Source: an uncultured Spirochaetota bacterium (GTDB lineage Bacteria; Spirochaetota; Brevinematia; Brevinematales; JAOACQ01). Taken from it: a stretch of DNA of 64,000 nt. Below, in pieces: positions 1 through 64,000 of the stretch. Location: the NCBI GenBank assembly GCA_963835575.1, contig CAWIGG010000002.1, positions 1,632,001 to 1,696,000 on the forward strand. The letters are read 5' to 3'. A program made the position numbers and the translations under genes. A model generated the notes under the pieces. The model was not told where the DNA came from, did no database searches, and saw only the letters and a program-made list of their open reading frames with translations. Positions within the stretch are counted from its first letter, which is position 1, and each line of letters opens with the position of its first letter.

Positions 1-1050
1 TTTACTGTTGGAATCGTCGATTATATCCGTAAAAACGATAATCAGCGATCTCTTATTCAATTTTGACTGCAGAAAGCTGAAAGCGTTCTGGTAATCCGAT
101 TCATAAAAATCATACTGAATGTCGGAAAGAAGCGCGTTCATTTTTTTTACTATTTTCATGTCTTTTGTAGGCGGCATATACCTTATGATTTCCTTTCCGA
201 AAACCGTCAGGCTGATCCTGTCGCTGTTTTTTGCCGCCGCGTAGGCTAAAACAAGCGCAGAGTGGATGGCATAATCCAGCAAAGACATCCCGTCCACCTC
301 GGACGCCATCAGCCTGCCGCTGTCTAAAAGTATAGAGAGATGCAGATTATTATCGATCCTGTAAATCCGGGTCACGGGCCTTTTTATTCTCGCCGTAGCC
401 TTCCAATCTATCTTGCCGAAATCATCTCCTTTTATATAGTCTCTCAGCATCTCAAAATTTGTTCCGTCGCCGTAAATGCGGTTTTTCTGATTGCCTTCCG
501 ACATCCTGATCTCTTTTTGTATCAGCTTAAAGCTCGAGGAATGCGTGCTTAATGAAGGAATAACCTGGAAGGTTATATGAACAGGGTGCTTCCTGTAAAA
601 TATCAAAAGCCTGAAAAGAGAAAAGCCTTTGATGAAAATATTTTTTATGGTGTACTCGCCCCTTCTGCCGGCGTAAAGCTTGAATTTATGCTCAAAGAGG
701 TCCCCGGGAAATATCCGTATCAATTCCTTTCCGTAATCCCTTTTGAATGAACTGTCCAGGTCCAGCAGGAAATAAAACCGGAGAGGAAATTTATTTTTGT
801 TCTCTATTTGAAGCGTACAGATATTATAAGAGTGAACACTCATGATATGCGGCATCACCAGATTGAGGCGCAGGTCCTTTTTATAACCCGGGCTGAAAGC
901 GAGATCGATGAATAGAAAGATGACAATCAATCCGTCCATCATAAAACTGACCGGCAGGAGGATTTTGATCCAGAAAGAAGCGGCTAAGAGGACAAGCGGA
1001 ACTATAAATAGATAGAGAACCGCCTTTCCGGGAATAATTCCGTTTCTCAT
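1..1050 (-). CDS. DUF58 (vWA-like) protein, MoxR partner; 3' end outside window
   Basis: ATG at 1050 overlaps the MoxR stop (ATGA). Reads MRNGIIPGKAVLYLFI..., with GDGTNFEMLRDYIKGDDFGKIDWKATAR and LDSGRLM typical of DUF58. Not in the ORF track because it is truncated. Confidence 0.85.
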   Translation of the reverse strand, partial: MRNGIIPGKAVLYLFIVPLVLLAASFWIKILLPVSFMMDGLIVIFLFIDLAFSPGYKKDLRLNLVMPHIMSVHSYNICTLQIENKNKFPLRFYFLLDLDSSFKRDYGKELIRIFPGDLFEHKFKLYAGRRGEYTIKNIFIKGFSLFRLLIFYRKHPVHITFQVIPSLSTHSSSFKLIQKEIRMSEGNQKNRIYGDGTNFEMLRDYIKGDDFGKIDWKATARIKRPVTRIYRIDNNLHLSILLDSGRLMASEVDGMSLLDYAIHSALVLAYAAAKNSDRISLTVFGKEIIRYMPPTKDMKIVKKMNALLSDIQYDFYESDYQNAFSFLQSKLNKRSLIIVFTDIIDDSNSK

Positions 1051-2024
1051 CTGGGCACCACTACCTTGCCGAGGACCGATTGTACAAAATCATCCGTGGT
1101 CCTCCCCTCGATTTCAGCGTCGGTCTCCAGAATGATCCTGTGCCTCAGGACCGGATAAGCGCACATTCTGACATCGTCTGGCACAATAAAATCCCTGCCG
1201 TTCACAACGGCAAGGGCTCTGGAGGACTTTAAGAGCGCGATTGTTGCCCTCGGCGACGCTCCAATACTGATCCCCGACGTTTTCCTGGTCGCGTCGATGA
1301 TCTGCATGATATATTCCAGGATCTTCTCATCCACATTGACGACATTAAGCGAGCTTTTATAGGCCTTGAACTCATCCTGACTGCAGACTTTCTGCAGATC
1401 GGCCTTGTCCAGCTCTTCCGATTCAAATCCGTCCCGGAACATGATCAGCATATCCTTTTCATCATTATAAGCCGGGTACCTGACCAGCACCTTAAACATA
1501 AAGCGGTCTATCTGCGCCTCGGGAAGCGGATATGTCCCTTCATACTCTATGGGGTTCTGCGTGGCGATGGTAATGAACGGCTCTTCCAGTTTATAGACAA
1601 CGCCGTCGATAGTCACCTGTTTTTCCTGCATCACTTCCAGAAGCGCGGACTGCGTTTTGGCGGGAGCGCGGTTGATTTCGTCCGCCAGGAGGAAATTGGT
1701 AAAAACCGGGCCTTTCCGGATATAAAACTGGTTCTTGATATTATCATATATTGTCGTTCCGATAATATCCGCCGGCATAAGATCGGGCGTAAACTGGATC
1801 CTTTTAAAATTGACGCCGATAATGCGCGACAGCGCGTTGGCAATGAGTGTTTTGCCGAGGCCAGGATATCCCTCGATCAGGACATGACCTCCGTTTAAAA
1901 GGGCCAGAACGATAAACTGGATCACTTCATCCTGGCCTTTGATGACCTTTTTAAGCTCCGCTGTGATTTTCTGAAACAGGTTCCTGAAATCCTCAGGACT
2001 TTTTTTCTGCAGCTTTCTTTCCAT
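1047..2024 (-). CDS. moxR: MoxR family AAA+ ATPase
   Basis: Walker A GYPGLGKT, RIQFTPDLMPADI, Walker B LLADEINRAPAKTQSALLE, YPLPEAQIDRF. ATG 2024 chosen as likely start. Confidence 0.95.
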   Translation of the reverse strand: MERKLQKKSPEDFRNLFQKITAELKKVIKGQDEVIQFIVLALLNGGHVLIEGYPGLGKTLIANALSRIIGVNFKRIQFTPDLMPADIIGTTIYDNIKNQFYIRKGPVFTNFLLADEINRAPAKTQSALLEVMQEKQVTIDGVVYKLEEPFITIATQNPIEYEGTYPLPEAQIDRFMFKVLVRYPAYNDEKDMLIMFRDGFESEELDKADLQKVCSQDEFKAYKSSLNVVNVDEKILEYIMQIIDATRKTSGISIGASPRATIALLKSSRALAVVNGRDFIVPDDVRMCAYPVLRHRIILETDAEIEGRTTDDFVQSVLGKVVVPR

Positions 2025-3222
2025 AATCTTCACCCTTCTCTATTATTTTTATAAACTTGTATCTTTCCATTTCAATCAGCGCCAGATTGTAGACCTGGTT
2101 CCGCTGGAATATATCGATTTCACCGCTGCCTTTATAACGGTTCCTGAGTTCACTGATCAATTCTTCCAGGTTCCTTCCCGGGAAAAGCCTCGCGAGCTTT
2201 TCAAAAAAGTATTCATCGAAAATGTCCGCCAGGGCCCTGTTGCTGCCGCTGTTCAATAAAAAATTGCCCACGGCCTGGATATGATTTCTGACGGACCTTT
2301 TCTTATATTGATTAAAATCCAGGATGTTGCCGAACCTTTTGTAATGAGCCAGGAAAAAAACAATTCCCAGGATAAGGAGCTGAAGAACAATATAGGGAAA
2401 ACTGCCCATTGTGAGAAAACTTTCTTTTTTATGCAGGTTCATTAATCTCTTCTGTTCCTTCATGGCTTTTGTCTCATCAAATACAATGAGACTATGGTAA
2501 TAATCCTTGAAAAGATTATTGAGCAGTACCGCGTTATCTTCTTTCAAGATGTTCTTGTCAGAAAACATAAAACCATCGCTGATAAACAGGATCTCCGCTT
2601 CATGATAAACGGCTTTTCTGATGATGCTGTTCCCGTTTACCCGCAGGATTGTTGAATATTCCATTTCTTTATCAGTATATTCAAAATTACTGCTGTCGAT
2701 GACACTTTTTCCATCTATTTTAAGCCTATGAACGTCTTTTAAGAGCGGATCGGACGAATTAACAGAGATATTCAATAAATCCCGGGGGCCGCTTATAGTA
2801 TTCATTGTTTTTAAATTTGAATTTCCTTCGCCTTTCCCGGTTTCATCCTGCGATTCATCACTTGAATTATTTTCATTTTCATTCGACGTGCCGGCCTGTT
2901 TCTCTTTAAGAAAAACAATCAATCTCTTATTTTTTTTAAACCATTTTTTAAATTTTATAAAATTTTCTTCATTCCAGACATCCTCAATAACTATACAGCC
3001 GGCCGGATCCATCAGATAATCATACTGCTGAATGGAAATCATATATCCCATTTTCTGAAGCATTTCAAACATAAGATTCCATTGATTGTATTGCAGATAT
3101 TTATCAAACGGCACTTTTTCATTCGAAGGCGTTGTTTTAAAAAGCGGTGATAAAATATAAATCAAGAATATGATCGCGCTGAGAATGACGGATATAAAAA
3201 GGATCAATACCGCTTTTCTCAT
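1993..3222 (-). CDS. DUF4350-like membrane-anchored protein of the MoxR operon
   Basis: N-terminal TM, DNAVLLNNL..IVFDE motif, second TM followed by KRFG; lies directly upstream of moxR. Confidence 0.65.
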   Translation of the reverse strand: MRKAVLILFISVILSAIIFLIYILSPLFKTTPSNEKVPFDKYLQYNQWNLMFEMLQKMGYMISIQQYDYLMDPAGCIVIEDVWNEENFIKFKKWFKKNKRLIVFLKEKQAGTSNENENNSSDESQDETGKGEGNSNLKTMNTISGPRDLLNISVNSSDPLLKDVHRLKIDGKSVIDSSNFEYTDKEMEYSTILRVNGNSIIRKAVYHEAEILFISDGFMFSDKNILKEDNAVLLNNLFKDYYHSLIVFDETKAMKEQKRLMNLHKKESFLTMGSFPYIVLQLLILGIVFFLAHYKRFGNILDFNQYKKRSVRNHIQAVGNFLLNSGSNRALADIFDEYFFEKLARLFPGRNLEELISELRNRYKGSGEIDIFQRNQVYNLALIEMERYKFIKIIEKGEDYGKKAAEKKS

Positions 3223-3854
3223 AATTTATAATCCCTGATCAAATTAAATTCTTTGTAGCAATAGGCAAAATCTTTCTCTGCGGCCGGATAATTATCAAAC
3301 AGCACTTTTTCAGCTATCTCATAAATATTTCTGAACGCCTGCTGTAATTCCGGCGCTTTAATCTTGAAAAACAGCATCAGGTTCGTCATATTTTTATTAT
3401 AATTCACACCCAGGCGCACAAGCTCCAGGGCGGAACACCGGTGCAGATAAACCACAGCTTCCGGATATTTCCTGTCTTTGATATAGCTGTCAATGATTTC
3501 CTGATCAAAAGAAATCAGCTCCAGTTTTTCCCCGGTTTCAATGGTTTTTATTGTCCCGTAGACATTGAATGAAATATTGCTGAAGATAAAGTAGATGATT
3601 GTGACAACAATGATCGTTATAATGAGGATAATGACGGCTGTCGTGATATTTTTTATGTTCTTCCAGTCAATGATTATCTTTTGGGCCGAATCAGGCCGCT
3701 GATTCATCTCTTTATTTATTTTCTCAAGCGTATTGATCATTTCCTGGGCAGTGTTTTTTACTTTTTTCTGGTCCGGCGTCTTTTGAAACAAATTACAGCC
3801 GGTTAAGATAATCAAAGCGGTTAACAACAAAAGAACAGGCTTTAAAAATTTCAT
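3219..3854 (-). CDS. DUF4129-like membrane lipoprotein
   Basis: Lipobox LTGC, one TM, C-terminal Y.EAVVYLHR...TN...YE.AEKVLF pattern; operon position. Confidence 0.55.
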   Translation of the reverse strand: MKFLKPVLLLLTALIILTGCNLFQKTPDQKKVKNTAQEMINTLEKINKEMNQRPDSAQKIIIDWKNIKNITTAVIILIITIIVVTIIYFIFSNISFNVYGTIKTIETGEKLELISFDQEIIDSYIKDRKYPEAVVYLHRCSALELVRLGVNYNKNMTNLMLFFKIKAPELQQAFRNIYEIAEKVLFDNYPAAEKDFAYCYKEFNLIRDYKL

Positions 3855-3968
3855 TATCTATAAGTCCTTGAATTTAAATTAATGAGTTAATTGCTTCAGC
3901 CATTAGTTATATCTTGTAAACTATTAAAAATTAAAACAATCTGTTTTTATTAAAAAAATAAAACCATT

Positions 3969-3993
3969 CCCCCCGTATTAAAAATACGGGGGG
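3969..3993 (-). terminator. Probable intrinsic terminator hairpin inside the MoxR gene cluster
   Basis: CCCCCCGTATT/AATACGGGGGG stem, T-rich tail on the minus strand. Confidence 0.55.
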
Positions 3994-4032
3994 CATATAA
4001 CATTATAAATTAACTGCTGAAGAGCCCCGGCT

Positions 4033-4980
4033 TTATTTATTCTCAGGAGCTTTTATTTCCTGGACATAATCCTTTACCAGACTTTCCACTCCGAAGCTTT
4101 CATACCTGATTTTCTGGTTGTAAAAGATCGATACGATAAACGCGGCGGCAACGGCCCCTAAAAATAATTCGAGCAGTATGTAGAATAACGCATAAACGCC
4201 GACACTGATCATCATAATCATGGCCGAACCGCTGAAAATAAAGTTGAATAATTGAAAGACCGCTCCGAAAATGATCGCGATAAAAATCAATAGAAGGAAA
4301 AGGAGTAAATAAGCCCCGACCAAACCAAAGAAATTATAACTTCCCAGCTTAAAAGCGCGCATCACGGCCTGTCCGCCGGGTAGATTTTCCTTGATAATAA
4401 CCGGGCAAACCATCGCGTAAACAACGGCGACATACAGCATAAAGATTATTAACGCGATGTATCCGATGATAATACCCGCGATCTTTAATATGAGCATTAA
4501 GATGGCAAGAACTATTCCGGCGCCGATGGCGATGGCAAGTCCGATCCCGATCATAGGGAGCAGGCTGAACATGAGCGAGCCCAGCTTCTTCCCCACGACT
4601 TTGAATGATTCCCTTAATGTCCATTTTTCTCCGACAAAGGATTGGAGAAAGAGATGGCTCATCAGGCCGCTGTAAAACATGGCCGGAATCAGTAAAAGAA
4701 TTATCAGAACAAAAGTCCAGCCCATAATCGGTCCGGCCAGCGACATAACCTGACTGCTGGACATGCTTGAAATATCGCTTACAATGTTTGAAAACTGCCC
4801 CGTGATTTTTGTGTAAAAACCGCCGAAATACAACAGAGCGCCGATTGCCCCGAACAGCACTAATAAAAAGAGGAAAAACAACAGATTGATCTTTAAAACA
4901 TCCTTGAACTTGCTGAAGCTCATACGGAAAGTTTTGTCAAACAGGCTGCCTACACCCATGGGTTTCAACTCCACACTCAT
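4033..4980 (-). CDS. Multi-pass membrane protein (GDPD-membrane-domain-like) of the MoxR operon
   Basis: LKPMGVGSLFDKTF N-terminus, about 6 TMs, Y..QKIRYESF C-terminus; GGAGG RBS. Confidence 0.65.
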   Translation of the reverse strand: MSVELKPMGVGSLFDKTFRMSFSKFKDVLKINLLFFLFLLVLFGAIGALLYFGGFYTKITGQFSNIVSDISSMSSSQVMSLAGPIMGWTFVLIILLLIPAMFYSGLMSHLFLQSFVGEKWTLRESFKVVGKKLGSLMFSLLPMIGIGLAIAIGAGIVLAILMLILKIAGIIIGYIALIIFMLYVAVVYAMVCPVIIKENLPGGQAVMRAFKLGSYNFFGLVGAYLLLFLLLIFIAIIFGAVFQLFNFIFSGSAMIMMISVGVYALFYILLELFLGAVAAAFIVSIFYNQKIRYESFGVESLVKDYVQEIKAPENK

Positions 4981-4990
4981 TTTATCCTCC

Positions 4991-6004
4991 TTACGATATT
5001 TGGTCTTTATTAGATTTTACAATAATATATTTGAAAGAAAAGAAAATGATCAAACAAAACGACAGCGCCGCGATACCCAGTTTAAACCAATAGCTTAATT
5101 TCGAGGGCGAAATAAATCCTTCAACAAACGCGGCGCAGAATATAAATAACGCGCCTGTTAGCAATACCGGGATGATTTCCCGCGCTTTTTTATTAAGCGC
5201 CGTTGTTCTCTTCTCTTCATTATTGTAGATTAAAGACAAACCTATAGCGAGACCGGCCCCGGCCGTCAGGCATAAACCCAGGAGCTCAAAAGCCGAATGG
5301 GCGGTAATAAACCCGATCAGGTTTTTCCCATAACCGGCCGACACTACCAATCCGAAAACAGCCCCGATGGAAACGGCATTACTGAAGACAATATAGAGGG
5401 TCCCGGCGCCGAATGTTATGCCGAGAACAAAACTTAAAAAACCAATGGTAATATTATTCCGGATATAGTAACCGGACATGACAATATTGTCAAAGAAGTT
5501 CCTCTGCGCCGCTATATCGCCGCTGTAAGATTTTTTCATCATATCGATCAGGTCCTCCGGCAGAACATAACCGGCCCAGTCAGGGTGATTATATATGATC
5601 AAGAAAGTCGTTATTAATACGCTGAAAAACAGGATTAATATAACCGCGATCGGTTTAATATTTTTTATAAAGGCCCTGGAAAAATCATTTGTGAAGAAAT
5701 TCAGCAAATCCCTGATTTCTTTTTTCGGCGGCATATAGATTATATTGTGCGCATACTGGACAAGCCTTGAGATATAGTCAATAGTGTCCGGCGACAATTC
5801 AAGCGTCCTGGCCAGCTCAGAATCTGTGCAGACCTTTCTGTATAAATTCGGCAGTTCTCTTATTTCTTCTTTTGTCAGGGAATGGACCATTCCATTATGC
5901 GCCTTTTTAATGATCTTTTCCAGGGCTATCCAGTATTCTTTCCTTTCCTCAATAAAGCGCTCAGACCTGGTCATTTTTTTTAAAATTGCCGCCGCCTGTT
6001 CCAT
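4991..6004 (-). CDS. Stage II sporulation protein M (SpoIIM/DUF95) family membrane protein
   Basis: FIEERKEYW..LE, LYRKVCTD, YIRNNITIGF, TAHSAFEL, AAFVEGFISP. Confidence 0.85.
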   Translation of the reverse strand: MEQAAAILKKMTRSERFIEERKEYWIALEKIIKKAHNGMVHSLTKEEIRELPNLYRKVCTDSELARTLELSPDTIDYISRLVQYAHNIIYMPPKKEIRDLLNFFTNDFSRAFIKNIKPIAVILILFFSVLITTFLIIYNHPDWAGYVLPEDLIDMMKKSYSGDIAAQRNFFDNIVMSGYYIRNNITIGFLSFVLGITFGAGTLYIVFSNAVSIGAVFGLVVSAGYGKNLIGFITAHSAFELLGLCLTAGAGLAIGLSLIYNNEEKRTTALNKKAREIIPVLLTGALFIFCAAFVEGFISPSKLSYWFKLGIAALSFCLIIFFSFKYIIVKSNKDQIS

Positions 6005-6005
6005 A

Positions 6006-6797
6006 TTACTGATCCTTATGACTTTCGTATATTTTCTGCAGGTAGAGAAGGCTGTCCGTATAATCTTCATCATCCCGCAGCGTGTTTTTTATTTTTAATG
6101 CCAGCTGATCAGAGAGTTCATGCTGTTTGTCAAGGCTGAATTTACTCAAATTATTTAAAAAATTCCTGATGATATACAGATCTTCCTCGCCGAGCTTCTT
6201 ATGAAGAAACTTCTGCACAGGTTTTTGAATTGTATTGACAACGAAAAAATCCGGGAATTGAAAGCTTTTTTTATCTTCATTGATGACAATGGTCTCCGCG
6301 GCAAGGTCCCCGATCCTTCTGAACTCCCTGTTAAAAATAATGCAGAAAAACGCGCCCAGATAAAGTGTTGTCTGCTGATCAAAAATCCGGATGAAATTCC
6401 TGAGAATGATGGATGTGATATCCAGGGGCTTGCCGTTATAGTTTATCACCCGGAGCCCGAAAACGGCCTTCCCGGGCGTTTTACCGTTCATGAGTGTCTC
6501 AAAAAAAATAAAATATCCCCATTGCAGAACAAAATCCAATATCATAAAAAAGAAAACGCTGACGCGTCCGATCGCATTGTTCCTGAAAAGATCTCTGATA
6601 GATCCGGCATTGGTAAATATATTGATGATATTCAGGATTCTCAGAAGCAAATAGATAATAAATATAATGGAGTACATAATAAAAATATCTATAAGCACGG
6701 CCAGAAGCCTGGAAAAAGGACTGGCAATTTTATATGGGATCTCGATTTGCTCCGGCGATTCGATATAAATAATATCGCTTCTGACATTTGTTGTGAT
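6006..6797 (-). CDS. RDD family membrane protein, probable non-canonical ATC start
   Basis: IESPEQIEIPYKIASPFSRLLAVLID...GKTPGK..GLRV...RNFIR..D...RRIGDLAAETIVI. The frame extends 33 codons upstream of the ORF-track GTG to an ATC 6 nt after AAGGAG. Confidence 0.85.
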   Translation of the reverse strand: MTTNVRSDIIYIESPEQIEIPYKIASPFSRLLAVLIDIFIMYSIIFIIYLLLRILNIINIFTNAGSIRDLFRNNAIGRVSVFFFMILDFVLQWGYFIFFETLMNGKTPGKAVFGLRVINYNGKPLDITSIILRNFIRIFDQQTTLYLGAFFCIIFNREFRRIGDLAAETIVINEDKKSFQFPDFFVVNTIQKPVQKFLHKKLGEEDLYIIRNFLNNLSKFSLDKQHELSDQLALKIKNTLRDDEDYTDSLLYLQKIYESHKDQ

Positions 6798-7090
6798 AAA
6801 AAGCTCCTTGATTGAAAAACACCATTCTTACTTTAAAATTAATATTCTTTACAACAGCAGCACTTATAGAAAACTTTGGATTTAAATTATCTGACAATTG
6901 ACCGATATTTTCATTACTGATTTAGTTTTATTTTATATAATTATATAATAATAGTCAAAAAATGATAATTGCTCATTAATCCCAAGCCCGGGCGATTTAT
7001 TTTATATTTATCTACAGCAAATATATTTGCTAAATAAATCACTCTGTTCAGGATTTATATTCATCGAATTAAAATATTAAAGGCTCTTTA

Positions 7091-7119
7091 TTGACATTTT
7101 CATTTCTTCAGATTAATTT
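7091..7119 (+). promoter_or_regulatory. Candidate sigma70 promoter for trxA
   Basis: TTGACA-N17-TAATTT. Confidence 0.4.
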
Positions 7120-7166
7120 ATACTATTGCTTTTTAAAGTCTAAAAATGAAAAGCAAGGAGTTTTTT

Positions 7167-7490
7167 ATGTCAACGGTAATTCATGTTGATGACGCTAACT
7201 TTGATAATGAAGTGGTCAAGTCTCCTCTGCCTGTTTTAGTCGATTTCTGGGCTGAATGGTGCGCTCCCTGCCGGATGATCGCTCCCATTATTGATGACCT
7301 GGCCGGCGAATATGAAGGAAAATTGATTATAGCAAAGCTTGATGTTGATAAAGGACCGGATGTCTCAACCAAATACGCCGTTACAAGTATTCCGACCCTC
7401 ATCCTCTTTAAGAATGGTACTCCGATGGAAAAAGTAGTCGGCGCCGTCTCAAAAAATAAACTAAAAGGTTTAATCGACAGTGCCCTCTAA
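7167..7490 (+). CDS. trxA: Thioredoxin
   Basis: DFWAEWCAPC active site, SIPTL; AAGGAG RBS before ATG 7167. Confidence 0.95.
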   Translation: MSTVIHVDDANFDNEVVKSPLPVLVDFWAEWCAPCRMIAPIIDDLAGEYEGKLIIAKLDVDKGPDVSTKYAVTSIPTLILFKNGTPMEKVVGAVSKNKLKGLIDSAL

Positions 7491-7959
7491 AAATAATCCC
7501 CCGCTGTATTTAATAAGAAACGCAAGGCTTCCGGACGCCCCTCAGATCTCATCCCTTATCAATACATTCTCCAGGGAAGGCATCATGCTTTCCAAAACTA
7601 CGGAAAATATTATTGAGGATATACGCAATTTTTTTGTGGCTGATTTAAAAGGCCAAATAATAGGCTGCTGTGCAGTATCTTTTTTCACCGAAGAACTTGC
7701 CGAAATCCGATCTGTGGCTATTGATGAAACCTTTAAGGGAAAGGGTATCGGAAGCGATCTGATCAAAAAAGCCGAAGATGTTTTAAAAGAAGAAGGTATA
7801 AAATACGCCTTTGTTTTGACATTGACAGAACTCTTTTTCACAAAGCTCGGATATTTAAAAGTGGATAAATCGAAATACCCCCAAAAAATATGGAGGGACT
7901 GCCTGAGCTGCCCAAAAATCATGCAGTGCGATGAAATTGCCATGGAAAAAAAACTTTAA
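7480..7959 (+). CDS. GNAT N-acetyltransferase (short ArgA-like)
   Basis: LAEIRSVAI..FKGKGIG, FF.KLGY, KIWRDCLSCPK..CDEIAM. Confidence 0.85.
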   Translation: MPSKNNPPLYLIRNARLPDAPQISSLINTFSREGIMLSKTTENIIEDIRNFFVADLKGQIIGCCAVSFFTEELAEIRSVAIDETFKGKGIGSDLIKKAEDVLKEEGIKYAFVLTLTELFFTKLGYLKVDKSKYPQKIWRDCLSCPKIMQCDEIAMEKKL

Positions 7960-8037
7960 AAGCATTTCCAAAAATTTATTTAAAGATTGGACGTTTTTAT
8001 TTAATTAATTTATATTTGTATTAATAAGGATTATAAT

Positions 8038-9060
8038 ATGGATCCGTATCAGGGATTTTTTGATAGTTTAAATGAAACATTTTCCGCGCCTCAGCACATA
8101 ATATATTTTCTGATCATGCTTTTACTCATGGGGCTTTTCTTTGTGATCATTTATTATATTTACAGGGCTTATCAAAATTCGCTTCAAAAGAAAAAGCTTC
8201 TTGATCAAACCGAGCCTATGTTCAAAATCCCGCCCAAGCATATTACCGGTTTTAATCCCGCGCAGAGGAGAATTCTCAATTCACTCATTGCCGATTTCAA
8301 AACAAGGGAGTTGATCGCGGCGGCAATACCTTCTTCAGTTCTGGAAAGGTATTCCGAATATTTTTATCATCATCTGGGGGAGCTCCAAGTTTCCAATCAG
8401 GTGGCGCAGACTATGGCGAAAAAGATATTTCCAATCACTGAAAAATCAAAAATCGAGATTGAAATCCTTGAAAATAACAAGCTCTATGTTCTGGAAAGGC
8501 CGGCTTTAGCCGCCAACAATAGAGCGGTTGTCATCGATAACCTGGAAGGACTTCCATTCCCTGTACAAAAAGGCATACCGGTGAATGTCTGTTATACTGC
8601 CAATAACGCGTTTATCTGCGGCGAATCAAGTATTGTAAACTTATTACCGGATAAACGTATTGTTCTTTCCTATCCGAAAAATCTTAAAATCTCCGACGAA
8701 CGCCATTACAGCCGTATTCCTGTGGAGAATTTAACCGGGACCCTTGTTCCGGATCATGTTCAAAACGCTTCTGTCATCCATATCTCAATCAAAGACATCA
8801 GTTTTGAAGGCGTCAGGGTCCAGACTCCTTCAATACTGAAAAAAAAGGCGTCTTATTCGCTGTCTTTTATTGATATGACTCTGGATAAGACTTATGATTT
8901 TGATAAAATCGAATGTGTTATTTCAAAAAGCTTCATGATCGGGAATGGGATTTCCGAATACGGTCTGTCTTTTGTTTATCTGGACCAGAACAAACGCGCA
9001 AGATTAAACGAATATTTCCAGGCCCTTGCCGCGAGATTCCAGAAAGAACTCAAATCCTGA
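8038..9060 (+). CDS. Membrane-anchored PilZ-domain (YcgR-like) c-di-GMP receptor
   Basis: N-terminal TM; RHYSR (RxxxR) and DISFEG (DxSxxG) motifs. Confidence 0.8.
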   Translation: MDPYQGFFDSLNETFSAPQHIIYFLIMLLLMGLFFVIIYYIYRAYQNSLQKKKLLDQTEPMFKIPPKHITGFNPAQRRILNSLIADFKTRELIAAAIPSSVLERYSEYFYHHLGELQVSNQVAQTMAKKIFPITEKSKIEIEILENNKLYVLERPALAANNRAVVIDNLEGLPFPVQKGIPVNVCYTANNAFICGESSIVNLLPDKRIVLSYPKNLKISDERHYSRIPVENLTGTLVPDHVQNASVIHISIKDISFEGVRVQTPSILKKKASYSLSFIDMTLDKTYDFDKIECVISKSFMIGNGISEYGLSFVYLDQNKRARLNEYFQALAARFQKELKS

Positions 9061-9070
9061 TCAGCCTCAT

Positions 9071-10453
9071 TTATTTTTGAAAATATTTCTTTAAATATTC
9101 AGGCAATTCACTGACTGCGCCCCTGTCCTGTTTCATCGTATCGCGGTCCCGGATTGTCACAGTATCAAGCAATTCAGGATGCTCGCTTTTTCCAATGGTG
9201 TCAAAGTCCACTGTAATGCAGAGAGGCGTCCCGACTTCATCATGCCGGCGATAGCTTTTACCGATGTTGCCGCTGTCCTCATAAAAAATACGTCCGATCC
9301 CGAGCTTCATCAAATTATCTTTTATGGCCCTGGCTTTTTCAACAATGGCCGGGTTATTACGCGCCAGAGGAATGACCGCCACTTTGATCGGCGACAGATG
9401 CGGTTTTAATTTCAGCACAACCCTCTGCGTCCCGTTTTCCAGATCTTCCTCGGTATAGGCTTCGGTCAAAACGGCCAGAACTCCCCTGTCCACACCTGCC
9501 GACGGCTCAATGACAAATGGAACAACCGGTTTCTGTGTATCCGGGTCGGGTATTGTCAGTTTGGCGATTGAATCTTCATTTGGTTCAACCCTTGCCTTAA
9601 GACCGAGTTCAGACTGGCTTTTAGAATGCGAGCCCAGATCAAAATCCGTCCGGTTTGCCACTCCTTCCAGTTCTTCAATGCCATGGGGAAAGCGGTAAAG
9701 AATATCCACCGTCGCCTTCGAATAATGCGCCAATTCCTCAGGCTTTTGATAGTACAGCTGCAGGTTATCGCTGGTCAACCCCTGATCCTGCCACCATTTG
9801 ACCCGCGCGTCCACCCAGTTTTTATGGTATTCATCATCCGTTCCGGGCTTCACAAAGTATTCCAGCTCCATCTGCTCAAACTCACGGACCCTGAAAACAA
9901 AATTCCTCGGCGTTATCTCATTGCGGAACGCTTTTCCTATCTGGGCGATTCCGAACGGCAGCCTCCGCGATGTGGAGTCCACGACATTTTTAAAATTGCA
10001 GAATATGCCCTGGGCTGTTTCCGGCCTCAGGTAGGCATAATTCTCATCGTCCGCCACTGGGCCAACCGTCGTTTTGAACATTAAATTAAAAGGCCGCGGC
10101 TCAGTCAGGTCTTTAGAACCGCATTTTTCACAGCGCCCGTTCTTGACCTGGTCCGCCCTCCACCGGCTTTTGCAGTTCCGGCAATCAACCATGGGATCGA
10201 CAAAAGTCGCTTCATGACCGGAGTGCTTGAGTACAAAGCGATGGGTCAGAATAGCGGCGTCCAGTCCTTCCACATCATCCCTGTCATAAACCATCGCGCG
10301 CCACCATGACGCTTTTAAATTATTTTTCAGCTCAACGCCCAGAGGGCCGTAATCATAAATGCCCTGCAAACCGCCGTATATATCTGAGCCGGGAAATATA
10401 AAACCGCGCCTTTTACAGAGCGCTACTAATGAATCCATTGTTTTTGCCGGCAA
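9071..10453 (-). CDS. glyQS: Glycine--tRNA ligase, homodimeric type
   Basis: [49 protein letters not shown]; likely TTG start after AGGAGG. Confidence 0.95.
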
Positions 10454-10533
10454 GGGAATCCTCCTAACATTTCCAAAAACTGAAGGTTTTTGGAAATGAC
10501 TCAATTATAAATTTTTTTGGATAATTGTAATTC

Positions 10534-10613
10534 TGCTGCCGCTGAGAGTCCGCAAAATAAAATAAGTTTTAATTCTTGTTAAACTTTCGAACCAGGCGAA
10601 CTCAGCGGCTGCA
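10534..10613. repeat. REP-like inverted repeat
   Basis: TGCTGCCGCTGAG (10534-10546) / CTCAGCGGCTGCA (10601-10613). Confidence 0.45.
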
Positions 10614-10695
10614 TGATTCGATACAATGGCTCTTATTTTACAGCATATCATCTGTTTTTGCAAAAAGAATTGGTATTATATTATTGGAAATTAAA

Positions 10696-10748
10696 TTACA
10701 GGAAGGCACGAAGCGATGCACTGAGCGAAAGCCGAAGTGACGAGAAGG
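10696..10748 (+). repeat. Periodic repeat arm (TTACAGGAAG GCACGAAG...) containing a REP-like CACTGAGCGAAAGCCGAAGTG
   Basis: Inverted partner is the reconstituted IS110 target CTTCGTGTCTTCCCGTCTTCCTGTAA (10897-10915 + 14242-14248). Confidence 0.55.
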
Positions 10749-10927
10749 TTAAAATTTGAAATTAAATGTTTTCATACAACTCTAATATTAATTTATATTA
10801 TAATATTTTTTACAATTTAAAATTCACTTTTGAAATCAAATATATTTTGACATATATTGATTTATTTTTTAATTATGAAGATTTATTTACTCAAAACTTC
10901 GTGTCTTCCCGTCTTGTAAGCTATATT

Positions 10928-11140
10928 TTGGAGAAAAAGTTTACAAAAAATAATTCTTCAGTAGAATACCTCCTTGTGGAAGTTGTTGCTCACTACCCGC
11001 CTGCCTTCTGGTTTGAAACCAAGGCACACAGGAAGATTGCCAACTCCACAAGGACCGTTTTGGTCTCTTAAAACAATTGCCAGGATATTCCCTTGAATAA
11101 TCCTGTCGCTCATTACAAGGGTGCCGAAATGGAACGGTCT
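10928..11140 (+). ncRNA. Predicted IS110 bridge RNA (ends approximate)
   Basis: 5' hairpin, then two internal-loop stems (TCCTTGTGGA-AGTTG/CAAC-TCCACAAGGA with TGCCTT..AAGGCA tip; GACCGTT/AACGGTC with CAGGAT..ATCCTG tip). Loop segments match the target and donor junction sequences. Confidence 0.8.
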
Positions 11141-11157
11141 GATATTTTAATCTGCTG

Positions 11158-12832
11158 TTGCCTGTCGGTTTTTATAACATGCTTCATGGACATACGGCAG
11201 GGTTCCCGTTAAAATAAAACGGGAGAAAAAGATGGCAAGATTTGAAAAGAACAGCCTGGAGCAGGGTGAGTTCCTCGCGATCAATATAGGCGAGCAGTTT
11301 GATGAGAATTCCAGAGAATTTATACTAAAAGAATTCATCAAAAACCGTATTAAACTGGAGGATTTCGCGGCTTACTATAAGAACGACCATAGAGGCAGAG
11401 AGATTAAAAATCCTCGGGATGTGATCTGTGCGGTACTCTACGGTTACATTACGGGAAATCGTATCAGCCGAAAGATAGAAGATTTGCTGAAAAAACACAT
11501 TGGGTTTATGTATGTTTCAAACCGGCTGAAAATTGACCATTCGGTAATTTGCGAGTTCAAGGTACTTTTTCAGGAAAAGATCGAGGAGTTGTTCAGCCAG
11601 CTTTTATATATACTCAACGAAATGGGGTCTATAGATTGGGACATGGTAGTGGGTGACGGCACAAAGATCAAGGCCTACGCGAGTAAGAATAAGAATGTGG
11701 GAAAGAAACATACCCGGAAGCTGATGGACACTTACCAGAAGATGGCGGAAAAGATTGTGAAACAAGACCTGGAACTGGAAGAATCTTACCGGGAAGGCAA
11801 GCTGGAGCAGCCTTATTACGAAGCGGAGAAGAAGCGGGTATCAAGGCGGAAAAAGATTTACGATAGTGTTTTGAACCAAATCGATGAATACAAAAAACAG
11901 GTAGAGAGAGGGGAAAAGACAGACGAAGAATTCACCAACCTGACTGATCCCGAAAGCAAGCTGATGTCTGGAAATCCGCATAGTGTGTTTATACAGGGAT
12001 ATAATTCGGCGATGATGGTCAGTAATAATGATGTGATTATAGATTTTGAAGCAATCACAACACCGGAAAAACAGCATACGGAAGAAATGGTAAAGAGGGT
12101 GGAACAGAAAAAAGCGGAATTAAAAGTTGATAAGGCTAGCAAATACCTTTTTGATTCGGGTTTTCAGGACATGGAAGAGACAATCCGGATGGTGGAGGAA
12201 GGAAAAGACCTTTATGTGGATACGAAAGAGCGGGATTTCAGTGATAAATCACAGAAGCGAAGAGACTTTAAACTGGAAAAGATTGATGACGAATATATCC
12301 TGGGATGCCGGGGCGGCCGTAAGGAAAATGGGTATTTAGATCGAAATAACCAAAGATATACATTTTTGTATTCACGGAAGGGCTGTGAAAGATGTCCATT
12401 TTTCAGTGAGTGTTATAAAAACATCAAACCGAAAACACAGCAAAAGACAGTAATTTTCAGTGAGTTTGAATTGAATAATCGGTCTAAGATTGATGCTTAT
12501 TTAACAAAACTTTACAGCGAAGAAGGGCAAAAGATATACAACCGCAGGATAGGTAAAGAACACGTATTTTCAAACATCAAAACACAGAAGGGTTATGTTC
12601 AGACAGTTTACAGAGGTCAACGGAAAGTGAATTTGGAGCTATGCTGGGTATCCCTTGCGCATAATTTTATGAAATATGCCCAATATTTGAGAAAATAGAG
12701 AGGATTTTGTATAGTCTGAGTATCGATTATTCGAAATTTATTATTAAAATCAGCTAAGCTGACAAAATTTTTATTTGCCCGCTTATTGTAAGGGGCTGGT
12801 TTGACTCCGAAAATGAAATAACCGACAGGCAA
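11158..12832 (+). mobile_element. IS1182-family insertion sequence
   Basis: 13-bp TIR TTGCCTGTCGGTT/AACCGACAGGCAA; 4-bp TSD GCTG (11154-57, 12833-36). Confidence 0.9.
11232..12698 (+). CDS. IS1182-family transposase
   Basis: DUF772-like N-terminus, DGTKIKAYAS, NLTDPESKLM, QGYN, FDSGF, CxxC finger, EHVFSNIK, RGQRKV...AHN. Confidence 0.9.
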   Translation: MARFEKNSLEQGEFLAINIGEQFDENSREFILKEFIKNRIKLEDFAAYYKNDHRGREIKNPRDVICAVLYGYITGNRISRKIEDLLKKHIGFMYVSNRLKIDHSVICEFKVLFQEKIEELFSQLLYILNEMGSIDWDMVVGDGTKIKAYASKNKNVGKKHTRKLMDTYQKMAEKIVKQDLELEESYREGKLEQPYYEAEKKRVSRRKKIYDSVLNQIDEYKKQVERGEKTDEEFTNLTDPESKLMSGNPHSVFIQGYNSAMMVSNNDVIIDFEAITTPEKQHTEEMVKRVEQKKAELKVDKASKYLFDSGFQDMEETIRMVEEGKDLYVDTKERDFSDKSQKRRDFKLEKIDDEYILGCRGGRKENGYLDRNNQRYTFLYSRKGCERCPFFSECYKNIKPKTQQKTVIFSEFELNNRSKIDAYLTKLYSEEGQKIYNRRIGKEHVFSNIKTQKGYVQTVYRGQRKVNLELCWVSLAHNFMKYAQYLRK

Positions 12833-12845
12833 GCTGGAGGAAAAA

Positions 12846-14120
12846 ATGCTAATCCGGGATGCTATCGGGATTGATCCCGATTCACAACAGTATGTGTGTA
12901 TGTATGTCAAAGCGGAAGACTGGAAAACGGAACGGAAAGCCTTTCCGGTTACCACAAGCGGCCTTGATAATCTGATCGAATGGACTCGGTCGAAAAATGA
13001 CCCGATTATCGCCATCGAGGGAAGCAACGGGCAGAGTAAGCCCTTAGAGAAAGTGCTTCGTAAGGAATCGATGACCTATTACTCGTTTAAAGCAAGGGAT
13101 GTTGAACAAAAGAGGAAAAGCCAGCTCCCGGCGGGAAAGAACAACGAAAAGGATGCTCATGCCGCCGCTCTTTTGGCTTTAGAGCGTGAAATGAACGGTT
13201 CTCTGGAAAAATGGAGAAGGGTCTATCCTGTTGACAGCGAATTACAGACGATAACCCGGAAATATGAAAGTGTAAGCGGCAGGATCACAGAGGAAATATC
13301 CGGGCTGTGGAAGCTTTTATGCGAGGCTTCCCCGGATGTTTACCTGTTCTTAAGCGGCAAGAATATGGAGACGGATAACAGACATAATGTTTTGAATAGC
13401 GCAGGAGTACTGAATTTGCTGTGTAATTGTCCCGATTTAAGCCAATGGAGGAGATTAAGTGCGGAGAAAATGAAAGAGCTGATGGGTGGAGGCTCTTATA
13501 GAGGCCGGGATAAGACCATCGCCGGCTTACAGGTAATAGCCCAAAGAATCTTGGGTGTAGCGGGCCCCATTTCCATGATGATCCGGCAATCTGCTGAAAA
13601 TATTATTCTTTTGAAAGGCCATAAGGAAGAAATGAAGAAGATTTTGGATAATCTGGCTGAATCCAGGGAAGCTGTCCGGGTTTTAGCCTATGACGAATCC
13701 AATGGCAATGGGTTGAAAGGAATCGGCGTGATCACTGCCTCTACGATGATAGCCGAGATTATTCATATCAATCGTTTTGTTAAAGAGGACAGCCTGGCGT
13801 TATATGCGGGATTCGGTATGGTGGAAGATGAAACCGGAAAGAAAAATAGGGGTGAAAGAAAGAAGATGAAACATACTCACGATTATAACCGCCGTTTGAA
13901 AAACGCCTTTATGAACGCGGCCAAGAACTTTGTTCACTGGAATCCGGACCACCATATTTCCGGCATGCACAGGAATTTGATAAAAAATGGAATGAGCAGG
14001 CTCGAAGCGAATAAAAGGGTTGCCAGAGCATTAGTCCGTAAGATATTTCGGATATTAAAGGACTATGAGTCTGAAAATATAAGGAAAATGGAAGAAAACG
14101 GGGTGGCAAAAGTGGGTTAG
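12846..14120 (+). CDS. IS110-family recombinase (RuvC-like DEDD domain + Tnp20 domain)
   Basis: IGID, AIEGS, KNNEKDA, GIGVITASTMIAEI..INRF..EDSLALYAG, NRRLKNAF, ARALVRKIF; GGAGG RBS. Confidence 0.9.
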   Translation: MLIRDAIGIDPDSQQYVCMYVKAEDWKTERKAFPVTTSGLDNLIEWTRSKNDPIIAIEGSNGQSKPLEKVLRKESMTYYSFKARDVEQKRKSQLPAGKNNEKDAHAAALLALEREMNGSLEKWRRVYPVDSELQTITRKYESVSGRITEEISGLWKLLCEASPDVYLFLSGKNMETDNRHNVLNSAGVLNLLCNCPDLSQWRRLSAEKMKELMGGGSYRGRDKTIAGLQVIAQRILGVAGPISMMIRQSAENIILLKGHKEEMKKILDNLAESREAVRVLAYDESNGNGLKGIGVITASTMIAEIIHINRFVKEDSLALYAGFGMVEDETGKKNRGERKKMKHTHDYNRRLKNAFMNAAKNFVHWNPDHHISGMHRNLIKNGMSRLEANKRVARALVRKIFRILKDYESENIRKMEENGVAKVG

Positions 14121-14256
14121 AAACCCTGCGGAAATATTCCGCGAGCAACACCTCCATTTTCTTCCGCCTTTATTATATCGAACTACTGAGGTTTTTTAAA
14201 TATTTTGATTGTTTTTTTCTTGACTTAACTAAAACAATCTTCCTGTAAAATCATTA

Positions 14257-15048
14257 TTATGCAACGCAGGACATGACTGTTTTAGCGCGGTCTGACAATT
14301 TAGTCAGCCTGTTTATTTCTGATTCCATCATGATATCGCCGATCTGTTTTTTAGAAAGGATATACAATTCCTCAAACCTGAGGGCTTCGTTCAACGCGCT
14401 TTCATTTGTCAGCATGACATCACGGGGCAATACAACCTTCCTTGTTTCAATGCAGTCAATATTTTTTGATACAGCCGGATTCTTTAAGAAGTAGTCTATA
14501 CTGACAGCGCTGATGCTGCCTCCGACTGTAAATGAAAATCCTTCCATTTTGGACCTTTTGCCGACATATCCGATCAGGTCCATTAAAAATTGGGAATCGG
14601 GGGTAATGGCACTGTCCATAAAGGAGGCGCTTAAATCCGTTCTGCCCAGCGTGATATTGTCGAGCATCCCCTTACCCATCAGTAAAATCTCTTCCAGCTG
14701 GCCAATGGAATTTTTTGTTTCAATATTAATTGATAATTTTATTTTGTGGTCTTTATAAATACTTTTATAGGCATCCAGGAATTTTTTAAGCCCGAATTTA
14801 CTTTCCACCATCGGAGAGATGAGTCCGTCAACGCCGATTTCAAGCGAATCCTTGATATCCCTGAGGGCTTCAACTCCGCCGATTTTGAGATAAAGCTTTG
14901 TTCCCGCTTGAGTTGTCAGCCTTCTTAAGCGTACAAGATCATTAAAAGAGGAACCTTCGGCTTCAAATTCGGCTTTGACAGCATCCAGATGGAACGTTTC
15001 TTTAAGCAGAAGGATTTGTTCATAAATCTCTTTTTCTATTCCAAACAT
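14257..15048 (-). CDS. HpcH/HpaI aldolase/citrate-lyase family protein
   Basis: VKAEFEAEG, LKIGGVEA, PMVES, INIET, GRTDLS. Confidence 0.75.
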   Translation of the reverse strand: MFGIEKEIYEQILLLKETFHLDAVKAEFEAEGSSFNDLVRLRRLTTQAGTKLYLKIGGVEALRDIKDSLEIGVDGLISPMVESKFGLKKFLDAYKSIYKDHKIKLSINIETKNSIGQLEEILLMGKGMLDNITLGRTDLSASFMDSAITPDSQFLMDLIGYVGKRSKMEGFSFTVGGSISAVSIDYFLKNPAVSKNIDCIETRKVVLPRDVMLTNESALNEALRFEELYILSKKQIGDIMMESEINRLTKLSDRAKTVMSCVA

Positions 15049-15186
15049 AAAGCTCTCTCCTCATTTTATTTGCTCTTTTACTATTATGTATTTCGATATT
15101 TTTTCTATTTTTATTAGCGGATTGAGTATTTTATTTAGCAGATTGTTTTTTATTTGAAATCATTGCTATCCAAATTACAAATTTAT

Positions 15187-16952
15187 GGCCCTGCTGAAAA
15201 AATTCAAACACAAGCATAGGGGATATTCCGGCAAATTTTCAACCGCACAAGGAAAAAGATTAAGAAATCAAAGGCCATGTCGGCGGCAGCCTTCGATTTA
15301 TCAGCCAAATAGCCCCGATATCTCTTGAAATTAATCCCGATTCCCCTTAAAAGCATGCGGGTTTTGACTTTTACCAGACCACGGAACAAAATCCTGCCGC
15401 TCAAATACTTTGGTTTCAATAAACTCATCAATCCTTCTACGGCAGGGCGTAGTCCCATCAGAAATTTTCCTGCATCCATACATATCAATTCCAAAAATTC
15501 ATCCATCCATTCCCTTTTGGCGTCTATTACCAGCCGACTTTGCTTCTTGCCGACACAGGCCAGACAATTTTCTTTCTTATCGCAGGCGGCACATTTTTTT
15601 ACATCAAAATTCAATACCACGGAACCATCTTCATTTTCAATAATGCTATTCGGGATTTCTCCCGCCGGACACATCCCATATTTGCCGGTTTTTGGGTCTG
15701 TATACTCAGAAAGTTTCGCTTTGTTTTTTATCCCTTCCAGATCGACGCCGCGTATCGCGCTCATTACCAGTTGAACGTCTTCGCCGCTCTCATTCCGAAG
15801 GTCTTCAGAATTATAACCGCCATCGCTTATCGCTGTTTCAATATTCGTTTCCTTTTTTAAATTAGATAGTTGCCTGCGGAATAAATCCCCATCGTCAGCA
15901 TTATTCGATGCGGTTTCTATGCTGGTAATCACCTGCATCGGATTTTGAGGGTCACAGGTTTCAACCGCGTTCACCTTATACCCGACATACTGTTTTCCCC
16001 GCTTCTCCCGGTAGGTCGCGTCTTCGTCCACCGGCGACTGCATCGATGAGGCTTTGATTTCCCGCGGCAGCTTCAGCGTCACCTTGCCTTCTTTTTCTAT
16101 CCGGCATTGTTCCCGCAAAAGTCTCATTGCCTGCCGGAAACTCTTTTGTTTCCTGACTTTATTGTGAAACACGTTCTCTGTAATCAGCCCGAATATTTCC
16201 TCGCCAATTTCCACCGTTTTCGATTCGTAATTCTCCTTTTTCAGTCGATAACTGAATCCGTCCTCATTTTGTTTTAGAAAATCCTTACATCTTTCACTTA
16301 AGGAAAATCCAGCATTGGAAACATCTTCCGCCATATTGGACAACACTTTATGAAACAGCATAACCCGATTCAGCCGCTTGATATTGGCCCCAATCATTAC
16401 AGAATCTGTCCTCTGCAGTCCGGTTTTGATCCCGACCTCTCCAATTAAAAGATCCCGAAACTCATCAAATATAACGTCAAAAAGCCCGTCCTGATTCTCC
16501 GCCACAGCGGCACGAAAATAGTATAACGTCCTGATCGACATCTGCTGCGCGTTGATGTCTTCCAATCCCAGCGCGTATCGAAACGATAAATCATATCGAT
16601 ACCGCTCAAACAACTGTTCATCGGTCAGAGAGAATAGCTCTTTCATGATTTCCAGCCCGGCTAATATGTTGACCGGGAAATTACTCCTACCAAGTTTTGG
16701 GTCATATAGTGGAGCAAACTTCCGCTCATTTATTTTTGAGAAAACTTTCTGGTAAAAAAGCCCGGCCCAGCTTTCATTTAAACTTTCTCTCATTTCCTGG
16801 TTCATTTCATATCTTACCGGATATAAATCCTGTTCTATATGTCTCTGATTCAGCTTGAACATTTTGACCTCTCTCTGATTCATGTGCATATATTATAACG
16901 AGTTATGCAACTTTTGTACATGAATCGGTAGGATTGTTTTTGCAGTAGGGCC
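15187..16952 (-). mobile_element. IS1182/IS5-like insertion sequence
   Basis: TIRs GGCCCTGCTGAAAAA / GGCCCTACTGCAAAA; 6-bp TSD ATTTAT (15181-86, 16953-58). Confidence 0.85.
15204..16862 (-). CDS. DDE transposase (DUF772 + DDE_Tnp_1 type)
   Basis: GRSNFPVNIL, LTDEQL, RTDSVMI, DEDATYREK, GYK, SDGGY, CxxC, RPAVEG, FRGL; likely start MFKLN. Confidence 0.85.
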   Translation of the reverse strand: MFKLNQRHIEQDLYPVRYEMNQEMRESLNESWAGLFYQKVFSKINERKFAPLYDPKLGRSNFPVNILAGLEIMKELFSLTDEQLFERYRYDLSFRYALGLEDINAQQMSIRTLYYFRAAVAENQDGLFDVIFDEFRDLLIGEVGIKTGLQRTDSVMIGANIKRLNRVMLFHKVLSNMAEDVSNAGFSLSERCKDFLKQNEDGFSYRLKKENYESKTVEIGEEIFGLITENVFHNKVRKQKSFRQAMRLLREQCRIEKEGKVTLKLPREIKASSMQSPVDEDATYREKRGKQYVGYKVNAVETCDPQNPMQVITSIETASNNADDGDLFRRQLSNLKKETNIETAISDGGYNSEDLRNESGEDVQLVMSAIRGVDLEGIKNKAKLSEYTDPKTGKYGMCPAGEIPNSIIENEDGSVVLNFDVKKCAACDKKENCLACVGKKQSRLVIDAKREWMDEFLELICMDAGKFLMGLRPAVEGLMSLLKPKYLSGRILFRGLVKVKTRMLLRGIGINFKRYRGYLADKSKAAADMAFDFLIFFLVRLKICRNIPYACV

Positions 16953-16976
16953 ATTTATAAAACTAAAATAAAAAAA

Positions 16977-17009
16977 GGACAGTTACAAAAACATGTTTTG
17001 CAACTGCCC
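16977..17009 (-). terminator. Terminator-like hairpin (GGCAGTT-family palindrome)
   Basis: Minus strand GGGCAGTTGCAAAA-CATG-TTTTTGTAACTGTCC followed by a T run. Confidence 0.5.
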
Positions 17010-17089
17010 TTCATTGAAAACAGATCCTTAATTTAATACGGCCTGTTTAAACTAAAAACAACACAGTCTGATATTTCTTTTGGGTCCGG

Positions 17090-17518
17090 TTAAAAAATGA
17101 CCGCCAGCAGAATTGTGTACCTGAGGAAAACATATACTCCGGCAATAATGCCGCCTATTCCGAGCGGGATTTGAAACCGCGTCAGAATTTTTTCAAGTTT
17201 TTCAAGCTGAGCCTGAGGGACTCCTTTTATCTGCTTCAGGAAATTCATTGAGAGAATAAGCCCCAGGCAGATTTGAATCAATAGTACTATTATCATAAAA
17301 AGACTGCTTAATATCCCATAACCGAAAACACGGTAGCCGCTCAAAAGACCGGAAAGAAAATCCCATAAACCCCAGAATAATAGAGCCAAACCGAACCATG
17401 GCTGATACGGCGCTACTTTTTTCATCACCTCTGTTGCGTTTGGAACTTTTGAAATGACCAGATTTGGAATTGCCAATGCCCCGCCGATGACAAGAAGTAA
17501 AAATTCAATTACCCACAT
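17090..17518 (-). CDS. Hypothetical 4-TM membrane protein
   Basis: Hydrophobic helices; AGGAGG RBS before ATG 17518. Confidence 0.7.
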   Translation of the reverse strand: MWVIEFLLLVIGGALAIPNLVISKVPNATEVMKKVAPYQPWFGLALLFWGLWDFLSGLLSGYRVFGYGILSSLFMIIVLLIQICLGLILSMNFLKQIKGVPQAQLEKLEKILTRFQIPLGIGGIIAGVYVFLRYTILLAVIF

Positions 17519-17574
17519 AAATCCTCCTTTTTTATTCAAAACAAATTCTTTTTAATATTATACAATATTTTCCT

Positions 17575-19093
17575 GTAACTATCCAGCCGCATATTTAATA
17601 GCGGAGCCGTTCAACGCGTCAATAAGGGCTTGATAAACACTGACGCCCATCTTTTTTACTGTAGATATATAACCCCTGATTCTGCAAAAGGCAGCCGCTC
17701 CATTCCAGCTTCTGAATGTACCTGATATTTTCTGCTGGACTTTTATCATTCTGATATCCCGTTCCGCCAAATTGTTGCTGAATGGAACATCTTTTTCCCG
17801 CATAAATAAAAGGACAGATTCTTTATATTTTCTTAATCGGTCTAATAGGCATAAAACCTTGCCCCGCTTTTTTCTGCCGCGTTTAACAAGTCCTTCCGGC
17901 TTTTCAGGCGTTGGATTTACAGCAAATCCTTTCGCGATGATCCGGTCATATTCCGTATCATATTCTATAATCCTTTCCGCCGGTATTGGAAAACTTGCCT
18001 CTTTATCATTCTTAATCCTTATAAGAAGATTACCCATCTCCTTAGCCCATTCCTGACCCATTTCCTCATGTATCCAGATTAGCTCTCTCAAATGGTGTAC
18101 ATTACACAATCCATGACGGCATAAGAATTCCAGATAACTTTTCCATCCATCGTGGATAATAATACCGGTAAATCTTGTGAGAATGTCCATCGCACGCATC
18201 GCCTCTGTGCCGCGTTTGTCATGAGAAAAATAATAGGTAAAACGTTCATTCGAGGCAACATGGAGCCATTTTAATAACCCTTTTATCCGAATACCGGTTT
18301 CATCACAGTGAAGAACCACTTCTTTTAGTATCAGTTCTATGACTTTCTGTTCATACTCTTCTAATTTATTGTAGGTCTCCCGGATAAATCCTTCAATCGT
18401 TGCCTTGCTGAGCGGCACTCCCAATAAACATTCGGCGTATTCCGAAAGCCTTTCATAGGGTATCAACCCATATGTTTTCATATAGACCAGATGCGCTTTA
18501 ATGTTTTTTCCATACTGTGCCTTATTGGTTATGCCTTCCGGAAACTCCGCCGTTACTCTCGCACCGCAATGCGGACAATCTTTTACTTCCGAGCGATGTT
18601 CGGTAACTTCCACTTTTATCGGAGGTATATCGAACACCTGCCTTCTTTCCGTCCGCTTAACTGATTCGGAACTTAAATCAATTCCACAACAGGAACATTT
18701 TTCAACCTGATGTTCTATGATCTTATCAGGGCTTTCTACTTTCTTCAGAGTATTTCCCTTATGTCCAAACTGGCCGCCTTGTTTTTTACCGCTCTTTTTC
18801 CGTAAATTCTTTACTGTATTTTGGAATGGATTATCGGAAGACGGCGGTTTATTGCTGTTATGGCTGTCCTTATTAAGCTGTTCTTCCAATTTCTTAATCT
18901 TTTCCGCTTGTCTTTGAATGATTAAACCCTGCTCCTTTATCTGGTTTTGTAAATCAGCAATGATGCCTTCAAATCGTTTTAAGCAGGCCGCACAGTCTTT
19001 TTCTCTTCTATCTTCATTCATGCTATAGAATAGCATGGTTCATGCTCAATGCAAATATTTCATGTGACTATTTTTTAGTGGCTGGATAGTTAC
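17575..19093 (-). mobile_element. IS66-family element (single-ORF, ISBst12-like)
   Basis: 14-bp TIR GTAACTATCCAGCC; 8-bp TSD ATTTTCCT (17567-74, 19094-101); no tnpA/tnpB. Confidence 0.92.
17579..19036 (-). CDS. IS66 transposase TnpC
   Basis: NSNKPPSSD, GGQFGHKG, CxxC fingers, HCDETG, HDGW, LCNVHHLREL, NNLAERDIR. Confidence 0.95.
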   Translation of the reverse strand: MLFYSMNEDRREKDCAACLKRFEGIIADLQNQIKEQGLIIQRQAEKIKKLEEQLNKDSHNSNKPPSSDNPFQNTVKNLRKKSGKKQGGQFGHKGNTLKKVESPDKIIEHQVEKCSCCGIDLSSESVKRTERRQVFDIPPIKVEVTEHRSEVKDCPHCGARVTAEFPEGITNKAQYGKNIKAHLVYMKTYGLIPYERLSEYAECLLGVPLSKATIEGFIRETYNKLEEYEQKVIELILKEVVLHCDETGIRIKGLLKWLHVASNERFTYYFSHDKRGTEAMRAMDILTRFTGIIIHDGWKSYLEFLCRHGLCNVHHLRELIWIHEEMGQEWAKEMGNLLIRIKNDKEASFPIPAERIIEYDTEYDRIIAKGFAVNPTPEKPEGLVKRGRKKRGKVLCLLDRLRKYKESVLLFMREKDVPFSNNLAERDIRMIKVQQKISGTFRSWNGAAAFCRIRGYISTVKKMGVSVYQALIDALNGSAIKYAAG

Positions 19094-19101
19094 ATTTTCC
19101 T

Positions 19102-20781
19102 TTATGAGGCTGTTTTATTTAATAATTTAACCAGCATAACCTGATTACCCTTATTATTATACCGGATTTCATCGAAAACGCTGACTGCCATCGATATACC
19201 CCTGCCATGGGGAAGCATCTTCTCCTTCACTTCATTCTGAATCTGAGCAAACTGTTTTTTATAATCAAAGCCATTGCCTTCGTCAGTTATTTTATACACA
19301 GCCTTTAGAGGAGTGATGGAATATTCCAGCGTGACTTTTTTATCTTTGCAACCAGGGGCCTGCTGCCTCTTTAATATGAATTCCATATAGTTTTCCTTAT
19401 TCATGGCGTCGGTTTTTTCTTCAAAAGTTATCCCCAGGTTCCCATGCTCTATCGCGTTGATTATAATTTCACGAAGGCAGACGCGGAGATAACTGACATC
19501 CCTGAAATGCATATACCGGTTCAGGTTTCTGACCAGCCGCGCGCTGATTTCATCGGCCGTGATGAGATAATTACCGATTATATACTTCTGCATTTCAGAG
19601 TGGAAGCAATCCAGCAGAATATCTTCTACAACAGGCGTCGCTTTTCCGACAATTTCATTCTCGTCTTCAATATGGATTCGCTCCAGCCTGACCCTGAATT
19701 CTTTCGGTTCATCGCTGGTAAACGGTTTTAACAGCACCTTATAGTCAAATGATTTCCCCTGATTTAAAAGATTGTCCAGATTGGCATTGATAATTTTCCG
19801 CGTCAAGCCCTTATCATCAGGGTCCTCATAAAGAAGGTCCTTGAATGAAAGAGTCTTTAACTTTTCCATTGTCATATTCAGCATTTTAAGAACAGCATTA
19901 TTCGCGTTAATAAAATAAAGCCGGCTGTCAAGAGAAAAAATAAAATCATTGGTCCCTTCAACAATCAGACGGTATTTTTTTTCTGACATTGAAATTATTC
20001 TGCTTGATTTTTCGGCTTCTTTCATGCCGGCCACAAAAAGCCTGGTCAGCCCTGCCATCGAAAATAGTGTCAGCAGCGTAATACCGAGGCTGAAACGGGA
20101 AAATTGTATTTGCGGGATCGGATCCAGATTTATTCTTGTGTAAACAAATACAATGTCATCGGCTGCCGCATACACCGCTATCAATATACCCAGCAAGGCA
20201 AAGATAAGGCTTCCGAACTTCTTATGCCAGAATAGATCGATTGTTATGCAGATCAAGGAATAGAATACCAATCCACCCAGAAGTATATCCCTCAGCTGAT
20301 AGAGAGCTCCCTGCATTCCCCTGCCGAAATCGCTTTCAATTTTCAATGCCGTCGATACCGGCTCTGTTAGTGAAATATAACTGGCCGGATAAGCGAACGC
20401 TAATACAGTAATTGACGCGGCTGTAAATAAGCCGATATAAGCTAAGATTCTATTGAATTTTCTCCATTTTTTATTAAGCTCGAGCAGGTAGGATATGAAA
20501 TAAGGCAAGGCAAATAAATAAAACACTCCGGCAAGCTGTTCAATCCTGTCAAACTGCCTGGCAAAAACGGCATTATGCTGCCAACTCCCTACTGCTAAAA
20601 TCATTGTCTCGCCGCCGACAAAGAAAAAACCGAAAAGACCTATCAAAGCCATCGCCAGATAGAGTTTATTGTGATACTGGAGATAGATATAGATAAATAA
20701 TAAAAACCCGCCGATGAGTACGCCGGCACAAACAGGAGGGACTAAAAAAGTCACTAACTGCAGTTTTTGAGCAAATTCCAT
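19102..20781 (-). CDS. 7TM-PAS-HATPase_c (RsbW/anti-sigma-kinase-like) sensor
   Basis: Multiple TMs, SEKKYRLIVE PAS start, LREIIINAIEHGN, DEGNGF, GRGI; no HisKA H-box seen. Confidence 0.75.
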   Translation of the reverse strand: MEFAQKLQLVTFLVPPVCAGVLIGGFLLFIYIYLQYHNKLYLAMALIGLFGFFFVGGETMILAVGSWQHNAVFARQFDRIEQLAGVFYLFALPYFISYLLELNKKWRKFNRILAYIGLFTAASITVLAFAYPASYISLTEPVSTALKIESDFGRGMQGALYQLRDILLGGLVFYSLICITIDLFWHKKFGSLIFALLGILIAVYAAADDIVFVYTRINLDPIPQIQFSRFSLGITLLTLFSMAGLTRLFVAGMKEAEKSSRIISMSEKKYRLIVEGTNDFIFSLDSRLYFINANNAVLKMLNMTMEKLKTLSFKDLLYEDPDDKGLTRKIINANLDNLLNQGKSFDYKVLLKPFTSDEPKEFRVRLERIHIEDENEIVGKATPVVEDILLDCFHSEMQKYIIGNYLITADEISARLVRNLNRYMHFRDVSYLRVCLREIIINAIEHGNLGITFEEKTDAMNKENYMEFILKRQQAPGCKDKKVTLEYSITPLKAVYKITDEGNGFDYKKQFAQIQNEVKEKMLPHGRGISMAVSVFDEIRYNNKGNQVMLVKLLNKTAS

Positions 20782-21052
20782 TCTTCTCTCACCTTATTTA
20801 ATTCAAATTGAGCGATTCTTTCTGCAAAAGCTTATCAATAGCCCCTCATTATAAATAAAAAAACATACCGCTCAATTAAGATTTAATTTTAAACCTATGC
20901 CGGCTTATTTTATATATAAACAAACATATTTTCAAGTAATGGCAGATATCTTTTTGAATAAAATAATTGATGTTTTTATAGAAGAGCGGCATAATTTCTA
21001 TTCATTCAATGCCAGACTCTTTTTTCTTGTAATTAAAAAAAACGGGGTGTTT

Positions 21053-22015
21053 ATGAAATTACCGGTTTATACTGAACTTTCCAACTATGCGACCCGCATC
21101 GGCGGCAAAAAAATCTCCGCGGATATTTCCCTGGTCCTGATTATCAGCAGTTTATCCGACCCTGTCAATTCTATTAATTCAATATATCAATTTGTCTCCC
21201 ATTCAAAACACAAATGCGAATTTATCATGATCAATACCGATAAGGAAGGCTATAAATATGATAAACTTCTCGCCACATTTCCTTTGATGCGGGTTATCCT
21301 GCCCCAGGAGAAAATCAAGTTAAAAGAAGCGATATATATCGCGATTGCGGAAAGCCTCTCAAATAATATCTTATTTATGAATGAATACTTTATTATAAAA
21401 TCCCTTGATCTGGACCTGCTTAAAATGTATCTTTCCGAATCCAGCTTCGGCTCTTTTATTCCTCTGATTACTAATGAAAAAGAAGAAATTATTCCCGGTA
21501 TAATAAAGGGAAATACTCATGACGGCTTTATCAACACTATTTCGACCGACATTGTCGGGACAGCAATATCTTCCATTTACTCAAAGTATTTCTGTTTCCT
21601 GCTCAATAAAGAAGCATGTGTTTCGAGGGATATAACGTTAAATGATTATGAAGACATCCGGTATACATTATTGGAGTTTGGTTATAAGCTCTGGAAAGAA
21701 GGTTATATTATTACCCAGATCAGGAATTTTAAAGTCATCTACAGCGGTACGGTCATCAATGATATCGCTCCGGATTTTAATAATAATGATTTTCTTTTAT
21801 TCAATTTCTCAAATATAACGGATAAAAATTTAATAAAAGGCCGCCGTCTGAAAGCGCTTCTTTTGATTTTCAACGCGATTTTCCTTTTTAAATGGAAAAA
21901 TATTCCCTTTCTGTTTAATCTTATCAAAAACTCCAAAAAAATAATCCAGGAGAATTTATCAAAACCCATTGAGGATTCCGCAATTTTTTCGATAATTAAT
22001 AAGGATATCAAGTAG
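21053..22015 (+). CDS. Divergent GT2-like glycosyltransferase or hypothetical protein
   Basis: DISLVLI...NILFMNE and EFGYKLWKEGY resemble a GT-A fold with degenerate DxD; next to an SpsF-like gene. Confidence 0.45.
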   Translation: MKLPVYTELSNYATRIGGKKISADISLVLIISSLSDPVNSINSIYQFVSHSKHKCEFIMINTDKEGYKYDKLLATFPLMRVILPQEKIKLKEAIYIAIAESLSNNILFMNEYFIIKSLDLDLLKMYLSESSFGSFIPLITNEKEEIIPGIIKGNTHDGFINTISTDIVGTAISSIYSKYFCFLLNKEACVSRDITLNDYEDIRYTLLEFGYKLWKEGYIITQIRNFKVIYSGTVINDIAPDFNNNDFLLFNFSNITDKNLIKGRRLKALLLIFNAIFLFKWKNIPFLFNLIKNSKKIIQENLSKPIEDSAIFSIINKDIK

Positions 22016-22103
22016 CCTGAAATTAAGGGCCGGACTTTAAATACATTGTTTATTATTTCACTTATTCCGATTCTTGACAAAAGACTGCTCCAAGGAGATG
22101 TTT

Positions 22104-22829
22104 ATGAAAAAAGAAGTTGATGTCATTATCCAGGCAAGGATGGATTCCACAAGGCTTCCGCGCAAAGTCATTCTGCCGATAGGGAAAAAACCGCTTCTCG
22201 GCCATATCATTGACCGTTTATCGGTCTCAAAATATATCAGGAATATTATCATTGCCACAACCGAGGATTCCCTGGCGCCGATATCTTCCGCTCTTTCTCA
22301 TTATCATTCTATTAAGTATTTCACCGGCAGCAAAACCAATGTTCTGGAAAGATATTATCTGGCCGCGAAACTTTACGACAGTAAAGTGATTGTAAGGGCA
22401 ACCGGAGATAATCCTCTTGTCTGCCCGGAATTTCTCGATAAAGCGCTGGAGTATCATACAGAAGCGGACGCGGACCTCACCCATTTTCTGGGAATACCTC
22501 TGGGAACGGGAGTTGAAGTCATCAGCCGCGAAGCGTTGAACGCCGTTTATAAAAGCGCCAAACACCCTTATGACCTGGAGCATGTCACGCCGTTTATTTA
22601 CAAAAACAGGGATTCTTTTAAAGTCCTGGAGCCCTTATCCAGCGGACTGTATTACGCCCCTGAAATACGCGTGACAGTCGACACAGCCGATGATATGGAC
22701 CATGTCAGGCGTATATACGATCATTACAAAAATAAGGGATTCATTTCAATGGAAGATATCATCACTTTTCATAAAAAGCCTGAAAAGGTAAAAGGATTCT
22801 TTCATTCCGGCATTCCGGTAGTAGCATAA
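22104..22829 (+). CDS. SpsF-like cytidylyltransferase
   Basis: IIQARMDSTRLPRKV, GS..NVLERY, VRATGDNP, EHVTPFIY, RVTVDTADD. Confidence 0.85.
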   Translation: MKKEVDVIIQARMDSTRLPRKVILPIGKKPLLGHIIDRLSVSKYIRNIIIATTEDSLAPISSALSHYHSIKYFTGSKTNVLERYYLAAKLYDSKVIVRATGDNPLVCPEFLDKALEYHTEADADLTHFLGIPLGTGVEVISREALNAVYKSAKHPYDLEHVTPFIYKNRDSFKVLEPLSSGLYYAPEIRVTVDTADDMDHVRRIYDHYKNKGFISMEDIITFHKKPEKVKGFFHSGIPVVA

Positions 22830-22854
22830 ATTTATTTACGTGTATAACGACTTA

Positions 22855-23027
22855 TCCGCTAATTCACGCGAATGGACGCGAAGAGGAACCAGGAATGTCA
22901 AACCACAAATAGCACGAATATTCATAAATAAACTTGAATAAATATAGACAAAATAAACGACCTCTAAGGATATGAAATTATTAGTGAAACATGTTTTCCT
23001 TAGCGTGCATTAGCGTGGCTTAGCGGA
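22855..23027. repeat. Inverted pair of periodic repeat arms with an additional internal arm
   Basis: TCCGCTAATTCACGCGAATGGACGCGAAG (22855-83) vs reverse complement of 22999-23027, TCCGCTAAGCCACGCTAATGCACGCTAAG; internal AACCACAAATAGCACGAAT (22901). Confidence 0.7.
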
Positions 23028-23233
23028 AGACCGGACAAATTGACTATTCATTATCAGCAAACTCACCGCATATTTTACAGAATAATACTGATTTTTCTGT
23101 GAATATCCGTGAAATTCTGCAGCTCGTCTTATATAAACAAAAAACATCTATATTTCCTCATTCCTGTCAGAATATTTACAAAATCTCCTTTTGATTTTAT
23201 CATTATAGGGTTAAAAGTTAATAAGGAGCCAGA

Positions 23234-24370
23234 ATGTACCTCTATAAATCCCACCGTCCCACATGGGTGGAAATCGACATGGACGCCCTGAAAAACAATT
23301 TTCTCGAAATAAAAAAACGCTGTCTTGAATCCACGCTCCTGATGGGAGTGGTCAAGGCGGATGCTTACGGGCATGGAGCCGTCGCAATATCCCAGGAACT
23401 TTTAAAGCTGGGCGTGGAATATCTGGCTGTTTCAAATATTGATGAGGCAATGGAATTGAGGAGTTCCGGAATTTCGCTGCCCGTTCTTTTGCTGGGCCCT
23501 GTTGAGTCGGTCGAATTCGGCAAATTGATAGAATTCAATATCTACCCGACCGTTATCAGTGTCGAATATGCGAAGGAATTATCGGAAGCGTACCGCTACC
23601 GCGGTATTTATCCGAAAGTTCACATAAAAGTGGACACGGGGATGGGCCGGCTGGGCATACCGATTGAAAAAGCCCTTATCGGTATTGAACAGATCTCAAA
23701 AATGGAAGGGATTATTGTCGACGGCGTCTATACGCATTTTCCTTCCGCCGATGACGACCTTGGATTTTCCACCCATCAAATTAAAATATTCGCATCGCTG
23801 GTGAAAGAACTTAAAAAAATCGATATTAAAGTCCGCCATTTCCATATCGCGAACAGCGCGGCCGTGTTCAATCTGCCGGCCTCGGTCCAGCAGCCCTTTA
23901 CAATGGCAAGATCGGGCCTTGCGCTTTACGGTTATTCGACAAAGCCCCAGGAAAGCTTAACTAACACCATGTCTTTAAAAACTAAAATCATGGCCATTAA
24001 CTGCCTGAAAAAGGGCGATACGGTCAGCTATCTCAGGACATATGAAATTAAAAAAAGCAAAGAATATATCGCTGTTCTGCCTGTCGGCTACGCGGACGGC
24101 ATTCCGACCCAGTATTCAAATAAAGGCGACGTCCTGATTAAAAATAAATTATATTCAGTCGCCGGAAGGGTCTGCATGGACTATATGATGGTTTCGCTGG
24201 GCGAGTTCGCTCAGGACATCAATATCGGCGATGAAGTGACGATCTTCGGAAAAGGGAATATCAGCGTTGAAAAATTCGGTTCTATCTGCCGGAGGATACC
24301 TTATGAAGTGACTTGCGATATTTCCAAAAGGGTGCCCCGGATTTATTTAAGAAAAGAAGATAAGAGATAG
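23234..24370 (+). CDS. alr: Alanine racemase
   Basis: VVKADAYGHG PLP-Lys motif, HIKVDTGMGRLG, PVGYADG, GRVCMD, IPYE. Confidence 0.95.
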   Translation: MYLYKSHRPTWVEIDMDALKNNFLEIKKRCLESTLLMGVVKADAYGHGAVAISQELLKLGVEYLAVSNIDEAMELRSSGISLPVLLLGPVESVEFGKLIEFNIYPTVISVEYAKELSEAYRYRGIYPKVHIKVDTGMGRLGIPIEKALIGIEQISKMEGIIVDGVYTHFPSADDDLGFSTHQIKIFASLVKELKKIDIKVRHFHIANSAAVFNLPASVQQPFTMARSGLALYGYSTKPQESLTNTMSLKTKIMAINCLKKGDTVSYLRTYEIKKSKEYIAVLPVGYADGIPTQYSNKGDVLIKNKLYSVAGRVCMDYMMVSLGEFAQDINIGDEVTIFGKGNISVEKFGSICRRIPYEVTCDISKRVPRIYLRKEDKR

Positions 24371-24376
24371 CTCAAT

Positions 24377-25207
24377 ATGGTTTTTGATTTTCATGTTCAT
24401 TTCTTTCCGGATAATGTGGCTGAAAAAGCATTAAGCTCCCTCAGTGAAATAGGCGGAGTTAAACCTTACGGCAGCGGAACATTTGATTCCCTTGTTTCTT
24501 ATATGAAAGAGGACCATATTGATTATGTTTTAAACCAGCCGGTGGCTACAAAGCCCGATCAGGTTATTTCGATCAACAGGCAGATGATCAATATCAATAA
24601 AAAATCATCCGGTGTTCTTTCATTCGGCTCCATGCACCCTGATTTCGGCAGAATAAGCGATCCGGCTGAAGAGCTTTCTTTTATTTCTCAAAACGGGTTG
24701 AAAGGAATAAAACTTCATTCGGAATACCAGGATTTTTATCCGGATGATGATAAACTCACTCCGATTTATGAAGCCTGCGCGAAGTATAATATCATCGTAC
24801 TTTTTCACAGCGGCAGGGACCTCGGCTTCACAAGCGTCCATGCGACGCCGGACAGGCTCAGGCAGGTCGCCCGGGTTCCGGGCATTAAGCTGGTTCTGGC
24901 GCATATGGGGGCCTATCAGCTCTGGAATGACGTGGAGAAATATCTTGTCGGCATAAATAATATTTACTTTGATACCGCTTTTACCGTCGAAATGGACAAC
25001 AGCCGGATGAAGGAATTGATCAAAGGCCAAGGCTTTGATAAAGTTCTTTACGCGAGCGATTTTCCCTGGGAAAGACAGAGCCTGGTCTATGATAAAATAA
25101 AATCCCTGAATTTGCCTTCTGAGGCGGAAGAGCTTATTTTTTATAAGAACGCATTCAATCTATTAAATTTTGAAATGAGCGATTTTTTTATCAAAGCTAA
25201 TAAATAG
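24377..25207 (+). CDS. Amidohydrolase_2 family metal-dependent hydrolase
   Basis: DFHVH, GIKLH, FHSG, LAHMG, YFDTA, YASDFP. Confidence 0.85.
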   Translation: MVFDFHVHFFPDNVAEKALSSLSEIGGVKPYGSGTFDSLVSYMKEDHIDYVLNQPVATKPDQVISINRQMININKKSSGVLSFGSMHPDFGRISDPAEELSFISQNGLKGIKLHSEYQDFYPDDDKLTPIYEACAKYNIIVLFHSGRDLGFTSVHATPDRLRQVARVPGIKLVLAHMGAYQLWNDVEKYLVGINNIYFDTAFTVEMDNSRMKELIKGQGFDKVLYASDFPWERQSLVYDKIKSLNLPSEAEELIFYKNAFNLLNFEMSDFFIKANK

Positions 25208-25273
25208 GCATTTTTTCCACCGCGCCGGTTCCCGAGTAGCGAAGCGTATCAAGGGACGCGGGGGGGAAATGCA
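25208..25273. repeat. REP-like GC hairpin
   Basis: GCATTT..CCGCG..TCCC-GAGTAGCGAAGCGTATC-AAGGGA-CGCGG..AAATGC. Confidence 0.45.
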
Positions 25274-25339
25274 CTAATATATACTGTAGAAAATAAAATA
25301 AATCGCTCCATTCAGGAAAATATAAATTAGGAGATAAAA

Positions 25340-26353
25340 ATGGCAGTCAATTACAAAGATTTAGGTTTTGTGAACACCAGGGTGATGTTCCAGGTCGCTT
25401 TAAAGGAAGGCTTTGCTGTTCCCGCTTATAATTTTAACAATATGGAACAGATCCAGGCCATTGTCATGGCCTGCCTTGAAAGCCAGTCGCCTGTTATTCT
25501 TCAGGTGTCCAAAGGCGCCCGTGAATACGCGGATCAGACGCTCCTCCGCTATATGGGCCAGGGTGTTGTTGAAATGATGCGCAGGGAAGCCAAGGCTAAA
25601 GGCATTGGCGAAATCCCCATAGCGCTCCATCTGGACCATGGAGACACATATGAACTCTGCGTGTCCTGTATCGAAACCGGCTTTTCTTCAGTCATGATAG
25701 ACGGTTCGCACCATACATACGAAGAGAATGCCGTATTGACAAAAAAAGTCGTCGAATACGCCCACAAATTCGATGTCACTGTCGAAGGCGAGCTGGGCAT
25801 TCTGGCCGGCGTGGAAGACGAAGTCAAGGCCGAACAGCATACATACACCAGGCCTGAAGAAGTGCAGGATTTTGTCGGCAAGACCGGCGTTGATTCGCTG
25901 GCGATCGCCATCGGAACTTCGCATGGCGCTTATAAATTCAAACCCGGCCAGAAGGCGGAAATCCGGCTTGATATTCTGCATGAAATTGAAAAGAGGCTTC
26001 CTGGTTTCCCGATTGTCCTCCATGGCTCATCTTCAGTCCCGCCCGAAGCCGTCGCTCTCATCAATAAATACGGCGGCAAGCTGCAGGACTCCATCGGCAT
26101 TCCCGAGACCCAGCTTCGCGAAGCGGCAAAATCCGCTGTCTGCAAAATCAATATAGACTCCGACGGAAGGCTCGTTATGACGGCCAAGATCAGGGAAACC
26201 TTCGCGAATAAGCCGGAAGAGTTCGATCCCAGAAAGTATCTCGGACCGGCAAGGGACGCTCTGAAGAAAATGTACATGGATAAGAACGTCAATGTGCTGG
26301 GAAGCGCCGGGAAAGCGCCGCTGATCATGGAAGCTTTAAAGAAAGCAAAGTAA
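25340..26353 (+). CDS. fba: Class II fructose-1,6-bisphosphate aldolase
   Basis: LHLDHG, FSSVMIDGS, VEGELG, AIGTSHGAYKF, VLHGSS, KINIDSD, FDPRKYL. Confidence 0.95.
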   Translation: MAVNYKDLGFVNTRVMFQVALKEGFAVPAYNFNNMEQIQAIVMACLESQSPVILQVSKGAREYADQTLLRYMGQGVVEMMRREAKAKGIGEIPIALHLDHGDTYELCVSCIETGFSSVMIDGSHHTYEENAVLTKKVVEYAHKFDVTVEGELGILAGVEDEVKAEQHTYTRPEEVQDFVGKTGVDSLAIAIGTSHGAYKFKPGQKAEIRLDILHEIEKRLPGFPIVLHGSSSVPPEAVALINKYGGKLQDSIGIPETQLREAAKSAVCKINIDSDGRLVMTAKIRETFANKPEEFDPRKYLGPARDALKKMYMDKNVNVLGSAGKAPLIMEALKKAK

Positions 26354-26377
26354 ACGAAACTATATCTATAATAAAGG

Positions 26378-26411
26378 AAGGCGGCGATCAATTTCACCGC
26401 CTTTTCTTTTT
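26378..26411 (+). terminator. Intrinsic terminator of fba
   Basis: AAGGCGG-CGATCAATTTCA-CCGCCTT followed by TTCTTTTT. Confidence 0.7.
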
Positions 26412-26440
26412 ACCACGAAGATCACGAAGGGCACAAAGAG
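26411..26440 (+). repeat. Periodic repeat arm ACCACGAAG ATCACGAAG GGCACAAAG
   Basis: Three 9-nt units; a related arm lies inverted at 31026-31053. Confidence 0.6.
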
Positions 26441-26521
26441 GCACCAACAACGGGGATTGAAGGTTGTCTTTTGTTTCATTAAAAATCTACAACCAACTTC
26501 TCTTTTTATAATATCCGATTC

Positions 26522-26563
26522 AACACACAGATGAACGCTGATGAGGCGGATTTGCGCGGATTT
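26522..26563 (+). repeat. Periodic repeat arm (units ending in GAT)
   Basis: ACACAGAT GAACGCTGAT GAGGCGGAT TTGCGCGGAT; a related arm lies inverted at 29509-29548. Confidence 0.6.
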
Positions 26564-26650
26564 AGTTTTTATTTGAGTTGCTTTAAAATTGTTCGTCTGT
26601 AAGCAGGAATATCATGATTTATAAATATTTGCCAAGGTATCGTGAGGGAA

Positions 26651-28046
26651 GAGTTATAATAGAAAGTTGTGTATAGGAATAAATATTATAAAAAAGATGG
26701 CGTACCCTCTATAATTTATTTACGACAATAAACAAAAGGAGGAATACGCCATATGCCGAAGCACAACGAAGATTTTAAGCTCTTACAGGCTTTTAATCAA
26801 GATGAAACAGTAGAATTTTTATGTCTTGAAGAATTGGCAAGGATCGGGGCCAGGGAAATAATCAAGAAGGCTCTGGAAGATGAAATTAATGGGTTTCTTC
26901 AGGAGAGAGAGCATTTAACTATCGAAGACGGGAGAAAGGCAATAGTAAGAAATGGGTATCATAAAGCCCGTCAGATTCTCATTGGTGGAGGGGCTATTGA
27001 TGTATGTATTCCGAGAACAAGGAACCGACTCGGAGGCGACAATTTTCAAAGCCTAATAGTACCGCCGTATATGAGAAAAAGCCTGAGAATTGAGGAAGCC
27101 ATTCCATTGTTGTATCTCTATGGAGTCTCAGAGATGGATATGGAGAATGCCTTGAGAGGATTGCTTGGTGAAGAAGCGAAAGGATTATCAGCCTCAAGTA
27201 TAAGCAGAATGAAACAAGGATGGGGTAAAGAATATGATGAGTGGCGGACATCCGATTTAAGCGATAAAAAGTATTGCTATATATGGGTTGACGGCATTTA
27301 CTTCAATGTACAGGGCAGCGAAGACCGTTTATGCACTCTTGTAATGATCGGAGCCAATGAGAATGGTGAAAAGGAGATTATTCTTGTTGAAGAAGGTTAC
27401 AGAGAGAATTCCGAGACTTGGTTAGGGATATTAAGAAACCTAAAAGAAAAAGGTTTGAAAGGTCCTATTCTTTTTATCGGAGACGGAAGCCTTGGATTCT
27501 GGAAAGCAGCCAAAGAAGTATATCCTGAATCCAGATGGCAGAGATGCTGGGTTCATAAGATAAAGAACATTCTAAACAAGCTGCCCAAAGTATTACAGTC
27601 AAAGGCAAAAGAGATGCTTCATGAGATATGCAATGCTCCTGATAAGGATAATGCTATCAAAGCTTTTGAATTATTCCAGGCGGTTTTTAATCCTAAATAT
27701 CCAGCAGCTGTCGAATGTTTAGAAAAGGATTGGGAGCTTATGATCGAATTTTATAACTGTCCGGCGGAACATTGGGTACATATCCGTACGACAAACGTAA
27801 TAGAATCTACCTTCTCTACAGTTCGATTAAGAACTAAAAAGATGAGAGGCTGCGGAACCAGGGAAACGATTCTAATAATGGTCTATAAATTACTGGATAA
27901 GGCATCCAGGCGATGGAGAAAATTAAGAGGTTATGAAAAGATTAGCCTTGTATTGGAAGGCGCTGTTTTTGAGAACGGAGAGCTTGTAAAAAAGGCAGCA
28001 TAAAAAAATGAGAGGGTATGTCATACACAACATTTGACAAAAACTC
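26651..28046 (+). mobile_element. IS256-family element, copy 1
   Basis: TIRs GAGTTATAATAGAAAGTTGTGTAT / GAGTTTTTGTCAAATGTTGTGTAT; 9-bp TSD GTGAGGGAA (26642-50, 28047-55). Confidence 0.95.
26753..28003 (+). CDS. IS256 (Mutator) transposase, intact
   Basis: RNGY, YIWVDGIY, IGDGSLGFW, QRCWVHK, IRTTNVIES. Confidence 0.95.
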   Translation: MPKHNEDFKLLQAFNQDETVEFLCLEELARIGAREIIKKALEDEINGFLQEREHLTIEDGRKAIVRNGYHKARQILIGGGAIDVCIPRTRNRLGGDNFQSLIVPPYMRKSLRIEEAIPLLYLYGVSEMDMENALRGLLGEEAKGLSASSISRMKQGWGKEYDEWRTSDLSDKKYCYIWVDGIYFNVQGSEDRLCTLVMIGANENGEKEIILVEEGYRENSETWLGILRNLKEKGLKGPILFIGDGSLGFWKAAKEVYPESRWQRCWVHKIKNILNKLPKVLQSKAKEMLHEICNAPDKDNAIKAFELFQAVFNPKYPAAVECLEKDWELMIEFYNCPAEHWVHIRTTNVIESTFSTVRLRTKKMRGCGTRETILIMVYKLLDKASRRWRKLRGYEKISLVLEGAVFENGELVKKAA

Positions 28047-28062
28047 GTGAGGGAATTATAAT
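28034..28062 (+). promoter_or_regulatory. Hybrid consensus sigma70 promoter (IS256 -35 plus native -10)
   Basis: TTGACA (28034-39) - 17 bp - TATAAT (28057-62). Confidence 0.85.
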
Positions 28063-28069
28063 TATTGTA

Positions 28070-28105
28070 GTTCGCATATTATAAGTTGTACGCAATTTTG
28101 CTGGC
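28070..28105 (+). other. attI-like site / integron cassette 5' boundary
   Basis: TCGCATATTATAA-GTTGTAC; 28085-28105 is a 17/21 inverted match to 29074-29094. Confidence 0.55.
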
Positions 28106-28123
28106 AACTTATTTATTAGAAAT

Positions 28124-29074
28124 TTGAGGTGCTATTTGAGAAGTTTAATTTTAACTATATTTCTATTAATTAGTTTAATAAATTTAATATTTGCTTCAGA
28201 ATCAATTGAGTTAAAAACTGAAACTGGAATTATTTATGGAACATTAGAGTTGCCTTCAAATGAAGAAGTAAAACCATTGGCAATAATTGTTGCGGGTTCC
28301 GGACCAACAGATAGAAATGGAAATAATTCTTTGGGAATATCAGCTAATTCTTATAAGTTGTTAGCTGAAGAATTAAAAAAAAATAATGTAGCATCTTTAA
28401 GATATGATAAACGTGGTATAGCTGAAAGCCAAAAAGCTGGTTTAAATGAGAAAAAATTAAGTTTTAATGTTTATGTTAACGATTTAATTTTATGGATTAA
28501 AAAAATAAAAGAAGATAAACGGTTTAATAAGATTTATGTTATAGGCCATAGCGAAGGTTCATTAATTGGAATTATAGCTTTACAAAACGAATACTGTGAC
28601 GGTTTAGTATCAATATCAGGGGTTGGAAGAAAAGCTTCAGATATTTTAATTGAACAAATAATAAACAATAAAAATAATCCTAGAGAGATAATTGAAGAAT
28701 CAATGAAAATAATAAATGAATTGACAAATGGAATAACAGTCAATAATATTTCAAAAGATTTATTACCATTATTTAGACCAAGTGTTCAGCCATATTTGAT
28801 ATCTTGGTTTAAATATAATCCTTCAGAGGAAATAAAAAAATTAGATATTCCAATATTAATTCTTCAAGGCACTGAAGACATACAAGTTTCAGTCAAAGAA
28901 GCTGAAATCCTAACAAATTCAAATAAAAAAGCAGAATTAAAAATAATAAAAGGTATGACTCATACATTAAAAGATATTCGCGATCCATCAGAACAAATAA
29001 AGACTTATTATGATCCAAATATACCAATTTCATTAGAATTGGTAAAAAGCATATTGGATTTTATTAAAAGATAG
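28124..29074 (+). CDS. Secreted alpha/beta hydrolase (probable gene cassette)
   Basis: Signal peptide, GSGPTDRNGN, RYDKRG, GHSEG nucleophile elbow, GTEDIQV, GMTH; visibly AT-richer than neighbours. Confidence 0.9.
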   Translation: MRCYLRSLILTIFLLISLINLIFASESIELKTETGIIYGTLELPSNEEVKPLAIIVAGSGPTDRNGNNSLGISANSYKLLAEELKKNNVASLRYDKRGIAESQKAGLNEKKLSFNVYVNDLILWIKKIKEDKRFNKIYVIGHSEGSLIGIIALQNEYCDGLVSISGVGRKASDILIEQIINNKNNPREIIEESMKIINELTNGITVNNISKDLLPLFRPSVQPYLISWFKYNPSEEIKKLDIPILILQGTEDIQVSVKEAEILTNSNKKAELKIIKGMTHTLKDIRDPSEQIKTYYDPNIPISLELVKSILDFIKR

Positions 29075-29094
29075 CCAGCACAACTGTATACAAC

Positions 29095-29419
29095 GAGCCT
29101 GTCGAAAAACTCAAAACGACAAAAAGCGACGGTCTTTGTAACACCGGATAAAGACTTTTTCTGATTTTATACTGTCTTTAATCTTTGATATCAGACAAGC
29201 CGGACTTAAGCCATTTTTTCTCCCTTCATATTATCCCGAAAGCCTGAATTTTACTGATATTATATACGATACAGAATAACAGCCATTGAATATTAACCTT
29301 CTCTTTTCCCCTGAACGTGTGCTCGAACGTCCCTTCCATCAGCTGATCTGAAAAGCTGAGCGGTATCATTTCCATCTGTTCATAATTGACTGTCTTGTAT
29401 CTTGCCATTTCACAGTCTC
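29095..29419 (-). mobile_element. Internally deleted IS1182 derivative (mini-IS) in an attC-like site
   Basis: Ends GAGCCTGTCGAAAAAC / GAGACTGTGAA; 3-bp duplication AAC (29092-94, 29420-22). Confidence 0.75.
29226..29408 (-). pseudogene. IS1182 transposase remnant: N-terminus fused in frame to C-terminus
   Basis: MARYK..YEQ..IPLSFSDQL..GTFE joined to TFRGKEKVNIQWLLFCIVYNISKI. Confidence 0.8.
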
Positions 29420-29508
29420 AACACGGTGTGGGCGTTTCATCTCTTCCCCCCCACCCCGTGCAATGGCAAGTGTCGAGTATGAGAACAAGGCTGCGATAAG
29501 AAAAAATA

Positions 29509-29548
29509 AATCCTATAAATCCGTCCTAATCCGTCTGATCCGCGTGAA
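29509..29548 (-). repeat. Periodic repeat arm (inverted relative to 26522-26563)
   Basis: Minus strand CACGCGGAT CAGACGGAT TAGGACGGAT TTATAGGAT. Confidence 0.6.
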
Positions 29549-29586
29549 ATTGGGTCTATTTACAATCCATAATAAAATAAGAAGAG

Positions 29587-30980
29587 GAGTTTTTGTCAAA
29601 TGTTGTGTATGACATACCCTCTCATTTTTTTATGCTGCCTTTTTTACAAGCTCTCCGTTCTCAAAAACAGCGCCTTCCAATACAAGGCAAATCTTTTCAT
29701 AACCTCTTAATTTTCTCCATCGCCTGGATGCCTTATCCAGTAATTTATAGACCATTATTAGAATCGTTTCCCTGGTTCCGCAGCCTCTCATCTTTTTAGT
29801 TCTTAATCGAACTGTAGAGAAGGTAGATTCTATTACGTTTGTCGTACGGATATGTACCCAATGTTCCGCCGGACAGTTATAAAATTCGATCATAAGCTCC
29901 CAATCTTTTTCTAAACATTCGACAGCTGCTGGATATTTAGGATTAAAAACCGCCTGGAATAATTCAAAAGCTTTGATAGCATTATCCTTATCAGGAGCAT
30001 TGCATATCTCATGAAGCATCTCTTTTGCCTTTGACTGTAATACTTTGGGCAGCTTGTTTAGAATGTTCTTTATCTTATGAACCCAGCATCTCTGCCATCT
30101 GGATTCAGGATATACTTCTTTGGCTGCTTTCCAGAATCCAAGGCTTCCGTCTCCGATAAAAAGAATAGGACCTTTCAAACCTTTTTCTTTTAGGTTTCTT
30201 AATATCCCTAACCAAGTCTCGGAATTCTCTCTGTAACCTTCTTCAACAAGAATAATCTCCTTTTCACCATTCTCATTGGCTCCGATCATTACAAGAGTGC
30301 ATAAACGGTCTTCGCTGCCCTGTACATTGAAGTAAATGCCGTCAACCCATATATAGCAATACTTTTTATCGCTTAAATCGGATGTCCGCCACTCATCATA
30401 TTCTTTACCCCATCCTTGTTTCATTCTGCTTATACTTGAGGCTGATAATCCTTTCGCTTCTTCACCAAGCAATCCTCTCAAGGCATTCTCCATATCCATC
30501 TCTGAGACTCCATAGAGATACAACAATGGAATGGCTTCCTCAATTCTCAGGCTTTTTCTCATATACGGCGGTACTATTAGGCTTTGAAAATTGTCGCCTC
30601 CGAGTCGGTTCCTTGTTCTCGGAATACATACATCAATAGCCCCTCCACCAATGAGAATCTGACGGGCTTTATGATACCCATTTCTTACTATTGCCTTTCT
30701 CCCGTCTTCGATAGTTAAATGCTCTCTCCTGAAGAAACCCATTAATTTCATCTTCCAGAGCCTTCTTGATTATTTCCCTGGCCCCGATCCTTGCCAATTC
30801 TTCAAGACATAAAAATTCTACTGTTTCATCTTGATTAAAAGCCTGTAAGAGCTTAAAATCTTCGTTGTGCTTCGGCATATGGCGTATTCCTCCTTTTGTT
30901 TATTGTCGTAAATAAATTATAGAGGGTACGCCATCTTTTTTATAATATTTATTCCTATACACAACTTTCTATTATAACTC
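29587..30980 (-). mobile_element. IS256-family element, copy 2 (inverted)
   Basis: Near-identical to copy 1; 9-bp TSD TAAGAAGAG (29578-86, 30981-89); 2 bp shorter. Confidence 0.95.
29630..30878 (-). pseudogene. IS256 transposase, frameshifted
   Basis: One AG unit missing in the (AG)n run near 30721-30729; split into 69-aa and 373-aa ORFs. Confidence 0.9.
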
Positions 30981-31025
30981 TAAGAAGAGATCTCACTTAC
31001 GTTTCCTTGTATAACAGGGGAAGTC

Positions 31026-31053
31026 CTCCGTGATCTCGGCGTCTCTGTGGCTA
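31026..31053 (-). repeat. Periodic repeat arm overlapping the pyrD stop
   Basis: Minus strand TAGCCACAGAG ACGCCGAG ATCACGGAG. Confidence 0.55.
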
Positions 31054-31929
31054 TCTTTTCGGAAATGGGAATTTTTCCAGCTCTTCCGCTATCTGGACGG
31101 CAATGCCCGGCTCGATAAAATTCATTGTCCCGACGGAAACAAATCCCGCCCCGGCCATCATAAATTCGGCCGCGTCGGCGGTACTGCAGATCCCTCCGCT
31201 CGCTATCACCGGGATTTTTACAGCCGAGGCCGCCCGGTAAACATTATAGAGCGCCATCGGTTTTACAGCAGGCCCTGATAAACCCGCCACAATATTCTTG
31301 AAAATAAACTTCCCTGTTTTCATATCAATTGCCGTTCCCAGGTAAGTATTGGAAACGGTAACGGCATGGCCGCCGTTATCCTCCGCGATTTTCGAGTTGG
31401 CCGGTATATTCTGCATCGGGCTGATTTTTACAGAGAACGGCTTATGACTATCCGCGAGAGATTTTGAAACGCCTTTTACAATCCGATCCACGGCTTTCGG
31501 ATTGGAATCAAAAGTCGCTCCGCCCTCCCTGACGTTCGGGCAGCTGAGGTTCAGCTCGAACATGGCGATCCCTTCTATCCGCGAAAAGGCCTCCGCCATG
31601 ACCGCGAAATCCGCTTCCTCTTCGCCGGCAATACTGAAAATGACATTTGTTTTAAATCCTTTCAGCGTATCTTCTTTTTTCAGATCGTTGAATACTTTCT
31701 CAAAGCCTTCGTTTTCAAGGCCGATGGAATTAAGAAGCCCGCCCGGGGTTTCATAAAGCCGCGGAGGCGGATTCCCCTTCCTGGGCTGCCGCGTGACAGT
31801 CTTGAGCGTAATACCGCCGAGCTTTGAACAGTCCAGAAAATCCGTAAACTCATCACCCATTCCGAATGTGCCGGAAGCGGTAAGAACAGGATTCCTGAAT
31901 GATAAATTTCCTATCATTAATTTATTCAT
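31051..31929 (-). CDS. pyrD: Dihydroorotate dehydrogenase, family 1 catalytic subunit
   Basis: NPVLTASGTFG, GNPPPRL.ET, NSIGLEN, ELNLSCPN, GLSGPAVKP. Confidence 0.93.
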   Translation of the reverse strand: MNKLMIGNLSFRNPVLTASGTFGMGDEFTDFLDCSKLGGITLKTVTRQPRKGNPPPRLYETPGGLLNSIGLENEGFEKVFNDLKKEDTLKGFKTNVIFSIAGEEEADFAVMAEAFSRIEGIAMFELNLSCPNVREGGATFDSNPKAVDRIVKGVSKSLADSHKPFSVKISPMQNIPANSKIAEDNGGHAVTVSNTYLGTAIDMKTGKFIFKNIVAGLSGPAVKPMALYNVYRAASAVKIPVIASGGICSTADAAEFMMAGAGFVSVGTMNFIEPGIAVQIAEELEKFPFPKR

Positions 31930-31932
31930 GGA

Positions 31933-32112
31933 TCAATCACACTCTCCTTCCAGAATACGGGCTATCTTCTCCCGTTTCTTTTTTTCCTCATCGGAAAAAG
32001 CATAATAATTAAATAACAGACAATCGTTCAGCCATTTAAATTTATCCTCATCTATGAGCTTTTTATATTCCAGAATATCCTTTTTGATTTCTTCAATTTC
32101 TTTATTCTTCAT
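31933..32112 (-). CDS. 59-aa charged protein coupled to the nucleotidyltransferase gene
   Basis: MKNKEIEEIKKDILEYKKLIDEDKFKWLNDCLLFNYYAFSDEEKKKREKIARILEGECD; ATGA overlap; below the ORF-track cutoff. Confidence 0.65.
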   Translation of the reverse strand: MKNKEIEEIKKDILEYKKLIDEDKFKWLNDCLLFNYYAFSDEEKKKREKIARILEGECD

Positions 32113-32612
32113 ATGCCTGTGCCTTTTTCTATCTGTTTTACCAGTTCCAGCTTCTTAATATCATCAAAGTCTTTCACTCTTCCGGCTGCTTCCTTCATTT
32201 TAATTAAATCATCAATGGATATTAATGATACATTTATACCGTTTATGATCTTTACAACCCTTTTATTATAAGCTTTATTAAAATTAAGGGGTTGTGATAT
32301 AACGATATCGATTACTTGATAATTTTCCTTTTTATGATAAAATGAAAAAGCTTTCATATTCTTATTATTAATCCAATCTTCTAATGTATTTTTATCGGCC
32401 AGCAATTCGGGTTCCACAGGAAGTTTCGGCACATATCCCATATTTTTCATCAAATTTACAAATTTCAGTATATTATCTTTATCCATGCTTATAATAAAAT
32501 CAATATCATTCGTCATCCTTTGAACATTATGAAGGTTGACAGCAAGGCCCCCGACAATAAGATACTTAATTTTACGTTCTTCCATTGCGCTCAGAACTTC
32601 AAAATAAAACAT
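32109..32612 (-). CDS. Nucleotidyltransferase (DUF6036/AbiEii-like)
   Basis: YLIVGGLAVNLH..QRMTNDIDF, DLIKMKEAAGR.KD..DI. Confidence 0.8.
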   Translation of the reverse strand: MFYFEVLSAMEERKIKYLIVGGLAVNLHNVQRMTNDIDFIISMDKDNILKFVNLMKNMGYVPKLPVEPELLADKNTLEDWINNKNMKAFSFYHKKENYQVIDIVISQPLNFNKAYNKRVVKIINGINVSLISIDDLIKMKEAAGRVKDFDDIKKLELVKQIEKGTGI

Positions 32613-32736
32613 TATTCCGCCCTATTCATTTATCTTTGCGGTCTCTGCGTGAAATAATACTCTGATAGTTAAAGAATATGCTTCAACTCTGTAAAGATAA
32701 TAAATATATAAATTATACTTCAATAATTACTTTTTA

Positions 32737-34059
32737 TCATGATTTTTTCGCTTTATTTTTATACATAAGTTCCAGATTTTTTAAATGCTTTAAATATTCG
32801 ATATCAAAACCGCTTCTATAGAGATAAACCGTATTATTCTGAAAAAGCGGCTCATCGACACCGGTAATGGCCCCTGCCTTTTCAAAATCAGGCGTAAGCG
32901 GGATCGGCGAATAAAAGGACATCATCGGTAGAGCGCCGCTTTGAAAGACCATTTCCATTGTTTTTTCTATGGCGCTGCTGTCCTGGCCCGGAACATTTAC
33001 AAGCGTATAGGCTTTAATGTTTTCCTGTTTGAAACCGGCTTTATAAAGAATTTCAAGTGCTTTCCGGAATTCATTGATGCTTGTTTTATTTCCCTTCCTT
33101 TTCTGGAAGTTCTCATCAGCCGATTCCAGGGAAAGCCGTATATCCTTAAAACCGGCTTTTTTCATTAATACAGCCGTTTCTTCCGTTAAAAACCGGATAT
33201 GAAGGCCGTTGGGAGTATAAAACCGGACGGGAATATTTTCAAGAACAATTTTTTCAAGGATGCGGTTGACATGTTTCTCCGAATGAACCAGCAGGGCATC
33301 GTCATAAAAAGCAAAGTTGGAAACGCCGAATATACGGTTCAACTCAATGATCTTTTTCGAGATAATTTCCGGCGGATATTGAAAGAAAGTATTGAGATAG
33401 CTGTCCGCGCAGTATGTGCATTGGAACACGCATCCCACCGATGTCAGGATCGGAGCATAATAGTATTCGCCCATCAAGTCATAGGCGGGCGCCTTGATCT
33501 CCCTTGAAAATTTAAAGCCTGTTATTTCTTCCAGAATGTCCAGCACCTTATTCAGCCTCTGGTAAGGCATGACAAAATCCGTATTTATACTTCTTTTGGC
33601 ATGTGCTGGAAGAAGCGCAGCGTAAACACCGCCCAAAACAATTTTCGATTCCGGGAAAAAATCTTTAAGCAAATTAACCGTATATGATACACCCGAATAC
33701 CAGTATGTCATGCCGGATGTTACAAAAATAAATTTGGGAGAAAAAGGCACATTTTTTAATTCCTCAAGGAATGCCGCCTCAGCTATTCCATATCGCTTGA
33801 AATACCTGGGTATGTCCTTTAAAAGTGAAGGCGTCTTTATGATGATCCTGGGAAAGTGGCCTGTGCCGTTTTCGTTAAATTTCACCTTTTCATTGGATGG
33901 ATGAATCCTCGAAAGAGCGTTTATAAAATATACTTCAAAATGCTCTCTGATATAAGAGGCCAGTTCCAGAAGGCCGAGCGGCTTGGAAAAATGATCATAC
34001 GCGGCAAAATCCTCGATATAAGGGTTGACTAAAAGAATTCCACTGCGGCTTTTATTCAT
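32737..34059 (-). CDS. B12-binding-domain radical SAM protein
   Basis: LLVNPYIEDFAAYD..KPLGL, MTYWY, LGGVYA, CVFQCTYC, FYDDAL, TPNGLH. Confidence 0.88.
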   Translation of the reverse strand: MNKSRSGILLVNPYIEDFAAYDHFSKPLGLLELASYIREHFEVYFINALSRIHPSNEKVKFNENGTGHFPRIIIKTPSLLKDIPRYFKRYGIAEAAFLEELKNVPFSPKFIFVTSGMTYWYSGVSYTVNLLKDFFPESKIVLGGVYAALLPAHAKRSINTDFVMPYQRLNKVLDILEEITGFKFSREIKAPAYDLMGEYYYAPILTSVGCVFQCTYCADSYLNTFFQYPPEIISKKIIELNRIFGVSNFAFYDDALLVHSEKHVNRILEKIVLENIPVRFYTPNGLHIRFLTEETAVLMKKAGFKDIRLSLESADENFQKRKGNKTSINEFRKALEILYKAGFKQENIKAYTLVNVPGQDSSAIEKTMEMVFQSGALPMMSFYSPIPLTPDFEKAGAITGVDEPLFQNNTVYLYRSGFDIEYLKHLKNLELMYKNKAKKS

Positions 34060-34942
34060 TAAAAACCCGTAAATAATTAAAATTGACGCCTTTTTTTTCC
34101 ACAACAGCCAGTACAATATTATCCTTTATAATTTTATAAAGCCCGTCCCTGATCTCTTTTTCTTTAAAGAAGTCATCTTTTAAGATCCGGCCGTTCAACA
34201 CAAATTCCTTTTGATTCAAAAAGGTTAATTGTTCCAGAGGCAGGGCATCGTTAAGGGATATGATGCATTGTCTGATATTCAAATCGGTTACATCATCCAG
34301 ATCCATGCATTTTTCAAGTGTAATGCCGGAGCTTGAAGATCTGACAAGTTTTTTAATATAACCGCCGCATCCCAGCTTTTTTCCAATGTCCCTGGCCAGA
34401 CTTCTGATATAAGTCCCGGACGAGCAGGAAACTATGATGCTTAATTCCTTTTTTTTCTCTTCATACCGGTCCAGCCGGATATCATATATTTCTACAAGCC
34501 TGGGTTCCATCTCGACAGCAATATTATTACGGGCAAGTTCATAACCCCGCCGGCCGTTGACCCGGAGGGCGGAATAGCGGGGAGGGACCTGATTTATTTT
34601 ACCGATAAATCCCGGCAATACCTGTTCAATATCAGCTAAAGCCACGTCCTTTTCAAATGTCTCTATTACGCTGCCTTCCGCGTCATCGGTATCCGTATTA
34701 GCGCCCAGACTGATAAGAGCGATGTATTCTTTCCGCGACTTGAGCAAAAAATCAAAGGCTTTTGTTGCTTCGCCGAAAAGGATCAATAAAACACCGGCGG
34801 CCAGAAGATCAAGAGTCCCGCCATGGCCTATTTTAACGCTTTTCCAGTCAAACTTTAAGCGCTGTTTCAAAACACGGATGACATCAAAAGAGCTCATACC
34901 TGAAGGTTTATTGACCGGCAATATTCCATTAATTATTTGCAT
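34052..34942 (-). CDS. truB: tRNA pseudouridine(55) synthase
   Basis: NKPSGMSSFDV, KIGHGGTLD, QVPPRYSA, CSSGTYIRSL. Confidence 0.95.
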   Translation of the reverse strand: MQIINGILPVNKPSGMSSFDVIRVLKQRLKFDWKSVKIGHGGTLDLLAAGVLLILFGEATKAFDFLLKSRKEYIALISLGANTDTDDAEGSVIETFEKDVALADIEQVLPGFIGKINQVPPRYSALRVNGRRGYELARNNIAVEMEPRLVEIYDIRLDRYEEKKKELSIIVSCSSGTYIRSLARDIGKKLGCGGYIKKLVRSSSSGITLEKCMDLDDVTDLNIRQCIISLNDALPLEQLTFLNQKEFVLNGRILKDDFFKEKEIRDGLYKIIKDNIVLAVVEKKGVNFNYLRVFNE

Positions 34943-35025
34943 AAATAATCCAACATATATTATATATTGACAAAAAAATAAAATAAACGAATCATGGAGA
35001 AGTTCGGAAAAAAAGTTATAATTAT

Positions 35026-35069
35026 TATAGAGCAGTTTCAATAACTATAGTTTTTAGAACTGCTCTATA
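35026..35069. repeat. Short palindromic MITE-like element (GCAGTT family) flanked by TATA
   Basis: TATA-GAGCAGTTTCAATAAC-TATA-GTTTTTAGAACTGCTC-TATA. Confidence 0.55.
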
Positions 35070-35095
35070 ATCTGTTTATATTGAGAGAGTAATGA

Positions 35096-35740
35096 ATGAA
35101 AATAATAATTCTTGTCTGTATGCCGGTTTTTTTCTGCTTTTCCGCTCTTGCTTCCTTCGACTTTGTCATTTTAAAATATAAAAGCGGCGATTATTATAAT
35201 GCGAGAGCCGGGGTCGGAAATTTTCTGATTGAGCTTAAAAAAAGGACAACAATCGATGTGAATGAAACCCCTATCGAGCTATCTTTAGAAGATGAAAACC
35301 TTTTTAATTATTATTTTCTTTTCCTCAACGGTCATGTTCCCATTCAGTTTTCTGAAAAAGAAAAGCTCCTTCTCAGGCGGTTTGTTCTGAATGGCGGATT
35401 CCTTTTCGCTAATGATGATTACGGCATGGATGAATCATTCAGAAAAGTAATTAAAGAAGTTTTTCCCGATTATAATCTGATTGAAATCGATTTTAATCAC
35501 CCGGTTTATCACATCTTTTATAATTTTAATCAGGGACTCCCGAAAATTCATGAACATTACGAAGGCGCTCCCAGGGCATATGGAATATTTATTAACGGAC
35601 GCCTGGCTGTTTTTTACGATTATAATTCAGATATTGCCGACGGATGGGACTCTCCGGAAGTTCATAATGACCCGCCGGAAAAAAGAGAGGCGGCTTTTAA
35701 GATGGGAATTAATATTGTTATTTACTCGCTCAGCGACTGA
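35096..35740 (+). CDS. DUF4159 family protein
   Basis: GGFLFANDDYGMD, HPVYH..Y, GLPKIHEH, DIADGW, AFKMGINI. Confidence 0.8.
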   Translation: MKIIILVCMPVFFCFSALASFDFVILKYKSGDYYNARAGVGNFLIELKKRTTIDVNETPIELSLEDENLFNYYFLFLNGHVPIQFSEKEKLLLRRFVLNGGFLFANDDYGMDESFRKVIKEVFPDYNLIEIDFNHPVYHIFYNFNQGLPKIHEHYEGAPRAYGIFINGRLAVFYDYNSDIADGWDSPEVHNDPPEKREAAFKMGINIVIYSLSD

Positions 35741-35748
35741 TAATTATA

Positions 35749-36327
35749 TCAGAGATTATAGCCGATAAGCGCAGCGGCGTTAAATCCGAGTTCCGCTGTA
35801 TACCAGCTTTTGATTACACCGCCCTCAACTATAATTGAAAATAATGATTTTCTAAAAAACTCCACTCCTATCCGGGGCGAAAACATTACACCGGACATCT
35901 GCAAATTAGAAGTGTCTAAAATGTTATTGGCAGGATAAAGCCAGCGGGCCGCAATATAAACGGAAAAATTAGGATCTAATTGCATATCGAGCATAAACGC
36001 AATAGAAGCGTTCCAGGCGTCCGCAACATAGCCGACGGCCAGATCATACGATCCATAAAAAGGAGGAATGATAAAAAGTGTTAATTTAGCATCACCCATT
36101 AATCCGGATTTAAAAACCCTTACTCCAATTTCGCTATTGCCCGGAATTCCATAACGCAATCCCAGTGTAAACATATTATAAATATCATTACTGGCTGTAT
36201 AAATATCTGAGGCCATGTAAATACTTGTTTTAAAAGCATCATTACAGACAGGACTTGTAGCTAAAGGGGCAGAAAATAAAGTTGAAAATGAACAGAATAA
36301 AAAAAAGAAACAGACTGTTTTTTTCAT
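35749..36327 (-). CDS. Exported hypothetical protein, possibly an outer-membrane beta-barrel
   Basis: Signal peptide; alternating beta-strand pattern, C-terminal IGYNL. Confidence 0.5.
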   Translation of the reverse strand: MKKTVCFFFLFCSFSTLFSAPLATSPVCNDAFKTSIYMASDIYTASNDIYNMFTLGLRYGIPGNSEIGVRVFKSGLMGDAKLTLFIIPPFYGSYDLAVGYVADAWNASIAFMLDMQLDPNFSVYIAARWLYPANNILDTSNLQMSGVMFSPRIGVEFFRKSLFSIIVEGGVIKSWYTAELGFNAAALIGYNL

Positions 36328-36329
36328 TA

Positions 36330-37049
36330 TCAGTATTCCACCATTTTATATCCCACGCCGAAAACAGTTTTGATATATTTCGGTTTTCTTCCTAAATCAA
36401 GAATTTTTTTCCTGATGGATACAATATTTGTGTCTATGACTCTTTCGGTGACATAAACGCCGTCGCCCCAGATTTCCTTCATCATCGTATCCCTTGAAAC
36501 TACTTTGCCGCGGTTTTTATAAAGAAGCCTGATTATCCCGAGTTCTTTTGGAGTAAGAGGTTCTTCTTTATTATCATTTTTTACAACCATCTTATCCAGA
36601 AATATCAATGATTCACCTATTTTTATTGTGACCGGTTCGTAACCGTTCAGGATCCCGATATTCGCCAGTGATCCTGCCTTCAATATATTAATTTTACGCA
36701 GCTGCGCTCTAAGCCTTGCCAGAAGTTCCATCATGGAAAACGGCTTTGTCAGATAATCATCCGCTCCCAGATTCAATCCGAATACTTTATCTTCTTCCTT
36801 TACCCGGTCCGAAATAATAATAACAGGTGCTATTTTATTTATTTTACGGAAACTTTTAATTAATTCGATACCGTTGAAATCTGAATAAAATATATCTATC
36901 AGCACAGCATCAAAAGCCTCATTTAATGTTCTGATACGGGCATCCTTCTCATTTAAAGAAATAAACGCTTCAAATCCCTCAAATTCAAGGCTGTCTTTTA
37001 TAGATGTGGCTAAATTCTTATCGCTTTCGATTATTAATATTCTCTGCAT
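36330..37049 (-). CDS. OmpR-family response regulator
   Basis: Receiver (VLIDI, GADDYLTKPFS) and winged helix (LTPKE, IKTVFGVGY). Confidence 0.92.
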   Translation of the reverse strand: MQRILIIESDKNLATSIKDSLEFEGFEAFISLNEKDARIRTLNEAFDAVLIDIFYSDFNGIELIKSFRKINKIAPVIIISDRVKEEDKVFGLNLGADDYLTKPFSMMELLARLRAQLRKINILKAGSLANIGILNGYEPVTIKIGESLIFLDKMVVKNDNKEEPLTPKELGIIRLLYKNRGKVVSRDTMMKEIWGDGVYVTERVIDTNIVSIRKKILDLGRKPKYIKTVFGVGYKMVEY

Positions 37050-37160
37050 AAAGTCCTCCTTTATTAAGCACCATTCTCATATAAATAATAATCATTTTTT
37101 AATAAAAAAACAAGATCTCGCCGATACGATAAGAGATTTTTTCTGAAATGCCCCTTTAAT

Positions 37161-37212
37161 AAAAAAACGGGAAGGTACCGGATATACTCCTCTTTAATAT
37201 CCGGTCCCCTCC
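37161..37212 (-). terminator. Probable terminator downstream of hup
   Basis: ACCGGATAT/ATATCCGGT stem, extended imperfectly, followed by a T run on the minus strand. Confidence 0.55.
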
Positions 37213-37267
37213 TTCATGGTTTTACTTTAATAAGTTTCTTTAGTTGAAAATAAAAGAAAGGATAGAC

Positions 37268-37543
37268 CTATTTTTTGACCTTTTCAGCAAGCTTTTTACC
37301 AACTTTGAATTTCACAACTTTCTTTGCCGCAATATTAATCTTGGCACCGGTTTTAGGATTTCTGCCGATTTTTGCATTTTTTTTCTGAATCTGGAAAGTA
37401 CCCCATCCAACAAACTGAACTGAATCACCTTTTACCAGGGCATCCTGAATTGCAAGTAAAAAAGAATCCACCAGGTCTCCTGCGCGTTTTTTGCTCTCGC
37501 CAACCTTGTTAGCAAAACGAGCGATAAAATCAGCTTTCGTCAT
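37268..37543 (-). CDS. hup: HU DNA-binding protein
   Basis: MTKADFI, VQFVGWGTF, GRNPKTG..I.I.AKKVVKFK.GK. Confidence 0.93.
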   Translation of the reverse strand: MTKADFIARFANKVGESKKRAGDLVDSFLLAIQDALVKGDSVQFVGWGTFQIQKKNAKIGRNPKTGAKINIAAKKVVKFKVGKKLAEKVKK

Positions 37544-37630
37544 ACTTCCTCTCCTTTTTATAAAAATTATATAGTAATTATACACCAGTTAAAAATATAT
37601 TGCTATTTTTATAATATTATTTTTATCTCT

Positions 37631-38956
37631 TTATTTCTTTAACACGCTTTCATCAGTTTTTAACACCGATGGATCGACTTTATTTGCCTGTATCTTATCT
37701 ACCGGTAAATCTTTTGGGGCTTCAGCAGTACTTGCTTTTTCCTGAACGGCCTGTTTAACGTCTTCTTTCGTTGTATCTTTTTTCTCTTCTTTTTTAAATG
37801 TTAACTTGGCTTTTATTTCCGATAATTTTGCTGTTATACTTTCATCTTGAATGACCTGAACAATATACCTTGTATCATCATATTGAAGATTAATTTGAAT
37901 AGGATAGCGGACTATTTCCTTTTTTGCATTAATATAAACATTAACATAAGGCGTTAATGTTTGAGGGAAGCTGTAATCTATCACTTCAGCTATTTCGCCC
38001 GTATTGAGAGTAACAAATGTACCTTTTTTGAATATTTCTCCTTCTGTGAGATGAAAAGGCATTTCTTTTGTAAACGTCTTAGCCAGCCTGGGTGCAAAAT
38101 TGACCCCGCTTTCTTTATTGATCTGTGTTAAAGTATACCAGAACGGTTTCCCGGATTTGCCGTCCCTGGGCGTCGTAATCGTGTCAAAGGTATTTGCAAG
38201 GCTGATGATCTGAGCGCCTTCTCCCATCTGTTCACCCCTCAGCCCGAAAGGATACCCCTTACCGGAAACTTTTTCATGATGCAGCAGAACAATTTTCTGA
38301 ATAATAGATGGATAAGAAGAATATGCCCTGATGATCTCATAACCGAAGACCGGATGTTTTTTCATTATTTCATATTCTTCATCAGTAAGCTTTTCCGTTT
38401 TGGTTAAAATTTCCTTTGGAATAAGTGTTTTTCCAATATCATGGAGAAGTCCTGCTGTTGCAATTACTTTCAGACCTTCCTCAGTATAACTTAGCTTTTT
38501 TGCCAGCATGATAGCAATTATAGACACATTAATAGAGTGTGTATAAGAATAATCATCAAAATCTTTCAAATCCAGAAGATTTAGTACAGAATCATCCTTA
38601 GCTGAGATGTTTTCCACAAAATCAGAAGCCACTTTATCAATTTCCTTTTGAGGAAGGTTTGTTTTGACTTTGGCGGCATTTTCCAATTCCTGAATTGTAT
38701 TCACAGCTTCATTCATGACTGACTGTTCTACGGCCGGTTTTGTCGTGTCTGTTTTTGGTATAAAAGCAGGCCTGTTATAATAAATTTTCTGAATCCCTTT
38801 TGCCTTCAGGTCATTAATCAATTCAATAGTTAATGGTATATTTGCATCGCTGATCTTATCGCCTTTATCTGTAAAAGCCTCGCCTTTTAAAATGATGCCA
38901 GGATAAAGGAAATTAACTAATAAATGAACCTTTTGATTGGAAGCAGGTTTTTCCAT
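37631..38956 (-). CDS. HD-GYP domain protein
   Basis: YTHSINV, LLHDIGK, HHEKVSGKGYP.GL. Confidence 0.88.
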   Translation of the reverse strand: MEKPASNQKVHLLVNFLYPGIILKGEAFTDKGDKISDANIPLTIELINDLKAKGIQKIYYNRPAFIPKTDTTKPAVEQSVMNEAVNTIQELENAAKVKTNLPQKEIDKVASDFVENISAKDDSVLNLLDLKDFDDYSYTHSINVSIIAIMLAKKLSYTEEGLKVIATAGLLHDIGKTLIPKEILTKTEKLTDEEYEIMKKHPVFGYEIIRAYSSYPSIIQKIVLLHHEKVSGKGYPFGLRGEQMGEGAQIISLANTFDTITTPRDGKSGKPFWYTLTQINKESGVNFAPRLAKTFTKEMPFHLTEGEIFKKGTFVTLNTGEIAEVIDYSFPQTLTPYVNVYINAKKEIVRYPIQINLQYDDTRYIVQVIQDESITAKLSEIKAKLTFKKEEKKDTTKEDVKQAVQEKASTAEAPKDLPVDKIQANKVDPSVLKTDESVLKK

Positions 38957-38995
38957 TCTTCTGCCTCATTTCTTTTTAATAAAATTACAGATATA

Positions 38996-39177
38996 GGCAG
39001 TTCTAAAACCTTGTGCTGGTTTGATAAACTTGGTTGGTGTACCTGCAGACTGTGTGAAAACTATTTTTCGCCACGTATTTATTGAAGTTACGGAACGAAA
39101 AATATAGAATTACGATGCAAAACACCGACTTTTCACACAGTCTGCTGCCGAACCACACCACAAGTTTTGAAACTGCC
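38996..39177. mobile_element. GGCAGTT-family MITE containing a nested MITE
   Basis: GGCAGTTCTAAAAC (38996) / GTTTTGAAACTGCC (39164-77). Confidence 0.55.
39046..39144. mobile_element. 99-bp MITE with IS1182-like ends
   Basis: Perfect 15-bp TIR CAGACTGTGTGAAAA; 3-bp duplication CTG (39043-45, 39145-47). Confidence 0.75.
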
Positions 39178-39290
39178 CGGGAATATAAAGCTTTAAGTTA
39201 ATGAAAACGACGCTTTCCCTCACTATTTTGCCAGGACACTCAAATAAAGCTCATAAAACGGCGAGAGTTTACAAATTTCAGTAATTCGGC

Positions 39291-39372
39291 GGCAGTTCCT
39301 AAAAATTCATCGGGTATTAAACTTTACCGCTATAATGGATAACATATAAAATCAATGTTTTTTTGGAACTGC
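39291..39372. repeat. Second GGCAGTT-family MITE-like inverted repeat
   Basis: GGCAGTTCCTAAAAA / TTTTTTGGAACTGC. Confidence 0.5.
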
Positions 39373-39667
39373 ACATATTATAAATGATGGGAAAATTTTT
39401 GCAAGGAAAAAAGTATTTCAAAACTTTATAGTTAAATCTGCCCCTGTTGATTTTCTTATTATGTTTATTTGCGTACGCAATATATTTATTCCATTTTCAA
39501 TTCATATTTCAGAAAGATGAGTAAGTCCTTTGAATACTCGGGACGTGTTTAGTAAAATATAACCACTCGGGACTTTTAGAAGAATGGCTGATGTTCATTC
39601 AACTATACTTAAATAACAAAAATCAAAAATAGCTCATGATCTGATAAAGATTTCACTGATTACTTTA

Positions 39668-40558
39668 TCAATTTAAATATGAAAAGAGATAGGAGCTCTC
39701 TTTGTAATTTCTGATCTGATTGATAGCTCCCTGTTCTATCTGTCTGATCCGCTCTTTTGTCAGATTTAATTTTTCGCCGATTGAAGAGAGTGATTGCGGT
39801 TCTTCGCCGTTCAGGCCGAAACGGTATTCTATAATTCTTTTTTCCCTTTCCGGCAGCTTTTTAAGCAGATTTTGAATCATTTCCTTTAATGAAGATTTTA
39901 TTGCCAGATCATCAGGTCTTTTATCATCTTGAGAATCCTGAATGATATCTTCCGATGAACCGTTATCTTCATCATAAAACAAATCTTCAAGAGAGGAATG
40001 AGCCTGAGATATTTCCAGTATTTTTTTTACATCATTTCTATTGATGCAAAGGTGCTCGGCTATGATTTCATCTGAAGGACGCTTGCCGAATTTTTTTGAA
40101 TATTCTTCAATATATTTCCATATATGCATCAACTCATTAGTCCTATTCATTGGAAGCCGTACCATTCTGGATTTTTCTGAAAGGGCTTTCATAATTGACT
40201 GCCTGATCCACCATATCGCATATGATATAAAATGAAAGCCTTTTTTATAATCAAATTTGTCTATAGCTGCAATCAATCCTAAATTTCCTTCACTGATAAG
40301 GTCAGAAAGGGGTATTCCGAATCCCTGATATTTTTTTGCAATGGAAACAACGAAACGCAAATTTGAAACAATAAGCTTTTCCACCGCCTCGCTGTCTCCG
40401 GCGGCAGCCCGTTTTGATAACTCCAATTCCTGATTTCTGGTTAATAAAGGGATTTTATCTATTTCTTTCAAATATAATGATACTGCATTTGTTTTTAAAA
40501 ACTTATCTATTCTGTCATATCTCAATTCAACCTTTTCATTCTTACTTTCTTTTTTCAT
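39668..40558 (-). CDS. RpoS-like alternative sigma70-family factor (no region 1.1)
   Basis: YLKEI..IPLLT, NLRFVVSIAKKY, DLISEGNLGL, FISYAIWWIRQSI, LTKERIRQIE. Confidence 0.9.
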   Translation of the reverse strand: MKKESKNEKVELRYDRIDKFLKTNAVSLYLKEIDKIPLLTRNQELELSKRAAAGDSEAVEKLIVSNLRFVVSIAKKYQGFGIPLSDLISEGNLGLIAAIDKFDYKKGFHFISYAIWWIRQSIMKALSEKSRMVRLPMNRTNELMHIWKYIEEYSKKFGKRPSDEIIAEHLCINRNDVKKILEISQAHSSLEDLFYDEDNGSSEDIIQDSQDDKRPDDLAIKSSLKEMIQNLLKKLPEREKRIIEYRFGLNGEEPQSLSSIGEKLNLTKERIRQIEQGAINQIRNYKESSYLFSYLN

Positions 40559-40589
40559 AAACTGCTCCTTTTTTATCTAAAATACTATA

Positions 40590-40605
40590 AGCAACAAATA
40601 TGCCA
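40590..40605 (-). promoter_or_regulatory. sigma54 (-24/-12) promoter of the RpoS-like gene
   Basis: TGGCAT-ATTTG-TTGCT with exact GG-N10-GC spacing, about 30 nt upstream of the ATG. Confidence 0.75.
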
Positions 40606-40835
40606 TTAAAATATTTAAAATACCCATTGAAATCAATAGAATTATGACTTTTTTATGATATTTATATACAATAATATTTGTATCATAATGACGCAGAAAA
40701 ACCGTTAATATGAAACTAATATGTCAAATTGATTCCTTTATAGATTAAAACTTTTTATATAGCAATGATATCTGCTTGCCTTTTATAACCTAATTATTTA
40801 TATTTAATGTAAATAGAAACAAAAATGGAGATTTT

Positions 40836-41381
40836 ATGAAATACAGTTTAATATTAGGCAATAATTTCGAAGAAATCGAAGCTGTAACAGCTATCGACCT
40901 GCTCCGGAGAGCGGGAGTGACAGTGGATACATATGGTGTCGGTTCAGATTCAATTAAAGGAAGAAGCAATTTAACAGTAAAAACCGACAGGATTTTAAAT
41001 AAATCAAGCGATATCAACACAAGCGAATATGACGGCATACTTTTGCCGGGCGGGCCCGGCGCTCAAGATCTGGCTAAAAACGAAATAATCCTCAAAATTA
41101 TTCAGGATTTCAATAAAGAAAATAAGCTCATTTACGCAATTTGCGCGGCCCCTTTAATACTGGATAAAGCCGGAGTTTTAAAGGATAAAAAGTATACATG
41201 TTATCCGGGAACGGCCGTTACTTCAGGACAGCGACTTGACGAGCGTATTGTAAAAGACGGCAATATTATTACTTCACAGGGCGTCGGAACAGCCCTGGAC
41301 GCGGCAATTAAACTGGTGGAAATAATAGTGTCGCCGGAAGAAGCAAAACAGCAGGCCCTTAAGACTTTGTACCACAACTGA
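40836..41381 (+). CDS. DJ-1/PfpI (ThiJ/YajL) family protein
   Basis: FEEIEAV..IDLLRRAG, LPGG, AICAAP, TCYPG, ITSQG.GT. Confidence 0.92.
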   Translation: MKYSLILGNNFEEIEAVTAIDLLRRAGVTVDTYGVGSDSIKGRSNLTVKTDRILNKSSDINTSEYDGILLPGGPGAQDLAKNEIILKIIQDFNKENKLIYAICAAPLILDKAGVLKDKKYTCYPGTAVTSGQRLDERIVKDGNIITSQGVGTALDAAIKLVEIIVSPEEAKQQALKTLYHN

Positions 41382-41458
41382 AAGAATTCATTTTTTTGTT
41401 TATTTTTACTTTTATTTTTATAATAATTCATCTTAAAAAACAGGAGAGGCTGAATCAA

Positions 41459-41752
41459 ATGGCTCAGATTACAACAGCTGATGTGGAAAAAACCGCCGCA
41501 CTGGCCAAACTGGAATTTTCAGGCGAAGAAAAGAACCGTTTTGTCGATCAGTTTTCAAAAATAATAGGCTTTGTTGAGAAAATCAGCGTGCTTGATACTG
41601 AGAAAATCAATCCAATGACGCATGCGGTTGAAAAGAGTAATGTCGTCAGACCTGATTCTGTACAAGAATCCATGCCGAATAGCGAGATAGAAAAAATATC
41701 GCCTCAATTCGCAGAAGGCAGCATTGTTGTACCCAAGATCATTGAATATTAA
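41459..41752 (+). CDS. gatC: Asp/Glu-tRNA amidotransferase subunit C
   Basis: V..TA.LAKLEF, II.FVE.I..LDT, RPD, VPKII. Confidence 0.9.
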   Translation: MAQITTADVEKTAALAKLEFSGEEKNRFVDQFSKIIGFVEKISVLDTEKINPMTHAVEKSNVVRPDSVQESMPNSEIEKISPQFAEGSIVVPKIIEY

Positions 41753-41761
41753 GGGCTCAGA

Positions 41762-42379
41762 GTGGTAAAAAACACCTTTCCTGATATCTATCAAGAAATC
41801 AGAGTCGGCGACAGCTTCTCTCTGAAAGAATTTCAAAAAAAGATTACTAAAAAACATGTAATAATTGATATGGGCTGCGGCCATGGCGACTTTCTCATTG
41901 AACGGACACAGGAACACCCCGATCATTATTTTGTGGGTATTGAGATATCCAGAAAAAGGGTTTTTAAAACTTCTCATCGTTTATCTAAAAGAAATATTAA
42001 GAATTTCGCAGTTATTGATTCTGAAGGAGAGCTGGCTTTAAAACTCCTTTTTCCCGACAATTCAGTTGATGAAATACACATTAATTTTCCCGATCCCTGG
42101 CTCAGGAAAAGGCAATGGAAAAACAGGATCTTTAAACCTTCTTTTTTAATACAGGCTGTCCGGGTCCTTAAAAGCAACGGTTCCCTTTATTTCGTAACAG
42201 ACGTACGGGAATATGCCGAGCAGGTAGGAACTTTATTATCGGAATTTCCGCTTCTAAAAAATAATTATGATAATTTGATTGAAATAAATATCTATGACGG
42301 CTTCCCAACGCTATTTTATAGAAAAATGAGCCCTCTGAGGGACATCAACTATCTTAATTTTATCAAAACAGATTCATGA
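41762..42379 (+). CDS. trmB: tRNA (guanine-N7)-methyltransferase
   Basis: DMGCGHG, GIE, INFPDPW.RKRQ..NR, FVTD..Y. Confidence 0.9.
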   Translation: MVKNTFPDIYQEIRVGDSFSLKEFQKKITKKHVIIDMGCGHGDFLIERTQEHPDHYFVGIEISRKRVFKTSHRLSKRNIKNFAVIDSEGELALKLLFPDNSVDEIHINFPDPWLRKRQWKNRIFKPSFLIQAVRVLKSNGSLYFVTDVREYAEQVGTLLSEFPLLKNNYDNLIEINIYDGFPTLFYRKMSPLRDINYLNFIKTDS

Positions 42380-42421
42380 AACTTCTATTTTATTTCATAA
42401 CAATATTTTCCGATTATTATA

Positions 42422-43705
42422 GGGCGGTTTGAAAAACCCACGTATCATATACAAATAGTATATAAAAACATATAATCATAGTCAAAGAAAACAGAGGTAA
42501 GGCTATGACAAAAATTAAGCGGAAAGACCGTAACTTGTTTGAATATCAGGAGCGGATGGAAAAGCTAAGCGGCGTAAAAACACCGCTGGATAAGCTTAAC
42601 AGGGTTGTAGACTTTGAGATGTTCCGGCCGCTGTTAACAGAGATTTTGGCGCCGAAAGAGCAGAAGGCGCCGGGCGGAGCGCCACATTATGACTATGTTT
42701 TCATGTTCAAGATACTGATATTCCAGAGGTATTACAATCTTTCCGATGAGCAAGCGGAATTTCAGATCAATGACAGGTTATCCGTTCAGCGATATCTTGG
42801 GATAACACTTTCGGACAAAGTTCCGGACTACAGTAAAATCTGGGAATTCAAGGAAAAACTGATGAAAGCGAAAGCAATAGAGAAACTTTTTAAAATATTC
42901 GATGAGAATCTTGAGAATAAAGGTGTGATAGGGAAAGCGGGCGTTATGGTAGACGCAAGTTTTGTGGATGTTCCCCGGCAGAGGAACAGCCGCGAAGAAA
43001 ACAAGAAAATAAAAGAAGGCGAGGTTCCGGAAGATTGGAAAGATAATACGCATAAGCTTTCCCATAAAGACACGGATGCGCGCTGGATGACCAAGAATAA
43101 AGAGAGGCATTACGGATACAAAAACCATACAAAGGTTGATGTGAAGTCAAAACTTATTCGTTCTTATGTCACGACAGATGCGAGCGTTCACGATTCACAG
43201 GTAGTTGAACCTCTATTGAATGAGAAAGACAAAGGGAAGCCGTTTTACGCGGACAGCGCATATGTTGGCCCAACGGTAGCAGGAATATTAGAAAAATTTG
43301 AGATGAAAAACCGGATTCACGAAAAAGGATACAGAAATAAGCCATTGACGGAGAAGCAGAAAGAAAAAAATAGAAGAAAGAGCCGCATCCGAGTTCGTGT
43401 TGAGCATGTTTTTGGTTTTGTTGAAAATAGTATGAACGGCAGTACAATACGATCGATAGGAAAAGAAAGGGCAGAGAGCCAAATCGGGCTGATGAATCTG
43501 GTTTATAATTTAGCACGGTATGTTGTGGTAAAAGGTCGAATTGCGTCTTGTGCGGCTTAAAATACAGAAGATATGGATAATATTGCCCGTGTTTGGCTGA
43601 ATTTTGGTAATAGAAACAGTTTTTAACCTGTTGGCAGAAATATTTTGAAAATATTTTCTATTATCAGGGAAGTGTTGATAAATTAGGCGGTTTTTAAAAC
43701 CGCCC
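42422..43705 (+). mobile_element. IS5-family element
   Basis: TIR GGGCGGTTTGAAAAACC / GGGCGGTTTTAAAAACC, flanked by TATA on both sides. Confidence 0.92.
42505..43560 (+). CDS. IS5 transposase
   Basis: YNLSDEQAEFQINDRLS, VDASFV, DTDARW.TK, GYKNH, ADSAY, RVRVEHVFG. Confidence 0.95.
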   Translation: MTKIKRKDRNLFEYQERMEKLSGVKTPLDKLNRVVDFEMFRPLLTEILAPKEQKAPGGAPHYDYVFMFKILIFQRYYNLSDEQAEFQINDRLSVQRYLGITLSDKVPDYSKIWEFKEKLMKAKAIEKLFKIFDENLENKGVIGKAGVMVDASFVDVPRQRNSREENKKIKEGEVPEDWKDNTHKLSHKDTDARWMTKNKERHYGYKNHTKVDVKSKLIRSYVTTDASVHDSQVVEPLLNEKDKGKPFYADSAYVGPTVAGILEKFEMKNRIHEKGYRNKPLTEKQKEKNRRKSRIRVRVEHVFGFVENSMNGSTIRSIGKERAESQIGLMNLVYNLARYVVVKGRIASCAA

Positions 43706-43744
43706 TATATATAAATCTGCGTTGTCACATTTGGAGTGAATTTT

Positions 43745-44785
43745 ATGACAAAAAGCGCTTTTTACGCTTTATTGAAATCAATACCGAAATCCGAGCTGCA
43801 CCTGCACGCGGAAGGAATTATCAGTATTGATACCGTAAAAAAATTTCTGAAGAGGAATAAGAAGCCGGGCAGCGGCGAAAAGGTATTGAATAAATTATTC
43901 AGATATAATAGTTTAAAGGAATTTATTCATTCTTTTCTTTTCATTCAGAATTTGTTTGAAAAACCATCCGATTTTGAAGTTCTTTTTGATGATGTGTCAA
44001 AGTACCTGGTCTCAAACGGTATCGCTTACTGCGAATTATTTTTCGCTCCATCCTCTTTTGTACAAAAAGGCTTGGATTTTGAAGATATAATTAATGTAAT
44101 TAGTAAAAATATAGAAGAAATTAAATCCAGACACAATATTATTGTTAAAATCATCATTGATATCTCAAGAACATTCGGGGTCCAGAATGCGGCCAATAAT
44201 TTAAATCTTGTTGAGAAATACCGGAATAAGAATATTATAGGCATTGGCCTGGGAGGCGATGAATTAAAAGGACCGGCGAGAGATTTTAAAGACTTATTTC
44301 AAACAGCCCGGAAAAGCGGTCTTCATACTGTTGCCCATGCCGGAGAGGACGACGGCCCCCACTCCGTCTGGGACGCCCTTCTCATATTAAAGGCTGAAAG
44401 AATCGGCCATGGCATTTCTTCCATCCAGGATGTTAAATTAATAGAATACCTTAAGGAGCATAACATTCCGCTGGAAATGTGCATCACCAGTAATTTATTC
44501 ACAAAAAAAATCGTCAAAAAAATCGAAGACCATCCGGTAAGAAAACTCTATGAAAAAGGCGTATTGGTTACCATCAATACTGATGATCCGACATTTTTTC
44601 ATATCAATATCATTGATGAATACTGGAGTCTCTATACAAAGCTGAACTTTTCTCTCGAAGAAATAAAATGCCTGATTATCAATGGTTTTAAAGCCGCCTT
44701 TTTGAGTGAAAATGAGAAAAAGGATTACATCCGGAAAGTGGAAGCGAAATGGGCGGAATATATTAAAAATACTAAAGCGGGCTGA
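43745..44785 (+). CDS. add: Adenosine deaminase
   Basis: PKSELHLHAEG, GLGGDE, HAGE, ERIGHG, C.TSN, INTDDP. Confidence 0.92.
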   Translation: MTKSAFYALLKSIPKSELHLHAEGIISIDTVKKFLKRNKKPGSGEKVLNKLFRYNSLKEFIHSFLFIQNLFEKPSDFEVLFDDVSKYLVSNGIAYCELFFAPSSFVQKGLDFEDIINVISKNIEEIKSRHNIIVKIIIDISRTFGVQNAANNLNLVEKYRNKNIIGIGLGGDELKGPARDFKDLFQTARKSGLHTVAHAGEDDGPHSVWDALLILKAERIGHGISSIQDVKLIEYLKEHNIPLEMCITSNLFTKKIVKKIEDHPVRKLYEKGVLVTINTDDPTFFHINIIDEYWSLYTKLNFSLEEIKCLIINGFKAAFLSENEKKDYIRKVEAKWAEYIKNTKAG

Positions 44786-44826
44786 AGCCCGCTTTTTCAT
44801 CAGTCTGATTTATCAATCAGATAAAT

Positions 44827-44908
44827 TGGTCGGGGGTGGATTCGAACCACCGAAGGCAATGCCAGCAGATTTACAGTCTGCCCCCTTTGGCCACTCGGGT
44901 ACCCGACC
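44827..44908 (-). tRNA. tRNA-Tyr(GTA)
   Basis: GGTCGGG acceptor, GCAGA-CTGTAAA-TCTGC anticodon arm, long variable arm, GGTTCGAATCC; CCA not encoded. Confidence 0.95.
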
Positions 44909-45019
44909 GTTCAAATTTACAACTGGAATATTCTAAGTAATAACCAATTATTTGTCAAAAAAATACCCTTTTTAATAGACTTTGCTTGATTTCTGTTGTA
45001 AAATATCTACCTCGAAAGC

Positions 45020-45093
45020 GCGCTCATAGCTCAGATGGATAGAGCATCAGATTGCGGATCTGGGGGCCGGAGGTTCGACTCCTCCTGGGCGCA
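45020..45093 (+). tRNA. tRNA-Arg(GCG)
   Basis: GCGCTCA/TGGGCGC acceptor, TCAGA-TTGCGGA-TCTGG anticodon arm, GGTTCGACTCC. Confidence 0.93.
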
Positions 45094-45106
45094 AATTAAA
45101 ATAGTT

Positions 45107-45193
45107 GGAGAGATGCCAGAGCGGTCGATCGGGTCTGACTCGAAATCAGATGTGCAAGCGATTGCACCGGGGGTTCGAATCCCTCTCTCTCCG
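45107..45193 (+). tRNA. tRNA-Ser(CGA)
   Basis: GGAGAGA/TCTCTCC acceptor, TCTGA-CTCGAAA-TCAGA, long variable arm. Confidence 0.95.
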
Positions 45194-45420
45194 ATGGTAC
45201 ACATCCTGTAAATCCTATTAATGCGGGCAATTATAAATCTTAATATAGAGTTGGTGAAATATTCAATGTGATTTTAATTGCCGTTTCTGAGAATTTCTTA
45301 ATAATGACAAAACTTTTGGGGATCAAGGACTTCCGCTTACATTACTTCCGGCATTCCAGCGATTCCTTGTCATTAGAATTATAAATTTCATCTGAAAGAA
45401 AGTTTGGGGAAAAAGGCGAT

Positions 45421-45861
45421 TTATTTTTCGGCTGGTAAAACCACCAGATTTCCCTTCATCCCGAAGTGTCCCATTCCGCAAAATACCGAGCAATGGATAA
45501 GATAACTGCCTTCTGCTTCAGCCTTGAAGGTTATTGTTTCAGTTTTTCCAGGTGACAGTTGACGGTCAATTTTTAATTCCGAAATGCCAAACCCATGCGT
45601 CACATCTAAGCTGGTAACCTCTAACTGCACTTGCTCTCCGCTCATGACAACGATCGGATCCGGTACAAATTCATATTGTTTAGCCTGTACCTTGATTACA
45701 CGGACTCCATCTTTGAGCTCACCGGAAGGTATAAGAGACTTAGTTTCCGTTTTTGTGAGTTTAGTATATCCAGGGGCGCAACTTATTAATACTAAGGCCA
45801 AAAAACTTGCGCTTAGTGTTAATACTAGAAAATTCATTCCCTCTTTTTTTGCTTTTCTCAT
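45421..45861 (-). CDS. Cupredoxin (CuA-type) lipoprotein
   Basis: Lipobox LISC; DVTHGF and CSVFCGMGHFGM ligand set. Confidence 0.85.
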   Translation of the reverse strand: MRKAKKEGMNFLVLTLSASFLALVLISCAPGYTKLTKTETKSLIPSGELKDGVRVIKVQAKQYEFVPDPIVVMSGEQVQLEVTSLDVTHGFGISELKIDRQLSPGKTETITFKAEAEGSYLIHCSVFCGMGHFGMKGNLVVLPAEK

Positions 45862-46275
45862 AATAAAGCCTCCTCAAGTTTATTTAATGTTTACTGACAG
45901 AAATGCTTATCATTCCAACATAATAGGATATAAATTTCAACCGGTAAAAAGGCGACATAATCGCCAATTTCAAGGCAGTTAAGTCAAAGTCCCTGTAAAA
46001 AAAATTACCGATTCTTATAAATTAGCATAAAATCAATTAAATATAGATATTTGAGGACTAATCGTCAAACAGGCTTCCTATATTTGAAAAGACAGGGCCT
46101 GCATCACTCATAGGCCATTACGCCGATTTTCAAATAAGGAAATAAAGATATCGGATAAGATCAAAATAGGCTTGTGAAAAGACTTAAGGCTAATAAAACC
46201 AATGCAAAACTTCGCCCTGATGAACAGAGAGAAAAAATAAAGAGCAGCGTATGGGAATTTGGGGTAATTTAATTT

Positions 46276-47061
46276 TCAACCTTTCTTTTTTTTAAATATT
46301 TTTTTTATCCCGCGGGTAATTATCCGTACAATATGTCTGGGAATAATATAAATAAAAGTAATCGTTACAAGCGCAGTATTAAGCACACTGATGTGAAAAT
46401 TATCTTTAAATCCTTTAAAGTGGCTCACTCTCTCCTCAGCCGGAGGATAATAAACACCAATGGGTACAATTTCCACAGGATAGTCGCGCCATATCCATCT
46501 GACCAGCGATTCCAATTCAAAATCATATTTAACAGTAAAAAAATGGAATTTATTCATTCTTGAAACCGTGTATAATCTATAGCCTGATTGAGAATCCTTA
46601 AGGTCCCGGTTAGTTTCCAATTTCACCCAGAAGTTTGAAAACTTCCTTCCGAAAACACTTTTTTTAGGAATGCTCTGATCCGTCATATCGCGGTTGCCGA
46701 TGATTAAGATATCCTTTCCCGGCTTCACTTTTTCCAGGAATTTCGGGATGTCGGAAGGATAATGCTGGCCGTCAGAATCGAGAGTGATCGCATATTCATA
46801 TCCCAATTCTTCCGCTTTTTTCAGACCCTTTCTTAAGGCGGCGCCCTTGCCCTGGTTTTTTGAAAAAGAAACAACGTCTATTTTATTTTTAAAGCGGTTC
46901 AGAATACTCTCTGTTTTATCTGTACTCCCATCGCTGACAACGATGACATTCCTGGTATATTCCAGTGTTTCAATGATCACTTTCTCGACAGTCTTCTCGT
47001 TATTGTAAGTAGGGATAATTACACAAAAGTTTATGTCAGAATAACTCCTGTTGTTTCTCAT
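46276..47061 (-). CDS. GT2 glycosyltransferase (type found in aryl-polyene clusters)
   Basis: IIPTYNN, VSDGSTD, NQGKG, TLDSDGQH, DSQSGYRLY, ERVSHF. Confidence 0.9.
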   Translation of the reverse strand: MRNNRSYSDINFCVIIPTYNNEKTVEKVIIETLEYTRNVIVVSDGSTDKTESILNRFKNKIDVVSFSKNQGKGAALRKGLKKAEELGYEYAITLDSDGQHYPSDIPKFLEKVKPGKDILIIGNRDMTDQSIPKKSVFGRKFSNFWVKLETNRDLKDSQSGYRLYTVSRMNKFHFFTVKYDFELESLVRWIWRDYPVEIVPIGVYYPPAEERVSHFKGFKDNFHISVLNTALVTITFIYIIPRHIVRIITRGIKKIFKKKKG

Positions 47062-47218
47062 TTACTAGCTTCCCCTTTTTCATAAATTGAGCCTTTGATA
47101 ACGGCAAATCGAAAGGCCTTATTTTCGGGAGTTATTTCAATATTTAAGGGTGGATTTTGAAATTGTATCCTTTATGTCCAAATAAATCCGTGTCACCTGA
47201 ATATTCAGTTTCTTTAAT

Positions 47219-47833
47219 CTATATATTTTTGTCTTTTTTGAGAGCGTCCAGAAATTCCTGAGAATTGACCATTTTCACGGTTTCACATCCTATCTGGTTC
47301 ATGATATCATTAAATGCTTCCACCATAGGGTCGTAAGACACGACGATTCCAAATCCAGTGCTCTTGAAAATCTGCTTTTTATACAGGATAGTGGATCTAT
47401 CGAAAGCAATGAGTTGAATTTCAATGGAACATTCAATCTTGTAACCCATGTATCCGTCACACCAGAATTTCTTAATGAAGATGTCCAGGGATGGCGAGCT
47501 ATTTTCTACGACTAAATAACCACTTTGCGAAAGGGCTTGTTTTATAGTTTTTTTTACTTCCTCAGCGACAGTCGTTCCTTTTTCTGAATTTAAAGACCAG
47601 GGATTGCCGTATCCGCCGCGAACCGTGCCTAATCTTGATGGTTCATTTTTACCGTATTCCACATCACGTGCATCGATCACATTTCTAATCGTAATGTCCC
47701 CGTAATTGCCTCCTTTATCCGAATATTGCGCCCTGGTAAAGGAAATTGCAGGAACACAGCTCAAGAGACACATGCATACTATATCGGCAAACAAGAAAAA
47801 TGCAAATTTAGAGATTGTTTTATATTTTATCAT
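47219..47833 (-). CDS. YajG-like lipoprotein
   Basis: Lipobox LLSC; V.D.R...LGTVRGGYGNP. Confidence 0.5.
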   Translation of the reverse strand: MIKYKTISKFAFFLFADIVCMCLLSCVPAISFTRAQYSDKGGNYGDITIRNVIDARDVEYGKNEPSRLGTVRGGYGNPWSLNSEKGTTVAEEVKKTIKQALSQSGYLVVENSSPSLDIFIKKFWCDGYMGYKIECSIEIQLIAFDRSTILYKKQIFKSTGFGIVVSYDPMVEAFNDIMNQIGCETVKMVNSQEFLDALKKDKNI

Positions 47834-47931
47834 GTTTCATTATCCTATCTAAAAAAACCAAACTGGGAAAATTCTACTTGATTTCTGAAATTAATGCAAA
47901 TAATTATTTAGTTATCAACTATCTTGTTAGA

Positions 47932-49622
47932 CCTAAACTGAGCGATTCTTTTATTAATTCAAAAAATCGGCCTGTTAAACGGGTGGGGTTTTAGAAATTT
48001 TAAGGAGTGAGATATTACCCATCCAATTTAAAGTACAAGACCCTTTAGAAAAGGTCCTTATTTGTTGAAATTTTAGTTTTGAGCGCAATACCCCCTTATC
48101 CGGTTTTTTAGCTTTAATAATTTATATTGGGACAACGAACAGGCATTTGTCCCAAACTTTAAATAGCCCCAATTCGTCTATTACTTCATGCCGAAATTTC
48201 AATACAATTTTTCTGCTTCTTCTTACGATCTTTCCGGCTATGTCAATAAAAAGCCGTCTTACAGTGTCCGGATAACTGCCAATTGGGAAGCTATCTGAAA
48301 GCGCGTCTTCCTGCATAGCAATCAATAAATTGCGGGATATCAGCATCAGAAAATAGTATGCGGCATTTGAGATAAACCTTTTGAAAGGGAGTGTTTCATC
48401 CGCAAACTCCTTCACGCTCCGATTTACCAATTCATCCTTCGCCCTTAAGAGATAAAGTTCGATAATCTCTTTAGCCGCCAGGTATTTTTCCAGTCCTGCC
48501 TTTTTTAGTAATTCCTGATTATATAAATTTGTGTAAATTAAATTATCCGGTTTCGCAAAATCCAGAAGGTACTCATCTCCATTATTTGCCCTTTTACAGT
48601 AAATCGCCCGGCGGCCTTTGCTCCATTTCTCCCGTTTGTCTCTAAAATCACAATATTCCCAGACATCGCCTTTTCTCTCAAAATTGCTCCAGCCTTGCGG
48701 AAGCTTGCGGATCAAATCCAGTTTGATGTCGTTGTACATTGTACCGCCGCAGATATAGTAATGTCCGTTTTCTTCCATCCATTCATAGTATTTCTGATCA
48801 TTGAACCCACTATCTGAAACAACAATAACCGGCACGTCTTTATCGTATTCTTTACGGATCTTTCCGATGATTTTTTCAAGCGATTCGTTCAGGTCATTCC
48901 CGTGATTACAATGTGCGCTCCCTTCCCGAAACAGCGAATAAATCACATAAGGCCCCCAATAGAACAATAAAGGATGAAACCCTTTTACCATTTTATATGT
49001 CAGAGTTACGCCTTCCCGTTTTCGCGCGCTGTTATTGTCTAATACCGTCGAATCAACACCAAGTACAATTACCTTTGGCCGGGTTATTTTGAGCCGCCAG
49101 ATAAACAACTCCAGTAAAAAATGACCTAAAGCATTCACCATTTTTTCCGTTACGGCGCCTAAGAACCGTTTCATTGTATGTGAGGATGCCATTTCATTCT
49201 TTGAGAACTCAATTGTCCCGGCATACCCCATATTGTTTTTCAGATCGTCAAACCTCGTCATAGTATTTTGGCTTCCGTCAACGAAAAAGCAGAATATCTG
49301 CTTTAGTATATTCTCGATCTTTTGCCCTTTTGAACTTTTCCGCAGGCCGTCAAATATTCCAGTAATCAGCGATAATACGTGTGTCCCTTTGAGGTATCTG
49401 CAAAAAAATGCCAATCCTCCCCTGCCGCTTAATAGATCATCCGTTATTCCAATTTCAGAAATCTCATTTTTGCAATATTTATTTTTTTCAGCCATAATTA
49501 ACCTGCTTTTGCACCCAATGGGTGTTTTTTCGGGGTAAGGATGGCGGCAACCATTTCCTTACCCCATTCTATTTTAGCATGGTTTTTTATAATTCGGCTA
49601 ATAAAGAATCGCTCAGTTTAGG
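47932..49622 (-). mobile_element. IS1380-family element
   Basis: Perfect 20-bp TIR CCTAAACTGAGCGATTCTTT; 5-bp TSD TTAGA (47927-31, 49623-27). Confidence 0.93.
48122..49495 (-). CDS. IS1380 transposase
   Basis: SGRGGL, GVDST, GFHPL, REGSAH, SDSGF, YTNL, Y..RAKDE. Confidence 0.9.
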   Translation of the reverse strand: MAEKNKYCKNEISEIGITDDLLSGRGGLAFFCRYLKGTHVLSLITGIFDGLRKSSKGQKIENILKQIFCFFVDGSQNTMTRFDDLKNNMGYAGTIEFSKNEMASSHTMKRFLGAVTEKMVNALGHFLLELFIWRLKITRPKVIVLGVDSTVLDNNSARKREGVTLTYKMVKGFHPLLFYWGPYVIYSLFREGSAHCNHGNDLNESLEKIIGKIRKEYDKDVPVIVVSDSGFNDQKYYEWMEENGHYYICGGTMYNDIKLDLIRKLPQGWSNFERKGDVWEYCDFRDKREKWSKGRRAIYCKRANNGDEYLLDFAKPDNLIYTNLYNQELLKKAGLEKYLAAKEIIELYLLRAKDELVNRSVKEFADETLPFKRFISNAAYYFLMLISRNLLIAMQEDALSDSFPIGSYPDTVRRLFIDIAGKIVRRSRKIVLKFRHEVIDELGLFKVWDKCLFVVPI

Positions 49623-49727
49623 TTAGATTGATGTTTAATTTGAGATTTTTTATGCATCTTGATAAAATATTTCCTGCTTGAATCATAGTTAGACTCTATA
49701 TATTTATTGATTTTCAGGAGATAATGC

Positions 49728-50981
49728 TTGAAGATAAAACTGATTTACCCAAAATGGCCGAAACTAAAAAATCAGCCGGAATTCAACCTTCCGCCGCATG
49801 GGCCAGTCTGTTTTGCCGCAGCGCTTCCTAAAGATATTGATATTTCATTCTGCGATGAAAATGTAGAAACATTACATTTTGATAATGATGCCGATTTGAT
49901 CTGCATGTCAGTAATGCTGACATGTCAAATACCCAGAGCATGGCAGATTGCCGACACCTATCGTGAAAAGGGTAAAAAAGTTATTTTCGGCGGAATTGCC
50001 GTTATGCTTCATTATGAGGAAACCCTCCAGCATGCTGACAGTGTATTTTTAGGCGAAGCAGAGGGCCGGATGGAAGAGGTCATTAATGATTTTAAAAACG
50101 GAGCATTAAAAAAAACCTATGATTTTCTTCTTAATTTTCCCGATACAAAATTAATCGGGACCGCACGCAGGGACATATTAAACCGCGAGCTGTATAATTT
50201 CCGCGGAGTACAAATGGTTGATTTAGTGCACGCTTCACGCGGCTGCCGGTTTAACTGCTTTCCATGCTGTACCCCCTATCTGGGAGGATGTAAATTCCGT
50301 CCGCGGCCTATTGAAAAGGTGGTTGAAGAGCTGAAAAACATTGATAATAACCGCTTGTTTATTGTAGACAACTCGCTTTCTCAGGACGACGAATGGGAAA
50401 AGGCATTATTTAAAGCTATAGTCCCCCTTAAAAAAAAGTGGGTGTCCCATCCCATAAAAGACGACGATGAGATTCTTGATCTCGCGGCTGAAGCCGGATG
50501 CTGGTATATCTATCAGGCAGTTGTGGATACATCAGACCACATTAGAAAGAAAATCAAGCGTCTTAAGGAACGCGACATCGGCGTCGAAGGGACCATCATT
50601 CTGGGCACTGATGATCATGACGAAGATTACATAAAACGGCTGGTTGATTTTCTTATGGAGATAGAGCTTGATCTTGCTGAGTTTACAATACTGACGCCTT
50701 TTCCGCATACGCCGATCCGGACCCAGTTGGAAAAACAGGGGCGCATCCTGCATAACGATTGGACAAAATATACCTGCGGCGAAGTGGTTTTTAAACCGGC
50801 AAAGATGAGCGTTGATTCTTTACAGAATATGTATGAATATGCATGGAATACATTTTATGGGGATTTTAGTAAAGAAGTAAAAATGGCAAAGTTATATTTG
50901 AAAGTCATTGAGCTTGAAAAAAAGGACGGGACATTTAAACAGCCGAGATTAAGCCCTGAACGCGGCTGGGTAAAAATCTAA
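49728..50981 (+). CDS. B12-binding radical SAM protein (lipid cluster)
   Basis: DENVE, VIFGG, GEAE, SRGCRFNCFPC, LTPFPHTP. Confidence 0.9.
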   Translation: MKIKLIYPKWPKLKNQPEFNLPPHGPVCFAAALPKDIDISFCDENVETLHFDNDADLICMSVMLTCQIPRAWQIADTYREKGKKVIFGGIAVMLHYEETLQHADSVFLGEAEGRMEEVINDFKNGALKKTYDFLLNFPDTKLIGTARRDILNRELYNFRGVQMVDLVHASRGCRFNCFPCCTPYLGGCKFRPRPIEKVVEELKNIDNNRLFIVDNSLSQDDEWEKALFKAIVPLKKKWVSHPIKDDDEILDLAAEAGCWYIYQAVVDTSDHIRKKIKRLKERDIGVEGTIILGTDDHDEDYIKRLVDFLMEIELDLAEFTILTPFPHTPIRTQLEKQGRILHNDWTKYTCGEVVFKPAKMSVDSLQNMYEYAWNTFYGDFSKEVKMAKLYLKVIELEKKDGTFKQPRLSPERGWVKI

Positions 50982-51021
50982 TTATAACGGCCTCAGACAA
51001 TCCATTCTTAAGGAAAAAGCA

Positions 51022-51921
51022 ATGCGGAAAGCACCTAAAATTATTATTAAAAAACGGGGAAACGCTTTAGGTTTTTTAATTTTCCGGACAGCCTTGAAAC
51101 TATTGGGATTGCGCGTTACATATTTTATGCTTTATTTTTTGTGTTTGTATTATCTTTTGTTTGACCGTCAAGCGGTCACCGGCGCATCAGCGTACTTAAA
51201 AAGAAGATTTCCCCACAGTAATTATTTCCATTTGCGCCTGCATATATACAGACTTTTTATCAGTCAGGGCAAGCAGCTGCTTGACCGTTACGCGGCAGTT
51301 TCCGGAGCTGTAAATTTCGACACAACACTGGAAGGCAGTGAGAATCTGCAGGAACTATTAAATGCCAGAAAAGAGGGATTTATTTTATTGACTGCTCATG
51401 TCGGCAACTGGCAGACCGCTTTAATGACGTTAAAAAATTTAAAACGAAACGTATACTTATTAATGCGGCCGGAAGACAATCCGGAGATTGAGAAATCATT
51501 AGGCATTAGAAAAAAAAACGATCATATACATATTATATCCCCTGAAGAAGGGCCTGATGGAATAATCAAAATTATGAGCGCAGTTAAAGAAGGCGGCGTT
51601 GTGTCTATTATGGGAGACCGCAAATATAACTTTGAAGCCTTAGGCGCCGAGTTTCTCAAAGATACCGCTTATTTCCCTTATGGCCCGTTTTCTATAGCGG
51701 CCGCGTTGAATTGCCCGATGGTTGTTCTCCTGTCAGCCAGAGTTTCGTATAAGAAATATCTTGTCGATGTGAGAAATGTTTTGTATCCAGTCTATAATCG
51801 CCCTGATAAAAAGAAGGAACAGCTGAGGGTATTTATACAGCAGTTTGCAAGGGTATTAGAAAATTATACCCAAAATTACCCTTATCAATGTTTTTTATTT
51901 CACGATATATGGAAAAACTAA
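51022..51921 (+). CDS. LpxL-like lipid acyltransferase
   Basis: LTAHVGNWQ, IMGDR, FPYGPF, YPYQCFLF.DIW. Confidence 0.85.
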   Translation: MRKAPKIIIKKRGNALGFLIFRTALKLLGLRVTYFMLYFLCLYYLLFDRQAVTGASAYLKRRFPHSNYFHLRLHIYRLFISQGKQLLDRYAAVSGAVNFDTTLEGSENLQELLNARKEGFILLTAHVGNWQTALMTLKNLKRNVYLLMRPEDNPEIEKSLGIRKKNDHIHIISPEEGPDGIIKIMSAVKEGGVVSIMGDRKYNFEALGAEFLKDTAYFPYGPFSIAAALNCPMVVLLSARVSYKKYLVDVRNVLYPVYNRPDKKKEQLRVFIQQFARVLENYTQNYPYQCFLFHDIWKN

Positions 51922-51934
51922 AAAGGAGAAGAAA

Positions 51935-52216
51935 ATGGCAGATCCCAAAGAACAACAGCTGGCTGAGATCCGCACAAAAATCAAAGAGCTTTTAGTGAGT
52001 CATTTATCATTACAAAATGTCAAACCCGCAGACATTAAAGATGATGAAATTCTTTTTGGCGAAGGGCTTGGCCTTGATTCCTTAGACGCTGTCGAGATTG
52101 TGGTTCTTTTACAAAGGAATTTTGGCCTGCAAATTAAGGATATGAATGAAGGCACAAAAATTTTCTATTCCATTGATACATTATCACGTTATGTTCTGGA
52201 AAACTGGAAAAAATAA
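51935..52216 (+). CDS. Acyl carrier protein
   Basis: LFGEGLGLDSLDAVE phosphopantetheine motif. Confidence 0.95.
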   Translation: MADPKEQQLAEIRTKIKELLVSHLSLQNVKPADIKDDEILFGEGLGLDSLDAVEIVVLLQRNFGLQIKDMNEGTKIFYSIDTLSRYVLENWKK

Positions 52217-52218
52217 AC

Positions 52219-53388
52219 ATGGATAACGGTAATGCAGTAATATCCGGGATGGGTGCGATTTCAGCCTGCGGTAATACAATCAGCGAAACCCTGGATGCAT
52301 TTACAGAAAATAAAAGACATGGCGGACCGGTATCCTTATTCCAGACTAACCTATCGTATCCGGTTTTTGAAGTTAAAGACCTGCCAAAATTTAACACTAA
52401 CTCTATGCGTTCATTGGATCTGACCGTAGCGGCGGTAAACCAGGCCGTTGAAGAAAGCGGGCTGACCGATTCGCTTAAGAGCTTCCGTATTGGAGTGTGT
52501 CTGGGCACAACTGTAGCCAGCCAATTAAATGATACTGATTTTTACCGTCAATATAAATCTACGGGAAGCGCGCCGATGAATTCGGTTGACCGGTATCTTA
52601 ACGGCAACCTGGCTGATGCGGTTGCCGAATACCTTGGTATTAAAGGGCCGCGGTGCACAGTTGTAAACGCCTGTTCTTCCGGCACCGACGCGATCGGCGT
52701 TGGGTTATCATGGCTCAGGACTGATTTAAGCGATATAGTAATCTGCGGTGGAGCGGATGAACTGAACAGGGTCCCATATACAGGTTTCGGCTCGCTGGGT
52801 GTCGTCAGCGATTCTTTATGCAGACCTTTTGATAAAGAACGTTCCGGTTTAAACCTGGGCGAAGGCGCCGGGATCGTCATTATAGAAAAAGAGGATGTTA
52901 TCAATAAACGCGGGAAAAAAACAGATCTTTTCATTAATGGATACGGCCTGGCCTGCGACGCATATCATTTGACAGCGCCGCGCCCCGACGGCAGCGGCCT
53001 CAAAAATGCTCTTTCCAGGGCGCTTAAGGAAGCAGGGATTACTCCTGAACAGGTTTCATTTATTAATGCTCATGGAACAGCAACTAAAGACAATGACAAA
53101 GTTGAAGGCCGCGTATTATCTGCTGTTTTCGGTTCAAAGGTCAAATTTCTTTCAACAAAAGGTTTTACAGGACATACTTTAGGCGCCGCCGGCGGATTAG
53201 AAGCGGTATTTACCGCGCTAGGATTACGGTATGGCTGGATACCTGCGAGCCCTGGTTTTAACACCCTGGATGATGATATCGGTATTGCGCCGGTCAATCA
53301 AAAAACCGGGATTACGGGCAGTTACGCGGTTTCAACATCATTAGCGTTCGGCGGGAATAATTCCGCTTTAGTAATTTCGAGGAAATAA
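52219..53388 (+). CDS. Beta-ketoacyl synthase (FabF-like)
   Basis: NACSSG, HGTAT, GHTLG triad; AFGGNN. Confidence 0.95.
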   Translation: MDNGNAVISGMGAISACGNTISETLDAFTENKRHGGPVSLFQTNLSYPVFEVKDLPKFNTNSMRSLDLTVAAVNQAVEESGLTDSLKSFRIGVCLGTTVASQLNDTDFYRQYKSTGSAPMNSVDRYLNGNLADAVAEYLGIKGPRCTVVNACSSGTDAIGVGLSWLRTDLSDIVICGGADELNRVPYTGFGSLGVVSDSLCRPFDKERSGLNLGEGAGIVIIEKEDVINKRGKKTDLFINGYGLACDAYHLTAPRPDGSGLKNALSRALKEAGITPEQVSFINAHGTATKDNDKVEGRVLSAVFGSKVKFLSTKGFTGHTLGAAGGLEAVFTALGLRYGWIPASPGFNTLDDDIGIAPVNQKTGITGSYAVSTSLAFGGNNSALVISRK

Positions 53389-53389
53389 T

Positions 53390-54412
53390 ATGAATATCAG
53401 CGGCATAGGAATTGTTTGTCATCGCGGGCGCGGCATTGAAAATCTGCAGAAGGCATTGATTGAAGGCTGGAAAAAGCCTTATCAGGCTTATTATGTGCCC
53501 GCTGAAGCAATGAATGACAGCAATGTATTGAAAGAAATGCGCCGAGCGGACGATTTAAGCAAAATGGCATGCATTGCCGCATATGATGCATTTGCCGACA
53601 GCGGACTCGGCCAGGAAGAAAAACTTTCCATGGGAATTATTCTAGCGACTGCCTTCGGGCCGCACCCGACTACATTCCGCTTTCTTGATGATATAATAAA
53701 ATATGGGGATTCTCAGGTATCGCCGACTATATTTTCTCATTCAGTCCATAATGCCGCTTTGTCCTATGTTTCATACGCATTGCAAAGCAGGGGCCCGACT
53801 TTAACCATTACTCAATTCGCCCATTCATTTCATCAAGCCGTGTCCCTGGCGGAAGCCTGGTTAAATGAAGGCCGCTGTGATTACATATTAGTCGGTACTG
53901 CCGACCAATATGGGACAGTGATGAGCTACATATGCGGCCAAAAATTGAAAATCGCCGATGACGGCATCATCCGGCCTTTTTTATTCGCATCCGGCCCTGC
54001 CGCTGTTCCCGGAGAGGGCAGTGTGTTTTTTTTATTAACGAATAAAGAAACAAAAAAGTATGCGGCAATAAAAGCCTTATCAGCCGAAATTTCCGGCGGG
54101 GAACCGGATATGTGTATTTTAGACTGCGATGGTATGACGGGAAATGAGGAGAGATATATTCCGGTCAAGAAAACCAATTCACTTGTATCCAGCTATACGC
54201 CGCTGTTCGGCAGCATGCTTACCGGCAATAGCTTTAGCTGCGCCGTATCCGCTTTGATGTTAAAGAACCAGTATTGCTATGCCGCGCCGGTAAAAGACAA
54301 TCCGCATAGTCTCAATTTGTGCGTTTCGTCCGGACCGGAAGCCTTGAATAAAATTAATTGTCTGAAGTACGGCTGTAAAGGCGAGAAAATCGAATTTTCA
54401 TTGACGCGGTAG
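53390..54412 (+). CDS. Ketosynthase chain-length-factor-like subunit
   Basis: MRRAD.LSKM, SPTIFSHSVHNA; no catalytic Cys/His. Confidence 0.8.
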   Translation: MNISGIGIVCHRGRGIENLQKALIEGWKKPYQAYYVPAEAMNDSNVLKEMRRADDLSKMACIAAYDAFADSGLGQEEKLSMGIILATAFGPHPTTFRFLDDIIKYGDSQVSPTIFSHSVHNAALSYVSYALQSRGPTLTITQFAHSFHQAVSLAEAWLNEGRCDYILVGTADQYGTVMSYICGQKLKIADDGIIRPFLFASGPAAVPGEGSVFFLLTNKETKKYAAIKALSAEISGGEPDMCILDCDGMTGNEERYIPVKKTNSLVSSYTPLFGSMLTGNSFSCAVSALMLKNQYCYAAPVKDNPHSLNLCVSSGPEALNKINCLKYGCKGEKIEFSLTR

Positions 54413-54424
54413 GAATTAAAGGGT

Positions 54425-55768
54425 TTATCTTTTTCTGGTTTTAAGCAGGAGATCCCATAAAGGCCCTCTCATCCCCGAGTTATGAAGGAACCTGTTTCTT
54501 TCAGCGAATCCAGTCCAGGGGAATACCCAGCTTCTTTTTTCTTTAAAAGATTCTATAAGATAATTGTTCAGCCACTTTATATCAATTTCAGGCGAGAAAT
54601 AATATTTTTCCTGTTGAAACAAAACGCTTTCATCCGGTATCAATCCTTCCTTTTTCGCCAGCTCACAAATACCGGTATTTGGAAAAATCCGTACTCCCAT
54701 TCCTCCCAATACGACGCAGAATTCCAGCTCCGACAAATTTTTTATCCCTTCGCGCACAGTTTCACTGGTTTCGGCCGGTCCTCCAAATATGATAAAATGC
54801 GAGCCGGGGATTTCATATTCTGCAAAAAGATTATTGGCCAGCCTGACATCATCCCAATGAAAATTCTTCTTCATCCCCTTAAGAGTACGGTCGCTCGAAC
54901 AGTCTGTCCCCCATTCCACACAATGCAGGCCTGTCCGCTTCATCAGCAGGACTTCATCCCTGTTAAACTTTGCCGGCCTCATATAACATGTCCAGGGGAT
55001 GGACATCTCCCTGCGGGCCATTTCTTCCATAATTAATAAATACTGATTATTTTCATCGTTAAACACTGAATCTGTAAAAAATATAAAATCGGCGGCATGC
55101 CGGTTTATTAAATACTCTATTTCATCAACCACACACTCCGGCTGCCGGAAAATATAACTATTACCTTCCAGGCTTGGGTAGGAACAGTACAAACATTGAT
55201 GCGGGCAGCCTCTTTTTGAGTAAATATTAAGCATTCCACCCTGCTTCAGGTAGAATTCGGACAGCCGCTTTTCACGATCAAGAAAATAATCATTTTCTCC
55301 CGAATGATCTGTTGCCCCATGAATAACCGGATTTACAGGGGGATTTTTATCTTCCAATTGCTCAATAAGTTTCGGAAGACTTATCTCTCCCGGGCCGATG
55401 ATCCCGTAATCTGCTCCCAGATATTCAAGAAATTTCTCGGGAAAAATTGTATAAGCGGTTCCGCCTAAAATAATTGGAACATCAATCTTTTTTTTTATTT
55501 TTTCAATGATAGATTTGTATTGAACTATAAATGAATGAGGATCATTAAAATTTACATTATCTATATTCCTCATCGATAAAGCGATATAGTCCGGTTTAAA
55601 CTCCGATAGGATATTATCTATAGATTTTTCACCATCAACCAATAAATCAATTAATTCCGTCTCATGCCCTGATTCTTTCACGGCGGACGCAACCAGATTC
55701 GCTCCCAGAGGATAAACAGGATAGGGATCATCCATCAAGTTAGCGGATATCATCAATAATTTAGCCAT
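54425..55768 (-). CDS. Lipid-biosynthesis B12-binding radical SAM protein
   Basis: PYPVYPLG, SMRNIDN, KRGCPHQCLYC, FTDSVFN, FGGPAET. Confidence 0.9.
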   Translation of the reverse strand: MAKLLMISANLMDDPYPVYPLGANLVASAVKESGHETELIDLLVDGEKSIDNILSEFKPDYIALSMRNIDNVNFNDPHSFIVQYKSIIEKIKKKIDVPIILGGTAYTIFPEKFLEYLGADYGIIGPGEISLPKLIEQLEDKNPPVNPVIHGATDHSGENDYFLDREKRLSEFYLKQGGMLNIYSKRGCPHQCLYCSYPSLEGNSYIFRQPECVVDEIEYLINRHAADFIFFTDSVFNDENNQYLLIMEEMARREMSIPWTCYMRPAKFNRDEVLLMKRTGLHCVEWGTDCSSDRTLKGMKKNFHWDDVRLANNLFAEYEIPGSHFIIFGGPAETSETVREGIKNLSELEFCVVLGGMGVRIFPNTGICELAKKEGLIPDESVLFQQEKYYFSPEIDIKWLNNYLIESFKEKRSWVFPWTGFAERNRFLHNSGMRGPLWDLLLKTRKR

Positions 55769-55774
55769 ATTTAA

Positions 55775-56440
55775 TTACTCAAACAATACTGAGAAATTTG
55801 TATTTTTGTTTAATGTTAATTCTGCTTTCGCTGTACCGGTATTATCTGATGACAAAACGGAAAACGCGGCACCTTTTGGAAATTTCTCGTTTTCTTTAAT
55901 GCTTTTCGCCACTTCCACCCATCCTGTTAATACTATTCTGCATTGACCGGATTCCAGTAAGGAAAGAGAAGAATAAAGAACATCCATGCCCAGATGTGCC
56001 GGATCATTCCCTACGCAGAAAGAAGGGCCGGTAAAGTTAAAAAATACGGCAATTTCTCCTAAGGCGACATTTGGAAGAGTGTACGAAAAAAGATTCGGTC
56101 TTGAAAAGGCCCCCTTCTCCTCCTGAGTAGACTCAAAAAAGGATATATCATTATCATAAACACCGGTCCGGCTTCCAGCTATAATTCCGATATTCTCTTT
56201 TTCTTTTCTCTGAAGAAGCCCGGCGTCTTTTAAAGCGAGAACCGCGGAAGAAAAACAAACCCTTGTATAAATGTCAAAACGTCCGAATCTGGGCGGCAGC
56301 TCTTTTATATAATTTTGCAGTTCAGGATATTTAAAATCCACCGAATCATTAGAAAACTGCGGTTTCGATCCGAAAAATCCGTAACCCAGAGATGAGAGCC
56401 AGCCGCTTCCCAGAACATAAAATTTAGTATTTTTTATCAT
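55775..56440 (-). CDS. KS N-terminal / chain-length-factor-like protein
   Basis: RFGRFD, PNLFSYTLPN..LGEIA. Confidence 0.8.
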   Translation of the reverse strand: MIKNTKFYVLGSGWLSSLGYGFFGSKPQFSNDSVDFKYPELQNYIKELPPRFGRFDIYTRVCFSSAVLALKDAGLLQRKEKENIGIIAGSRTGVYDNDISFFESTQEEKGAFSRPNLFSYTLPNVALGEIAVFFNFTGPSFCVGNDPAHLGMDVLYSSLSLLESGQCRIVLTGWVEVAKSIKENEKFPKGAAFSVLSSDNTGTAKAELTLNKNTNFSVLFE

Positions 56441-57543
56441 GATATATTTTCCATTAAAACAGCGGCATTAATTCCGCCGAAACCTGAGTTGCTGGTCAAT
56501 ATATTCTTCCCCGGGAAAATAGTTTTATTGATAACTATCTTCGGGGATTCCGGTGTTACACATCCTACTGTAGGCGGTATAATCCTCTCTGAAAGGCATT
56601 TCCCGCATAGAGCAATTTCAATCCCCCCGGCTGCCCCGAGACTATGGCCTATTGCCCCCTTCACGCCAAACATCGGTGGGAAGTTATCACCGAATAAAGT
56701 CTCCGCCGCTAATAATTCCATTGAGTCATTATATCGAGTCCCTGTTCCATGCGCGCAAAACGCCTGGACATTTTCCGGCTTAAGTCCGGACATTACAATT
56801 GACTGCCGTAATGCTTTCTCCAATCCGGCTCCGTCTCTGGAAGGACCTGTAATATGATTGGCGTCATTAGTAATACCATATCCGGACACGAGGATATCCG
56901 ACTGCCGTTCCGCCGATAAATACAGCGCCGCGGCCCCGTCCCCTAATGTCAAGCCGTTTCTATTAACATCAAAAGGCATGCAGACATCTTCCGTCATCGC
57001 TTTTAAAGATGCAAAGCCGTAGTAAACAAACCGGCTGACAATATCCGCGCCAGCGACCAGGATATGGTCATACCTTCCCTCTGCAATAAATTGAGCTGCC
57101 ATGATCACTCCGGCAGTTGAAGAAGCGCAAGCGGCATTGATTTCCATACCGCCGTTGTTTAATCCCATTGTACTGCTTAACCAGCGGCGAAAATCATATG
57201 CGGAAGAATACCGCGGCATTTTTGAGCCGTTATAAAGGCTTTCAATAGTTTCAATATTATTTTTAATCCCTGTCCATATCACATAAGTGCCGGCAGGTAA
57301 TTTCGGAAAACCGGAAAGGCATTCTTCCATTAAATGCTGAGTTAAATTTTCCCGGGTCTCAGATAGATCTCTTTTATATAAAGACAAGCCTGTATTTACA
57401 AGTAATGAATTATTAAAATGTTCTTTTTTTATGATACTGGATTGGTTATTGAGAATTGATTCCCAGGTCTGGTCATAAGATCCCAATCCGGTTGCTATTG
57501 CAGAGTAATTTAAGAAAACATCCCTCTTCATTTCAAACACCAA
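56437..57543 (-). CDS. Beta-ketoacyl synthase
   Basis: AACASS, HGTGT, GHSLG; GFGGIN. Confidence 0.93.
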   Translation of the reverse strand: MVFEMKRDVFLNYSAIATGLGSYDQTWESILNNQSSIIKKEHFNNSLLVNTGLSLYKRDLSETRENLTQHLMEECLSGFPKLPAGTYVIWTGIKNNIETIESLYNGSKMPRYSSAYDFRRWLSSTMGLNNGGMEINAACASSTAGVIMAAQFIAEGRYDHILVAGADIVSRFVYYGFASLKAMTEDVCMPFDVNRNGLTLGDGAAALYLSAERQSDILVSGYGITNDANHITGPSRDGAGLEKALRQSIVMSGLKPENVQAFCAHGTGTRYNDSMELLAAETLFGDNFPPMFGVKGAIGHSLGAAGGIEIALCGKCLSERIIPPTVGCVTPESPKIVINKTIFPGKNILTSNSGFGGINAAVLMENIS

Positions 57544-57995
57544 TCATCCCATTTCCGAATGAATTTCTCGGCAAAATCCGGCCTTAACAGCATGGGTTTA
57601 CCGGTAAAATCCGTATAGAGCTGCACGGTATAACCCTTCACAGAAAGAATACCGTTTTCCGAATAAATCTCATAACTCATATTCATTTTGGCAGCTTCTG
57701 TCCAGTGGCAGCTTGTCTTGATCCGGAATAATTCATCATATTGAAGCGGGTAGAAATAGTCAATGTGGATCTGCACAATCGGCATGGCAAAACCGTTCTT
57801 CGCCATGTCATGATAAGTGAACCCGAACTTCCGGCCCCATTCATTCCGCCCTTGCTCGAAATAACTGGCATACCGCCCATGCCAGACTATCCTTAAGCTG
57901 TCCACTTCATCGAACTGAACTCTTCGAAAACATTCGGCAGTCAGAGGATGTTTCTCGTCAGGTGAAAAATAAAAATTACTTCTTCTATGAGTCAT
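57528..57995 (-). CDS. Acyl-CoA/ACP thioesterase (4HBT hotdog fold)
   Basis: VQFDEVDSLRIVWHGRYASYFEQGR. Confidence 0.9.
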   Translation of the reverse strand: MTHRRSNFYFSPDEKHPLTAECFRRVQFDEVDSLRIVWHGRYASYFEQGRNEWGRKFGFTYHDMAKNGFAMPIVQIHIDYFYPLQYDELFRIKTSCHWTEAAKMNMSYEIYSENGILSVKGYTVQLYTDFTGKPMLLRPDFAEKFIRKWDDWCLK

Positions 57996-58000
57996 TATAA

Positions 58001-58366
58001 CTATCCTTTATTAAAACATCCGCTATAACGGGATATTTCCCTGTCATTCTCTCCCTTGAATGATGCTGAAAAAGAAATGAGAGAATCATTACTCTTATCA
58101 ATTTTTAAATTACAGGAAATAATCTGATTAGGAAGCACCACTCCGCTGATTTTCATTTTTTTTATATTTTTAAAAACAACTGCTTGTTCCATAAATAATT
58201 CTAATGCCAGATTACCGATTTCCAGAAGCATGATCCCGGGTAATATTGGATTTTCAGGGAAATGGCCGTCGAACGCTTCAAAATCTTCCGGAATGGCCAT
58301 TTTAAAAGATATAAAATCATCGCCGATTTCCATACCGTTTATATAAGAATACAGTTTTTTATGCAT
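58001..58366 (-). CDS. FabZ-like dehydratase domain (possibly the C-terminal half of a frameshifted fusion)
   Basis: FDGHFPENPILPGIM. Confidence 0.8.
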   Translation of the reverse strand: MHKKLYSYINGMEIGDDFISFKMAIPEDFEAFDGHFPENPILPGIMLLEIGNLALELFMEQAVVFKNIKKMKISGVVLPNQIISCNLKIDKSNDSLISFSASFKGENDREISRYSGCFNKG

Positions 58367-58443
58367 ACTTGAGGTTAGATAGGCCGGCGGCTGTTTATCA
58401 TTTGTTATTATATTATTTTTCTGAATGGATTGGCTTTTAGCGG

Positions 58444-58884
58444 TTAATAAATTAAAATCCGATAAATTCTAACTTCATATATCTTTGTTACCAGCTCAGC
58501 GATTTTCCCGCCGTCCCTATGAATTATCCCCCGAATAAACTTTACCTGGGAAATTTCTTCCGAAAGGAATCCTTTTATAGTCAATAAATCGCCTGAATTG
58601 ACCGTCTGATAAAACTCTGCTTCCTGAACACCGACAAATAAGCCTTTTACCGTTTTTTTATTATGGAACTTTTCATTATATCCCTGGATAGCAGCGACAA
58701 GCTGATTCACATACTCTATCAGAACACTATTGGATAATTGTTTATTATAATTTAAAAATATATTATCCGGATTGATAATTGCAGAACCTTCCCCATCTTC
58801 TATTTTTGATTTTATCAGTATTTCATCAAAACCCATTTTTCCTTTCTGGGGTATCAAATCCCTGATCTGGCATGGAAGACTCAT
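58444..58884 (-). CDS. Hotdog dehydratase-like domain (ApeP-like)
   Basis: LIPQKGKM..D, LIEYVNQ..AA, GLFVGV. Confidence 0.7.
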   Translation of the reverse strand: MSLPCQIRDLIPQKGKMGFDEILIKSKIEDGEGSAIINPDNIFLNYNKQLSNSVLIEYVNQLVAAIQGYNEKFHNKKTVKGLFVGVQEAEFYQTVNSGDLLTIKGFLSEEISQVKFIRGIIHRDGGKIAELVTKIYEVRIYRILIY

Positions 58885-58897
58885 TTAATTATTCCCC

Positions 58898-60490
58898 TTA
58901 AATTTCAAAAATATCCCTGTGATTCAATATGTCTTTTTCAAATATTAAATCCAGAAAGTTAGTCAGCATATCATGGAAAACTGTTTTGCCGTTATAAACT
59001 GTAAAGTGAGAGACCAGCTTTTTATAATAACCGGATATCCCTTTTCCCATTTTAGACGGATCTTTGAAAGACATTGCCTGTAAATCAGCCAATATTTCCA
59101 ATGTGAGAATGTACTTCAGATTGCATACCTGTGTATATACTTTTCGCGCGGCGACAGTTCCCATACTGACAACATCCTGATTGGATGAATTACATGAGAT
59201 ATTATTTGTGCTGACCGGGTTTGCCAGCTGCCGGTTTTCCGCTGTGGTGGACGTGGCAAGATATTGCGCTCCCATAAATCCCATGTCGAGCCCCCTTATA
59301 CCGCTGATTAAATACTCGGGCAGCTCTCCATTTAACTTGCTGTCCAATAATGTATTTAATCTTCTTTCAGAGATATTCGACATTGTAGAGAGGGCAATTG
59401 CCAGACTATCCATATAAAATCCAATACTCTGTCCATGGAAGTTTCCGCCATGCAGTATCTTATTTTCTTCAGGAATGATAATAGGATTATCATTGGATGA
59501 ATTCGCTTCCAGGACAACAATATTTTCCGCTGTCTCTATCGCTTCATAAACCGGGGCCAAAACTTGCGGAGTACATCTTATGGAGTAAACATTTTGAATA
59601 AATATGCTGGTTTCAAAAACATGATCATCTCCATTTGCTTCTTCCCTGATAATCTCATGTAAATCAGACCGGTTGACAACATTTTTGGAACCCGCGACCA
59701 GCTCTCTTAAAATTTTAGCGATTTTTATCTGTCCCCGGTGGGGTTTGAGTTGATGGAGCGTTTCATCCAGGAAATCGCTGATACTGTTAAATATTTCTAT
59801 TGAAAAAGCCGCGGCAATGCATTCCACCGCCAGAGCATGTTTCGCATGATAAACCGCAAACGCTGCGATTGCGGTCATTACCGATGTCCCGTTGATCAGG
59901 GCAATACCTTCTTTTAAACCCAGTTTAAAAGGCTTTAATTTTGTCAGCCGGAAAGCTTCTTCTGCTTTTATTAATTTACCTTTATAAAAAACCTGCCCTT
60001 CCCCGATTAACATGAGAGCCAGATGGGAAAGATGGATCAAATCGCCGGAAGCTCCGACGCTTCCCCGGCTGGGAATATAGGGGGCTATCTGGTGATTTAT
60101 CACTTCGGTCATAAATTCCAATAATTCCACGCGGACCCCTGAATACCCTTTTATTAAAGAATTAAGCCGTACAGCGACAGCGGCCAGGGCGATGGTATGA
60201 TGAATGGGTTCCCCTAATCCGGCAGCATGGCTCCGGACAAGGTTTTCCTGAAGAAGCTCAATAGAATCATCATGAACTATTTTATTGCACATGGAACCAA
60301 ATGAGGTATTAACTCCATAAACAATATTTCCATCTTTAATCTTTTTCAGGAGGAATTCCCTGCTGGCCCTGCATTTTTCTAATGAGTTCTTGTTCAAAGC
60401 AGCTTGCTTTTCACCGGATCCAATCGCTACAATATCATCTATAGTAAGATTATCTCCGTCCAAAATAACAGATTTGTTCTGATTGTTCAT
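58898..60490 (-). CDS. Aromatic amino acid ammonia-lyase (HAL/TAL/PAL family)
   Basis: YGVNTSFG, GSVGASGDL (MIO), KEGIALING, YSIRC.PQV, GGNFHG, NQDVVSM. Confidence 0.93.
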   Translation of the reverse strand: MNNQNKSVILDGDNLTIDDIVAIGSGEKQAALNKNSLEKCRASREFLLKKIKDGNIVYGVNTSFGSMCNKIVHDDSIELLQENLVRSHAAGLGEPIHHTIALAAVAVRLNSLIKGYSGVRVELLEFMTEVINHQIAPYIPSRGSVGASGDLIHLSHLALMLIGEGQVFYKGKLIKAEEAFRLTKLKPFKLGLKEGIALINGTSVMTAIAAFAVYHAKHALAVECIAAAFSIEIFNSISDFLDETLHQLKPHRGQIKIAKILRELVAGSKNVVNRSDLHEIIREEANGDDHVFETSIFIQNVYSIRCTPQVLAPVYEAIETAENIVVLEANSSNDNPIIIPEENKILHGGNFHGQSIGFYMDSLAIALSTMSNISERRLNTLLDSKLNGELPEYLISGIRGLDMGFMGAQYLATSTTAENRQLANPVSTNNISCNSSNQDVVSMGTVAARKVYTQVCNLKYILTLEILADLQAMSFKDPSKMGKGISGYYKKLVSHFTVYNGKTVFHDMLTNFLDLIFEKDILNHRDIFEI

Positions 60491-60491
60491 A

Positions 60492-61799
60492 TTATGCTTC
60501 CTTTCTCATATCAAAAAATATTTGTCTTTTCCTTTTTCCGGAAGGCAGCGTCTTTTTTAATAATTCATCATTATCAATGACTTTCAATTCCGGCACGACC
60601 CTTAATCCCGCCCGGAACTGTTCTTTCAGCTTTTCAAGATCATAATTCTTTTTAGCATTCGACATGACAGCCACCACCCGGTCTTCCCCGAATTCAGCCG
60701 AATAAACTTCCACATAACATCCCGCAAAATCGGGGTTCGCTTCAACAATAGAAACAATTGAATTGGGAAAAACCACCGTTCCTTTGTATTTGAGCATCTG
60801 TGATTTTCTGCCCAGAACGGGAGCGATCCGTTTGGTTGTTCTTCCGCAGGAACAGTTTTCATTAATGATAAACGATATATCCCCTGTTTTGAATCTCATG
60901 AGAGGCATTCCCTGTACGCCTAACGGACTAACAACCACTTCTCCGATTTCGCCGTCAGCCAATTCGTTTCCTTCATCATCGACTATTTCCACATAAATCA
61001 GTTCCGGCCTGAAATGTCCGCCCTGTCTGTGCTGACATTCACAAAAAGTCGATGCCATTTCCGTGGAGGCGTAAGTTGAATAGAGGGGCGCATTCCACAA
61101 TTGTTCAATACGGCTGCTGGATGGAAGAAGGTTCAGCTTTTTATCCCTGATAGGTTCGCCAATCGCTAAAATCCTCTGTACTTTTAAAGCGGCCGGATCC
61201 TCGCCCTCATCAATTGCGTATGCAGCCACATTGGCTAAAACTGAAGGCACTCCAATCAAAACCGTCGGATGATGAATTTTAATAATGTTCCAGATATGCT
61301 GCGAGCCTGACGCCCCGACCCTGATCATATGTGTGCCCAACTTTACACCGCCTAAAAAATACGCCAGTCCTGCCATAAATCCGCGCTCAAGCGCGACACA
61401 GACCGCCATTGTGTCCTCTCTTCTGACTCCGGCAATCTGAAATGCCACCTGCTCATTATATGTCAGACGGTCCAGGTCGCTTTTAGTCAAAAGAAAATTA
61501 ACGGGGGTCGTCCCTTCTGTTGCGGAAGTAAAACAGGTATCAACAATATCCACTTCTGGAACGGCAAGAAAGTCATTATTATATTTTAATAAGTCATCTT
61601 TAAGTGTGAAACCGATTTTTGAAAAATCTTTCAGGGATGTGAATTCTCTAATTGAATTGCCTGATCGTTTTTTATAAAACGGGCTTTCCTTCAGGCAATA
61701 ATTCACCTGCTCAATGAGACAACTCTCCTGCAGCCGGTCAGATTTCTCCCTTTTCTCATATTGAAAATCAAAATCGTCCTGCCATAGCATTTTATTCAT
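60492..61799 (-). CDS. Phenylacetate-CoA-ligase-like aryl-CoA ligase
   Basis: TSATEG, IGEP, YASTE, PLMRFKTGD, GRKSQMLKYKG..VFP. Confidence 0.88.
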   Translation of the reverse strand: MNKMLWQDDFDFQYEKREKSDRLQESCLIEQVNYCLKESPFYKKRSGNSIREFTSLKDFSKIGFTLKDDLLKYNNDFLAVPEVDIVDTCFTSATEGTTPVNFLLTKSDLDRLTYNEQVAFQIAGVRREDTMAVCVALERGFMAGLAYFLGGVKLGTHMIRVGASGSQHIWNIIKIHHPTVLIGVPSVLANVAAYAIDEGEDPAALKVQRILAIGEPIRDKKLNLLPSSSRIEQLWNAPLYSTYASTEMASTFCECQHRQGGHFRPELIYVEIVDDEGNELADGEIGEVVVSPLGVQGMPLMRFKTGDISFIINENCSCGRTTKRIAPVLGRKSQMLKYKGTVVFPNSIVSIVEANPDFAGCYVEVYSAEFGEDRVVAVMSNAKKNYDLEKLKEQFRAGLRVVPELKVIDNDELLKKTLPSGKRKRQIFFDMRKEA

Positions 61800-62065
61800 A
61801 GTTCACCTCAGTGAAATAAGCGGTCTGGATTTCCACTCTACCGGAACTTTTCCTTCTTTGTTTTTTTTCATCCCGGCCGTTTCTTGTCCCTGGTATATCA
61901 GCAAAATAAAACATCCGCAATCTTTCACAACTTCTCAAAAAAACCGTGTTCTTACAGTCTTTTGTCAGGTATAATAAAATAGAGTCCCAAGCAAAAACGG
62001 GCTGCCTGGACCAATCCAATAATAATTCAGTCATCCGAATCGAATCTAACTCAATAATGATGGAA

Positions 62066-62320
62066 TTAAGGTCTCTTGGATTCTATATAATTAAGAATAT
62101 CCTGAATACTTCTAATCTTACTGATAACAGGACCGTCATTAGCCCGGTCTATTTTAAAATTAAAAGCTTTTTCCAGCGCTACGATCAAATCCACACTATC
62201 CAGGCTGTCCAATCCCAGCTCATCAAAAATCAAGGCTTCTTTGGCGACTAATTTCTCCTCAATTTCAAATTCATCAACAAAAACCTTTTTTACTTTCTGA
62301 AATATCTCATTTGTTTCCAT
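62066..62320 (-). CDS. Acyl carrier protein
   Basis: LGLDSLDSVDL. Confidence 0.95.
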   Translation of the reverse strand: METNEIFQKVKKVFVDEFEIEEKLVAKEALIFDELGLDSLDSVDLIVALEKAFNFKIDRANDGPVISKIRSIQDILNYIESKRP

Positions 62321-63566
62321 TATCATATCTCCTTAACAATAATATGGAATTTATTCCGCCAAAAGCGAAACTGTCTTTCATAATCAAATTCGGTTTGATA
62401 TCTATAAATTCTCTTAAATAGTTTATTTTTCCGCAATTCTCATCAGGGTTTTTTAAATTTTTTGTTGGAACAAGACGTCCCTTTTCCAGCATCTTGAGGC
62501 AGACAATTAATTCAAGAGCGGCGCTCGCTCCCAAGGTATGGCCAATATGGCCTTTTAAACTGCTGACATAGGGATTATATCCCTTACCATTAAATACAGT
62601 TTCCAGGGCTTTTGATTCTTCACAATCGCCGAGAACCGTCCCGGTGCCATGCGCATTTATATAATCAATTTCTGAAGGAGAAATACCCGATTCTGATAAG
62701 AGCCTCTCAATACCCGCTATCAGTTCTTCTTCCGTCACGCGGGTCATATGTTCCCCGCTGGAAAAAGTACAGAAACCCGCTATTTCCCCAAGGATCTTTG
62801 CCCCTCTCTTTTTTGCGTTTTCCTCGCTCTCAAGGACAAGTGCGCCGCCGCCTTCTCCGCAGACCGTTCCATCTCTATCTTTATCAAACGGCTTTGGAGT
62901 CTCCTCCGGTTTATCATTATAATGAAAAGATGCCGCCTGCAGTAAATCAAAAGTAGCGCTGGTTGTCACATGGAGTTCTTCCGCGCCTCCGCATACCATC
63001 CCTTTCTGCAGGCCGTATTTCACCGCTTCATAGGCTAATCCGATCGATTGCGCCGCTGATGAACAAGCGCTGCAAGGCGACAGTACCCTTCCTTTAACAT
63101 TAAAATAACATGCGATATTTGCTGCTGTGGTATGGGACATAATTTGAAAAAATTGTCCGGATTTAATTGAGGAAAGACTTTTTTCCTGTTTTAACCGGTA
63201 AGCAAAATCATAAATTGATTTGCTGCTCCCTGTTGTTGAGGAAAAAGCCACTCCATAATCTCCCGACATAAAATGCTCTTCTTTTAATCCGGCCATATTG
63301 ACCGCTTCTTCTGCGGACAGGCAGGCAAGTATTGAAGTCCTTCCCATGTTCCTGCGTAAATCGCGGGGTATTCTTTTTTCATTTAAGTCAGCTGTGATCA
63401 CGCCTCCAACTTCGCATAACATGTCAGTAATGCATTCTTTCCAGCTGCTGCCGACATTGATGATACCCGAACGGTTTGAAAACATCCCTTCTGAGAGAGC
63501 CTCAACCCCGATTCCGAATGGGGAAACAGCTCCCATACCGGTTATAACAACTTTATTTTCTTTCAT
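62307..63566 (-). CDS. Beta-ketoacyl synthase (FabF-like)
   Basis: SACSSA, HGTGT, GHTLG; PFDKDRDG; AFGGIN. Confidence 0.95.
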   Translation of the reverse strand: MKENKVVITGMGAVSPFGIGVEALSEGMFSNRSGIINVGSSWKECITDMLCEVGGVITADLNEKRIPRDLRRNMGRTSILACLSAEEAVNMAGLKEEHFMSGDYGVAFSSTTGSSKSIYDFAYRLKQEKSLSSIKSGQFFQIMSHTTAANIACYFNVKGRVLSPCSACSSAAQSIGLAYEAVKYGLQKGMVCGGAEELHVTTSATFDLLQAASFHYNDKPEETPKPFDKDRDGTVCGEGGGALVLESEENAKKRGAKILGEIAGFCTFSSGEHMTRVTEEELIAGIERLLSESGISPSEIDYINAHGTGTVLGDCEESKALETVFNGKGYNPYVSSLKGHIGHTLGASAALELIVCLKMLEKGRLVPTKNLKNPDENCGKINYLREFIDIKPNLIMKDSFAFGGINSILLLRRYDNGNK

Positions 63567-64000
63567 TGTTTTATTACCTTTGACCAGAATTCATCGGTTT
63601 CACACAGTTCAAAAGCCAGACTGAAAGCGGAAATCATGGATCCCAGGAAACCCGGATAAATTGCCTGCCCCACCAGATACAATCCCCTGATAGGCACTTT
63701 GTGCTGGAATCCAATCGAATTCAATGTTTGTTTAATACCGTATGCCGATCCATTGATTGTCTTGGTATAACGTTCAAAAGACCAGGGTTTCAAATAATCC
63801 AATAATACCGTCTTCCCTTTCAATTCCGGAATTCTGTTATATAATATCTTTTCAATCAATTGGAATTTTTCATCCGCGAGCGTCTTTTTCTCTTCCTCAC
63901 TTGCCGGGGAGCTTCTATCATCATCTGCCATAAAGACGCTGAAAATCATCTTCTCATTTTTTTCACCGGAATGATTTTTAGTTGTACCGACGACAATATT
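63563..64000 (-). CDS. Phytoene-desaturase-like FAD oxidoreductase, C-terminal part (5' end outside window)
   Basis: P.SFERYT...GSAYG, GLYLVGQ..PG..G..ISA. Confidence 0.7.
   Translation of the reverse strand, partial: NIVVGTTKNHSGEKNEKMIFSVFMADDDRSSPASEEEKKTLADEKFQLIEKILYNRIPELKGKTVLLDYLKPWSFERYTKTINGSAYGIKQTLNSIGFQHKVPIRGLYLVGQAIYPGFLGSMISAFSLAFELCETDEFWSKVIKQ

Follow-up and report, generated by a model that had tools for sequence, protein, structure and literature searches.

A putative bridge-RNA-guided IS110-family element split by an unrelated insertion sequence in a Spirochaetota bacterium

Introduction

Does the segment at 10912-14241 of a 64,000-nucleotide window from an uncultured Spirochaetota bacterium (contig CAWIGG010000002.1; position 1 is the first letter of this window, and all features lie on the + strand) carry a complete bridge-RNA recombination system, whose guides, core and promoter can be read from its own letters? 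An initial annotation had proposed so, assigning the segment an IS621-type architecture, and this assignment was borne out on every point tested computationally, that is, the protein, RNA, core, guides and promoter. We are highly confident that the segment represents a single copy of an insertion sequence (IS) of the IS110 family (IS110 group) that moves by bridge-RNA-guided recombination and has been split by an unrelated DDE insertion sequence. The evidence consists of the anatomy of the element, the boundaries of its copies, empty sites, covariation in the RNA structure, covariation of guides with flanks, and conservation of the promoter.

Results

The genome contains six near-identical copies of the IS110 element, which differ by 0-3 bases. 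Four copies are 1651 bp long and two are 3330 bp long. At the window copy, the previously described junction strings are present on the left (CTTCCCG, 10905-11; TCTT, 10912-15; GTAAGCT, 10916-22) and on the right (TAAAACAA, 14230-37; TCTT, 14238-41; CCTGT, 14242-46). TCTT does stand at both junctions as annotated, but the four letters agree partly by coincidence and are not the core. Position 10912 is T in four copies and C in two, and is therefore flank; in addition, the likeness of a diverged remnant of the element ends after AATCT. Together, these two observations define the core as the dinucleotide CT, present at 10913-10914 on the left and at 14239-14240 on the right.

The annotated reconstruction of target and donor around CT holds, and the six copies give the target CTTCCCG[Y]-CT-TCCTGT. 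Its left target flank, CTTCCCG plus Y (10905-10912), and its right target flank, TCCTGT (14241-14246; identical in the flanks of all six copies), are host DNA. The element itself begins with the right donor TGTAA and a putative -10 box TAAGCT (10915-10922), both recognizable in the left ends of relatives, and finishes with the left donor TAAAACAAT (14230-14238), as read from the sequence, the remnant and the right ends of relatives. The two ends do not form an inverted-repeat pair. A short tandem 8-mer repeat, dispersed in the genome, provides the target at its last junction. Exact unoccupied target sites number 16 in the same genome, compared with about 0.004 expected by simple arithmetic for a random 16-mer in which one position allows two bases. 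CT is present once in each empty site and at both junctions of the inserted element, with no duplication beyond the core.

The recombinase is present in none of four genomes of the same genus and in one of 11 other genomes of the family. In public-run contigs (four examined), the uninterrupted IS110 element was found in three runs, and neither a circle junction nor an empty allele of this locus was seen. A circle or tandem junction of the element likewise has 0 occurrences in the assembly.

The initial annotation treated 10912-14241 as a single element. We rejected this reading, as a separate DDE insertion sequence that it had not mentioned lies inside, at 11158-12832, is absent from four of the six IS110 copies and is repeated elsewhere, with 24 full copies in the genome. 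This nested IS is 1675 bp long with 13-bp terminal inverted repeats TTGCCTGTCGGTT and encodes a transposase ORF (11232-12698; PF13751, PF05598, PF01609). It is flanked by the two copies of a 4-bp target-site duplication, GCTG, at 11154-11157 and 12833-12836, where uninterrupted copies have a single GCTG, and 11153 is joined directly to 12833 in contigs of three public runs. In the window copy and one other, it sits just past the RNA and 14 nt upstream of the recombinase start codon, leaving the RNA, the ribosome-binding site and the ORF all intact. The converse assignment, in which the 5' non-coding region would be part of the DDE element, was also rejected because this region is missing from 22 other DDE copies.

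The 3330-bp unit could itself be mobile, the DDE element having landed once and the bridge system having moved the composite to a second site as cargo. We consider this a possible but somewhat doubtful history. In the window copy and in the one at C5:162.7 kb, the nested IS agrees in insertion base, orientation and GCTG duplication; the two copies lie at different loci, differ at only three of 3330 bases, and both occupy cognate target sites. Cargo-carrying IS110 loci have also been reported (Hu et al. 2026, bioRxiv 10.64898/2026.08.14.744561). However, at the two variable sites 13384 and 13460 the window copy has the alleles of two uninterrupted copies, whereas the other nested copy has those of the other two, so that a single nested ancestor needs gene conversion or recurrent change. 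Moreover, the 24 copies of the nested IS show a marked preference for sites in which a T-run is followed by GCTG in most cases and then by an A-run, and the site in the IS110 element fits this preference; two independent insertions are therefore at least as likely as movement of the composite. Hu et al. counted 2,999 elements above 2 kb, 1,474 of them without another transposase or integrase, and by subtraction about half of the elements above 2 kb in their counts hold one. The locus here resembles theirs in exceeding about 1.5 kb through foreign DNA between the ends, and differs in that a single complete IS, bounded by inverted repeats and a duplication of its own, makes up the extra DNA.

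The 5' non-coding end folds as had been claimed, into a hairpin and two stem/internal-loop domains. The minimum free energy (MFE) fold of 10925-11157 reaches -69.7 kcal/mol, compared with a shuffle mean of -50.3 (z -4.4), and none of 200 shuffles was as good. The predicted bridge RNA opens with a weak A/U-rich stem-loop (10928-10961), which has a counterpart at this position in the two nearest relatives; the energies of the three hairpins are only -5.0, -2.2 and -3.1 kcal/mol. The predicted target-binding loop domain (10972-11053) is supported by the fold, covariance and guide-flank covariation. It is closed by an outer stem (10972-89 with 11039-53; 99% paired, five pairs with compensatory change) and contains the left guide (10993-11002), an inner hairpin (11003-25), the right guide (11028-35) and a handshake dinucleotide AU (11036-37). 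The predicted donor-binding loop domain (11055-11138), supported by the fold, covariance and donor matches, has an outer stem (11055-60 with 11133-38), a left guide (11069-77), an inner hairpin (11079-11109) and a right guide (11113-19).

A covariance model of this RNA gives matches at 89 of 95 related loci, every one of them on the strand of the recombinase gene and upstream of it. A structured left-end RNA with two internal-loop stem-loops is thus predicted to precede the gene. Two loci, L076 and L077, gave no match to the model despite 1.5 kb of upstream DNA. Strict scaffold patterns detect the RNA in only 50 of 96 loci. In the RNA alignment, which was fitted to the covariance model and thus favours the structure, 98.5% of cells pair, compared with 29-51% in slid controls, and 13 pairs show compensatory change; none of 500 shuffles reached the observed values. 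An Rfam 15 search of 10500-14600 with E up to 1 returned no match. In public runs the stretch occurs only in DNA contigs of sediment metagenomes, and no RNA run contains it.

The guide segments agree with target and donor as annotated. The left target guide CTACCCGCCT (10993-11002) matches the left target of the window copy, CTTCCCGTCT, at 8 of 10 positions, and reaches 9 of 10 at copy C, whose flank has C at the eighth position; its third base fits none of the occupied sites and none of the 16 exact empty ones. The right target guide ACAGGAAG (11028-35) is the reverse complement of CTTCCTGT at all eight positions, the right target flank TCCTGT being the reverse complement of its non-core part. 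In the second loop, both sides fit the element's own ends. The left donor guide TAAAACAAT (11069-77) is identical to the last 9 nt of the element (14230-38; 9/9), and the right donor guide TTACAAG (11113-19) is the reverse complement of CTTGTAA (10913-19; 7/7), which comprises the core and the first 5 nt of the left end.

The initial annotation had named covariation of the loops with their flanks across related elements as a check. Such covariation was found: the guides of the target loop change with the flanks. The comparison used the 50 of 96 loci that pass the strict scaffold pattern, with ends called by motif; some of these ends look wrong (e.g., L093 and L054), and their rows were kept in the counts. 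Across 24 distinct right target guides, a mean of 4.88 of 6 non-core bases matched the cognate right flank, compared with 1.64 for non-cognate flanks, a value reached by none of 100000 permutations. The 29 distinct left target guides matched their left flanks at a mean of 6.38 of 8 bases (non-cognate, 4.09; 0 of 20000 permutations). In the closest relative (L058, protein 80% identical), the guides differ from those of the window copy and its own left target guide fits its own flank at 10 of 10 positions. Complementarity between the handshake dinucleotide and the donor holds in 28 of 31 cases, five of them AA/TT switches, and L043 and L063 carry a compensatory pair, CTACAAG with CTTGTAG, in the right donor guide and the left end. 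The left donor guide matches at only 7 of 9 positions in most relatives. Judging from this natural variation of guides, the target loop is probably programmable.

The annotated promoter spacing was confirmed. TTGACT (14220-14225), the putative -35 box at the right end, and TAAGCT (10917-22) at the left end lie 17 nt apart on the circle junction. Among relatives, all 34 distinct right ends carry CTTGA unchanged, always equally far from the core, and the following base is C in 33 of the 34; the left ends read CT-TG-TAAGAT, TAAGCT, TAAGTT or TAATAT. A split TTGAC(N)-N17-TAnnnT promoter is thus conserved across relatives, and in the integrated state a -35-like hexamer is absent from all six copies. 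As a conserved motif, this arrangement points to a sigma-70-type promoter that would be rebuilt when the right end meets the left end on the circle.

Two other readings of the left-end matches were weighed. The repeats of the ends and target could act as DNA, in the role of sub-terminal repeats or of sites bound by protein, with no RNA involved; guide-flank covariation alone cannot tell RNA pairing from DNA pairing. We consider this very improbable, given that compensatory changes maintain the stems that enclose the guide segments, that the conserved junction promoter points into the guide-bearing stems, and that the homologous IS621 has been demonstrated to use RNA (PMC11208160, PMC11208158). 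Chance agreement in an AT-rich, repeat-rich region is refuted by shuffles and by the permutation tests on guides and can be set aside almost entirely: the target repeat is of low complexity and a match on its own is not unusual (the 8-of-10 match arose in 1436 of 20000 shuffles of 10925-11157, the other three in 51, 47 and 402), but at least two matches occurred together in only 42 shuffles and all four in none, and relatives show this arrangement again with other guide letters.

The recombinase gene (12846-14120, 424 aa) is preceded by a candidate ribosome-binding site GGAGG (12836-12840). Following the operational definition of the IS110 family (PMC11208160), the protein was tested for PF01548 (E 4e-13, 49.8 bits, cut-off 29) and PF02371 (E 7e-13, 49.3 bits, cut-off 21.3), and both domains were found. 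The AlphaFold2 model (pLDDT 87.6) has IS621 (8wt9, E 9e-11) and ISCro4 (9t56, E 4e-10) as its closest PDB folds. In addition, the clade profile matches IS621 at E 5e-13, and a clade member is row 617 of the published IS110 tree table. The initial annotation had called the protein a distinct orthologue with a longer recombinase. It does exceed the 326 aa of IS621, but it falls within the range of its family (300-460 aa; PMC11208160) and is short for its clade, in which proteins among the best 120 matches are mostly about 455-475 aa.

Profile alignment to IS621 with column counts places D10, E58, N100, D103 and T330-G331 at the catalytic positions. The canonical DEDD tetrad (IS621 D11, E60, D102 and D105) is thus altered, with N100 at the D102 position. 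Asparagine occupies this position in all 24 aligned clade members and in 108 homologues out of the 111 (of 120) with a detected Tnp-loop motif, whereas paralogues in the same genome have aspartate. KTNRxD is present in further rows of the published family alignment. The alignments indicate that the Asn variant is variation within the family and gives no ground for excluding the protein from it. In place of the conserved Ser-Gly (IS621 S241-G242), Thr330-Gly331 is aligned; threonine is found at the S241 position in 23 of 24 aligned clade members and 107 of 111 homologues. The residue preceding it varies (S, K, E, T or A), and in the window protein the motif is E-T-G, giving a serine-free loop. 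T-G at this place, in the form S-T-G, is known from named IS110-family elements of a published table, such as the IS1492 group. We therefore rejected Thr330 and Asn100 as a clade-specific novelty, since S-T-G and KTNRxD occur in other IS110 clades of that table. By alignment, threonine is the conserved residue here, and the window protein has no neighbouring serine.

Mutation of IS621 at D102 or S241 abolished activity (PMC11208158). Asn100 and Thr330 stand at these essential positions, so the same chemistry should not be taken for granted. Six near-identical copies in cognate sites indicate that an enzyme with the E-T-G active site worked recently. We see an even chance that the clade cuts through threonine (here Thr330), with asparagine in place of the third acidic residue, the one holding the nucleophile loop, via a 5'-phosphothreonine-DNA intermediate. 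A literature search on threonine in IS110 DEDD recombinases returned nothing relevant by title or abstract.

Discussion

By homology with IS621, the IS110 element would excise as a circle, its right end being joined to its left end over one CT core to form the TTGACT-N17-TAAGCT promoter. From this junction promoter, the left end would be transcribed into a bridge RNA about 210-230 nt long. The donor loop would then pair with the circle junction TAAAACAAT-CT-TGTAA and the target loop with genomic CTTCCCG[Y]-CT-TCCTGT. The recombinase would exchange strands at the CT core, and insertion would duplicate nothing but this core. Transcription of the bridge RNA, its binding by the protein and the reaction chemistry are inferred here from this homology.

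The likeness to IS621 of E. coli (PMC11208160, PMC11208158) extends from the two-domain recombinase, RuvC-like plus Tnp, to a left-end RNA in which a 5' stem-loop is followed by the target loop and the donor loop. In each loop, the 5' guide corresponds to the top strand left of the core, and the 3' guide complements the core and the right side. Both elements have a CT core, a promoter rebuilt on the circle (PMC11208160; predicted for the element here), a dispersed genomic repeat as target and a handshake dinucleotide after the right target guide. The two proteins are only about 15% identical, and the 424-aa recombinase has a predicted helical insert of about 70 aa (163-232) between two coiled-coil helices compared with the 326-aa protein of IS621. 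Asn100 and Thr330 take the places of D102 and S241. The guides are longer here (8+2 and 6+2 nt), one nucleotide connects the two RNA domains whereas the IS621 linker runs from C95 to A110, and the target is an 8-mer tandem repeat instead of a REP element.

This locus is an ordinary new example of the bridge-RNA system described in 2024. No new question arises from it, as mechanisms of this class have been known since that year and the published tree already includes a clade member. It adds a well-documented natural bridge recombinase, with boundaries defined by six copies and 16 empty sites in the same genome. Some 25 natural guide-target pairs from relatives show that the target loop has been reprogrammed, the scaffold and donor loop remaining constant. 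For engineering, the interest of the clade lies in guides of 10 and 8 nt, the one-nucleotide joint between RNA domains and the extra helical insert, and its Asn/Thr active-site variant offers a comparison for the Asp/Ser form.

The 3' guide RNA of IS1111-group elements is the seekRNA. These elements share the protein family and RNA-guided recognition of target and donor, and differ in carrying the RNA in the right end (PMC11208160) and in having long sub-terminal repeats, whereas the RNA here is in the left end, as is typical of the IS110 group. The ISCro4/IS622 bridge recombinases (9t56; bioRxiv 10.1101/2025.05.14.653916) share the fold and the type of system. They are orthologues that have been engineered and tested, whereas the element described here is distant from them (13-15% identity) and known from its sequence.

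The IS110-family element is interrupted by an independent insertion sequence

The initial annotation treated 10912-14241 as a single IS110 element. An ORF scan of this interval returned two + strand ORFs, one of which had gone unmentioned. The recombinase ORF (12846-14120, +, 424 aa) carries PF01548 (E 4e-13) and PF02371 (E 7e-13). The other (11232-12698, +, 488 aa) encodes an unrelated DDE transposase with PF13751, PF05598 and PF01609, a domain set that we take to be typical of IS1182/IS5-like elements. It lies in a 1675-bp insertion sequence (IS) at 11158-12832, which has 13-bp terminal inverted repeats and is flanked by a 4-bp duplication, GCTG (11154-57 and 12833-36). The nested IS is an independent element with 24 full, near-identical copies in the genome, and the single-element reading was abandoned.

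DNA searches of the 4.39-Mb genome (window, G000:C2:1632001-1696000) found six copies of the IS110 element. Counted as in the annotated interval, four are 1651 bp long, while the window copy and another, at C5:162.7 kb, are 3330 bp long and carry the nested IS. The six copies are 0-3 bases apart and do not vary in the RNA-coding left end. The uninterrupted form (11153 joined to 12833) also occurs in contigs of three public metagenome runs. The nested IS lies between the RNA and the recombinase gene, 14 nt ahead of the start codon and 15 nt beyond the final paired position in the RNA model described below, and leaves the RNA, a GGAGG and the recombinase ORF whole. A promoter-like TTGAGA-17-TATAGT at its 3' end (12687-12715, +), directed at the recombinase gene, could drive that gene in interrupted copies.

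The window copy shares its bases at two variable positions, 13384 and 13460, with two of the uninterrupted copies, and the other nested copy shares its own with the remaining two; the nested pair therefore reflects one of two histories. Two independent hits at a hot spot would accord with the site preference of the nested IS, whose 24 copies show a T-run, a 4-bp duplication that is usually GCTG, and an A-run, a pattern that the IS110 site fits. Alternatively, a 3330-bp composite moved and gene conversion followed. IS110 loci with cargo are described in a 2026 preprint (10.64898/2026.08.14.744561). The neighbourhood holds many insertion sequences, including a second, different DDE transposase ORF (15204-16889, -, 561 aa, PF13751 and PF05598) 1 kb right of the IS110 element.

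The crossover core is CT and the target is an 8-mer repeat array

Position 10912 varies between copies (four T, two C) and thus belongs to the flank. In a diverged remnant elsewhere in the genome, likeness to the right end extends only through AATCT. These two observations place the crossover core at CT (10913-14 and 14239-40). Both junctions do share TCTT, as noted initially, but only its CT is core and the sharing is partly coincidental. The remnant (G000:C2:1329623-1330118; loci L013/L040) has 86% DNA identity to the element and retains only the last third of the gene, with two stop codons, and a complete right end adjoined by a different flank.

The flanks of the six copies give the target CTTCCCG[Y]-CT-TCCTGT. 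Unoccupied target 16-mers are present in the genome as 16 exact copies, against about 0.004 expected at random by our own arithmetic, with 22 more at one mismatch and 49 at two. The site corresponds to the junction that precedes the final unit in short tandem arrays of the 8-mer CTTC[CG][CT]G[CT]. Genome-wide there are 39 such arrays of two to four units each, 30 of them ending in CTTCCTGT, and a contig from another sample carries a 98.7%-identical element beside at least three CTTCCCGT units. The arrays often adjoin other short repeats, such as TTCGCGTCCATTCGCGTG. Those in the window lie at 10698-10713 (-) and 10897-10912 (+), and a near-target with two mismatches is found on the opposite strand 200 bp left of the window copy.

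The left end encodes a predicted bridge RNA with a conserved scaffold

All strings quoted in the initial annotation were found where it had placed them, and the four guide matches together were reached by 0 of 20,000 shuffles of the 233-nt left end. Its fold, a hairpin plus two internal-loop domains, is better than that of shuffled sequences (z -4.4). In each domain an outer stem leads through an internal loop to an inner hairpin, and the guide strings are placed in the internal loops of the predicted fold.

A protein search that scored 8000 candidates yielded 215 relatives at E <= 1e-10. Lengths of 455-475 aa predominate in the best 120 of these, and the nearest among them is 80% identical and likewise 424 aa long. 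Scans gave 16 related loci from public genomes and 79 from public metagenomes; 14 of the 16 are in Spirochaet- records, one being a contig matched in G005, another genome of the window's GTDB family, a match that puts the host in Spirochaetota. Upstream of the recombinase, these loci have a strongly conserved scaffold in which the first loop is hypervariable on both sides. From 43 distinct sequences, RNAalifold predicted the outer stems as well as the inner hairpin of the second domain, with compensatory change in 11 of 31 pairs. A covariance model built from this alignment has a single match in the window (10970-11147) and matches 89 of 95 related loci, in each case on the strand of the gene and upstream of it; of the six loci without a match, four have too little upstream DNA, and two (L076, L077) gave none despite having 1.5 kb of it. 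In the model-fitted alignment, where the fitting itself favours the structure, 98.5% of cells pair versus 29-51% with partners slid, 13 pairs are changed on both sides versus 4-7 in slid controls, and 0 of 500 shuffles reach these values.

In many relatives (L043, L044, L046-L048, L055-L057, L102, L111, L136) the left end is about 75 nt longer and carries, between the -10 box and the target loop, a conserved G-rich module (G runs, then GAGACTAA..TTGTGGATATGTGGATAA), which is not in the window element or its two nearest relatives. Metagenome contig L065 has two RNA-model matches 2.8 kb apart (1317-1482 and 4086-4230), which points to two elements, either tandem or close by.

Target guides covary with the flanks

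Covariation of guides and flanks was assessed at the 50 of 96 loci passing a strict scaffold pattern, the other 46 being left out. Ends were called by motif (left CTTGTA[AG], right AAAACA..CT), each distinct guide contributed one row, and poor rows (e.g. L093, L102, L054) were retained. For the right target guide (34 loci with flank, 24 distinct guides), cognate flanks match at a mean of 4.88 of 6 non-core bases versus 1.64 for non-cognate flanks, and matches of 5 or more make up 71% versus 3%. For the left target guide (34 loci with flank, 29 distinct guides), the means are 6.38 versus 4.09 of 8, with matches of 7 or more at 55% versus 2%. The observed match was reached by 0 of 100,000 permutations on the right and 0 of 20,000 on the left, which bears out the expectation that the target-loop guides covary with the flanks across homologues. 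The nearest relative, L058, has guides quite unlike those of the window element; its left target guide fits the L058 flank at 10/10 positions and its right one at only 4/6 non-core bases.

The donor loop is conserved across relatives, as are the element ends; in L043 and L063 a left end CTTGTAG accompanies a right donor guide CTACAAG. The right target guide is followed by a dinucleotide, at the position of the IS621 handshake guide (PMC11208158), whose complementarity to the final two bases of the right end holds for 28 of 31 distinct cases, including five AA/TT switches.

A putative promoter is assembled at the circle junction

In the circle junction, TTGACT (14220-25) and TAAGCT (10917-22) are spaced by 17 nt, as had been proposed, and the motif is conserved in relatives. 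Among relatives, all 34 distinct right ends have CTTGA at an unchanged distance from the core, followed by C in 33, and the left ends carry a -10 box of TAAGAT, TAAGCT, TAAGTT or TAATAT. No integrated copy has a -35-like hexamer at the 17-nt distance. The split junction promoter is a candidate on the strength of its sequence motif only. A consensus scan also found a promoter-like TTTACA-16-TAGAAT inside the left end (10940-10967, +); a start from this site would fall at the first stem of the target loop, so that integrated copies would yield an RNA lacking the 5' hairpin. Directly after the recombinase stop is a perfect 6-bp hairpin, GCGGAA-ATA-TTCCGC (14128-14142, +), which is kept in the diverged remnant and may shield the junction promoter region from read-through.

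The element resembles IS621 and has an Asn/Thr active site

In every feature testable by sequence, the element works like IS621; its bridge RNA, recombinase binding and recombination are predicted. It falls in the IS110 group of the IS110 family by the operational definition, since its recombinase has both Pfam domains and the published tree includes a member of its clade. A 2024 study predicted bridge RNAs for 85.7% of IS110-group elements (PMC11208160), so the element is a new member of an already known kind. Unlike IS621, it has longer guides, a single-nucleotide joint between its two RNA domains, a modelled 70-aa insert in the recombinase, and an 8-mer tandem repeat as target.

When a profile built from 24 clade members is aligned to IS621 (E 5e-13), D10, E58 and D103-A104 fall on IS621 D11, E60 and D105-A. 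The D102 position is occupied by Asn100, invariant in 24/24 aligned members and present in 108 of the 111 homologues, out of 120, in which the motif was found. Thr330, followed by a conserved Gly, occupies the position of the nucleophile S241 (Thr in 23/24 members and 107/111 homologues). The residue preceding Thr among homologues is S (74), K (17), E (7), T (6) or A (3), and the window protein's loop is E-T-G, without serine. In IS621, the S241 loop is held by D102 through G242, and mutation of D102 or S241 abolished recombination (PMC11208158). A literature search for a threonine variant of the IS110 active site returned nothing relevant. In the published IS110 table (PMC11208160 Supplementary Table 1), S-T-G appears in other rows, including the IS1492 group, as does KTNRxD, and row 617 is a Spirochaetota member of the window clade. 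Judged from these sequences, the clade shares its departure from the textbook DEDD/Ser active site with some other family members.

The AlphaFold2 model of the recombinase is confident (pLDDT 87.6). It places the extra length relative to IS621 in a helical insert at about 163-232, between two long coiled-coil helices, and its top PDB fold matches are IS621 and ISCro4, then TasR and Nop5-type proteins. The genome also holds four IS110-family genes of other clades (G000:C2:475443, C5:7117, C2:1620128 and C2:1856108; L137-L139 and L146); in the three that were aligned (381, 250 and 410 aa), the two catalytic positions hold the canonical Asp and Ser.
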